NCBI RefSeq assembly: GCF_963921235.1
Contig: NC_086097.1
Location: 64,854,001-64,918,000, forward strand
From: Mobula hypostoma
Taxonomy: Eukaryota
DNA length: 64,000 nt
Direction: 5' to 3'
Numbering within the stretch: the stretch's first letter is position 1; each line of letters opens with the position of its first letter. Below the pieces are notes generated by a model, which searched no databases, was not told where the DNA came from, and saw only the letters and a program-made list of their open reading frames with translations. This document shows, piece after piece, positions 1 to 64,000 of the stretch. Both the position numbers and the translations under genes were made by a program.

Positions 1-18
1 ATCTGGATCATCCTGGGC

Positions 19-366
19 TGTCACATGCCAGCCATAGGCGGTGGGTTCCTGTCAGGCTTGCACAGACAGGCATCTCCCAGTCTCCACCCAGCTAACAGGA
101 GGCCCCTGCCACTCATTTCCAACTCGTCACCTGCAGCCTATTTAGACCCAGCACTCATCCACAACCTTGTTCACCCATTTAACCAGCCAGCCTCAACTAA
201 TTGCTCCTAGCCTTCAGTTACCTTGTTGCCTTGTCATATTAAATATCTTTTCTCTCTTGTTTTGTGGCCCTCGCTTGTTATTTTGCAGTATATTAAAGTT
301 ATTGCTCACCAGTAGATCGTCCTTGCTGCTCTGCGTTTAGGTCAAGCCTCTATATTTCCTGATACA
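19..366 (+). mobile_element. Probable solo LTR (Gypsy-like)
   Basis: Starts TGTCAC and ends TGATACA. Internal TATA-like TATTTA, ATTAAA poly(A)-like signal and CTGCGTTTAGGTC near the end. No TSD found. Confidence 0.4.
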
Positions 367-476
367 CCTATCTTGGTGTCATCCACATATTTGCTGATCT
401 ACTTTACCTTAATATCATCCAGATAATTGAAGAAGATGGCAAATAACAATGTACCTGGCATTATTCCCTGTGGCCT
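367..476 (-). mobile_element. CR1 LINE RT fragment (decayed)
   Basis: Visible similarity to the CR1 PQGS..FADD region at 62060-62172. Confidence 0.6.
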
Positions 477-620
477 ATATCTTTCATTCCTTCTTTATTA
501 TTCTCTTCAAAACCTGCCATCTTGTCGCATTTGATCACCTGTCCTAATTTGGCTTGGTGTCACTTTTGATTAGATATAATGCTCCTGTGAAGTTCCACAG
601 GGGCTGTGTTCCAGTAAAGT

Positions 621-698
621 GGGGTTTCCATACTGGGGTCCATGGACCTCTTGGTTAATGGTAGGGATCCATGGCATGATAAAGTTTGGGAACTCCTG
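621..698. mobile_element. Possible short hAT-type MITE
   Basis: Imperfect terminal inverted repeats GGGGTTTCCA / TGGGAACTCCTG and an internal GGTCCATGGACC palindrome. Confidence 0.3.
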
Positions 699-1514
699 GA
701 ATAAAGCGTCTACACAGAAGGAAATTATTGATGAAATGCAGTTCTTTTAGTTTGTCCTTGCCCTGGAATTTGGTTCACTTTGAGCTAGAAAAAAATTATA
801 CTATACCTCCCTGCCATTTTAAGGCATACAGTTGGAATCCAATCTCTCATGTCTGAATCACAATGTATAATTTGTTATCAAATCCATATTTGCATGTTTC
901 TCCGGACTACAAATTTTAGTTGCCAATCTTGTTCTACACGAGAAGTGTAACTACTAGTCCACTCAGAAAGACATTTCTAAATAGCATAATGTTTATTAGT
1001 TTTGAAGAACCGTAAGTTCAGTTCATACTTTCTCAGCTAAGGGCAGATAATGTGGGTGTAATGTTGAAAGCTTTTAGTAGCAGGTTAGTTAATGAGCATC
1101 CTACTGTCACAAATAAATGATAGAGAACTTGAATTCCAACCTACTCTAATCCATCTTCTCTGGAGTTAGTACGTTGGAAAAGTTGTTTCTTTAATTTTAT
1201 TAAGGAGCAATGGAACAATATAAGCAGAAAAGCAATGCAATAAAAAGTGCATTGGATAGTACTCTAACCTTGTCAGCGACCGATAATCTTTGGATAGGCC
1301 TTTTACTTATAGAGATCAGCAATGGTTTTCTTTGGAAATCTTAGTAGATGATGCAACATTTATTTTTGGTTTAGTAAATATCAAAGTTCTACTAAGAAGT
1401 ATTTTGAACTGAATCCCAGCCTACATCTCACCAGGTTTTGTATCAGTTTCATTGACATGAAGACTTGTAGTTGTAGATAACAAAAAAGTTATCCAAAGAA
1501 ACGGCAGACATAAA

Positions 1515-2140
1515 TCAGTTGGACAGCTGGGTGGTGTAGTGGCAAATGAAGTTTCATCCAGACAAATGCAAGGTCATACGCTTTAGGTGGTCAAATTCTA
1601 GTAGCGCATATAGATGAAATGGCAGGGTCTTAGGAATACTGATGAACGGAGAATCTTTGGGTTCAGGTCCATAGCTCTCTGAATGTGGTGACACGGGTGA
1701 ATGGGGTACTGAAAAAGGCATTAAGTCTGCTTGCTTTCATAAACTGAGGCATGAGTATAAAAAATGTGGTGTCAAGTTACAGTGATACAAGACCACACTT
1801 AGATGAATCTTGGGTGCAATAGAGTGTAGAAGAGATTCACCAGGATGCTGCTCAGAGTGGGGGTCCGCATTTATAAGGATAGGCTGTGTTTCTTCCCGCT
1901 GGAATGTAGGAGGCTGAGGGATGAATTTATGAAGGGTATAGATAGAATAAATAACCCGAGTCCTTTTTCCTGAGGAGGAGGGCGTAGAACTAGAGAGTTT
2001 ATGGAGGAACAAACTGTTAGAGGAGGTGGCAGAGACAATTTACAACATGTAAAAGGCATTTGGACGGATGCTTGGATAGGAAAGACATAAAGAGATATGG
2101 GTTTAAAGCAGGCCAATGGGAGAGGCTTCACAGTTGGCAC
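1515..2140 (+). mobile_element. CR1 LINE 3' fragment (decayed)
   Basis: Remnants of WQMxFNxDKC and RRFTRML coding; resembles 61170-62000. Confidence 0.75.
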
Positions 2141-3334
2141 GGAATGTTTTTATGCTTCTTCGATAGTCTGACATGCCTCTCCCGTTACCTTTGGGTTGCC
2201 TTGTCCTTAAATTCACTGGAGAGTGAGACTATCACAGTCACTGTGACGATGTGGGAGTGGAGGAAATGCTCTATAGCTGCTGGGGCCTGCTTTTCTTCAC
2301 TGCCATAAACAATAAGAACAAGATGATCCATATCTGGTGCTGGAGCACTGATCGGGGGAGCAACCAACAGCTCTGAACACAAGTCCAACAAATATAAATA
2401 TTACTGGTTTCCCTTTTGACTAATCAAACAGAATAAACGGTTCCATCCTTCAGCTTCAGTTTCGTCTCAATCCTCCGAGTCAGATTGTTTAGAATGATAC
2501 AGCTCACTAATTATTGTCACTCTCAATAAAGCACATGACATACATCTCCAATTGCAATATGAGATGTGATTGAATCTCCTGAATTTGATGACCAATTGAA
2601 TGATTTGCTGGTAGGAATTCTTGGGGCCATATGGTAAAGAACCTTCCAACAGCTGTATAAACAGTCACAGACAAAAGATGCAGTACAGTTTTAAAAAGCA
2701 AACAGAAAGGTTCCAACAAGATTCAGTAACTTTCCTTTGCCGAACAAGACTACAACAATGCACACATAATCAGTTGCTAAGAGATAACATTAATAGTAAT
2801 AATGTTTAACAACAAAGACCTGACTAAAAGGAACAAGCCTTAATTTTATGTAGGTGTTAAACTGACAGAATCCTGCTAAAGACTGTTGTTTGCATTATAA
2901 GAGAATACCTTTCACTAACATTGTAGGCTGTAATGAGCCCTCTGCACTGTCCATGTGCAAGCTTGAGTGCTTAAAGCCTTTCAAATATTTTGGTATGCTA
3001 TGTGATCTAGGCACCTAGAGACCATGGGTGGTATGGCAAATAGGACCACGACTGAGCACCTGTCATAAAATAACAGTTTGGTGACTTCCAATTGCACTGG
3101 TAGCTCCACAAAGTGTATTTGGTCATGAAAAAGTTGAACTCAGGTTTGATTTTTTTCTTATCATTCAATTTGTTTTTCATTTATGCCATTATATTTCAAC
3201 AGCAGATTAAAAATCAGTCCCCAAAACAAAACAAGTTATTCTAGTAAATCATTTCCACAGCAATAATAATGCAAAGAAGTTTTTTGCCATATTATTTTCA
3301 AACATGTTGCTAGCTCTTAGCTCTCTGATTTTAG

Positions 3335-4025
3335 TTTATGGAGGGGTATAAACAGTTGACATTATGGGCCAACTCATCAGGACTGAAAAGGAAGAGGAAA
3401 CAAAGCAGAATAAGAAGGTTGGAGAGGGGAAGGAGGATAAGCTGGTAAGTGATAGGTGAAGTCAGGTGAGGGGGAAGGCCAGTGTCTGGAGGATTGGGGG
3501 ATGAAGTGAGAGGCTGGGAGGTGATAGATAGATGAGGTAACGGCCGAAGAAGAAGGAATCTAATAGGAGAGGAGGTGATAAGAGAAAAGGAAGACCATAA
3601 GACCATGAGATTTAGGAGCAGAAGTAGGCAATTCAGCCCATCAAGTCTGCTCCGCCATTCAATCATGGGCTGATCCACTTCATCCAGTCATCTCCACTCC
3701 CCTGCTTTCACCCCATACCCTTTGATGCCCTGGCTAATCAAGAACCTATCTATCTCTGCCTTAAATACACCCAATGACTTGGCCTTCACAGCCGCTCGTG
3801 GCAACAGCCACTCGTGGAAGGAAGAGGGGCAGCAGAGGAAGGTGATGGGCAGGTGAGGAGTAGGGAAGGGAATAAACCAGAATAAGAAGGATCCTGTTGA
3901 AAGGATGCAGCCTGAACGCTGACCTTTTATTTCTTCCATAAATGCTGCCTGACCGGCTGAGCTCCTCCAGTATTCTCCAGTAATCCAGTTGCTCTGGATT
4001 TCCAGCGTCTGCAGAATCCCTTACG
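3335..4025. mobile_element. Non-coding Penelope-terminus-derived element with inverted, degenerate hammerhead-bearing ends
   Basis: Left end (minus) agtcCTGATGA..cccataatGTCaact; right end (plus) cctgttgaaagg..cctgaacgctgac followed by the atgctgcctgacc..gagctcctccag tail; purine-rich body. Confidence 0.55.
3592..3810 (-). mobile_element. CR1 LINE 3' end
   Basis: (gaccataa)n tail; encodes SLGVFKAEIDRFLISQGIKGYG, matching 11850-12038. Confidence 0.85.
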
Positions 4026-4124
4026 TTTATCATTTACGTTATTTTTCCCCACAAGTAATACAAGGTTTTCTTTTCTCTGCCACTTACCATATAGTGAAAA
4101 TAAATGCATGCCTTCTAAGTGTAA

Positions 4125-4556
4125 TAGTCATAGTCATAGTCATACTTTATTGATCCCGGGGGAAATTGGTTTTCATTACAGTTGCACCATAAATAATAAA
4201 TAGTAATAGAACCATAAATAGTTAAATAGTAATATGTAAATTATGCCAGGAAATAAGTCCAGGACCAGCCTATTGACTCAGGGTGTCTGACCCTCCAAGG
4301 GGGAAGTTGTAAAGTTTGATGGCCACAGGCAGGAATGACTTCCTATGACGCTCAGTGCTGCATCTCGGTGGAATGAGTCTCTGGCTGAATGTACTCCTGT
4401 GCCCACCCAGTACATTATGTAGTGAATGGGAGACATTGACCAAGATGGCATGCAACTTAGACAGCACCCTCTTTTCAGACACCACCGTCAGAGAGTCCAG
4501 TTCCATCCCCACAACATCACTGGCCTTACGAATGAGTTTGTTGATTCTGTTGGTGT
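4125..4556 (-). mobile_element. Rex1/Babar LINE 3' fragment
   Basis: (TAGTCA)n tail; near-identical to 27914-28350; encodes NRINKLIRKAS..HxLH..STERHRKSFLPVAIKLYN. Confidence 0.85.
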
Positions 4557-6017
4557 TTAATGTAGCAACTATAAACTTTTTACACCTTACAGCCTTCATT
4601 AACCATCTCATTCAGAGATGTCTGTTAGGTTAATTATTTACCTTATTGTTTATTAAAGCATATAGGACTGAGATTTTTAAGGGATTAAGTATTTCATTCA
4701 TAGTCACATATATATATAAAGTACCGAATCTGAAAAGGCATTGTGTAACAGTGGTTTCCGGGTCTTCAGACTCCACTTCCTTATCCCTATATTTCTAAAG
4801 TTTTCTTTTTTAAATACAGCACAAACCAGTGCATCTCAGATCATGCAATGAAGATGGAAGCAATGATTCTGCTTCCAGAGTTGCTCAGCCCTCTGTAATT
4901 GACAGTTCACCCATTGTTTCTATAAACTTACGGGATTTAAAAGCAGTCCAAATCTCTTAAAGAATTTCCACCTTTGATAAAAGAGCAACCACAATGTCCA
5001 CAGTGGCCTCCTGGTTTCTTGAACTCCACCACAAATGTAATCAGTAAGATGTACAGCATCCTGCCAAATAATCTGGCCAACATGCAATTGCAGAGATGTT
5101 CACACACTTTGAAAGAATATACGAGAAGAAGCTAACATCACAAATAAAATAAAATTCAGTGACCTAGCCAGAGATATTAAGGTTAGGTTCCAATTCACAG
5201 ATCTCTTATGGTTCAGGAGGTTCTGCACCACATTCACAGCCTAACTCTAATAGGTCTGGTCACCTCATCTTTCATCTCTCTTGTAATAATAGCACCAGAC
5301 AACAATGTTTACTGCTTATATAACTGAAAATGATTTTAGGACTCCTTTCATGTTACCAGCTCAAGAAGTACAACAATTTTTCTGTCTTTTATCCATTTTC
5401 CAAGACACAACCAGTACAAATGTTCACCCGCATACTCCCCTGTAAACCATTCAGAACTGCGCAATTCATTCCATAATGTCTTTTCTTATTCTTGATGTCA
5501 AAGTGCATCACGCTTCACTATGTTTAATTTCATCCATCACTTTTCTACCTATTCAGCCAGCCCATTTAGGTCTTTTTGCAACTTCTACAAGTCTCCTCAC
5601 TATCTAGGACATTACTGTATTTTGTCCAATTTACAAATTTGGAAACTTTTCCTTGCAACCACCCCACACATCCCCGCCCCGTGACTGAATCATTAATATC
5701 TATTTTTTAAAAGTCTTCCCACCACTGAGGAAGACAGCATTTTCTACCATAACCCAATAAGAAAAACAACCATTTAGTTCAAAGTTCAAAGTAAATTTAT
5801 GATAAAAGTACATATTTGTTATCATATTCTACCTTGGGATTCATTTTCTTGCAGGCATTTACAGAAAAAAATAAATACAATTGAATTTATGAAAATCTAG
5901 ACTGACAAACAACTCTAATATGCAAAAGAAGGCAAACTGTGTAAATAAATAATATTGAGAACATGAGTTGTAAAGAGTCCTTCAAAGTGTGCTTAGGCAT
6001 AGAATCAGTTCAGAGTA

Positions 6018-6507
6018 AGGCCATGAGACATGGGAGCAGAAATAGACCATTCTACCCATTGAGTCTGTTCCGTTATTCCATCATGGCTGATTTATTATCC
6101 CTTTCAACCCCATTCTCCTGCCTTCTCCCCATAGCTTTTGACACCCTTACTAATCAAGAATCTATCAACCTTTACCTTAAGTACACCCTGTAACTTGGCC
6201 TCCACAGCTGTCTGTAGCAATGAATTCCACAGGTTCACCACCATCTGGCTAAAATAAATTTCTCCTCCTCTCTGTTCTAAAGGGAAGTCCTAGACTCCCT
6301 CACGATAGGAAACATCCTCTCCATGTCCACTATCGAGGCTATTCAATATTCAAAATTTCAATGAGATCCCTCCTCATCCTTCTGAACTCAAGTGAGTACA
6401 GGCCCAGAGCCATCAAACACGCTTCATATGTTGACCCTTTCATTCCAGGGATCATGGCATTGCTAGCCCAGCCTTTCATAGACAAGTGGCCCAAAAATGC
6501 CTATAAT
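6018..6507 (-). mobile_element. Older CR1 3' fragment (continues at about 12040-12100); target of the full-length CR1 insertion
   Basis: CR1 3' UTR and C-terminal similarity; sequence resumes after the TSD at 12040. Confidence 0.75.
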
Positions 6508-6894
6508 TGGATCGGGACAAGAAGAGCGGCGTGAGAGCTGAATTCTGAAGGAAGGCAGTTTTTTTAAAAACATCTTCAAGTGCAAGAAGGACGAGACTGC
6601 ACAGGCGCGTGACGTAGACAGGACAGCACGGAGAGTTTAAAAAGGAGACCACCCTATATGGCGGGCAGCGGAGTGAGTAGTAGCAGAGCGTAGGGCTTTG
6701 GCTCAACAGGAAGAGGCGAGAGAGAGGCACCAAATCTTTTTTCCTCTTGGCGAATCGGCCCGGACAGACAGAGGAAGAGCAGGGCTCACACAGCTAACGG
6801 TACGAGCTAACGGTTTAAAAAGTTTGTGTGTTCGGTGAGGTAAGTGAGTGAGTAGACTTATTTTTCCTGTTTCATTCCTGTAGAATTAGGTAGC

Positions 6895-7827
6895 ATGCCT
6901 GCAGGGTTAGTGCTTTGTTCAGGGTGTCAGATGTGGGAATCCTGGGAGACCTCCAGCCTCCCTGATGGCCACATCTGCGCCAGGTGCTCCGAGTTGCAGC
7001 TCCTCAGAGACTGTGTTAGGGATCTGGAGCTGCAGCTTGATGACCTACTGCTGATCAGGGAAAGTGAAGAGGTGATAGACAGGAGCTACAGGGAGGCAGT
7101 CATCCCTAGGCTACAGGGGTCAGAAAACTGGGTGACTGTCAGGAGAGGGAAGGGAAATGCCCGGATAGTGGAGAGTACCCCTGTGTGCCCCCCTCAGCAA
7201 CAAATATCTTATTCTGGATGTTGTTGAGGGGGATGACCTGACAGGGGATGCCCACGGTGACCGGGTCTCTGGCACTGAGCCTGGCGCTGTTGTGCAGGAG
7301 GGAAGGAGGGAGAAGAGGAATGCAGTAGTCATAGGGGATTCCATAGTCAGGAGAACAGACAGGAAATTCTGTGAGCCTGATAGAGATACCCGCATGGTGT
7401 GTTGCCTCCCAGGTGCCAGGGTACGGGATGTCTCGGATCAGGTCCAGAATATTCTGAAGGAAGAGGGCGAGCAGCCAGTTGTCTTGGTACAAGTTGGTAC
7501 TAATGACATAGATAGGAAAAGGGAGGAGGTCCTGAAGAGAGATTTCCAGGAGTCAAGAAGGAAGCTGAGCGCAGGACCTCCAGGGTAGTAATCTCGGTAT
7601 TGCTACCTGTGCCACGTGCTAGCGAGGGCAAGAATAGTAGGATCAGGCAGATGAATGCATGGCTGAGAGACTGGTGCAGGGGGCAGGGCTTCAGATTCTT
7701 GTATAATTGGGATCTCTTCTGGGAGAAGTATGACCTGTTCAAAAAGGATGGGTTACACCTGAACCCAAAGGGGACCAATATCCTGGCGGGAAGGTTTAAT
7801 AGAGCTGTTAGGAAGAGTTTAAACTAA
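6895..7827 (+). pseudogene. CR1 ORF1: zinc finger/coiled-coil + SGNH/GDSL esterase domain, frameshifted
   Basis: CSGC..CARC, heptad leucines, VIGDSIVR, VCCLPGA, VQVGTND, DGLHLN split over three frames. Confidence 0.88.
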
Positions 7828-8019
7828 TTTGCCAGGGGGATGGGAAGCGGAATGATAGAGCGGAGGAAGGGGAAAACAGAAATAAATCCAAGATAGTGAG
7901 CAGTAAAGATGTCAGGAAGGACAGGCAGGTGATGGGGCCAATTTGCAGCCATTGGGATGAGTTGTAGTGCAATAAGGTTGCAGTTCAGTCAGAGCAAAAA
8001 ATACCAAATACTGGTCTTT

Positions 8020-9333
8020 AAAAACACAAACACGAGAAATTCTGCAGATGTTGGAAATTCAAGCAACACGCATCAAAGTTGTTGGCAGCAGGCCAGGCAG
8101 CATCTCCAGGAAGAGGTACAGTCGACGTTTCAGGCCGAGACCCTTCGTCAGGACGAACTGAAAGAAGAGCCAGTAAGAGATTTGAAAGTGGGAGGGGGAG
8201 GGGGAGATTCAAAATGATAGGAGAAGACGGGAGGGGGAGGGATGGAGCCAAGAGCTGGACAGTTGATTGGCGAAAGGGATATGAGAGGATCATGGGACAG
8301 GAGGCCCAGGGAGAAAGAAAAGGGGGAGGGGGGGAAACCCAGAGGACGGGCAAGGGGTATAGTGAGAGGGACAGAGGGAGAAAAACGAGAGAGAAAGAAT
8401 GTGTGTATATAAATAAATAAATAACGGATGGGGTATGAAGGGGAGGTGGGGCATTAACGGAAGTTTGAAAAGTCAATGTTCATGCCATCAGATTGGAGGC
8501 TACCCAGACGGAATATAAGGTGTTGTTCCTCCAACCTGAGTGTGGCTTCATCTTTACAGTAGAAGAGGCCGTGGATAGACATATCAGAATGGGAATGGGA
8601 CGTGGAATTAAAATGTGTGGCCACTGGGAGATCCCGCTTTCTCTGGCGGACAGAGTGTAGGTGTTCAGCGAAGCGATCTCCCAGTCTGTGTCAGGTCTCA
8701 CCAATATATAGAAGGCCACATTGGGAGTACCGGACGCAGTATATCACCCCAGCCAACTCACGGGTGAAGTGTCGCCTCACCTGGAAGGACTGTCTGGGGC
8801 CCTGAATGGTGGTAGGGGAGCAAGTGTAAGGGCATGTGTAGCACTTGTTCTGCTTACAAGGATAAGTGCCAGGAGGGAGATCGGTGGGGAGGGATGGGGG
8901 GGACGAATAGACAAGGGAGTCGCGTAGGGAGCAATCCCTGCGGAAAGCAGGGGGGGGGGAGGGAAAGATGTGTCCGCTTTCCGCCTCTGTCTCCGCCGCA
9001 TCTGATCTCAGGATGAGTCTTTTCATTCCAGGACAAGGGAAATGTCCTCCTTTTTTAAAGAAAGGGGTTTCCCTTCCTCCAACATCAACTCTGCTCTCAA
9101 ACGCATCTCCCCCATTTCACACACATCTACTCTCACTCCATCCTCCCGCCACCCCTCTAGAAATAGGGTTCCCCCGTCCTCACCTACCACCCCAGCAACC
9201 TCCGGGTCCAACATATTATTCTCCAACATATTCTTACGCCACCTCCAACGGGATCCCACCACTAAGCACATCTTTCCCTACCCCCCGCACTCTGCTTTCC
9301 ACAGGGATCGCTCCCCACGAGATTCCCTTGTCC
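8020..9333. mobile_element. Penelope-like element fragment with internal inversion (8020-8972 minus, about 8984-9333 plus)
   Basis: GIY-YIG coding (VIYCVR..LLYIGET) on minus; MSSFFKERGFP..LQRDPTTKHIF on plus; near-identical to 50812-52523. Confidence 0.9.
8120..8154 (-). ncRNA. Minimal type I hammerhead ribozyme motif
   Basis: gtc-CTGACGA-agggtctcggcct-GAAAC-GTC-gact on the minus strand: intact core boxes, stems I and II. Confidence 0.8.
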
Positions 9334-9334
9334 T

Positions 9335-11946
9335 TGGCGTGGCTTTATTGGTAAGAAATGATACTAAATCATTAGAAAGAGGTGACATACAATTGGAAGG
9401 TGCAGAATCTTTATGGGTTGAGCTGAGAAATCGCAGTGGTAAAAGGACCCTGGTGGCAGTTATATACAGGCATCCTAACAGCTGCAGTGATGTAGGCTAC
9501 TAATTACAACAGGAAATAGAAAAGGCTTGTCAGAAGGGCAGTGTTATGATAATTGTGGGGAATTTTAACATGCGAGTGTATTGGGAAAATCGGGTCGGCA
9601 CTGGATCTCAAGAGAGAGAATTTGTCGAATGTCTGCGAGATGGCTTTTTAGAACAGCTTGTTGTTGAGCCCACTAGGGGATCGGCTGTACTGGATTGGGT
9701 ATTGTGTAATGAACCGGAGGTGATTAGAGAGATTGAGGTGAAGGAACCCTTGGGAGGCAGTGATCATAACATGACTGAGTTCACTGTGAAACTTGAGAAA
9801 GAGAAGCCAAAATCCGATGTGTCAGTATTTCAGTGGAGTAAAGGAAATTACAGTGGCATGAGAGAGGAACTGGCCAAAGTTGACTGGAAAGGGACACTAG
9901 CAGGAAGGACGGCAGAACAGCAGTGGCTGGAGTTTATGTGAGAAGTGAGGAAGGTGCAAGACAGATATATTCCAAAAAAGAAGAAATTTTCGAATGGAAA
10001 AAGGATGCAACCGTGGTTGACAAGAGGAGTCAAAGCCAAAGTTAAAGCAAAGGAGAGGGCATACAAGGAAGCAAAAATTAGTGGGAAGAAAGAGGATTGG
10101 GAAGTTATTAAAAGCTTACAAAAGGAAACTAAGGAGGTCATTAAGAGGGAAAAGATAAACTATGAAAAGAAGCTAGCAAATAATATCAAAGAGGATACTA
10201 AAAGCTTTTTCAACTATATAAAGAGTAAAAGACTGGAGAGAGTAGATATAGGACCGATAGAAAATGATGCTGGAGAAATTGTAATCGGAGATTAGGAGAT
10301 GGCGGAGGAACTGAATGAGTGTTTTGCATCACTCTTCACTGAGGAAGACATCAGCAGTATACCGGACACTCAAGGGTGTCAGGGAGGAGAAGTGTGCGCA
10401 GTCACAATCACAACAGAGGAAGTACTCAGGAAGCTGAATAGTCTTAGGTTAGATAAATCACCCAGACCAGATGGAATGCACCCTCATGTTCTGAAGGAAG
10501 TAGCTGTGGAGATTGCGGAGGCATTAGCGATGATCTTTCAAAAGTCAATAGATTCTGGCATGGTTCCAGAGGACTGGAAGATTGCAAATGTCACTCCGCT
10601 ATTTCAGAAGGGGGCAAGGAAGCAAAAAGGAAATTATAGACCGGTTAGTTTGACATCAGTGGTTGGGAAGTTGTTGGAGTCGATTGTCAAGGATGAGGTT
10701 ATGGAGTACCTGGAGGCATATGACAAGATAGGCAGAACTCAGCATGGTTCCCTTAAAGGAAAATCCTACTTGACAAACCTATTGCAATTTTTTGAGGAAA
10801 TTACAAGTAGGCTAGACAAGGGAGATGCAGTAGATGTTGTATATTTGGATTTTCAGAAGGCCTTTGACAAGGTGCTACACATGAGGCTGTTTAACAAGAT
10901 AAGAGCCCATGGAATTACGGGAAAATTACATACGTGGATAGAGCATTGGCTGATTTGCAGGAAACAGAGAGTGGGAATAAAGGGATTCTATTCTGGTTGG
11001 CTGCCGGTTACCAGTGGTGTTCCACAGGGGTCTGTGTTGGGGCCGCTTCTTTTTACGTTGTATGTCAACAATTTGGATTATGGAATAGATGGCTTTGTGG
11101 CTAAGTTTGCTGATAATACAAAGATAGGTGGTGGGGCCAGTAGTGCTGAGGAAACAGAGAGTCTGCAGAGAGACTTAGATAGATTGGGAGAGTGGGCAAA
11201 GAAGAGGCAAATGAAATACAATATTGGAAAGTGTATGGTTGTGCACTTTGGCAGAAGAAATAAACGGGCAGACTATTATTTAAATAGGGAGACAATTCAA
11301 AGTTCTGAGATGCAACGGGACTTGGGAGTCCTCGTGCAGGATACCCTTAAGGTTAACCTCCAGGCTGAGTCGGTGGTGAAGAAGGCGAATGCAATGTTGG
11401 CATTCATTTCTAGAGGAATAGAGTATAGGAGCAGGGATGTGATGTTGAGGCTCTATAAGGCACTGGTGAGACCTCACTTGGTGTACTGTGGGCAGTTTTG
11501 GGCTCCTTATTTATGAAAGAATGTGCTGACATTGGAGAGGGTTCAGAGAAGATTCACTGGAATGATTCTGGGAATGAGAGGGTTAACATATGAGGAACAT
11601 TTGTCCGCTCTTGGACTGTACTCCTTGGAGTTTAGAAGAATGAGGGGGGACCTCATAGAAACATTTCGAATGTTGAAAGGCATGAACAGAGTGGATGTGG
11701 CAAAATTGTTTCCCATGGTGGGAGAGTCTAGTATGAGAGGGCATGAATTAAGGATTGTAGGGCGCCCGTTCAGAATAGAGATGCGAAGAAATTTTCTTTA
11801 GCCAGAGGGTGGTGAATCTCTGGAATTTGTTACCACGGGTGGCAGTGGAGGTCAAGTCATTGGGTGTATTTAAGGCAGAGATTGATAGGTATCTGAGTAG
11901 CCAGGGCATCAAAGGTTATGGTGAGAAGGCGGGGCAGTGGGACTAA
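9335..11946 (+). pseudogene. CR1 ORF2 (APE endonuclease C-part + reverse transcriptase), with in-frame stops
   Basis: GVALLV, LGGSDHN, DWKIANVTPLF, NYRPVSLTS, YLDFQKAFD, GVPQGSVLGP, KFADNTK; stops near 9939, 10293 and 11514. Confidence 0.93.
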
Positions 11947-13689
11947 ATGGGAGACTGGATCAGCTCATGATAAAATGGCGAAGCAGACTCGATGGGCCCA
12001 ATGGCCGACTTCTGCTCCTTTGTCTTATGGTCTTATGATCCTATAATACTTCAAGTGCAGTCTGACTAAGGCCTTTTAAAGCTACAGCATTATATCCATA
12101 ACAGAAAGATGATACGTCACAACTCATTTGACACTACCACCCAAGCCAGATTTCATTTGTATCATGTTAAGTATGAACTTAGTATCACAGTAATTTGAGT
12201 TTTCTCTTAAATTAGTTGCTTTTGTGGAATTTGATTACAATAATGTTTTGTTTATAATTGTAGATATACAGCTACAGATATGTTATTTTATAGTAGATCA
12301 CAGAACAGAAACAGGCCAAGTTGAGCATATTGATAAATTCAGCAAATTCCCTCTGCCTGCACATGAGCCATATCCATTCATTCTCTGCATATTCGTGTGT
12401 CTGTCTAAAAGCCTCTTGAATGCAACTACTGAAGTATTTGAACAATGAAGTAGTTTAGGCTAATTTTTGTGGCAGTGATTGATGTTAACCACACCAATAA
12501 AGGTGTGGTGATGGCTGTGTGGCGATAACTGTTCCTGAACCTTGTGATGTGCGACCTAAACCTTCTGTACCTCCTCCCCAATGGTAGTTGCAAGAATGGA
12601 GCATGTCCTGGGGAGGAAGGGGTCTTTAAAGATGGCAGCTGCTTTCTTGTGGCAGTGTTCTATGTAAATTTATGCAATACTGGCAAGGGACTGGGCTGTA
12701 ACACTACTTTCAGTAGCCTTTCTACGTTCTGCTTTCTGCCTTGAAGAAAATTTTCTATCTGTTAGTGACCCTTTAATTTTGTATGTCAATGTTACTAATC
12801 ACGCTATTCTATTGAACTTTATACAATACCTTCTGAAAATCCATATCAGTAACACTGCGTTCCTGTAAGCAATCTTCTCTAATACTCATTAATAAACTCA
12901 ATCATGTCAGTCAGACACGATTTGCCTTTAAAAGTCCATGCCAGTTCTCCTTAATCCATCTTTCCAAGTTCCTCCAAATGCCTATTAACGTTCAAAGCAA
13001 GTTTATTATTTAAGTATGTATATGTCACCATATACTGTACTTGAGAATACCTTGAAATTCAATTTCAAGGTACCATATGGTGACATATAGGTTTCCCTAA
13101 GGTATCAATATTGAACAGTTTCCAGTGATAAACTGACTGTCTAGCAATGTTCTTTCTAATTTGTAATGACCAGTTTTCTCAAAAATCTTGTGCTGTGCAG
13201 TTTTTTGCCCAGTGACAACAACATATGCGCACTGAATTTTATATATAGAAGTATTCATTATAGTAGCTAGCAAAACACTGTCGATAAGAACTTTGACCGC
13301 CTCCGGGTTTGATCATTTTCACTCTCGTTCATCTGCACGCTCATAAAGCATCATAGCAGGCCTATGGCAGTTAATGAAGGATTTTCTCCTCAGAGCTATT
13401 GAACAATATCCCTATGTGATTTGCTTACTAAATGATGCTTTTGAAAAGACGAGATTCCAAATATCACTCCACTTCTTCCCACTTGCAAATTCTCCAGCAA
13501 CTGTTGCATCGCGACAATACACGCCGATATCTCCAGTTTCTGTATTGTACATTGTATTGCATTGTAAACTCCATGTTATCAACACCATCTGTATATTAAA
13601 CTGGAAAAGAAAACATGATTCTGAAGATCATGAACACGCCAACAAGGTTTGTGCGTAGTTTAAAATCCTCTGTGTGCCAGTTGCAAAAG

Positions 13690-14100
13690 ATGTGTACACA
13701 TGCACACCTTTGTGGGAACATTGCTGGCTAGTGTTCAATTTGCTACTTTCCAATCCTCTGGAATGCTCCCTCTGGCTAGGAAATATCTGCACATTATGGA
13801 AAATACCTTTGCAAAATCCGTACCCACTTCCCTAAGCCACCTAGGATGCACTCCATCTGAAACTGGTGCCTTGTTTACTTTATACATAGACAGCCTTCCT
13901 TGTACCTCCATCATAATCTTCAAATATCAATATTACTTTTACTATTGCCCATTCTACTGTGATTTGGCAGCATTCTACACCCTAGTAAAGTCTGATACAA
14001 TCAGAATAGCACCTTTTAGCGTATGCAGGCATGGAGTAAAAGAGCACACAGAATTCAGCACTGTTTTGCCATGTTTTTTCACTGTGAAAAGCCATTTTTA
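13690..14100 (-). mobile_element. CR1 ORF2 fragment (decayed)
   Basis: NKAPVSDGVHPRWLREV..IPEDWKVAN. Confidence 0.7.
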
Positions 14101-15818
14101 ATTTCTGTTATCATCATCCAACCACCAGAGGGAGTTGATAATACAACTTCCTTATCTCCTAATCCAACAATATCTCTTCCTCCTTAATGTGGATGAAAAC
14201 ATACATAAATAAAATGCAAACAAAAATGTACCATGTAACAATAAAGCGGTAACTAATATTCCTATATTTATTTAATGGTCTCCTCGCTGGTTCTGATTCA
14301 CACAGTTTATACTGGAATGAGAGAAGTAGCTAGCAAAAGCATCTTGAGTTGTGCCCTGCACCTTATCAGTATGTCTTCTTCAACCCAAGACCATTTGATG
14401 ACTGTAACATACCATCTTTCATGCGGCATTGATGATGTTTCATCATGTGACTATCATCCAGGCAACTACAAGTGAAATCAGACTGCTGTAATCAACAAAG
14501 TGTCCTGATAACCAGATTCCTTGTGTAACATTTTGTATAAATACAGGAGCATCTACTTCAAAGTAGCTGTCACAAGCTCTGACCTCATGTTCCTCCTCAC
14601 GTTTCATTTGTTTAGAGCACACAGTATGGTTAAGCTCAGTGTTCGCCAAATCCATATGGATTCTGACACATCTGTTCATCGTTATCTCAGAATGTGTCTG
14701 CCCTATTGTTGTATGTGATGTATATCAGCAGTGGAATATGAATTGCGTGACTTTTGTCTCAACTTCACCTACTTTGATCGTTTTCAATCCATTGTTAACA
14801 GTCTGAATTACGCCTTCTGCCAAAATATTTGAGGAAGCATGGTATGGAGCTATGGTTCCATCTGACTCCAATCCTTCTGAGGAACATCAATGAAGTTACT
14901 TTTGCTGTCTGTCAGAAGTATTTTTTAAAGACCACTTATAGTTAAGAAGACTTTCAACCTTTTAATCGTTGATGGAGATTGGTGAGATTGGGAAGCCTCC
15001 ACTGGAACTCCTTTGATTCATTTTGAAGTGGCTCTGCCATGAAGACGATCTTTTTCCTTTTAATGGTTTGCCCAGAAGAACTACTGATGGATTCTTGCAA
15101 TACTCTCTTACATTGTGTACATTCTTAAACCGTGTCTTCAAAGTGCCTGTCCACTCTCAGCCAGCTGCATTTAGCATGATTCATCTAGGTACTGGTTAAA
15201 CATTCAAGTACTGTTAAATCAAAAGGAGGGATTCTACTTTCTCCATCCTTCAGCTAGGTAAGTGGCTGCAGTCTGGTACGTGGAATTTAATTCAGCTAAG
15301 TATGAGTTGCTGCATTTTGGAAAGTCACTTCAAGGTAGGAATTTCATAGTGAGTAGTAGCATGCCGGGGTGTGTTTTAGAACTGTGGGTCCTCGAAGTTC
15401 AGGTCATGGTCCTGTGAAAGTGGAGTCACTGTAGACAGGTTAGTGAAGAAGGCTTTTAGCATGCTGGCCTTCATCAGTCAATGTATTAACTATCAGTTGT
15501 GGTCATTTTGACTTGTACAATGTCATGATCAACAGTAATGCAGGCACAAAAAGTAGATCAGTAAAAGCTGTCTCAACAGACCATGTGGTTACACAGTGAG
15601 AACAAAAATCTCAAAGAAAGCAACACTTGTTCCTGTATCCATCCTAGTTAATCTTCTTTCATCCTCTGTAGTCAATTATGACACCACCTTTCAGTGGAAG
15701 TAAATATTTTATAAAGAACACTTGGTATAACAACGTCTTACCATTTGTGCAAATCTGTTTATATTTCTGTGTTATCATCCAACCACTAGAGGGAGATGAT
15801 AACAACATAGTTACAACA
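14101..15818 (-). mobile_element. Highly decayed Gypsy LTR retrotransposon remnant
   Basis: Repeated LTR-like segment at about 14101-14145 and 15763-15805; PPT-like aaggaggaagaga on minus (14174-14186); integrase remnant APYHASSNILAE near 14815-14855 and Gypsy C-terminal-like peptide 14443-14679; CR1 piece at about 15160-15515 inside. Confidence 0.6.
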
Positions 15819-16739
15819 AATCCAGAAGTAATTTGTCTCAAATTAAATTATTAGAGAAACAAATTGTATATTTAATGTTCACAGTTCATCGCAACTTGGA
15901 AGGAGGCTATTCAGATCAATATTCAAGTTTATTTATCATGCGTGTATATTGAAAATACAGCACTTGTGTTAACAACCAACACGCCTGAGGGTGTGCTGGG
16001 GGCGGCTCGCAAGTGTCACCACACATTCCAGCACTAATGTAACATACCCACAATGCTCGACAGAACAACACAGAACTCAACAATCAACTACAACAAGCAA
16101 GCCCCATTCCTTTCTCCCATCCACACACATACACAGTCCCTTTAACTCCAGGACAGGTCATCTTTTTTTGTCTCCCGCCTGCAGCAGATTCAGACTTGGA
16201 CTTCAACTTTCCCAGTTGTCTTATAGAGATTCTCAGACATGGCTCTGGCCAACAGGCCTCAACTTCTGGACTTCCAATTTGATCCTTGGGCTTCGATCCT
16301 CAGCATCAATCCCAAACACGGCATTTAGCTCATACGAGGCCTTGAACTCTGGACTTGCCATTGAAGGGATCCCAAACACTAGGCTCAAACTTCAGACTCA
16401 CCAATTCGCAAACTCAATGAGTCATCAGAACTTGTTCCTCCAGTCCACATGGAACTCCAACTCCGGAACCTCCCTGATCTGGGGAAGCCCTCATCCACTC
16501 TCTGCTGGTCTGATATCCAGCCTCAGACGTTGGACCAGCAGATGTCCCATGTCGACATGGATGGTCATCATTTGCAGAGTGGAGACTTCGAACTCTGACC
16601 TGACCTCTAGTTCCCTCATATCCATGACCCTAAACCCTAACCAGACCCCTAATTCCCCAGTCAGTCCACAAAACCGTCCTTACAAATCTAAAAAATCACC
16701 TAAATCAGAGCTGTGATTCAATGTCTGGTTAGTCTTTTC

Positions 16740-17620
16740 TGGCTCTTTGTAAGAACAACGCAGCTCTCCCCATAGTCCTGTAAATAAGTTCATTTCAGAT
16801 TTTTATCCTGTGTCCTTTTGAATATCATAATTGTATCTGCTTTCAATAATACTCTTAGCATTGCATTCTAGATCCTAACCACTTGCTGAATAAAATCTTT
16901 TTCTCTTCATTTCAGTTTTTGCTCTTTAGTAAATCATCTTCATTCTAGTTCCTTAGTTATGGATCCTCCTGCCAACAGGACCAGTCCCTACACTGTCTAA
17001 ACCTTACATGATTTTAAATACATCTACCACATCTCCTTGCAATGTCTCTGTTCCAAGAAGAACCCCAGCTTCTGTAGTCTATTCACATAACTGAAGTTGT
17101 CCATTCCTACAATTATTTTGATACGTACATTCTGCATCCTCTCCACATCTTTCCTAAAGTTGAATCTAAAACTGGATATAATACTCTAAATTGTGGCTGA
17201 ACCTAGTTTTTGTGTTCTTCTTGGCAGCCTTGCTCTAGTACTCTATCCCTCTCTTCATAGAGAATCATACATAATTTTAACCACTTTCAAAGAAAAATGC
17301 ATATAAACCCTGAGATGGTTCTTTTTATACTCCTTTTTGACGTGCTCAATAGTTTTTATTGCCTCTTATCATTCTTCCAACTAAAATATAATGGTCACAT
17401 CTCTCAGCATTAAATTTCATCTGCCACCCCTCTGCCCACAAACCAGCTTATAAACATTCTGTCTGTCCTTCCTTCATATCTACTACTATTTTCTTTACAC
17501 CTCATTCTGCTTCAGATTTTGTATCATCTGCAAAACTGGAAATTTTTACCCAAGTTCAAATCATTTATATTAAGAGAAGCGGTAGTCCTCGTACTGACCC
17601 TTATCCATACTTCTACAACC
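16740..17620 (-). mobile_element. Old CR1 3' fragment
   Basis: Patchy similarity to CR1 RT C-terminus and 3' region (gtatcatctgcaaa, aaatttcatctgccac). Confidence 0.6.
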
Positions 17621-17678
17621 ATGGTGACAAGCCTAATATGTAGCTGCTGAAAAACAATGCCTTTTGGAAGTCCTTATG

Positions 17679-18220
17679 CAGTGGATGGGACACACTGGAC
17701 CAATACATTTTGGCCCAATTAAGTGGCTGGCCCAATTAGCCAAAGTTTCATGGAAATAGTTAAAAGATATAATAAAGACAAACTACCATTTAACTGAGTA
17801 ACAAATAATGTATTAAAATGAAATACAGAAGAAATTAGAACACTACTAATATTTCTACAGCACTATAAAACTGTATATTAGTTCCTAATAGTTATCGACT
17901 GAGAAATTCACTCAGTGTTTGTTGCCATGTTCTTTTGATTGACTAGTGCAGGTAGTGAACTGACATTATGCAACACTTTCAATGATTGCATCCTTTAAAC
18001 CTTCATGTTAATTGTAATGTTCAACATGTTTGCTGATACCTTCTAATTTTTTGTAGTTCCTAACTTGTCGAAGAACTGAAATCATTTCATTTTCACTCCC
18101 AGCCGGTTTCTGGCATCTCCAAGCACAAATGCTGGAGACCATGGTGGGCAAGATAGTTCAGATTTGTCTTACTGTTTATTACTCGCTAACTATCACTGAC
18201 AAAAAAAATCACTGCTTTGT
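17679..18220. mobile_element. Probable Tigger/pogo-like DNA transposon fragment
   Basis: CAGTGGAT..ggcccaattaagtggctggcccaatta end with internal repeats; family call from pattern recognition only. Confidence 0.3.
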
Positions 18221-21200
18221 AATCTATGGACTCACTTCCAAGGACTTTACAACGCTTGTTCCAAATATGAATTATTACATATTTATCTACTATTATTTTA
18301 TTTTTACATAAAAAATTACACAATTTGTATTTTGCACATTGGTTGTTTGTCTATCTTTTGTGCAGTTTATCATTGATTCTATTGTGTTTCATTGTATTTA
18401 CTGTGAATGCCCACAACTAAATGAATCTCAGGGTAGTATGTGGTGAAATACATGTACTTTGATAATAAGTTTACTTTGAACTTTAACCTATTTTTATGGT
18501 AGGCAACTTGCAGTCATCAAGGTGGTTGCTCAGGTTTGAGTTAATTCTAGCCATGATCAACCTCTCAAAGCAATTTATCACAGTAGATGTGAGTGTTACC
18601 GAGCAATAGTCGTTGAGGCAGTTTACCCTGTTTTTCTTAGGCACAGTAAGAATCACAAATGCTTTTTTACTTATTTGTAAGTAATTTGTAATACTTACAA
18701 TTTCTCTTCAAATAGTGCTGAAGAGTAAAATTCTGCTGTTTTATTCTTTTCTTCCTTGGTCATTCATCTAGGAAGGTCTAGCTTTAATTTCCCTTTCCTC
18801 CTTATCTTGGGAATATATTTAGAATATAGCTGAAACATCTCCATGTTAGAGCCCTCTGATGTTCATTATAATTTTTGCCTGCTGAGCTTTGATTACATCT
18901 TATTCATGCCAAATCTGTTTTCATCCGATTGAAATTGGCCCTTCTCCAGATGACTGTAATCCTTTTCCATGGCTATTCTAAATCTTACAATATTATGATT
19001 GCTATTTCCTAGATGTTTCTCCACCAATACATGCTCCACTGGCATGGCTCATTTCACAGAACCAAACTGAGCAATGCAACTTTTTGACAAGCCAATAGCA
19101 CCAATCACTTTTCCTTACCACACTTCAGAAACTCTACCCCGACTCTGTCCCTTACTTTAATTTTAATTGCTGTCCCAATTTAAGTTCGGCTATTTGAAGT
19201 CTTCCATTTCTCCATTCCAAGATGTGTGCATATCTCTGCAACTTCCCTGCAATTTCCCTCCAGGTTTGACCTTCAGTACTCTTCTCATTAGCTGCTGGTC
19301 TGGAAGGCAGTTCTAGTTTTGCATCATATGGTTCTTAATTCTACAGATGGATTTTGTCCTAAATCATAAGATCATTGCCAGATATCCTGTCTTTCCTGGC
19401 ATTGTAATATCACTTTAATCAATACTGCCACTCCCCTTCCTTCCTTCCTTTCCCTCTTTTTTTCAATCCAAGAATACTTAGAATCTGCTTCTGTCCTTTT
19501 TTATCCATATTCCTATTATTGTCAATGATGCCATAGTTCCATGTGATTAACTGCACCTGTTAATCACAAACCACATTTACATGCATAAGATAAATATTTT
19601 GTAAATCTTCTTATGCTCTCTACTATTTCTACCTTGTCTAAATTTTTTGTTTGCGTTCCAGTGTTATTTGTATTTTCAATGTTTTCTGTACTTTTTTTTC
19701 TCAATTGCCTTCCGGACTTGCTAATATCTGCTTGCAGGGCCTCAGTAATTTTTGACCTATGTCATCGGCATTAATATGCTCCACTGCCTCTTACTATTTA
19801 CAAGCAATGTAGAAGATTTCTCATTCCTTTTTTATACAAAGTTCCATTGACACTTCATATTCTGTCCTTACTCTTGTATTTTCCCTTCTTATTCTCCTGA
19901 AAAGAATCACTCAAGTTCTTTTTCTCATTCACCATTTCTGTTTTCATCAAAGGAGCTCTGGGTGTCATTCCCTTCTTTCTCCTATTTATGAGAATATACT
20001 CAGCCTGTATCTGACACATCTTTTCTTTACAACCTACACATCATTCATTTATAATTCTTGTTCCCAATATTTGGTTCCACTTTATGCTATCACGTCCTTT
20101 TATCATCCCATCAAAGTCAAAAAAATAGCTTTTTTTCATATACATAAGTGACAACTCAAGATTGCAATAGCTATACTGCACAGTCATTTTGTTTAATCAA
20201 ATGAAGTTGAGTTTTGAAGGAAAGCATGAATGAACTCTGTTGTAAATCATATTTAGGGGAACAGCAGAGGTTATGTTCCAGATAACCAAACTCGTGTTGA
20301 TATGGGGGGAAGAAAAATAAAATACATATACATCAGAATGTGTAGTCAGCAGTGAGCTCTGTGTACTTCTTTCTGGCAATGGCAACAAAAAATATGAAAT
20401 TAGTTCCAGAAATCTTTGTAGCAGAGATTTCCAGAATCTATTGGGAATATTCCTCAGAGATGAAGCCTAGTGGGACAAAAAGCTCTTCCATGTAGGTACT
20501 TCAACCGAGGCAGCCAAAATAAGCTTGTCAACAAAAAGGAGAAACTAATTTCACAGCCCTGTTAACTCAGCTGGAAAGTCAAAGACTTTCAAAGGATAGC
20601 ACTCTGAATATTTGGGATGTTTCTGAGACATTCAGAAAAAGGCAAATATTTTAAATGTGAAAAACTAAAAATAAGATCTAAAACTGAAATAAAATAAATT
20701 ATATGATGAAATATATTTACACACTTGAATACCTCTATCAGCTAAAAATCTAAATTAACAATCCATAAATAACATTCAAAAATCATGGAAAATTTAAGAC
20801 TGCTTCTAATTAAAAACTTAGCTGAATACCTTTTTATGTGATGAACACTTATCTGAAGCTTTCTCAGCTATTCAAACAGATAATTGAAAACATAAATTAT
20901 TTCTCTTCAGACCTGTGGCAAGATACATCACCAAGTCTGCAATATTTGTGCAGGGCATTTTGCAGGGTAATATTGCTGTATGCCAACAGATTCACCAAAG
21001 TTTTCCTGCAAAGTCTGGTCCATTATTCTTGAGAGGATAAGGAGAACAATTAAGGTGTCAGATATTTTCCACCTCAAGAATAATAAATAAATACAAATTC
21101 TATGGTGAAAAATATAGATGTACTTTATATAATAACATCCACAGTCAAACCTATCTTCACAGAAGTAATAACAATTTCCTCCATTTCCAGATTTACACAG

Positions 21201-21329
21201 AAGCTGAAGTTTGCAAATAATAAATACATATACTGCATGCTCTTTTCAATGGGGAATCATTGTGTTGATCATAACAAAAGTCCCATCTTTATACCTCATT
21301 TCTAAAATTAATTGTATTTAAGATAGCCA

Positions 21330-22210
21330 AAAATGATGGAATGTGTATAAAAAGGCCAAGATATTTTGAGTAACGGTAGAATGGGGAATGAGATGCTGAG
21401 GAGTGCTGATGGCAGATGCCTGACTGCAGCTCTTTGAAGACATTGAGGCATTAACATCACAGGTAGAGAAGTTATTGGAAAAATACTGAACAGGATTAAT
21501 ATGTAATTGAATGAGTATAGTCAAGGCTTTGATAAGGGGAGATCTTGTCTAACTTTGGTTGAATCTGCGATGGAGGTGATTAAGAGTGTTGCCTAGAGTG
21601 CAATTGATACAGTGTATATGGACTTCAATAAGGCTATTGACAAGGTCCCATGGTTAGGTCACAGCTAGAGTACTTTGTACAGTGCTGGCCACTATGTATG
21701 CACTGGAGAGAGTACAAAGAAGATTCATCAGAAGGGCGCCAGAGAGGGAGCAATTCTGTTATAAGGAAAGAATGGACAGGATAGATTTGTTGTCCATGAA
21801 GCAGAGGAAGCTGAGAGGAAACCTAACTGATAATACAAAATCATGGGAAGTATGGTAGGGCCGCTACTGGGATACTTTTTCCCTAAGTCTCTATAACGCA
21901 GAGGGCATAGTTTAAGATAAGGGGTAGGAGATTTAATGGGGATTTGGGGAAGATTTTTTTCATCCAGAGATGCACTTCCTGAGGGGTTAGTGGAGGCAGG
22001 TATTCTCACAGACTTAAGAAATGATTACATGAGCACTTGAAATACCATTGTATAGGAAGCTGTGTACCAAGATGAAAGGTGCTAATGAAGAGTCTCAGCC
22101 TGAAACATTGACTGTTTATTCCTCTCCACAGATGCTGCCTAACTTGCATTTTATGTGTGTTGTGTACCAAGGGCTGGAAAATGGGTTGGCATAAATAGGT
22201 ATTGATCAGC
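21330..22210 (+). mobile_element. Old CR1 RT/3' fragment
   Basis: Remnant VYMDFNKAIDKVP (about 21612-21650) and CR1 3' region. Confidence 0.65.
22072..22160 (+). mobile_element. 89-bp Penelope-terminus (degenerate hammerhead) insertion
   Basis: Perfect 11-bp TSD TGTGTACCAAG at 22061-22071 and 22161-22171; ctaatgaagagtctcagcctGAAACattgact. Confidence 0.75.
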
Positions 22211-22983
22211 AGTATCAACACTCTCAATATCAATAAGAAAATACTCAAAATTAATATTGCTTTATTTGGGTTTGTCATTCCATAAATAAAATAAGCAATA
22301 CAAAATCAAAGGCTGGAAACAAAATAAAAATAGACAGCGCTGGAAAATTCAGCAAGTTAATCAGCACCTGAAGAAAGAGAAACAGGGTTAACATTTCAGG
22401 TTGAAAACCATTTTGAAGATCTGTTCTGATGAAACATTAAATCATTTTCTGTGACAGATGCTGCCTGACCTCTTGCTGAGCATTTTCATCATTTGTCTAT
22501 ATTTGGAAAAGCAAGAAACAGCTCTAAGATCATAAAGTTGTTCAAGCAGATGATTAATCATGTTGTGCCTCTCTCATCGTTTGCAAAAAATGTGAAAATT
22601 ATTTTTTCATTTTTGTTGCCTGCTAATTGTTGTTTGCATTAATGAAATCTGCTTTCATTTCAATTCTATTTTGTTAATTGGATTTGTAAGGTAGTTTAAT
22701 AGAATAACTTCATCCTTATTTCAAGCTATGTTTGAGAGATCAGACCTGCTTTTCTTTTGAACTATCACCAGTTTTGGAATGGATGTTTTGGGTTCGTACA
22801 AAATGAATGACCAGGGATAGGGGTATGGGAGGTGCAGATGAGTCATCAGTAGCTCAATGTCTTTTATACGACTTGTTCCTGAGAAATTAGTTTTAATCTG
22901 CATACTTAAACCTTTGCAGTCTTTCCAAAGAGTTATCTCATAAAGTTCCAGGAGTTGTGTAGTAACAGTGATATATGTTTAAG

Positions 22984-23117
22984 TTATGATAAAGGGCTTG
23001 GCCCAAAACATCGACTGTTTATTCCTCTCCATAGATGCTGCCTTATTTGTTGAGTTCCTGCAGCATTTTGTGTGTGTTACTCTGGGTTTCCAGCATCTGC
23101 AGAGTCACCTGTGTTTA
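22984..23117 (+). mobile_element. Short Penelope-terminus repeat with degenerate hammerhead
   Basis: atgataaagggcttggcccaaaacatcgactg followed by the shared gatgctgcc..ttccagcatctgcaga tail. Confidence 0.7.
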
Positions 23118-23451
23118 CTTCTAAGTCAGGTTGGTAAGTTACTTTGAAGAAAACTTACAGATGATCTTATTCTTCATCATTTTAGGCAAAAAAAATAGAA
23201 ATTGGAATTTGACAATGAAAAACCTTTGTCAAATTTCTGCAGGGTATCTATGGGAAGAGTGCTCCAGTTATGGAGAGAATAAATGATAAGGCTATTAGAG
23301 CCACATCCAATTATTAAATTCTATGGATAAAAACTGAATGATGGAAGAACACAGCATCTGTAGAGGCAAAATGTATAAGTTAACATTTCCAGTTGAGAGT
23401 CTGCATTGGAATGAGAAAATACAGGAAAGATTGTTATACTGTGGCACTATG

Positions 23452-23685
23452 TAGATAGATAGATAGATATACTTTATTGATCCCGAGGGAAATTGGGTTT
23501 TGTTACAGCCGCACCAACCAAGAATAGAGCATAAATATAGCAATACAAAAACCACAATCAATCAAACAACGAAATGCAAACTATGCCAGATGGAAAAAAG
23601 TCCAGGACCAGTCTATTGGCTCAGTGTGTCTGACCCTCCACGGGAGGAGATGCAAGTTCGATGGCCACAGGCAGGAACGACCTCC
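23452..23685 (-). mobile_element. Rex1/Babar 3' end
   Basis: (AGAT)n tail + actttattgatcccgagggaaatt; similar to 4140-4340. Confidence 0.75.
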
Positions 23686-24822
23686 CGACCTCCCGGGGTG
23701 GGATAGCATTAGTAAATGATAGGAGTCAGACGGGGAGCGAACGATGGGCAGGTGGAACCAGACCAGATGGAAGTGGAGAATGCAAGAACTAGACAAAGGG
23801 AGAAGAAAACTAGGTGATCAGGTGAATATGTGGGGAAGGAGAGCACTGGAGGTATGAGTTGCATGAAACTGGAAAATTCATTATTCTCTAATTATTCTCT
23901 CATCCTCTCTCTCTCTCTTGTTTAGTATTGAAAATATTGATGTGGTGAGTCTAGTTAAATTGATGGTAATCACTGGGACGTTGGTAGTGTTGGACTGGAC
24001 AGTCATAATACACCTGATTGTTGGGAGATGGTCAGAACTCTTATTAGAATTAGTCACTTCTGATCTTATGATAGAGGGAAGGTAAAGATGAAGTGACTGA
24101 AGTCTCATCTGATTCTCATTGATTTCAATATTACAGTATAAAAGATATTATGATTAAATAAATATCATATATTAATTTTTACAAATTACAACTGAGGTAA
24201 TAATGTAGATGTACTACAAGCTGGGATGCTTAAGGTGGCTTATTTATAATGGTCTACTCTGTTAGAATCATCTTTTTCCCAGTAATTTGTATCAATATTT
24301 GATACAAATTATTTATTTAATGTTGCTACCACTTGGCCATCTAATATTGTCCTATGTCTAAATACTGTCTTATGTTTCTTGTGGCTGTAATAATGCTTAA
24401 TATTTCCTTTTATAACTGATGTCCTTTTTAATGTTCGCTTTTGAATTTTCAGATCTCCTTAGTGCTTCCTATACATTTCATTTTTCACCTCCATCACCTA
24501 TATTCATTATCATTGTCTTTCCTTTGAACTATCATTTGCCCCCTTTTAGGTTTCCATTTAACACATGCTGCTCTATCTATTCCTATGACTTTCATGTGTG
24601 TTTTAAAGAAGACTTCATTTTTAATACTGGACTTCTTGAGTATTTTGTAAACTTTGGTAACATTTAATATTATGAAAAAGCAGATAATCTTGTCCCTTTA
24701 TTCTTCATATTAAAGTCAGCCACTCAGAAGCAGATACAATCTTTTTCATTGGATAGAATAAGCGGTAGATATTCATGACACAATCCTCTAATTTTACTGA
24801 AGTAAAGATCCCAAACCATTTG

Positions 24823-24939
24823 TCGGCCCGAAACATCGACTGTACCTCTTCCTAGAGATGCTGCCTGGCCTGCTGCGTTCACCAGCAACTTGGATGTGTG
24901 TTGCTTGAATTTCCAGCTTCTGCAGAATTCCTCGTGTTT
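24823..24939 (+). mobile_element. Penelope terminal fragment (3' half of hammerhead + tail)
   Basis: Near-identical to the reverse complement of 46499-46612. Confidence 0.8.
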
Positions 24940-25415
24940 ACATTTTTTAATTTGTCAAGTTTGTCACGTGAACAAAGTCACTGGAGAGAAGTATTGGTAG
25001 ACATGAAGCAGTCTCTTCATTGGACAAAATGAGACACCGCAGGCATCATACTGAGATCTTTCAAAGGAGGAAGGTCTGTCTGACCCAAAGCTACCCGACA
25101 TTTTATATCAATGGGCAATTCCATATTTATAATGCATCCACAATGCCTTCTTTGAACTACACACAAACTTCACAGCTCCTGCTTTGCACACAGACCACAG
25201 ATATCTAAATAAATTTTAATCAGCATTGTCTGGTCTTCCCATTAACTGTGATTCATGGCTTTTAGAAGTCCATTGTTCAGAACTGCTTTTTTAAATTTAA
25301 TCTACAATCTATATTCAGATTTGAAGAATTGTAGGTGAAGTTATTTGCTATATGTGCTAACCCCAAAACACCCTAAAACAAAAGAAATGCCAATGAGAAT
25401 AGAGAAACTGGATTT

Positions 25416-25615
25416 AGAACATAGAACAGTACAACAAAGGAACAGGCCCTTTTGCCCACAATGTTGTGCCAAAACAATTAAATTAGAAAAAAATGGCCAA
25501 CTAAACGAATCTCTTCTGCCTACACCCTGTCCATATATTTCCATTTTGCCTATCATGTGCCTATTAATGTGCCTATCTGATTGTCTTTTAAAAGTCCTTA
25601 ATGTTTATGCCTCTT
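25416..25615 (-). mobile_element. CR1 3' UTR fragment
   Basis: agaacatagaacagtac..acaggcccttttgcccaca tail. Confidence 0.65.
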
Positions 25616-26670
25616 GATTTCTATCTCATTTGAAGGTCAGCATGTTGTAGTATATTGTACTCTCTCCAGTGAAATGAACAACAAGCTACCTCAACAAAAC
25701 TAAATGGTCCAGTGGATAAAATAGAAGAAAATGCTGAAGCTTTACATTATAAATAATTTTCATATGGCACATTTTTATAAGCTCTCAATAATCTGTATTG
25801 AGAGCCTGAATATTATCTGTCAAGTAATAATATAAATGATAAATAACACTCCGTTATCTTTGATGACTAGTAACATTTTACCTCTGATTACATAGAGCAG
25901 AAATCTCACACATTGTTCAAAACCTAGGCTATGTGTGTGTAACATAGCTTCAAGTAATTCCCATGCTGTTTTAACACAGCATAGTCCCTACTCTTTTCAA
26001 CAGTAGGGTGTTAAAATGAGAATCATAAAATCAAATTTAAAGAAATTATCAAAACAGGAAGATTCCTCAAGCTTTAGCTTGTAGGTAAATTAAATGTTTT
26101 TGAGAAGTAAAATATTTACTTCACTAAGACAGAAACAACCTGCAGTAAATAAGATCAAACACTTTGCCCTCTAAATATTGGTTTAGTAAAGAGTCAATAT
26201 TTGCTCAGGTCTATGTTCATGTGACAGCATGATAAAACTAACAACAACTCACATTCAAACTGGCTTTAGGTTTTCAAATCTATCTACGGAAATATAGCCT
26301 TGGTGCAAAGCTGAACTGACATTGGACACCAGTTGGTGATAATCAGGTATGAATGAAGAAATGAGTGTTATGGCCAACAAGGCCCTGATATTTGATACGT
26401 AAGCCACAACTGTGGTGCCTATTTAGGGTGGTCCTGATTCACCAGGAAGGGATGTTGTAGTGTAATTGCAGTTGTATTTTTTTTAGAATAGTATGAAATG
26501 GCTAGAATTGGTCTTGTGCACTAAAATGTTGAGAATGTTTTCTAATCAAGGCAAGCAATGGCAAGACAGGTGAAAGAAGATTTTTGATTTGAAATAATGT
26601 TTCGAAGTACTCAGGAATTAGCGCATTGACATGGTGAGATAGTGCCAGAAAAATACTTTGTCTAGTTAAC

Positions 26671-26909
26671 TGTTATGTTTTGTAACTCCAAAACAAAAAA
26701 CTAATTAAAAGAAAACCACAGAGCTGGGAATAACATGTGTACTCTAGTTTTGTTTTTTTTCTTTAGCAAGGTGTGCGCTTATGACGTGGTGGCATAATGA
26801 CGTATGCCATTTACGTACTTTTACATATAACCTGCAATGAATTATATAAATGAAGAATGCATAATTATCACACAATATATTTACAATATTACTCAAATAT
26901 TACTGAAAT
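26671..26909 (-). repeat. 3' LTR of Gypsy element
   Basis: tgttatgttttgtaactcca...caatattactcaaatattactgaa, shared with 31290-31504. Confidence 0.85.
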
Positions 26910-27913
26910 CAGTCGTCCCTGCTTAGCTACAAATTCTAACTCAACATAGTCAGCACCTTAAAATTAAATACTCAGAATAATATATGATATATAGATGTCC
27001 ACAGCATACTAAATTTTAAATTGGCCCACTCATGCCTAAAGATCACTGTGGAAGATTCTTACCCTTGTGTGATAATGTCTTTCCTGACAAAAGGGTCACT
27101 CTGCTTGGCAGGTGAGACTTGGCTATGAAACAATCTCAGGATCTGGAACCTCTTTCATGGTGGTTGCAAGGGTTGACTCTGGGATTGTAGGAAGTGGTTT
27201 TGATAGTTCTGGCCACTTTTGTTCTGGATGTGTTGGCATCCCAAACAGCGCATGGCAAGCTGCTCGATCTGCTGATCTATCCCAGGCCACCAGGCAAAGC
27301 TTTGAGCCAACGCTTTCATTTTGACCATTTCTCAAAGACTGACATGTAGCTCCTCCAACACTTTATCTCTCAGCTTGGATGGTGCAACAAGTGTCAATCC
27401 ACACATAAGGCAACCTCCTTCAAGGGCAAGTTCATCCTGGTGCTGGTAAAAATGGAGCAACTGGAATTTCTGCAGCACATTCGAACCATTTTGGGTTGCC
27501 ATATGGGCCTGAGACAGTATGAGGGTCTTTTCTAGATCCCCTTTGGATTTCCTCCGTTGAAATAGGGACACTTTCAATTTGCATTAGGAAGGATACATCA
27601 AGAGGAATGTCCTCTGCTGGAAAGTTTTCAGGTATTTCCTTTTCCAAGGATAAACAAACAATCCATTAGCATTTCCATGATTAGTCATCCTCTTGAATTC
27701 AATCTTATAATTGTGTCCTCCAAGAAAGAGAGCCCGTCCCTGCATTCATATTGTTGCATTTACCCTTCTATGGATTGAAAATGGACACCAGTAGTTGATG
27801 ATCAGCAGTGAGGGTAAACTCTCTCCATACTAATACTGCTTGAAATGTTTTACAGCCTAAACCAGATTCAACGCCTCTCTGACAATCTCGGCATAATTTT
27901 TCTCTGCAGCTGT

Positions 27914-28791
27914 AGTCACAGTCATAGTCATACTTTATTAATCCCGGGGGAAATTGGTTCTCGTTAGTTGCTCCATAAATAATAAATAGTAATAGAACCA
28001 TTAATAGTTAAATAGTAATATGTAAATTATGCCAGTAAATTATGAAATTAGTCCAGGACCAGCCTATTGGCTCAGGATGTCTGACCCTCCAAGGGAGGAG
28101 TTGTAAAGTTTGATAGCCACAGACAGGAATGACTTCCTATGACGCTCAGTGCTGCATCTCGGTGGAATGAGTCTCTGGCTGAATGTACTCCTGTGCCCAC
28201 CCAGTACATTATGTAGTGGATGGGAGACATTGACCAAGATGGCATGCAACTTAGACAGCATCCTCTTTTCAGATACCACCATGAGAGAGTCCAGTTCCAT
28301 CCCCACAACATCACTGGCGTTACGAATGAGTTTGTTGATTCTGTTGGTGTCTGCCACCCTCAGCCTGCTGCCCCAGCACACAACAGCAAACATGATAGCA
28401 CTGGCCACCACAGACTCGTAGAACATCCTCAGCATCGTCCGGCAGAAGTTAAAGGACCTCAGTCTCCTCAGGAAATAGAGACAGCTCTGACCCTTCTTGT
28501 AGACAGCCTCAGTGTCCTTTGACCAGTCCAGTTTATTGTCAATTCGTATCCCCAGGTATGTGTAATCCTCCACCATGTCCACACTGACCCCCTGGATGGA
28601 AACAAGGGTCACCGGTACCTTAGCTCTCCTCAGGTCTGCCACCAGCTCCTTAGTCTTTTTCACATTAAGCTGCAGATAATTCTGCTCACACCATGTGGCA
28701 AAGTTTCCTACCGTAGCCCTGTACCCAGCCTCATCTCCCTTGATGATGCATCCAACTATGGCAGAGTCATCCAAAAACTTCTGAAGATGAC
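27914..28791 (-). mobile_element. Rex1/Babar LINE 3' fragment nested in the Gypsy RNase H
   Basis: Open frame LQKFLDDSAIVG..LNVKKTKEL..YLG..RTMLRMFY..; (TAGTCA)n tail; Gypsy frame FASCTL|TAAEKNY rejoins across it. Confidence 0.9.
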
Positions 28792-31289
28792 AAGGGTACA
28801 TGATGCAAATGTTGTGGGGCGCTCATTTCCATCACATATAACATATGTCATGACTGCACCTATAACACAAGATGAAGCATCACAGGCAAGCTTCACTGGA
28901 CAATATGGATTATAATGGATGAGTACAGTGTCTACCATCACCATTACCTTTGCCTTTTTGAAAGCAACCTCACACCCATTTCTTTCCAGTCTGTAGTAAT
29001 GAGTTCAAGGTGTGGAGCACAGTAGCCAGGTTTGGCAGGAGCCGATTATAGTAATTGATAAATCCTAAAAAGGACCACAATTGTGACACATCCTTTGGTC
29101 TTGGGGCATCACACTGCTTGAATTTTCTCAGTACACTTGTGTAAATCTTGTGCACAAATGGTGTGACCACAGTAAGTGATGCTTGGTTTAATGACTTCAT
29201 ACTTGTCACATCATGTTCTGAGCCCATAATCTTACAATCATTTTAACACTGTCTTGGGATTTTGGAGATGTTCCTTTTCACCAGTAACAATGATGTCATC
29301 CAGGTAACTCTGAGTACCTGAGAAGTCTTGCAACAGCTGGTCCATTGCTCTCTTCCAGAGTGCAGATGCACATGTTACTCCAAAAATAAGCCTATTAGCC
29401 CTTTGTGAGTACTTATGGTGAGAAGCACTTTGGACTCTTCTTCTATCTCCATTTGTACGTAGGTCTCAAGTAAGTCCACTTTGCTGAAGTGTTTCCCTCC
29501 AGAAAGGTTTGCAAAGGTAAACTCCATCCAGGTCAGTGGTATCTGATCAACTTTCAGTACTGAGTTGATGGTGACCTTAAAATCAACACAGCTCCTGACA
29601 AAGCCATGCCTCTTGGCTACTGGCGCCACCAGCATTACCTATGGGTTCCATCCAAACTTGGAAAGAATTCCTTCAGCCTCCACGCAATCTAGCTCACTGA
29701 CTACTTTATCACAGATGGTATAAGGAACTGGATGGGCTTTGCAAAACTTGGGCATGGCATTTTCATTTAACACTATTTTACCATTGATATGTTCGTGTTT
29801 TCCAGTGCCATGCGTGAACATTGATGTGGATTGTCCAGTATGTTTCTCAATTTGCTTTTCAGTTGACTCCACTACAGGGTGTGTGGCATGCAAATGGTGG
29901 ATGGATCGCCAATCAATTTGTAGTTGGCTCAGCTAATCACATTCCCACAATGCTGGCCCTCCTATTTTTACCATATGCAAGCCCAATGTTGTTTGTTGAT
30001 TGTTGTATTTCATTGTTATGAATGTTATTCCCACAGGTGTTAACTTTTTTCCAGTACAAGTTCTTAGATGGATATCTGCAGGCTTCAATTCAGTATCTTC
30101 GAAACGCCATTCGAACTCGTCTTTTGTAATAGCTGAAACAGCCAAGCCGGTGTCCAATTCTATTTTAATTAATTTCCTATTCACTTCTAGTGTAAGCTAT
30201 TTTGCATATCTCCTGTTAGTTGTCAGAATGTGAATCTGAAAGCTGTTCAGTCCTGTGTCACTGTCATCATTATCAGATTTTTCAACAACAGCATGCAGAT
30301 TAGTGCTCTTTTTCAAATTGCAACTTGACTTTTTTTTTATCTTTTTCACTTCCCTATGCAGCCCATTTATTTTTGTTTGCCCAACATGCTCTTCATATGT
30401 GTCCTATTTTGTTGCATGTTCTTCCAGCTTTGTCTTTAAACCTGAAAGCGTCTGGTGTTTGTGAGCCCCTGCCACAATGGTAACACCATTTGCTCAGCCA
30501 GACCTGTTTCTGTTTGGACGCTGCAGTTTTGGTCATGCTCATTTTCACTCCTGACTGCAACTCAGTTGTGTCTCTGGTTACTTTTTCCATTGATACATCA
30601 ACGTCAACTGTTCTTTTAAATGTGAGTTAGTTCTGCTTCAGTTAAAAGCCATTTTTGAATGCTTTCTTGTAAGATTCCACAAACTAAACAATCTCTTGGT
30701 GCACCTTTGAGTCCATTACTGAACTGACAATGCTTGAACAATCTCTTCAATTTAGCCGCATAAGCTGAAATAGACTCCCCTTCCTTTTGATTCTGCTATT
30801 GAAACCTAAAGCATTCTGAAATCAACAATGGTTTTGGTTCTAAATGTTCCTGTATTACTTTTACAATATCAGCAAAGCTGATTTTGGCTGGTTTGGTTGG
30901 AGCAGTTAAACTTTAAGCAAACTGTAAGCTTTTCCATCAATTATACTCAGCAAAACTGACACAGTTATTCCATTTTCTTTAAAATACTGCTCAATTCCTT
31001 CAGTATACTGCGCATCAGCCAGTTAACTGTTGTACAACTGTTGAACGTGTCTATCTTTCTGATGTAGCCAGCTATGTCTGCTTTTTTTCTTTATGATTAC
31101 TCTCTGTTTATGAACCCGTGAATTTCATCCATTTTCTGCCTTTTTTTAAAAACTCGACCATCTCTGTCCTCTTCCAAAGAAACTTATGCTGCACTTTCTG
31201 TAAAAGCTCAAACACCTCACCTTGCAGAGAAAAAAATGTATTGCACTGCAACAGGTCTTGGGTTCATTTTAAAACTTACTTGGCACCAC

Positions 31290-31521
31290 TGTTACGTTTT
31301 GTAACTCCAGAAAATAACACTAATTGAGAGAAAAACACAGGAGCTAGGGATAACATGTGTATATTTAGTTTTACTTTAGTGAAGTGCATACTCATGATGT
31401 GGTGGTGTAATGACGTATGCCATTTATGTACTTCATACATATAACCCATAATGAATTATGTAAATCAAACAATACATTTACAATATTACTCAAATATTAC
31501 TGAAGTATTATATCCATAATA
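31290..31521 (-). repeat. 5' LTR of Gypsy element
   Basis: Direct repeat of 26671-26909; followed on minus by a PBS-like TGG. Confidence 0.85.
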
Positions 31522-31802
31522 ACTACCGCTTCCTCATGCAGGTCTGTATCTTCAGTCCCCCCAGATCTGTGTGGTTAACTTTTAGTTATCCTTTCTATAT
31601 ATTTTAGATGTGTGGTGGGATTTGGAACTAAGGTCTCTGTTAAATCTTCTACTCATCAGTTTCTTCTACTGATTGCAAAACTGAACAGTAGATCCAATCT
31701 AGTGTCAAATAGTCCTGGTGAACGTTTAGGAGCAGTGCCCTTCAGACTCTTTAAACAGTCTCAAGCATGTTATTTCTGCGTTTATTCTGAATTTGTTGTC
31801 AT

Positions 31803-32608
31803 ACAAACATAGAACACAATACAGGCCCTTCGGCCCACAAAGCTGTGCCAAACATGTCCTTACCTTAGAACTACCTAGGCTTACTCATAGCCCTCCATTT
31901 TTCCAAGCTCCATGTACCCATCCAGGAGTCTCTGAAAAGACCCTATCGTTTCTGCCTCCAGCACCGCCGCCAGCAGCCCATTCCACGCACTCACCACTCT
32001 CTGCGTAAAAAACTTACCCCTGACATCTCCTCTGTACCTACAAACGTTTGTACTTCCAAGCACCTTAAAACTATGCCCTCTCGTGCTAGCCATTTCAGCC
32101 CTGGGAGAAAACCTCTGACTATCCACACGATCAATGCCTCTCGTTATCTTATACACCTCTATCAGGTCTCCTCTCATCCTCCATTGCTCCAAGGAGAAAA
32201 GGCCGATTTCACTCAACCTATTCTCATAAGGTATGCTCCCCAATCCAGGCAACATCTTTGTAAATCCCTTCTGCACCTTTTCTATAGTTTCCACATCCTT
32301 CCTGTAGTGAGGCGACCAGAATTGAGCACAATACTCCAAGTGGGGCCTGACCAGGGTCCTATATAGCTGTAACATTACCTCTCAACTCTTAAACTTAATC
32401 CCACGATTGACGAAGGCCAATGCACCGTATGCTTTCGTAACCACAGAGTAACCTGCATAGCAGCTTTGAGTGTCCTATGGACTCGGACCCCAAGATCCCT
32501 CTGATCCTCCACACTGCCAAGGGTATTACCACTAATGCTATATTCTGCCATCATAGTTGACCTACCAAAATGAACCACCTCACACTTATCTGGGTTGAAC
32601 TCCATCTG
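31803..32608 (-). mobile_element. CR1 LINE 3' fragment
   Basis: QMEFNPDKCEVVHFGR, LYRTLVRPHLEYCAQFWSP, RGDLIEVYKI; 3' tail. Confidence 0.9.
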
Positions 32609-33109
32609 TCTTTTCAATCTTTTCTGTTTCTTGCAGCAGAAGTCTTCTGATGCTCTTGCAATGTCTTCTTTGCAACATTGACTCTGAAAAGAGACATCTT
32701 ATTGCACAAATATCCTCTTGAAGGTTATACATAATTTTCCTCATGCTTGTACATTTTATTGGAACAAGGCATTTTTTGTTATCCTTATTTATCTTTAAGA
32801 GTACAAACAATTTAATTATATTTGAAGACCATTCAAGAAATTAAAACTGTTCTGTTTATCTGGAAGTCACTGTTTCCCCCAAAATATTATTGGGAAGAAA
32901 TTTGATATTAATGGAAAAGTGAATTTGAATTGTGACACAGCACATTATTAACTTGGATCATTTTAATTCGGAGCAGAGTGCACATCAAATTGTTCCTTTT
33001 TTGTACTATTTACTTATTAATGTAATTTATAGATTTTAATGTCTTTGCATTGTACTGATGTCACAAACCAACAAATTTCAGTGTTATTAAAATAGAATTA
33101 ACACAGTTG

Positions 33110-33603
33110 GTCACCAGAAAATTCAGCTTTCTGCAGATGGAGCAAAGGTACTGAACAAAGTGGTCCGCCAATTTATGTTAGGTCTCACCATTGTAGAGGA
33201 GGCCACATGGGGAGCCGTGGATACAGTAGATGACCCCGACAGACTCGCAGGTGAAGTGTTGCCTCACCTGAAAGGACTGTTTGGGTCCCAGAGTGGAGGT
33301 GAGGGAGGAGGTGAATGGGCAGGTGTAGCACTTCAGGGATAAGTGCCAGGATGGAGATTAGTAGGGAGGGACAAATGGACAAGGGAATCATGGAGCAATC
33401 CCTGCAGCAAGCAGAGAATGTGAGAGAGGTAAAAATGTGTTTGGTGGTAGGGTCCTGTTGAAGATGGTGGAATCCCAGAGAACGATGCATTGGATGTGGA
33501 GGTTCATGGGGTGGTAAGTGAGGACAAGAGGAGTGGAAAGATTGGGTGAGCATGGATGTTTGGGAAATAGAGGAGATGCAGATGAGGGCAGTATCAATGG
33601 TGG
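33110..33603 (-). mobile_element. Penelope-like fragment (decayed)
   Basis: LVLTYHP, HLQQDPTTKHIF and GIY-YIG-region remnants. Confidence 0.8.
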
Positions 33604-36600
33604 ACTCAATCCCAACTATTTGTCATGATTGTCCAACCAAAACCATAAGCATAATTTATTGCCTTAGTATTTACTCAACTTCTATTCCTAACTGCAAATC
33701 AAGTTAACAATGTAATTTGGGAGCCAAATTATTCCTGCAAAATTATTTTTTTCTCCCAGCGCAAATTGTTGGTGACAAGATGTCACATGTGTCAACGTCT
33801 TTCATTTTTCTGATGACTGATACTCAGTGTTTGAAAAGGTATATCAAAATATGAAACTGACAGTTGTGAACTTATCTGTCCTTTAATTATACAGTTTGTT
33901 TTGCTTGGCCTTTTTGACATCAGAAGAATATGCTACAGTGTGCAAAGAAGTAAGTTGGATTGAGACTAAATAACAGACTCAAAGTCAATCACTGCAGCTA
34001 TGAGTTTGTTCAAGCTAATCAAGGTACTTCCTCCCCCCGGCAAAAAAAAATGGGCACAATATTTGCGTGTCAAGAGGTTTTAAACAATCTATTATTAAAA
34101 TAGAAATATTAAAATATAATTAGCCTGCTTCATGGATTCTGGATTTACCTTTGCTACAGGATAATCTTTATAGAATTATTAATATAAGTATTGACAGGAA
34201 AAGGCAGGATTCAAAGCCAACAATTATTAGGAAACAATGTAATTACCTCTAGTAACATCATAATAAGAACAACTATAATTTAAATTTCAAAAAAAACCCT
34301 AATCTTGAAAAGTAATCTATACCTAGGCTAGCTTGTTAAATACAGAGTAATAGAATATACTTCAATAACAAATTTAACTTTTATCACATTTACTACAGCA
34401 AAGTTCTTAAATCAGTAATGTGGCAGTTAACTGATTTAGACATTTGAGTTCTATAGTATTATCATTAACTGGTAAAGTACTTGTTTATCTTCCATTACAA
34501 TTTGTTCAGTTTTAAGCCATTAAGAAGAGGAGCATAATTGCTTCAAGCCTGGACCACTGCAGAAATCACTTCCTTGTTGACAGAAATGTTTCTCCTCGAC
34601 CTAAATGTCACAGATTTCTGATTTGTGCAGATCTGTTATGGACTCATCAGTTGATTTACTGCACCTGTCACCTGTGTGCTAGCATACTACTCAGGAGCAA
34701 TTTACATAACCTCATTTAATGGTTCACAAATCATGCCCATTAAGCCCAGCTAACAGGAGCTGAGGGTTCTAATTTACTCTGCCTTTCACAGCAGGAAATT
34801 GGGAGGCTGGAGTCTGTGGATAAAGAAGCAGGTCTTGGCTTTGATTGTTGATTGTGATGGTAAATGTATGGATGATTAGAACAGATTTTCACTTTATTGA
34901 TTTCCTGCCAAAATACAGCATGTTATAATGCATAAGGGGGCCATTTGCCAGCAATGTTAAAGTAACAGTTGTGTACTTATTCCAGCCCAAGATGATACTT
35001 GGCACAATATAAAATGACAAACATTCAAAATGCTAACAATATTTTGGAAGTGTGCATGAAAGTATAATAAATCTGTGTTTTGTTAGGTTGATTAATTCTA
35101 TGGTTGCAGTTATATTTTAATACTGATGACTTAATTAGTAAGACCTCTTACTGCCATTATGCAGCTCCATGTAGGCAGGCTTCCATATATAAATGGTTCT
35201 GCACCCAATGTATCAAGCATATCCCTGTTCCAAATCATATTGTAAAATGGTTGTTTTTACTAGGTAGTCCAATGTACGTAGGAATACCTTTTTAATCAGC
35301 TTCACCTCGACTGGAACTCTACACTGTAAGATGTCAAACTGGAATGCTCTTTAACAGAACTATTTGGGTTAAGGGTATGACTCAATGACATGCAAAAATG
35401 TCCAACAGCCCCAATAGGGTATCAGTTTACTATACTGGAGGCAGATAGGGTCCTGAAATGGGATGAATAACGAGGAGTAACAGAATAATTGCAACCAATG
35501 TTTTCTTCCTACAACAGTGTTATTTTTATGGCAATGCAATGCAGCAATTTGTTTACTTCAATAAATATTATGGATCTTAAATAATCTATAATTTTAGAGA
35601 AAAATGTTAATATTATCAATTTATGCTGACAATCTACAAAGGATGCTGCTGAAGAGCTAGAATTGTGTTTGTTAACATATCCAACAGAAAAAAAAGTGAA
35701 GTAGCATTTTGTGAAGAAATTCTCAAACTTACTATTTTTAAAATAATAGCATATTCTCTATACTGTTTTAAAATGGTTAAAGCTAGAAGGGAACCAACAA
35801 TAGTGAGAAGTGCTCTATCAGTTTGACCACTGCTTCAGTTTGACTCACAATTACAGAATTATGTGAACTGCAATCATTAGACCTCTAAACTATTCACATA
35901 CCTCTTATAGGATGATTGGATTTCCCTTTTGAATGAAATGCTTTTATTTGTAAATCCTTTAAACTTTCCTTGATATTAAGGTATTGTCACACATGATGAA
36001 TTATTGTAAGCATGTCACCACATAGTGGAAGTCAAGTATAATTGAATGATACTCAGTCAGAATTAGATTTGGCATGATATTCTAAAAAAAGGCTCAATTC
36101 AGAGTTTCCACTTGCTTCTGCTAAACTTGTCACTTGTAGGTGCTAGAGTGCTTGTTGTGTTAGTTTAATTAGTCAACAAATTGTTCGCCACTTGATTGCA
36201 TGGTTGATCACATTCTGGATGGAGATATTAAGAGTGACAAGAGTCTCTTACACAGTGAACTAAAAAGATAAAGCTCTTCTATATTGCTTCATTTGGCACT
36301 GCAAATGTTTATTAGATCATGTGCCCTGCGTGCCTAAAAATGAGAGGCAAGAAAAAAAATCTGCAGAACTTGCACTCATCTGAGTCTAAAAAGGTCACCA
36401 AGCAATTGGTGTGTAAGGAGTGTAAATAAGATAAGTGTTTGCTTCTATGATGCCTTAGAAATTCATTATTTGCGACAGTTGCTCCAGATATCCCTTTGAG
36501 CTTTTTCACTTAAGGAGAATTTATGGCAAGACAGAGTGGTTCTTGAAAGTACTATGGCAACTGGAGTTGAACACTTATCCTACAGGCTCCTAGATAGACA

Positions 36601-39600
36601 AGAATAGCGTACAAATTGCCTGTATTTGTATTCAAATTTTAAAAAAGATGCAGGCAAAGATGCTTAAATGTTCAATGAAACAGATAAGTTTACCTCAACA
36701 GAAATGCCATAGTTAATTTACTGTCACTTTCTGTTTTGCTGGAACGAATTACTATGTTAATAAAACTCTGTCGAGCTGATGAATGAGATTCATCGAGTCA
36801 GGCATCACAAAAGGACTTCTCTATTCATGTTTTGGCAAGACTTAACAACAAAAGGGAGTGGATCCTTTTCATGTTATCGTTTTTCAAAAGTATCTGAGAA
36901 TGAGCTCACAGTGCCTCTGCTAAGACATGGATTTTGTTTTTGCCATTCTTCTCCTAAATTAGATGGAAGGTCTTCACTAGTGACAATGTCTGCTGCGGAC
37001 AGAGTTTATGAACTAGCTTAAATTACTTTTAAGATTTCTTACAATATTTTCAACAAGTCTTTGTCTAAATTTAAAATATGCAATGTTTAATATACAGATG
37101 TATGAATATACATATAAAATGCAATATATTTAGTTATGGTTACCCAAAGGTTATGCATCTATTGACATCTGGATCTTATTGAAGTGGGATATTGGTAGGG
37201 TATTTCTATGTAGATTCCAGCTGTAAAATCTCTTTAAACACGGTGGGAATTTTTGTACCCCAAAGACTGCATTATTTTTTGAAATTTTATCATATTCTGT
37301 TTGACATTTATTGTTTGAGAACGAGATAGATTAATTTCATTGACGTGCATTCATTAAAATAAAAAATATCTATTTCTTTTTAAATCACCAATGATCTGTG
37401 ATCAATGGTGAAAGATTATTCTGGGAAATTTTCTTACATTTGACTTTTATCAAAAACATTAGAAGATCTTTGCAAAGCTGCCTTAATATTGTCTCATCTT
37501 ACGATAAACTCTCCATTTTCCCCCCTTTTGAGAGTTGGCAATGGAAAAAAAATAAACTGTCACTCATTTTCCTTCTGCAGTTTGATAGCCAGACGCTGCC
37601 AGTTGTTGCTAGGGTAGTCATGCTGTTAAATTAGGTCTAATGAACAAGTAATTGCTTTATATATAGTGAACAGTTTCAAAGAAAACAAGGATTCTAATTG
37701 ATTTGCAATTTGTTTGGCACGTTGCATTGTCTAGTATACTATTGATTAGTCTTCTGTATTTCACACTGCATGTGTTTCCCTTTATTAAGAGAATAACAGG
37801 TTACTGATTACTTTCCTCCTGGGTTTAATGTAGCGGTTAATGTCTACTTTGTTCCTGTGTCATGTTGCAGGGCAGACACAGATAATATGCAAGTGGGTGG
37901 CCCTTTGCTAGTAGAGTTCCCCACTGGTGTGAGCTGTGTATTCCATGGCATGTTGAAAGGAAAATCACTGAAAAGGGTTAGAATAGCAAGAGTCATAGTT
38001 TATGGCCTGTGCAAGACCAGTACAGGATTGCAAACTTAGCTTTTCACTTACGGTGTCAGTGCAAGCATCTTTTTAAAGTTAGCATATTCTGTTGACATAC
38101 ATTACAGGAAAGTGTCATAAAACACCAGAAGAAAATATTGCACTACATGGTTAAGCACATTCAGGACTATTCCTAAAATGTTAAACTTAAAGAAATGTTT
38201 AATAATCTTTATAATTTAAAAATGGCATTATGAAATTAGATATTTAAATTGTCAAATTATCACTATGACACAGAAATTATTTTCTAAACATTGTAAAAAT
38301 AGGACTTCTGGAATAAACTGCCTGTTGAATGCATAAAATTATTACTTTGTATTTCAAGTGCAGGAAATATGAATGAAAATAATTGTGCAGAATAATTACT
38401 ACCAAAATACAATGATTATATAAAGTAAACTGTAGTCTGTGAACACTGAATTGCATGTTAGCTAATTGTTAATTTTAGCAAATGCTACAGTTAATTACTG
38501 AGGCACACATTGACTATTAGCATGATGCCCCACCACCTGCTTTTTCTTATGAGCAGATTTCTTCATTGCTGGCAGCAGTGCAAGTGGTACAATTATTGAC
38601 TATCAGTGGGGCAATTTTTCAGCTATTCTTTTGTGTGAATTGAATAAAACATAATGGTATATTTTATAAGAGGGCAAATAGACATTTGTCACTGACAGGA
38701 GGTTCATATTTGAGGGATACAAAGTTATCATTGGGAGTGTCAATTCAAAGAAATGGGGCAAATTTGATACAATTAATATTCATTGTATAAATACAACAGT
38801 CAACTACAGTTCAGCAATATGCTAAGATTCATCTGAGGACCAGGAAAATAAACTTCCCAATCAAAATTAATTTTGAAAGGTATTTTAAGGTTAAAGTTGT
38901 ATTGTTTTGAAAATCAGCAACACCTACATAGAAAGCATCTATTAACAAGGACAGTAAATATTGCTGAACTGTATGTACACAAAATATGACCAGAAAACTT
39001 TCTCAAAAATCTAAAATCAAAAATGTATAAAACCTGTCATGTGGAAAAGCAGGCTGAGTTACACCAAGAGTTGAAGATTAAAAGATAAAGTCACAGATCT
39101 TGCATCTAAATTCAGGGAAGTATGCAAATTGTTTTGCATATTTCAGTGGATTTAGTCAGTTTAATTGACCAGAAAAAATCCAATAAGTCTACTCATGGGA
39201 ATGTAATACACACCAGTCATTGCATTCATACATGAAACCAAAGCAGCACAAGAGGTTTAGAATTCCTGATTTGTCAAACCTTCCTTGCCTTGTAGATAAG
39301 AAACCACTTATTAGCTACAGAATTGCCACATAGTTGATAACTGGGCAACTGCTTATCAGGTGCTTTGAAAAAAAATGGGAAACTATTTTTAAATATTAGT
39401 ATACAGTATTAGATAATGAAAGCTTATTCAATGAACACATCCACTATTTGTCATAGATAATAAAGACTGTTGACCTAAATTAATTTCAATAATGAGAGTA
39501 CAATGAGCAGCCTTAAATCAGGGAAAAAACATTGCACCCAAATATTATATAAACATTAATGCTTATTGAATATTGGAGTTTTACAAGGCTCTTAAACAAT

Positions 39601-40805
39601 GAAGTTTGGGGAAAAAAGCAGCTAAAAAAGTATTATTTCAAAGTTTCCCTTTATTCATTTGTAAGGTGCTGCAAATGCACTCTCATGCCATTTGGATGCC
39701 GCTACAGATCCCTGCCCATTGGCATCAGAAGAGCCTTGTCCAGTTTTGTGCCTTCCTTCATTCGCCTCCTCAACACCCAATTTTGAGAATATTGTATGCA
39801 TAACACCTTTGTCAGTAAAAAAAGTCAGCTTTATTATGTGTATTTGTACTTCAAATTATATCCATTAATTTTTAGTATTTATTATCTATTGTGAGTATTT
39901 TATACTGTGTTTAAATAATTGTAGTGTGGTGTTGTGCATCTTAAGTTCTGTGATGTTGTTCTGCACAACATCATAGAACTTGAACAAACTAAGTACTGCA
40001 CAAACTAAGTTCCTCACGGAAAATAAAATGGTTTTTAAATCATTAAATTTATTATTAATAGAGACAGCAGCCACGTTGCAGTTGCTTTCTTTCAAACAGA
40101 CAACCAAGCTGAACTCCAATTTCAAGTTCTGCTTATTGTCATTCAACCGTACACATGGATACTGCCAAATGAAAGAAGTTCCTTGGGATCAAGGTGCACA
40201 ATACAGTACATATAACACACACACTTTAAGTAATATTACCACAAATAATAAAGTGCTTATTCAATACAGGTTATAAACAGTATAATGTGACTAGCACTTC
40301 ATAAGTGGTGGCGGGGGGGGGGGGGTAGCAGTCAGGGAAGAAGTTGTTTCACATCCTAACACTTCCTTTCCTAATGCTGTGGTACCTTCTGCTTGATGAT
40401 AGGGGTTCAAGAAGATTGTTGAATGGATGGGAGGGAATCATTGACAATGCTAAGGGCCGTACATATGTAGCACTCCTGATACGTATCTCTGATGGGTGGA
40501 AGACAGACCTCGATGACCCTCTCAGCAGTCCTCACAATCCTTTGTAGGGACTTGTGGTCAGATACCTTGCAATCCCCATACCAGAGAGTGATATAGCTGG
40601 TCAGGACACTCTTGACCGTGCTCCTGTAAAATTCTTGTTAAAAGGGGGGAGGGGGAGCCTAACTCACCTCAATCTCCACAGGAAGTGGAGACACTGCTGT
40701 GCTTTCTTGACCAAGGAGGTGGTGCTGAGGGCTAGGTGAGATCATTTATTATGCTCACTCCCAGAAACGTGGTGCTCCTAACTCTCTCTACAGAAGAGCC
40801 ATGTA

Positions 40806-42413
40806 CAGTGGCGTGCAAAAGTTTGGGCACCTCCGGTCAAAATTTCTGTTACTGTGAATATCTAAGCGAGTAGAAGATGACCTGATTTCCAAAAGACAAA
40901 GTTAATGATGACACAATTCTTTAATATTTTAAGCAAGATTACTTTTTTATTTCCATCTTGTACAGTTTCAAAACAACAAAAAAGGAAAAAGGCCTGAAGC
41001 AAAAGTTTGGGCACCCTGCATGGTCAGTACTTAGTAACACCCCCTTTGGCAAGTATCACAGCTTGTAAACACTTTCTGTAGACAGCCAAGAGTCTTTCAA
41101 TTCTTGTTTGGGGGATTTCGCCCATTCTTCCTTGCAAAAGGCTTCTAGTTCTGTGAGATTCTTGGGCTGTCTTGCATGCACTGCTCTTTTGAGGTCTATC
41201 CACAGATTTTTGATGATGTTTAGGTTGGGGGACTGTGAGGGCCATGGCAAAACCTTTAGCTTGAGGTAGTCCATTGTGGATTTTGAGCTGTGTTTAGGAT
41301 CATTATCCTGTTGTAGAAGCCATCTTCTTTTTATTTTCAGCTTTTTTTTTACAGACAGTGTGATGTTTGCTTCCAGAATTTGCTGATATTTAATTGAATT
41401 CATTCTTCCCTCTACCAGTGAAACGTTCCCCATGCCATTTGCTACAACACAAGCCCAAAGCATGACCGATCCACCCCCGTGCTTAACAGTTGTGAGGTGT
41501 TCTTTTCATGAAATTCTGCACCCTTTTTTCTCCAAACATACCTTTGCTCATTGCGGCCAAAAAGTTCTATTTTAACTTCATCAGTCCACAGGACTTGTTT
41601 CCATGCATCAGGCTTGTTTAGATGTTCCTTTGCAAACTTCTGACGCTGAATTTTATGGTGAGGATGCAGGAAAGGTTTTCTTCTGATGATTCTTCCATCA
41701 AGGTCATATTTGTGCAGGTGTCACTGCACAGTAGAACAGTGCACCACCACCCCAGAGTCTGCTAAATCTTCCTCAAGGTCTTTTGCAGTCAAACGGGGGT
41801 TTTGATTTGTCTTTCTAGCAATTCTACAAGCAGTTCTTTCAGAAAGTTTTCTTGGTCTTCCAGACCTCAACTTGACCTCCACCATTCCTGTCAACTGCCA
41901 TTTCTTAATTACATTACAAACTGAGGAAACAGCTACCTGAAAATGCTTTGCTATCTTCTTATAGCCTTCTCCTGCTTTGTGGGCATCATTTATTTTAATT
42001 TTCAGAATGCTAAGCAGCTGCTTAGAGGAGCCTATGGCTGCTGATTGTTGGGACAAAGTTTGAGGAGTCAGGGTATTTATAAAGCTTTGAAATTTGCATC
42101 ACCTGGTCTTTCCTAACGATGACTGTGAACAAGCCATTGCCCTAACAAGCTAATTAAGGTCTGAGACCTTGGTAAAAGTTATCTGAGAGCTCAAATCTCT
42201 TGGGGTGCGCAAACTTTTGCATAGTTGTCCTTTCCTTTTTTCACTCTAAACTTGTACAAAACAAAAATAATATACTAATCTTGCTTAAAATGTTGAAAAG
42301 AATGTTTCATCTTTAACGTTATGACTTCTGGAGATCAGTTTATCTTCTACTCACTTAACTATTCACAGTAACAGAAACTTTGACTAGGGTGCCCAAACTT
42401 TTACATGCCACTG
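40806..42413 (-). mobile_element. Complete Tc1-family DNA transposon (IR/DR type), defective
   Basis: TA TSD at 40804-05 and 42414-15; about 210-bp inverted repeats starting CAGTGGC, each with two caaaagtttgggcacc-like direct repeats. Confidence 0.95.
41024..42056 (-). pseudogene. Tc1 transposase, frameshifted
   Basis: GYKKIAK HTH, SGRPRK, WTDE, QQDNDPKH, WPSQSPNLNIIKNLW (catalytic E lost), AKGGVTKY. Confidence 0.92.
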
Positions 42414-45400
42414 TATGTGTAGTGAGGAATAGTCAGCCTGCACTTTCCTAAAGTTCACAATCATCTCTTTAGTCTTGTCCACATTGAGATTCAAATTGTT
42501 GTGCTGGAACCATTCTACCATTCTACCAGAGGCCTACCATTGTTGTGTCATCAGCAAACTTGACGATTGGGTTTGAGCTGAATCTGGCAGTGCGGTCATG
42601 TATCAGCAGCATAAACAGCATACTGAAGACACAGCCCTGCGGAGCACTGGTGCTCAGTGTGATGGAGATAGAGATGTTTCTGCCAACATTGATTGACCGT
42701 GCCCTTTCTGTCAAGAAATCTAGGATCCAGTTACAGAGAGCGGTGTTGAGACCCAGCAAGGACAGTTTACCCACCAGTTTCAAAGTTCCAAGTAAATTTA
42801 CTATCAAAGTACTTGTATGTCACTATATACAGCCCTGAGATTCCTTTTCTTGTGGGCATACTCAATAAATCCAGAATGGGATGATAACCATAATGGAATC
42901 AATGAAAGACCCCACCAATTGGGCACGCAACTAGTGTTCAAAAGACAATAAACTATTCAGACCCAAAATAGAAAGAAATAATAATAATAAATAAAGATCA
43001 AGAACATGACAGGAAGAATCCTTTAAAGTGAGTCTGTAGGATGTGGGAACATTTCAGTGATGGGGCAAGTGAAGGGGACACCATTCTGGTTAGATGTGCT
43101 CAGTGGTAGGGAGATCTTTACCTGTGATGGACTGGGCTGTATTCACTATTTTTTTGAAGGATTTTACAACCAAGGGCATTGGTGTTTCCACACCAGGCTC
43201 TGATGCAGCCAGGCAATAAACTCTCCCCCACACATCTATAAGTTTGTCAGAGTTTTAGACATCATGCTGAATCCTCACAAACTTCGAAGGAAGTAGGGAT
43301 GCTGCTTCTCTTCGTAATGGCACTTGCGTGCTGGGCCCAGGACAGTTCCTCTGAAATGATAACACTGAGGAATTTAAAGTTGCTGACTCTCTCCAACTCT
43401 GATCCTACGATGAGGACTGGCTGACAGACCTCTGGTTTCCTCCTCCTCAAGTCAATAATCAGCTCCCTGGTCTTGCTGAATTTGAGTAAGAGGTTCTTGT
43501 GGTACCCTCACCCTAGATGCTAATTCCTCCTTTGATTCTGCCCACCACAGTGGTGACCAAAAGAAGCTGAAGAGGGTTGTAAATTATTCGGCTCCACCTT
43601 GGGTTCTAGCCTACAAAGTACCCAGGACATCTTCAAGGAGCAGTGTTTCAGAAAGGCAGCATCCATTGTTAAGGACCTCCAGCACCCAGGGCATGCCTTT
43701 TTCTCACTGTTACCATCAGGTAGGAGGCACACACACAGCAATTCAGGAACAGCTTCTTCCCCTCTGCCATCCGATTTCTAAATGGACATTGAACTCTTGG
43801 ACACTACCTCACTCTTTTTTTAATATATAGTATTTCTGTTTTTTTGCATAATTTTTAATCTATTCAATATATGTATACTGTGTAAAGTATACTGAGTAAG
43901 ATTTACTTATTTATTTTTTTCTATATTATGTATTGCATTGAAGAGCTGCTACTAAGTTAACAAATATCATGTCACATGCCGGTGATAATAAACCTGATTC
44001 TGATTCATCAGCAGCTTGAAAGTGGGATTGGAGCTGTGCTCAGCCACACAGTCACAAGTATAAAGTGAGGAGAGCAGGGGCTAAGCACACAGCCTTGTGG
44101 TGCACCTTTGCTGATGGTAAATTGTAGGGGAGATGTTGTTGCCAATCTAAACTGAGTGGGATCTGCAAGGATCCAATTGCACAAGGAGGTATTGAGGCCA
44201 AAGTCTTGAAGCTTATTGATTAGTTTTGAGGGGCTGGTAGTATTGAACACCGAGATGTACTCAATAAAGAGCACGTATGCATCTTGGATGTCCAGATGTT
44301 TCAGGGTTGTGTGACGAGCCATTGAAATGGCATGTGCTATGAATCTGTTGTGCCAGTAGGAAATTGGAGTGGATCCAAGTGACTTCTCAGGCAGAAGTTG
44401 AACACTCTACTGGATGATAGTCACTGAGGCAGGTTACCATATTCTTCTTAGGCACCGACATGTGAAGCCTGCTTGAAGCAGGTGGGTACCTCAGACTGCT
44501 GAAGTGAGAGGTTAAAGATCTCAGTGAACACTCCAGCCAGTTGATCAGCACAAATATTTAGTACTTGACCAGGTACTCCATCTGGGCCAGATGCTTTTAG
44601 TAGGTCCAGCCTCCTGAAGGATGTTCGTATGTGGGCCTCAGAGTCTGAAATCATAGGATCTTTGGAGGCTTTCTCCATTCAGAGTCAGAATCAGAATCAG
44701 GTTTAATATCACGGGCATATGTCTTGAAGTTTGTTGCAATGTGGCAGGAGTACATTGCAAGACATAATAATACAAACGTTTGTAAAAAATTGCAAATTGT
44801 TGTAGATATATAAAAGTTAAATTAAATAAATAGTGCAAAAAGGAAAAAAAGTAGTGAGGTAGTGTCCATGGGTTCATTGTCCATTGAGAAATCTGATGAC
44901 AGAGGCGAAGAAGCTATTCCTGAATCGTTGAGTGTGTGCCTTCAGGCTCCTGTACCTCCTCCCTGATGGTCACAATGAGAAGAAGGCATGTCCTGGGTGA
45001 TGGGGGTCCTTAATAATGGACTCCACCTTTTTGAGGCGTCACTCCTTGAAGATGTCTTGGATGTTTAGTCCATGAGGGAGCTGACTGAGTTCACAACTTT
45101 CTGCAGCTTATTTTGACCCAGTGCAGTGCCTCCTCCCCATACCAGGCAGTGATGCAGCCAGTCAGAATGCTGACAATGGTACATCTATAGAAATTTGTGA
45201 GTGTCTTGGTGACATAGCAAATTTCTTCAAATTCTAATGAAATATAGGAATTTGGCAGTCAAAGCGAGCTTACAAGGCACTGAACTCATCTGGAAGCAAA
45301 GCCCTGTTGCCTGTGTCATTTGATTTTACCTTATGAGAGATGATAGCTTCTGAAGAATGAATATATTAAACACTGAGCTGGAGTCAATAAACAGCATCCT

Positions 45401-46210
45401 GACACATGAGGCTCCATTTTCCAGGTGGGACAGGACAGCGTCTAGGCTACACTCATGGACAGTAGCCGCCTAAACATCAAAGACACCTTCAAGGAGCGAG
45501 GCCTCAAAAAGGGGCGTCCATCTTTAAGGACCCCCATCACCCAGGAGTGTAGCGACTATGGCGTCATCAGTGGACTGATTTGGGCAACAGCGAGCTGGAA
45601 AGGGTCCAATGTGGCAGGAAGATGGGATTTAACGTGATCCATAACCAGCCGCTCCAAGCACTTCACTATTGTTGAGGTCAGTGCCACTGGATGGTAGTCA
45701 CTGAGGCAGGTTACTTGGACACAGGGGTTATGGTGGTTGCCTCGAAGCCTGAGGCAACAGCAGACTGTTCCGGAGAGACGTTGAAGGTGTTTGTTCAGGA
45801 AGAGGAGCATCACTTCTGTTGATACGCAGGGCGGACTTGTAGTCCGTAAAGGTGTGAAAGTCCTCCCACACGTGCCTCATTTCCCTGCTGTCTCTGTGAG
45901 TAATCCTGATTTGCCTTCCTGATGGTGCAGGATGGCTGAGAGCTGCCTTAACCTGCAATTTTAAGGCAGTATCCCGATTGCTCAGCTGTGCCTGGTCTGC
46001 TGCTGTCAGCCATGGCTTCTGATTTGTCCTCACATTGACGTGTTTAGTAATGGTGACGTTCTCAGTGTGAGTCACAGATCTCGCATATTCACCGATGTTA
46101 ATATAATGGTCACTGGTAGACGCCTCCCTGAAAATGGTCCAGTCCTTGTTTCCAAAACAGTCCTGTAACGCTGCTGTTGTTCCTTCTGGCCAGGTCTTTA
46201 TCTCCCCTTG

Positions 46211-46402
46211 TGACACACACAAAATGTGGAGGAACTCAGCAGGCCAGGCAGCAACTATGGAGAAGAGTACAGCTGACGTTTAGGGCCGGAGAAAAAAAGA
46301 TGAGGAGTCAGAGTTGGTGCGGGGGGGGGGAGGGGAGGGAGAAACACAAGGTGATAGATGAAACGGGGGTGGGGAAAGCAGAGGTGAAGTAAAGATTGGG
46401 AA
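46211..46402 (-). mobile_element. Short Penelope-terminus-derived insertion
   Basis: TSD CTCCCCTTG / CTCCCTTTG (46202-46210, 46403-46411); interrupts the Rex frame PVQRE|IKTWPEG; degenerate hammerhead half. Confidence 0.7.
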
Positions 46403-46498
46403 CTCCCTTTGAACTGGTCTGACACATTTAATCAGTGGTTGGTATGCATAAATTAGTATAACAGATAAGTGGTCAGAGTATCCAACATGGGGACGAGG

Positions 46499-47301
46499 CA
46501 CGAGGAATTCTGCAGATGCTGGAAATTCAAGCAACACACATCAAAGTTGCTGGTGAACGCAGCAGGCCAGGCAGCATATCTAGGAAGAGGTACAATCAAC
46601 GTTTCAGGCCGAGACTCTTCGTCAGGACTAACTGAAGAAAGAGTTAGTAAGAGATTTGGAAGTGGGAGGGGGAGGGGGAGATCCAAAATGATAGGAGAAG
46701 ACAGGAGGGGGAGGGATGGAGCCAAGAGCTGGGCAGGTGATTGGCAAAGGGGATATGAGAGGATCATGGGACAGGAGGTCCAGGGAGAAGGAAAAGGAGG
46801 AGGGGGGGAAAAACCCAGAGGATGGGCAAGGGGTATAGTCAGAGGGACAGAGGAAGAGAAAGGAGAGAGGGAGAAAGCATGTGTGTATATAAATAAATAA
46901 CGGATGGGGTATGAGGGGGAAGTGGGGCATTAGCGGAAGTTTGAGAAGTCAGTGTTCATGCCACCAGGTTGGAGGCTACCCAGACGGAATATAAGGTGTT
47001 GTTCCTCCAACCTGAGTGTGGCTTCACCTTTACAGTAGAGGAGGCCGTGGATAGACATGTCAGAATGGGAATGGGATGTGGAATTAAAATGTGTGGCCAC
47101 TGGGAGATGCTGCTTTCTCTGGCGGACAGAGCATAGGTGTTCAGCAAAATGATCTCCCAGTCTGCGTTGGGTCTCGCCAACACATAGAAGGCCACATCGG
47201 GAGCACCAGACGCAGTATATCACCCCTGCCGACTCACAGGTGAAGTGTCGCCTCACCTGGAAGGACTGTCTGGGGCCCTGAATGGTGGTAAGGGAGGAAG
47301 A
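46499..47301 (-). mobile_element. 5'-truncated Penelope-like element (GIY-YIG + terminus)
   Basis: VIYCVWCSRCGLLCVGETQRRL..RLEEQHLIFRLG; imperfect TSD GACGAGG/GACGGGG (46492-46498, 47302-47308). Confidence 0.9.
46594..46629 (-). ncRNA. Minimal hammerhead ribozyme motif (GUU site, weakened stems)
   Basis: agtc-CTGACGA-agagtctcggcct-GAAAC-GTT-gatt. Confidence 0.7.
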
Positions 47302-48729
47302 GACGGGGAGCAGCTTTGTTTGCACCAGACATGTTGGTATAAACCAGGTCTAATATGTTCTCACCTCTGATAGCCAAGTCAATATGCTAATAGAACGACA
47401 ACAGGACTGTTTTTAAGTTAACATGGTTGAAGTCACCAGTAACAATAAAGAAACCACTGGGGTGTGTGGTTTGCAAGTAAAACTCACTCAGCATTAGCAC
47501 AGGGGCGGGTGGGGTGCAGTATACAGCCACAATCACTACAACAGTGAACTCTCTCGGTAAATAGAATCGTCTGCACTTCACCACTGAGAACTCTACTGTG
47601 GGTGAACATCACAACCAAAGCGCTCACACACCAGTTCTTAACAACGTAGATACATACATCTCACCTCAAGTCTTGCCTGAGGTCGCAGGAAGCCCGAAGA
47701 CCTGAAAAGTGATGAAACCTTCGAGCTGGATAGCTGCTTCAGGGACGGAGCCACGTTTCCGTCAAAATGAGCGTGCAGCAGATCTCAAGCTGATCAGTCT
47801 CAGACGCAGGCAATCTAGTTTATTTTCTAGTGATCGAATGCTTGAAAGCAGAATCGACGGGAGAACTGGCCTGAAGGGGTTCGTCTTTAGTCTCACATGA
47901 ATACCAGCACAATTTCCTGGCTTTTGTTTCCTTGCGTACTTCCTCCTCGGCTGGGTAGTTGTTGCAGACAACAACACGGTTGCAATAGGCCCCTGCTGCG
48001 GAGCTCATCTGGCCAACAAATTGATAGTGAGGTCGAATTGCGGTGCTGATTTTCTTAATATCTAGCAGTGTCTTGCAATCATAAGAAGGATGTAAAGGAC
48101 AAACAATTACACCATTACTTGGAGCCCTAGTGGCCGCTGTGACTGGATGCAGCGCCATCTTGCTAAGCCTTCTATCCCACACACAGTTGTTACAATACTA
48201 GCCTGCAAATAATCCATTTTGTATAATTCTTAATGAGGTGACACCATTAAAGGAACAATTATTGGCCATGTACCAATATTACAAGCAACCTTTTATGTTA
48301 CATCTCTTCTATATAATAAAAGGTGAAAAGAAATGGGGAAAAAATACTGTAATTATTCAGTTTCGGTGAAGGTTACCATAATACAAAGTCATCAAGATAC
48401 TGAGGTAAACTGGCCTTGACCTCACTGTTTATCCCAGGCTTGCAGAAGCTTTCTCTCACAACTATTCACTCCCAGGTCAGAGGGGTGTTTTTATCAAGCT
48501 GTTCCATCACAGCTTGGGAAAAATTACCCATTCACCTCTGAAGGACAGATCACCTTGAGATCCTAGTTCAATTGTCACATAAAATTATGGTGTGAGAAAG
48601 TGTATAATCCCATTCTGTCTCTTTTCATCCTGTTCTGAATAACTTGCTTCAGACTCACAATCATTTTGTCTGGTAGTCACTTCAATTTCCTGAGCCAACA
48701 GTCTCAGAGACCAAATATTTGGAGTAGGC

Positions 48730-49855
48730 TTACCCACAAAAGGCAGAGAATGGTAATAGATGGAGGGTATTCTGCCTAGAAGCCAGTACCTAGTCGGAGT
48801 TCCATGGGAATCTGTTTTGGGATCCTGCTCTTTGCGATTTTTATAAATGACTTGGATGAAGAAGTGGAAGGGTGGGGCAGCAAGGTATTGTGGATAGTGT
48901 AGAAGGTTGTTGTAGGTTACAAAAGGATTTAGACAGGATGCAGAGTTGGGCGGAGAAGTGGCAGATGGAGTTCAATCGGAAAAGTGAGAAGTGATACATT
49001 TTGGAAGATCAAAATACAGGCAGAGTACAGGGTTAATAGCAGGATTCTTGGAAATGTAGAGGAGCGACGGTCCTAGTCCATAGATCCCTCAGAGCTGCCA
49101 CCCAAATTAATATGTGGTTAAGACGGAGTATGATGTGATGACTTTCATTATTGAGTTCAAGAGTCACAAGGCAATGATGCAGTTCTATAAAACTCTGGAA
49201 GAACCACACAAGAGTATTGTGTTCAGCTCTGGTTGCCTCATTATAGGACAGTTGCGGAAGCTCTGGAGAGGGTGCGAAGGAGATTTACCAGGTTGCTGCT
49301 TGGATTAGATTAGATTCAATTCTATTGTCATTGTGCCGAGTACAGATACAAAGCCAATGAAATGCAGTTAGCATCTAACGAGGAATGCAAAGAATAGCTT
49401 TATTTACAAAATAACTGTGAATAAAAACATAGAGAACATACGAAGAAATGCTGAATGTTGCTCTGGAGCAACAGAGGATGGAGGTTAGTGGATAAACCTG
49501 TTGAATATTATGAGAGGCATAGTTAGAGTGGACAGCCAGCACCTTTCTCCCCACTGCCCAATACCCAAGGACATCCATTTAAGGAGAGTGGAGGAAAGTT
49601 AAGAGGAGGTGTCAGAAGTGGGTTTTTATTTTACACAGAGAGTAGTGGGTGCCTAGCTTGAACTGCCAGGAGAGGCAGTAGAAGCTGATACAACAGGGAT
49701 AATTTCAGAAGTCTCTTAGATAGGCACATAGATGTAAGAAAAATGGAGGGTTATTGCTGTGTAGGAGGGAAGGGTAAGATTGATGGTAGAGTAGGCTTCT
49801 ATTGGTTGGAATAATATTATAGGCAAAAGGACGCATACAGAGTGTGTAATGTTCG
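48730..49855 (+). mobile_element. CR1 RT/3' fragment (decayed) with a small LINE-tail insertion near 49305-49430
   Basis: Remnants of GVPxGSVLG, FINDLDE, WAEKWQMEFN and a CR1 3' end. Confidence 0.8.
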
Positions 49856-50673
49856 AAGACTATGTTCCATATCTCACCGTGTTGATTGCTCAATATACTC
49901 AGCATTTCCTGTGTAAAGGTGGGCTTCGCCAAATATATTGCTGATATGCATATGGTTTCCCAGACAATGCTGAATCTTCAAGGCTGAAGTGACGGATGTT
50001 TATATTGAATCAGTCTTTATGACCTTGTCATTATTGTATCTTTATCTGTTGTCCTAGCTTCTCAACTGTAATAGCTCCAAGTGTGACATCTTTCTACTAA
50101 AATGAAATCCACAATATATCACCTCTGAATCTGGATTCACCAACTTTTGAAATGATTTCTGTAAGGTTTCACATGCTTCTTTCATCACAATGCTGGCTAA
50201 CCTGCTGAGGCTTCAAAGAGTCTCTCTGGAATCTACTGTCCCCAAACATTATTGAAATGCCAAACCTTTGGAGGCATGCAATTCAGCCGTTGTGGGGGGT
50301 ATGACAGTAGTAAAGGGACAATTAAGTACACCAGTTTTCAATTCAAATACCCTCTCTATACTTTTCTTTCATTCCACGCTCATTCTATTGTCCTTTCTCA
50401 ATTATTGTCTGAGACTTATATTGTATATGGTGCCTATTGTACTATTAACTCATAGCACTCCCAGAACATTCTGGAGAGCTGGTGGAGAAAAAAAAACTAT
50501 TACCAATATACGTTCTTAATAGATGTGCATAAATGAAGCAGTAAAAAAATGGGAATAAAAGATCTATGTTTACCATCAAAACATCAAGGGCATTTTGTTT
50601 GAGATACTGCAATGTGCAAAAGAAGGCAAATCACACTGATAATTTTAAAAGTAAGTAAACAAACAATGCTTAC

Positions 50674-50752
50674 TCGGCCTGAGACGTCGACTGTACCTCT
50701 TCCTATAGATGCTGCCTGGCCTGCTGCGTTCACCAGCAACTTTTATGTGTGT
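50674..50752 (+). mobile_element. 79-bp Penelope terminal fragment
   Basis: Flanked by TGCTTAC at 50667-50673 and 50753-50759; inverted copy of about 50841-50925. Confidence 0.75.
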
Positions 50753-50906
50753 TGCTTACATGAGAAACCTTAGGTTTCACTAGCTATTTGACCTGAACAA
50801 TGAAATGGAGACAACAGGAATTCTGCAGATGCTGGAAATTCAAGCAACATACATCAAAGTTGCTGGTGAACGCAGCAGGCCAAGCAGCATCTGTAGGAAG
50901 AGGCGC

Positions 50907-50942
50907 AGTCGACGTTTCAGGCCGAGACCCTTCGTCAGGACT
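50907..50942 (-). ncRNA. Minimal type I hammerhead ribozyme motif
   Basis: agtc-CTGACGA-agggtctcggcct-GAAAC-GTC-gact; 4-bp stem I agtc/gact. Confidence 0.85.
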
Positions 50943-51235
50943 AACTGAAGGAAGAGTGAGTAAGGGATTTGAAAGCTGGAGGGGGAGGGGGAGATACAAA
51001 ATGATAGGAGAAGACAGGAGGGGGAGGGATAGAGCCGAGAGCTGGACAGGTGATAGGCAAAAGGGGATACGAGAGGATCATGGGACAGGAGGCCTAGGGA
51101 GAAAGACGGGGGGGGGGTTACCCAGAGGATGGGCAAGAGGTATATTCAGAGGGACAGAGGGAGAAAAAGGAGAGTGAGAGAAAGAATGTGTGCATAAAAA
51201 TGAGTAACAGCTGGGGTACGAGGGGGAGGTGGGGC

Positions 51236-52523
51236 CTAGCAGAAGTTAGAGAAGTCAATGTTCATGCCATCAGGTTGGAGGCTACCCAGACGGAATATAA
51301 GGTGTTGTTCCTCCAACCTGAGTGTGGCTTCATCTTTACAGTAGAGGAGGCCATGGATAGACATGTCAGAATGGGAATGGGATGTGGAATTAAAATGTGT
51401 GGCCACTGGAAGATCCTGCTTTCTCTGGCGGACAGAGCGTAGATGTTCAGCAAAGCGGTCTCCCAGTCTGCGTCGGGTCTCACCAATATATAAAAGGCCA
51501 CATCGGGAGCACCGGACGCAGTATATCACCCCAGTCAACTCACAGGTGAAGTGATGCCTCACCTGGAAGGACTGTTTGGGGCCCTGAATGGTGGTAAGGG
51601 AGGAAGTGTAAGGGCATGTGTAGCACTTGTTCCGCTTACACGGATAAGTGCCAGGAGGGAGATCAGTGGGGAGGGATGGGGGGGGACGAATGGACAAGGG
51701 AGTTGTGTAGGGAGCGATCCCTGCGGAATGCAGAGAGGGGGGGGAGGGAAAGATGTGCTTAGTGGTGGGATCCCGTTGGAGGTGGCGGAAGTTACAGAGA
51801 ATAATATGTTGGACCCGGAGGCTGGTGGGGTGGTAGGTGAGGACCAGGGGAACCCTATTCCTAGTGGGGTGGTGGGAGGATGGAGTGAGAGCAGATGTAC
51901 GTGAAATGGAGGAGATGCGTTTAAGAGCAGAGTTGATAGTGGAGGAAGGGAAGCCCCTTTCTTTAAAAAATGAAGACATCTCCCTCGTCCTAGAATGAAA
52001 AGCCTCATCCTGAGAGCAGATGCGGCGGAGACGGAGGAATTGCGAGAAGGGGATGGCGTTTTTGCAAGAGACAGGGTGAGAAGAGGAATAGTCCAGATAG
52101 CTGTGAGAGTCAGTAGGCTTATAGTAGATATCAGTGGATAAGCTGTCTCCAGAGACAGAGACAGAAAGATCTAGAAAGGGGAGGGAGGTGTCGGAAATAG
52201 ACCAGGTAAACTTGAGGGCAGGGTGAAAGTTGGAGGCAAAGTTAATAAAGTCAACGAGTTCTGCATGCGTGCAGGAAGCAGCGCCAATGCAGTCGTCGAT
52301 ATAGCGAAGGAAAAGTGGGGGACAGATACCAGAATAGGCACGGAACATAGATTGTTCCACAAACCCAACAAAAAGGCAGGCATAGCTAGGACCCATACGG
52401 GTGCCCATAGCTACACCTTTAGTTTGGAGGAAATGGGAGGAGCAAAAGGAGAAATTATTAAGAGTAAGGACTAATTCCGCTAGACGGAGCAGAGTGGTGG
52501 TAGAGGGGAACTGATTAGGTCTG
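51236..52523 (-). pseudogene. Penelope RT (C-half) + GIY-YIG endonuclease, 5'-truncated but stop-free
   Basis: QTKGVAMGTRMGPSYA, RYIDD, FLDL, YYKPT, CxxxxCxxC, VIYCVRCSRCGLLYIGET..R..EH..E..G.N. Confidence 0.93.
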
Positions 52524-53709
52524 GAAATGGAGAGTTCAGCTTTCATTTTCAGATATAGTCCTAGTAGAAATGGAGTTGAGAGACAAGTTGAACTCGTTCC
52601 ATGTCAATGGCATTTGAAATCAAGGAGGGCAGGTGACTGGCAAATGAGATACCGGCCCTTCCCAGACAGGGAGGGGTTACTATCACTTCTGTAACTACAG
52701 ATTAATTAATTCCATGTTCTCAAAAATAGCCATTGTGTATCCTATTCATGCCAGAGTAAAACCATTAATTTTTCACTCTCTAAATTAAGAAACCATAAAC
52801 TGGCAAGCCAGCGAGGGTCTGATTTTTATTTCCATGTTCAAATTTCAGGATTAGATTCACCTCTTAGTCTTAGAGTTGGCTTGTCAGGGAAACCTTAAGG
52901 ATAGGAAACTTTGATTGCTCAGAATGAGAGTAAACACTTGTGCGAGGAGGCAGAAATAAGTCATCAGTTTAACAGCTGTCCTATACCAACATCTGCAGGT
53001 TCACTCTCACTCAATGCCATACATCACTAGTACTAACACCAGAAATGAGAAACCTCACACCTTGGGAAAGACGTTGTAGTTGTGTGTATTGAAGTAATAG
53101 AGACATGCAGTATGAAAACAGGTCCCTTTATTCCCACTCTTTGCCTCCAAGCAATCAGCCAATGTACAATCCATGCCAGTATCTTTCCTGTAATACCATG
53201 AACTCTCAGCCACATGTGTGACACCTTGTCAAAGGCTTTCTGAAAATCCAAGCACACAACAACCAGCAATTCTCCTTTGTCTGTCCTGCTTGTTATTTCT
53301 TCAAAGAGTTCCAACAGATTTGTCAGGCCAGGTTTTAAATTAAGGAAACCATGCGGACTTCAGCCCATCTTACCATGTACCTCCAAGTACCCCAAAAACA
53401 CATCCTTAGCAGTCAATTCCAACATCTTCCCAACCACTAAGGTCGGACTAACTGACCCATAATTTCTTTCTGTCTCTCTCCCTTCTTGAAGAGTGGAGTG
53501 ACATTTGCAATTTTCCAGTCTTTTGGAACCATGCCAGAATGTATTGATTCTTGAAAAATCATTATTAATACAATCTCTTCAGCCATCTTTTTCAGAACCA
53601 TGGGGCTTAGACCATCTGTTCCAGGTGATTTATCTACCTTCAGACTTTTTAGTTTCCCAAGCAATTTCTCCCTAGTAATAGGAACAGCACACACTTCCTG
53701 ACACTCTCG

Positions 53710-54517
53710 TTTGATCTCATAGGACTAGATGTTTCAATCCCTTTAATAAGCAGATCCTCACTCGGGTCATAGCATAGAGATCTTGAGGTGGGACTTGGTG
53801 GATGACAGAGGTCATCACCCCTTTCTTAGATGTTTTGTCAATTTAAGCCCACTACATCTCCACAGGTCCCTAGTGCACTCCCTTCACATCTGGCCACCCA
53901 TGGGTCATTTTAGGGCCAGCTGCCGTCAGTCCTCTCATCCATAACCTGTGGCTGCTTCGCACTGCTACGTCCAAGAATTCTTTTATAGCTCGGCACTGGC
54001 CCTGGCCTCGGACCCCCAATCCCTTCCGCAATCGGATCATGGAAGTAGTCACAAATCCTCTACAACCAAGCTGTACTGGGAAAATCTGCACCTTCCATCC
54101 ACACAGCTTAGCGTCTGCGGCCAGCTCAGCCAATCGTACGTGTTCCAGCTCATAGTCCTCGCAGACTGCATCTTCCCAGGGCACCATGAGCTCTGAGATT
54201 ACTACAGCCTTCAGACTGCTGGACCACAAGACCAAATCTGGTCTGAGGGTGGTAGTGGCTATCTCTGGGGGGAAATATTAGCCTTTTGTCAAGGTCGACA
54301 GCCATGTTCCAGTCACGAGCAGGCTCCAGTATGCTCGACGCCAACCGTGTCTCTGAGGGTGGCACTGTCTGTCCTTGCCAGACCAAGGGGATGGTGGTTC
54401 TTCCAGTCATATGGGGCTTGGAGTTATTATCCGGCCTTTGCTTCTCCACAATGGATGCCAAACATCTGAGGACCTGGTTGTGCCTCCATGTGTATCATCC
54501 TCGAGTGAGGCTTACAT
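53710..54517 (-). mobile_element. 3' fragment of a restriction-like-endonuclease non-LTR element (Hero-like)
   Basis: YTWRHNQVL, ELMVPWED, GWKVQIFPVQLGCRGF motifs. Confidence 0.8.
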
Positions 54518-54672
54518 CTAGAGTCTTCCACAGTGGAGAATGATGCAAAATACTTATTCAGCTTATCCTCCATTTGCTTGTCCCATTACTATCTTTCCAG
54601 TGTTATTTTCCAGTGGTCTAACACCTACCCTTACCTCCTTTTTACTCTTTTTCTATCTGAAAAGGGATGCAT

Positions 54673-54850
54673 GGGGTGCATGGGAGGGGTAGCACCTCTA
54701 GATGGGGGGCTTGTTGCACTCCTTGAAGTGGCTCGTCATTGTCCCCACCAATGCCCAGCTCTCACCTGTGGCTCCTCGTAGCTGTTTGCATGCGACAGCG
54801 GCCACACCCTGGGCAACGGCTTCGACAGGCCGGCTAAACCAGGTGAGGGT
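54673..54850 (+). ncRNA. HDV-like self-cleaving ribozyme fold at the RTE 5' end
   Basis: P1 GGGGUGC/ACACCCU, P2 54758-69/54838-50, P3 GGC/GCC, L3 UCCUCG, P1.1 GG then GCAA, P4 CGGCUU/AGGCCG, J4/2 GCUAA with catalytic-position C54834. Confidence 0.82.
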
Positions 54851-55489
54851 AGCCGACGGGTCTGCAACCCTTGCTGAGATAGGAATTTGCTCATCCCAGC
54901 ATGCGAAGACTGCTTCGGTGGATCAGGCGGAGGAAACCCCAGGGGTTCAACAGCTGAGAAGGCATTGCAGCAGCGCATTGTGGTGTGTGTAGGGCGCAGC
55001 AGAGCTCTTAAGAAGACGCGGCCACCCAATGCAGCCAAGGAAGTTGCCAGATGTAACAATTCTTCGTGCCACTGGATCCTGACTTCTGAGGCTGAGAGAG
55101 TGGGATCGTCTCCGTGCAAGGCTTTTCCATTTTAATACCTTTCACGCACTGGTTACACTGTGCAATATTCATCCTCCAACTTTCAATTCCTACCAGTCTT
55201 CCACAAATCCTACAACGAGGGGGGGGAGTGGCAAAGCAACAGGTGGAGGTGACCACTGGGAGTTGTAGTCACAAACCCGCACGTAGGCCGCCTTTGGACA
55301 AGTGGTCGTTCTCCTCTGTACCCACGGCAGCAGAGGGGTCCAGCAACACCAGTGGTGACTGAGCAGCCCTTTTCAGGACAGCACTGCTCACCTTTTGATA
55401 GGGAGGGGCCTAGAAAAGGTGGCTTAAACATTGCCTACCCTACAGACAGATAACTGGCCAGCTTGCCACGGCTGGCAGTTCATCCGCCA

Positions 55490-58400
55490 ATGTGGTTACA
55501 CTCAAAGGAGAAGAAAGAAACTTCTGTTAGAATCATGGAATGTCCGCACACTCATGGACAGAGAGAACTCAGCAAGACCCCAGAGAAGAATAGCCCTGTT
55601 GCCAAGGAACTTTCACGCTACAACATCAACATCACAGCCCTAAGTGAAACCAGGCTTGCAGAGGAAAGATCCCTGACTGAAACCACCAGCAGCTACACTT
55701 CGTTTTGGAAAGGAAAAGGGCAAGATGAAGAGAGGATTCATGGAGTTGGATTTGCAGTCAAGCCCAGCTTCCTGAAACAACCCTCCGACCTGCCCATGGG
55801 AATCAACGAAAGGCTTATGTGGCTACATCTGCCCCTCAGCCACAAACATCACACAACAGTCATCAGTGCTTCTGCCCCCACCATGACCAGCAACTACGAG
55901 ACCATTGAACAGTTCTACGCCGACCTTAGCTCTGTTCGGTGGTCAGTCCCTGCCAACAACGAACTAATCCTGCTCAGTGACTTCAATACCCGAGTAGGCT
56001 GCGATCACAGTCACTGGGAAGGAGTTCTAGACAAACATGGTGTTGGCGATATGAACAGCAATGGCCTCTTGCTCCTTAGCAAATGTGCAGAATACGATCT
56101 CCTCATCACAAACACAGTGTTCAGGCTGGCGAACAAGTACAAGACAACATGGATGCACTCAGGAATCAAACATTGGCACATGATCGACTACGTTATAGTA
56201 CATCACCGAGACATCCGGGATGTCCTCATCGCCAGAGCCATGCGAGGAGTGGAGTACTCGACTGACCACAGGCTTGTCCACACCACATTGAAGCTACGTA
56301 TTGCTCCCCACCATCCCAAGCACCCTAAGTTCATCAGAACAGCTTTTAACACTGCCAGACTCCAAGAGCCGTTGTATCTTCGCAAGTTCCAGACCACCCT
56401 TGTTGAGGAGCTGTCTGCCAAAGGACCACTAACTGGTGGGCCAACCCAGAAGTGGAATCAGTTTAGAGAGATGGTAACGGAGACAGCAAAATCAGTCCTC
56501 GACCCCAAGGACCGGAACCAGCAAGATTGGTTTGACGAGAATAACAGTGCCATCAAAGATCTCCTGGCCAGGAAGAACAAAGCATTCATGGAGTGACAAA
56601 ACGACCCAAGCTCCATTCCCAAAAAAGAGCAGCTCAAGTCCCTTCAGGCCCATGCCCAACTGGAAAATCGCAAGATGCACGACCTGTGGTGGGATAGGAA
56701 AGCTGAAGAGGTGCAACGCTTCGCCGACATCAAGATGGTCTTCGGCCCCTCAAGATCTGGCTCATCTCCACTGTTGTCCACTGATGGAACCACACTGCTA
56801 GAGGACAAAGAGAGCATCCAACACAGATGGAAAGAGCATTTCAGACAGCTCCTGAACCGCCCTTCATCGGTCGATCAGTGTGCTCTGGACCAAATCCCCC
56901 AACAACCTATTCATGAGGAACTAGATTATCCTCCCTCGATAGATGAAGTCAAGAAGGTTATCACGCAGATGAGTAGTGGCAAGGATGGAATACCTGCTGA
57001 ACTGTACAAGGCACTCAGCAAGGAATCACTTGAGACTTTCCACAGCACCCTGACTAACATTTGGGAAGAAGAAGAGATGCCCCTGACCTCAGAGATGCAA
57101 CGATAATCGCCCTCTACAAAAATAAAGGTTCAAGGACTGACTGCGGGAACTGCAGAGGCATCTCACTACTTTCCATTGCCGGAAAAATCCTCGCCCGCAT
57201 CATCCTCAACAGACTGATTCCAACAGTGTTAGAAGAGAACCTTCCCAAGTCACAATGCGGCTTTTGTCCTGAACGCAGCACTGTCGACATGATCTTCGCA
57301 GTGAGACAGATACAGGAGAAGTACCTGGAACAGAACATGACATTGTACTCTGTCTTCATTGATCTGACGAAGGCGTTTGACACGGTCAACAGAAACATGC
57401 TGTGGATCATCCTTAGAAAGCTTGGCTGCCCGCAGAAATTCACTACACTCATCCACCTGCTCCACGATGGCATGACAGGAGAAGTGTTCTCAGACGGTTC
57501 CCCATCTGAGGCTTTCAACATCTCAAATGGCGTGAAGCAAGGGTGCATTCTAGCACCAGTGCTCTTCAACCTCTTCTTCACCCAAATGCTGAAGCATGCA
57601 GTTAAGGACCTAGATCTGGGTATTTACATAAGATATCACCTCGACAGATCGATGTTTGACCTGAGACGCCTTGCTGCAAAGACCAAAATGTTGAGGAGGC
57701 TCATCACTGAAGCCCTGTTTGCTGATGACTGTGCCCTCATGGCCCACCAGGAGAACCACCTGCAGACAATTGTCGACAAGTTCTCCGCAGCCTCAAAGCT
57801 GTTCAGCCTGACAATCAGCCTCAGTAAGACAGAAGTTCTACCACCTGCACCAAACAGTCACCCTCCTCAGCTATGCATCACCATCGATGGCACTGTCCTG
57901 AAGAATGTGGAGAGCTTCAAGTAGCTAGGAAGCTATATCTCCAGTGATGGACCCCTTGACAAAGAGATCATAGCAAGGATCCAGAAAGCCAGCCAGGCAC
58001 TTGGGAAACTCCGTGTCAAAGTTCTGGAGCACAAGGACATTCAGCTTCCAACCAAGCTCAAGGTGTACAAGGCTGTGGTTCTCACCTCTCTCTTGTACGG
58101 CTGCAAAATCTGGACCCTGTACCACAGGCACATCAAACAGCTGCAACAGCTTAACACGCGCTCTCTGCGGTCGATCATGAGGATTCGATGGCAGGACCGA
58201 ATTACCAACCAGGAAGTCCTTGACAGAGCCAACAGCACAGGCATTGAGGCAAGGATCCTCCAGGCCCAGATACGCTGGACTGGCCATGTAATCCGCATGG
58301 GTGAAACAAGAATCCCCAGGCAGCTGCTCTACGGTGAGCTTGAACATGGCAGTCGCAATCTGGGCCGCCCCAAATAAAGATCCAAAGACAATCTGAAATT

Positions 58401-58656
58401 GTGCATCAAATGGGCAGACCTCCAACCTCGACAACTTGAGGAGTCCGCAGCCGACAGGGCTGCATGGCACGCCCTGACCAGAAAAGCTGCATCTGACTTT
58501 GAGGATGACCGAAATCAGCGCCTTGCAGCAGCATGAGACCGACACCACAAAGCTGTGTATGCACCTGTTCTAACAACTGCCATTCCATGTCCAACCTGCA
58601 ACCGTATGTGTGCTTTGGCCTTTGGCCTCCAAAGCCACATGCATATCCACAGATGA
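55490..58656 (+). pseudogene. RTE ORF (APE endonuclease + RT + C-terminal C2H2 finger), several frameshifts and stops
   Basis: WNVRTL, ALSETR, DFNTRVG, IDYV, TDHRLV, RGISLLS, FIDLTKAFD, GVKQGC, LFADD, RWTGHVIRM, CPTC..HMHIH. Confidence 0.93.
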
Positions 58657-60554
58657 CTGCACAATGTTTAGTCTTCCTCGGACCCCGAGAGACACCCACC
58701 TATCCGAAAAAACTTTTGATAACCTCTTTGATATTTTGGTCGGCTTACCTTTGTATTCCGTATTTTCTATCTTTACGACCTTTTAATACTGATACATCTG
58801 ACTTTAGCTTCTCCCTCTCAAATTGCAGGGTGAATTCTATCATATCTGTCCCTGAAGAGTTCCTTTAACTTAAGCTCTTTAATCAATTCTAGTGCAGTGC
58901 ACAACAATCCAAGGACTGTATATAATTCCAATTAGGATCTTTTTACCCTTGCAGTTTCGTAACTCTACCCAGAAGGATTCTACATCTTCCGATAATATGT
59001 AACCTCTTTCTAAGGATTTGATTTCATTTTTACCAACAGAGCCACTTCACTTGCTCTGCCTACCTGCCTGCCCTTTCAATACAATGTGTACCTTGGATGT
59101 TAAGCTCCTAACTATAAGCTTTTGTCAGCTGTGACTCAGTGATGCCCACAATGTCATACCTGCCAATCTCTAACTGTACTACGAGTTAATCTACTTTATT
59201 CCAAAGCATTCAAAAATAACACCTTCAGTCCTGTATTTATCACCCTTTTTGATTTTGTCCCCCTTGCATTCCAACTCATCTCATTGACTGCAACTTTGCC
59301 CCATGATCCTGTTCTTACCAGCAGTCTCACTACTCACTGCCTGTTTATAAACCAACTGCCCCACCTCAGCACCATCACTCCAGTTCCCATGCCCCTGCCA
59401 AATTAGTTTAAACTCTCCTGAACAGGTAGCAAACCTGTCCACGAGAATATTGGTCCCCCTTGAGCTCAGGTGTAACCCATCCCTTTTGTACCTTCCCCAG
59501 AAGCGATCCCAATGATCCATAAATCTGAACCCCTGCCCTCTGCACCAGTTCCTCAGCCACACATTCATCTGCCAAATCATCCTATTCTTAGCTTACTGGG
59601 ACGTGGGACAGGCTCCAATCCAGAGATTACTACCCTGGTGGTCCTGCTGTTCAGCTTTCTACCTAGCTCCCTAAAATCCGTCTTCAGGACCTTCTTGCCT
59701 TTCCTAGCTATGTCGTTTGTACCAATATGTACCAAAACTTCCAGCTGCAAATCCTTCCCCTTTAGAATGCCATGGACCTGATCTGAGACAGTCCTGTCTC
59801 CATCACCCGGGAGGCAACATACCATCTAGGTGTCTCTATCATGTCTACAGAATCTCATCTCTATTTCTCTAACTATGGAATCTCCTATCAACACTGCAGT
59901 CCTCTTCACCTCTCTTCTCTTCTGAGCCACAGCCCCAGACTCAGTGCCAGAGACCCAGTCACTGTAGCTCCCCCATCCACCACCCCCCATCCTCCCACAG
60001 ACGGTCCCACTCAACAGTATCCAAAATGGCATACTTATTATTGAGAGGAGTGGCCACAAGGCTGCCCATTTCCCTTCTTCTCCTGACAGTCACCCAGTTA
60101 CCTGCCTCCTGCAATTTAGGGGTGATTACCTCCCTGTAGCTCATATCTTTCATTTCCTTAGTCTCCCGTGTGCACGGAGTATCAGCTCCAGTTCCTTAAC
60201 ATGTTCTCTGAGGAGCTGCAACTCGGTGCGTGCAGATGTGGTTATCTGGGAGGCTGTAGGTCTCCCAGAATTCCCAATTCTTAAACAAAGAACATAATAC
60301 TGCCCCTGGAGTCATCCTCTCTGCTCTAACAGATGAGGAATGAACAATAAAGAAGAAGAAGCTTACCAGATACTTACCTTGCCCAAGCCTGATGAGCCAA
60401 AGCCACCCCACTCCAACATTGGCCCATTCACACAGTGGCCGCTCTGCTTGCTCCTGCCTTGTTTTTATTTGCCCGTTCACTGATTGGTCACAGTTCAAGC
60501 TCTGAAATCTGCCATGAAGTGCTGCTTTTTTAACCTTTAATCATGGACCTTTTT

Positions 60555-63500
60555 TTTCGCTCCCTTTGTCCATTCATCCTTCCCCACTAATCTCCCACCT
60601 GGCACATATCCTTGCAAACAACACCTGCCCATTTACTTCCTCCCTTACCTCCATTCAGGGCTGCAAACAAGATGGGGCAACACTTCACCTGCGAATCTGT
60701 TTTGGGTCATCTATTGTATCCAGTGCTCCCGATGTGGCCTCCTCTACATTGGTGAGACCTGATGCATATTAAGGGACTGCTTGGTCAAACACCTTCGCTC
60801 TATCCGCCAAATTTGGAATTTCCCAATGGATAACCATTTTAATTTCTCTCCCCATTCCTGTTCCGACATGTTAGTCCACAGTCTCCTCTTTTGCCATGAT
60901 GAGGCCACTCTCAGGTAGAAGAGTTCCTCATATTCTGTCTAGGTGGCCTCCAACCTGATGGCATGAACATCGATTTCTACTTCTGTTAATTTTATTTCCC
61001 TCCCCTTTTCTTATATTTCCCACTCTGGTGTCTTATTTCTTCTCCTCTCCTGCTTATCACCTTCCCAAAGTGCCTTTTTTTCTTCCTTTTCTCCTATGTT
61101 CCACCCTCCTCGCCTATCAGATTCCTTCCCTTCCAGCCCTTTACCTTTCCCAAGTAGCTGGCTTCATAGAAACCATAGAAACCATAGAAACTACAGCACA
61201 GAAACAGGCCTTTTGGCCCTTCTTGGCTGTGCTGAACCATTTTCTGCCTAGCCCACTGACCTGCACACGGACCATATCCCTCCATACACCTCCCATCCAT
61301 GTATCTGTCCAATTTATTCTTAAATGTTAAAAAAGAACCCGCATTTACCACCTCTTCTGGCAGCTCATTCCATACTCCCACCACTCTCTGTGTGAAGAAG
61401 CCCCCCCTAATGTTCCCTTTAAACTTTTCCCCCCTCACCCTTAACCCATGTCCTCTGGTTTTTTTCTCCCCTTGCCTCAGTGGAAAAAGCCTGCTTGCAT
61501 TCACTCTATCTATACCCATCATATTTTATATACCTCTATGAGATCTTCCCTCATTCTTCTACGCTCCAGGGAATAAAGTCCTAACCTATTCAACCTTTCT
61601 CTGTAACGGAGTTTCTCAAGTCCCGGCAACATCCTTGTAAACCTTCTCTGCACTCTTTCAACCTTATTTATATCCTTCCTGTAATTTGGTGACCAAAACT
61701 GATCACAATACTCCAGATTCGGCCTCACCAATACCTTATACAACCTCATCATAACATTCCAGCTCTTATACTCAATACTTTGATTAATAAAGGCCAATGT
61801 ACCAAAAGCTCTCTTTACGACCCTATCTACCTGTGACGACACTTTTAGGGAATTTTGTATCTGTATTCCCAGATCCCTCTGTTCCACTGCACTCCTCAGT
61901 GCCTTACCATTAACCCTGTATGTTCTACGTTGGTTTGTCCGTCCAATGTGCAATACCTCACACTTGTCAGTATTAAACTCCATCTGCCATTTTTCAGCCC
62001 ATTTTTCCAGCTGGTCCAAGTCCCTCTGCAGGCTCTGAAAACCTTCCTCACTGTCTACTACACCTCCAATCTTTGTATCATAGCAAACTTGCTGATCCAA
62101 TTTACCACATTATCATCCAGATCATTGATATAGGTGACAAATAACAATGGACCCAGCACTGATCCCTGTGGCACACCACTAGTCACAGGTCTCCACTCAG
62201 AGAAGCAATTCTCTACCACCACTCTCCGGCTTCTTCCATTGAGCCAATGTCTAATCCAATTTACCACCTCTCCATGTATACCTAGCAACTGAATTTTCCT
62301 AACTAACCTCCCATGTGGGACCTTGTCAAAGGCCTTACTGAAGTCCATGTAGACAATATCCACTGCCTTCCCTTCATCCACTTTCCTGGTAACCTCCTCA
62401 AAAAACTCCAATAGATTGGTCAAACATGACCTACCACGCACAAAGCCATGTTGACTCTCCCTAATAAGTCCCTGTCTATCCAAATGCTTGTAGATCCTGT
62501 CTCTTTGTACTCCCTCCAATAACTTACCTACTACCAACGTTAAACTCACCGGCCTATAATTTCCCGGATTACTTTTCGATCCTTTTTTAAACAACGGAAC
62601 AACATGAGCTACTCTCCAATCCTCCGGCACTTCACCCATAGACAGCGACATTTTAAATATTTCTGCCAGGGCCCCTGTAATTTCAACACTAGTCTCCCTC
62701 AAGGTCCGAGGGAACACTCTGCCAGGTCCCGGGGATTTATCCACTTTAATTTTCCTCAAGACAGCAAGCACCTCCTCCTTTTCAATCTGTACAGTTTCCA
62801 TGATCTCACTGCTTGATTCCCTCAATTCCATAGACTTCATGCCAGTTTCCTTAGTAAATACAGAGGCAAAAAAACCAATTTAAGATCTCCCCCATTTCCT
62901 TCGGTTCCGCACATAGCCGACCACTCTGATCTTCAAGAGGACCAATTTTTTCCTTACAATCCTTTTGCTCTTAATATACTTGTAAAAGCTCTTTGGATTA
63001 TCCTTCACTTTGACTGCCAAGGCAACCCCATGTCTTCTTTTAGACCTCCTGATTTCTTTCTTAAGTATTTTCTTGCACTTCTTATACTCCTCAAGCACCT
63101 GATTTACTCCCTGTTTCCTATACATTTCATACAACTCCCTCTTCTTCTTTATCAGAGTTGCAATATCCCTTGAGAACCAAGGTTCCTTATTCCTATTCAA
63201 TTTGCCTTTAATCCTGACAGGAACATACAAACTCTGCACTCTCAAAATTTCCCCTTTGAAGGCTTCCCACCTACCAAAGACATCTTTGCCGGAGAACAAC
63301 CTGTCCCAATCCACGCTTTTTAGATCCTTTCTCATTTCTTCAAATTTGGCCTTCTTCCAGTTCAACCTCAACCCTAGGACCAGATCTATCCTTGTCCATG
63401 ATCAAATTGAAACTAATGGTGTTATGATCACTGGAACCAAAGTGCTCCCCTACACAGACTTCCGTCACTTGTCCTAACTCGTTTCCTAACAGGAGATCCA

Positions 63501-63790
63501 ATATTGCATCCCCTCTAGTTGGTCCCTCTATATATTGATTTAGAAAACTTTCCTGAACACATTTTACAAACTCTAAACCATCTATCACCTTCTAGCTATC
63601 CTCTTTTCCCTCTCCATACCCCTTTTTTCTGCATCTTCCCCCTTCGTCGCTTGTCCTGAAGAATGGTCTCAGCCCAAAATGTCGACTGTTTATTCATTTC
63701 CAGAGATGCTGCCTGACCTCCTGAGTTCCTCCAGCATTTTGAGTGTGTTGCTCTTGATTTCCCTCATCTGTAGAATCTCTTGTGTTTTTG
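60555..63790 (+). mobile_element. Decayed Penelope 3' fragment (60555-61165 and 63582-63790) split by a CR1 insertion; degenerate hammerhead at 63653-63687
   Basis: GIY-YIG remnants (VIYCIQCSRCGLLYIGET); gtcCTGAAGAatggtctcagcccaaaatGTCgact. Confidence 0.8.
61165..63581 (-). mobile_element. 5'-truncated CR1 LINE (ORF2 with few frameshifts)
   Basis: (catagaaac)3 tail; SDHN, DWRVAHVVPLFKKG, YMDFSKAFD, GVPQGSVLGP, WQMEFN. Confidence 0.93.
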
Positions 63791-64000
63791 TTTCCATACC
63801 CTATCTCTCTATAATTGTATAATTGACTGACTGACACATGAGTTTGACAACAAACTTGCAAATTTCACATTGCATTCTTTGAATGAAATTGAAATGGGGA
63901 ATCGACACTGAAAGCTATGAAACTATTAAGAAAAAAACTTGCTTTACATCACCCAGTCAGGTTTACCCAGGTATTTAATGGCAACCAGTTTACTCTCCAT

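Follow-up and report, generated by a model that had tools for sequence, protein, structure and literature searches.

In HDV, the L3 loop forms the active site and is treated as near-fixed in length, with U27 dispensable, and natural variation is described in J1/2 and P4. HDV-like ribozymes were reportedly found at retrotransposon 5' ends by Ruminski in 2011. They are known from the 5' ends of RTE, R2, R4 and Ingi/L1Tc retrotransposons (PMC5786205, PMC6765202; this and the following comparisons draw on the available parts of the cited papers). The candidate ribozyme described here, located in a 64,000-nt stretch of DNA analysed as a whole (the window), shares with this group a nested double pseudoknot, a G1 that is the first base of the element, U20/C21/C22/G25, the J4/2 C, and short bipartite derivatives that keep the 5' end. 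It differs in a 21-nt helical insertion in L3 and in a predicted, covarying pairing of the inserted loop with the 3' flank.

Among individual ribozymes, drz-Agam-2-1 from Anopheles (PMC4908430) is similar in its large structured J1/2 with P1.2, its 11-12-bp P2 and its peripheral activation, whereas the extra element of the window ribozyme grows from L3 and extends past the 3' end of P2. In L1Tc (PMC4035085), sequence 3' of the ribozyme likewise interacts with it, but that downstream region refolds core strands, while the hairpin loop considered here would pair with a 6-nt site without involving core strands. The L3 region of CPEB3 forms loop-loop base pairs in a dimer (10.1101/2022.09.22.508989); a 4-nt palindrome of the core L3 is used there and P1.1 is lost, whereas the pairing in the window would be made by an additional hairpin and is kept where the palindrome is lost. 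R2 ribozyme variants (PMC3774820) show a comparable 6-7-bp P1 with mismatches at its top and duplicated P1 5' strands near the cut, yet their variation lies in J1/2, P4, J1/4 and small changes of L3 spacing, with no L3 helix described in the available text. Our literature search returned neither an L3 helix nor a loop-to-flank pairing, although figures or supplements of Ruminski 2011, Webb 2009 and Webb and Luptak 2011 may show one; an L3 length limit of published descriptors is not given in the available parts of PMC10879173 and PMC6326823.

Host element and predicted ribozyme core

The element measures 4.0 kb on the + strand of a 3.48 Gb host genome, presumably that of a cartilaginous fish to judge from its repeats, and has its L3 hairpin about 110 nt in from the 5' end. 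Its features are listed below; families A to D are those of the host genome, and L-numbers denote further loci that were compared, among them RTE loci from metagenomes.

54653..54663, +, 5' target-site duplication, 11 nt, 10 of 11 bases identical to 58700-58710
54664..58699, +, full-length non-LTR retrotransposon of the RTE clade (family A), its ORF disrupted by stop codons and frameshifts
54664..54670, +, P1 5' strand; G54664 is G1, the predicted cleavage site; mismatch at position 4 in the window copy and position 7 in the family
54673..54757, +, J1/2 domain; the second GGGGUG repeat and 54745-54757 form a predicted P1.2 helix
54758..54769, +, P2 5' strand; partner 54838-54850 with one bulged C; pairing in 97.4% of cells, a U-A pair changed to A-U once
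54770..54772, +, P3 5' strand GGC; partner GCC 54801-54803
54773..54779, +, canonical L3 core UCCUCGU with the U20, C21, C22 and G25 equivalents
54780..54800, +, L3 insertion, 21 nt: A54780, the 6-bp hairpin 54781-54799 and G54800
54787..54793, +, hairpin loop, 7 nt in all 8 lineages; 54788-54793 is the strand predicted to pair downstream
54804..54812, +, P1 3' strand (54804-54810) and P1.1 GG (54811-54812); P1 of L063 has a G-C to U-A change
54817..54832, +, P4 hairpin; double changes in 5 of 6 pairs
54833..54837, +, J4/2 (G-C-U-A-A) with predicted catalytic C54834, assigned by homology; this C is conserved in A, B, C, D, L063 and L082
54852..54896, +, two hairpins between P2 and the docking site, P5 and P6, by prediction only
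54899..54904, +, predicted docking site, 6 nt, followed by GAAG; 105 nt beyond the hairpin loop and about 50 nt past P2
55454..56596, +, endonuclease region of the RTE ORF, delimited by stop codons on both sides; 65-69% identity to the closest RTE proteins of full length
57058..57924, +, reverse transcriptase region of that ORF; RVT_1, E 4.9e-32
58700..58710, +, 3' target-site duplication, the counterpart of the repeat at 54653-54663

The 11-nt target-site duplication (TSD) sets the element bounds at 54664-58699. From its anatomy, i.e. an ORF with APE endonuclease and reverse transcriptase, the TSD, and a ribozyme-bearing 5' UTR, the element is read as a member of the RTE clade. Its protein relatives at 60-81% identity combine PF03372/PF14529 with PF00078, endonuclease and reverse transcriptase within a single ORF; they are found in amphioxus, molluscs, corals, crustaceans, turtles and opossum. 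The copy in the window shows 14 differences from the family A majority over 255 nt and, with A at P1 position 4, may be impaired as a ribozyme. Just upstream, on the opposite strand, lies a broken fragment of a restriction-like-endonuclease retrotransposon with a YTWRHN motif (53870-54494, -), which we take to be HERO-like, and a Penelope-like ORF occupies 51236-52603 (-), its GIY-YIG match (E 3e-4) falling just under the Pfam cutoff. A likeness to a squamate SINE may exist; the supplement of PMC13295347 does not show it.

The predicted cut site is G54664 and not the repeat at 54673. The 5' end carries two GGGGUG repeats, the one at 54673 pairing best in the window copy; a cut there was rejected, as TSD-defined starts, the edge of conservation and the pairing in L063 all favour 54664. 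Column conservation falls to background immediately upstream of the first repeat, and the 5' ends given by TSDs fall within G1 to G1+2 for 18 of 30 family C copies (51 anchored) and 14 of 21 family D copies (38 anchored), compared with 2 and 1 starts, respectively, at +8/+9. In L063 only the upstream register makes P1. Family B is old, and its TSDs (2/18) are probably spurious. An internal promoter could also give 5' ends at G1, which weakens them as a sign of cleavage. Some copies at L002, L010 and L211 have a third GGGGUG-type repeat upstream of G1, suggestive of occasional duplication at the 5' junction.

An HDV-like fold is predicted at the exact 5' end of the retrotransposon, where it would self-cleave. 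A relaxed-L3 descriptor finds a single fold in window positions 54501-55000. P1 starts at G1 and has 7 bp in families B, C and D, L063 and L082, and 6 bp in family A. We used the canonical 3-bp P3, which energy does not separate from a 4-bp P3 with a 6-bp P1 (-8.0 vs -8.1 kcal/mol). Across 8 sequences whose strands differ, the predicted P1.2 duplex is worth -9.5 to -18.3 kcal/mol, and it appears in computed folds as well. Over 8 lineages, the proportion of paired cells is 97% for P2, 96% for P3, 94% for P4 and 88% for P1.1, all P1.1 misses falling in L067. For the whole proposed structure it is 96.5%, with 11 double-changed pairs (8 lineages; 0 of 500 shuffles; slid controls 29-42%). P5 and P6 both form in the B, C, D1 and A majorities, while L063, L067 and L082 fold otherwise here. 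All hairpin-bearing ribozymes have a single bulged C in P2 (54838-54841), two pairs from P3, which is absent in the canonical L092 and L105.

The features of the HDV-like core were taken from the descriptor of PMC6326823, as far as its available text goes: U20, G25, and the catalytic J4/2 C followed by N-A-A. They are kept in 7 of 8 lineages and lost in L067. Within the L3 core, U, C, C, G and U are kept and positions 23/24 are free in families A-D, L063 and L082; three core variants of hairpin-bearing elements reappear in canonical relatives, and both observations fit continued selection on the active site. The length of L3 departs from the 7-8 nt of HDV-like ribozymes, reaching 28 nt, or 26 nt in family D and L063.

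The L3 hairpin and its distribution

The first-pass annotation had described a 19-nt hairpin (54781-54799) that expands L3 to 28 nt, and the sequence bears this out: UCCUCGUA (54773-54780) is followed by a 6-bp stem with a 7-nt loop and G54800, 28 nt of L3 in all, and then by GCC of P3 (54801-54803). On its own the hairpin is no stabler than shuffled sequence (-5.2 kcal/mol, z -0.91), so its support comes from conservation. It is present in all 30 top genomic family copies, making the insertion a state of the family rather than of one copy, and a pattern spanning it gives 154 matches, against 3 for the control. Pairing is conserved as well: every stem cell is paired across 8 lineages, with one double change (G-C to A-U, the kind of compensatory change the earlier reading had suggested looking for) and one one-sided change. 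One whole pair was gained or lost, and four lineages are without it. Among copies inside one family we found no covariation, only differences of the CpG-decay type, which thus hold no structural information. In a covariance model alignment, the canonical RTE ribozymes L092, L105, L107 and L121 have a 21-position gap at the insertion, which is placed after U26 of a 7-nt L3.

The annotation had also supposed that models with a fixed L3 would miss such a variant. No Rfam HDV-type family scores above the gathering threshold in the window, in line with that expectation, but the same holds for 18 related loci, canonical RTE ribozymes included; the silence of Rfam is therefore not specific to the insertion, although fixed-L3 descriptors likely do miss it. 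The suggested search of relatives with a relaxed L3 covered 80 RTE loci from metagenomes, 62 of them with at least 400 nt upstream. Two carry the full variant, L063 and L082, both with intact ORFs of about 1,100 aa. L067 (350-530, a single contig) keeps the hairpin and the loop-site pairing; its L3 core, P1.1 and J4/2 C look lost, and its 1081-aa ORF is intact. Plain L3 loops of 7-8 nt occur in about 11 loci, and in the remaining ones, many of them truncated, no ribozyme was found. Shuffles score up to 32.4 with this descriptor, canonical ribozymes 37.9-40.3 and L063 35.5, and four matches at 31-33.5 were dropped as noise. Pattern matches in viral contigs (0/49/0) and prokaryote genomes (6), 55 altogether, had no flanking ribozyme and were discarded as chance; a protein scan of the viral contigs confirmed none.

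Families B, C and D of the host genome have the same architecture as family A. They are short (TSD-defined lengths of about 560 nt for C and 530 nt for D), and B and C have no endonuclease match. The ribozyme motif was also seen in sequencing-run DNA of several other organisms. In runs X9-X14, X1, X3 and X12, from other organisms' DNA, the B-type ribozyme is far commoner than family A, and in run X11 the P1 3' strand occurs in a major variant form.

Mapped onto a tree built from the endonucleases of 29 proteins, the hairpin state requires at least 3 changes by well-supported branches, and a single change is enough in 0% of the 200 bootstrap replicates. Grouping the hairpin state in one clade is rejected by an AU test, the constraint also excluding 13 rows of unknown state. 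This leaves transfer of the 5' module between RTE lineages or repeated loss of the hairpin; transfer is favoured by near-identical ribozymes on endonucleases only 44% alike (L063). A different conserved fold, with a 12-14-nt loop and a GAAUAAGCAG-like motif present twice, occurs in the 5' UTRs of L072 (130-240), L083 (630-700) and L111-L113; Rfam gave 0 matches on L072, L083 and L111.

Probable pairing of the hairpin loop with a downstream site

Loop positions 2-7 are complementary to the docking 6-mer, which, together with the GAAG behind it, is common to hairpin-bearing elements. A search allowing 2 mismatches did not find the 6-mer in six canonical relatives, whose 3' flanks are unrelated anyway. 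The loops seen first are palindromic, and from them pairing, dimerisation and a protein motif are indistinguishable. Family D, found by pattern search, has non-palindromic loops. An A to G change at its site was predicted before the sequences were fetched, and 40 copies were chosen by loop sequence alone, of which 38 could be parsed. Loop position 5 is C in 34 of these 38 and site position 3 is G in 33, the misses being products of CpG decay. The corresponding loop U and site A are found in 28/29 and 28/29 copies of family A, and in 56/57 and 57/57 of family C. For both D loop forms the site ends in U, a letter able to pair with G or A; for D1 a C had been predicted here, and the pair turned out to be a wobble. 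As a control, we took 30 B/C copies with a private U to C change in the loop: the site A is kept in 25 of the 27 that have the site (counted by eye). Copies of family B parse poorly (11/26) and are too decayed at site position 3 (A 5, G 3, T 3).

Across 8 lineages, 47 of 48 loop-site cells are paired and 4 of 6 pairs are double-changed (0 of 500 shuffles, a control that ignores relatedness; slid controls 2-67%). Among 4,041 gap-free 6-bp window pairs the combination ranks best, beside P4, and the loop's next partner reaches 32/48. Of all segments within about 400 nt, the site complements the loop most strongly in 8 of 9 sequences. L082 has its loop and its site both shifted by two, each pairing only with the other (5/6), and there the loop has at least five better partners than the homologous site. 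Opening the site would cost a predicted 1.0-1.8 kcal/mol in A, B, C, L063 and L067, and 3.1-4.4 kcal/mol in D and L082 (L082 3.6), with 7.4 kcal/mol in the window copy. Pairings of the loop with the P1 5' strand or J1/2 were considered and set aside, being weaker and not conserved in register; further loop variants sought in the genome were only single-copy mutants or chance matches.

The number of independent events is small: D1 and D2 are a single event, and one slip in L082 accounts for three of the four double-changed pairs. This leaves two independent concordant events, in D and L082, plus wobble exchanges. Given 9 A to G differences in 47 between D and C, the concordance in D alone has a chance of about 1 in 5. 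Taken together, these comparisons of sequence make it probable that loop and site pair, and the helix would likely constitute a third pseudoknot in an HDV-like ribozyme. Pairing between two molecules is possible. The hairpin is real and conserved, and it marks a variant of a known ribozyme class whose third pseudoknot is likely. The earlier reading lacked the covarying downstream partner of the loop, which appears the more likely reason for retention of the hairpin.

Proposed function and competing readings

We propose, with a probability of about one half, that the element encodes an HDV-like ribozyme in which the loop-site pseudoknot braces the hairpin-enlarged L3 in its active shape. The ribozyme would cut the element RNA free before G54664; the hairpin loop would pair in cis with the 6-nt site about 50 nt past P2, a contact that we infer to help rather than hinder cutting. 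The open L3 creates decoys. U20 can pair with the linker G54800, which is favourable by 2.4 kcal/mol in 7/7 sequences and appears in the RNAalifold consensus, and a helix of the P3 5' strand with J4/2 beats native P3 by 1.6 kcal/mol (5.4 in D) when folding is modelled as nested, with P1 and P1.1 left out. The latter mispair would bury the catalytic C. A contact that fixes the direction of the hairpin would thus offset the cost of the insertion. Efficient cutting would then require that the 5'-most ~240 nt of the element have been made. About 50 nt are made within seconds at Pol II speed; since the site is made only this far after the core, it can act before cleavage. That the module is kept in non-coding families argues against a role solely in translation of the element ORF. 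Peripheral domains activate HDV-like ribozymes, and peripheral contacts in hammerhead and hairpin ribozymes have the same kind of offsetting role (PMC4908430, in its available parts). Still, several observations weigh against the brace: independent concordant events are few, with the noted 1 in 5 chance for D; the L082 site ranks poorly among the loop's partners; opening costs are raised in D, L082 and the window copy; L067 keeps the pairing with a degenerate core, which fits a non-catalytic role; and, as far as the available text of PMC4035085 shows, the downstream region of L1Tc attenuates its ribozyme.

The last two points lead to the best-surviving alternative, which we regard as unlikely though serious: the loop-site helix is real but serves as an attenuator or after cleavage, compacting the 5' domain for RNA protection or recognition by the RTE protein. 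The same covariation is expected in this case. Moreover, hairpin and site persist in L067, where the core is degenerate and the ORF intact, the non-coding families B, C and D keep both loop and site, and the attenuator of L1Tc, for which a post-cleavage switch was proposed, provides a precedent (PMC4035085, available parts). However, L067 is a single contig, copies of the hairpin-bearing families start at G1, so that processing is not abolished, and the loop and site strands overlap no core pairings.

It is less probable, and in our view doubtful, that the hairpin is a passenger, tolerated because it sits in an L3 turn exposed at the surface, its downstream complementarity being a coincidence of descent. 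The ordinary stability of the isolated hairpin, the small number of independent lineages and the background of about 0.2 for the D site change are compatible with a passenger, and canonical RTE ribozymes presumably work without any hairpin. Against it stand the two separate concordant changes in D and L082, the loop length fixed at 7 nt, the top rank among the 4,041 window pairs, and retention of the hairpin in lineages whose endonucleases are only 43-46% identical to that of the window.

A palindromic loop could also signal a kissing dimer or a protein-binding motif, and the loop UGCAUG resembles the RBFOX site. The loop 6-mer is self-complementary in A, B, C, L063 and L067, and a palindrome in L3 dimerises CPEB3 ribozymes in crystals (10.1101/2022.09.22.508989, available parts). 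The non-palindromic loops of family D (2 and 4 of 6 positions mismatched) and the L082 loop, which self-pairs at 4/6, nonetheless make dimerisation very improbable, and the absence of GCAUG from the D loop and site and from the L063 loop does the same for a protein motif. Least credible is the folding switch of the first-pass annotation, in which P3 toggles between GGC/GCC and GGC/GCU with the hairpin melted: 7 of 8 lineages do have GCU next after the L3 core, and this pairing could arise transiently while the RNA is being made, but the alternative is worth -1.3 kcal/mol against -8.0 (-7 to -9 as a range), shows no covariation, leaves 17-20 nt between P3 and P1, and pairs at 1 of 3 positions in L067.

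Returning to the bracing contact, a helix in L3 that occurs in thousands of genomic copies with 5' ends at G1 marks a new tolerated insertion point. If the proposal is correct, the contact between the L3 helix and the 3' flank would belong to a type of peripheral tertiary interaction that, according to PMC4908430, had not been put forward for the HDV-like family. We consider it an even bet that such elements form an HDV-like subclass in which the L3 hairpin docks beyond the 3' end, as a counterpart of the hammerhead peripheral loop contact. Cleavage in this subclass would depend on the downstream 5' UTR, and the module would move between RTE lineages as a unit, being invisible to fixed-L3 searches and undercounted in animal genomes. 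The loop-site contact would offer a natural allosteric handle for riboswitch design, and it bears on the design of 5' UTRs in RTE-based gene insertion (PMC13708176, available parts). Elsewhere in the leader, directly before the ORF, an 80-nt stretch (55355-55435) is strongly conserved at about 75-85% in most of the 80 RTE loci and is likely structured.
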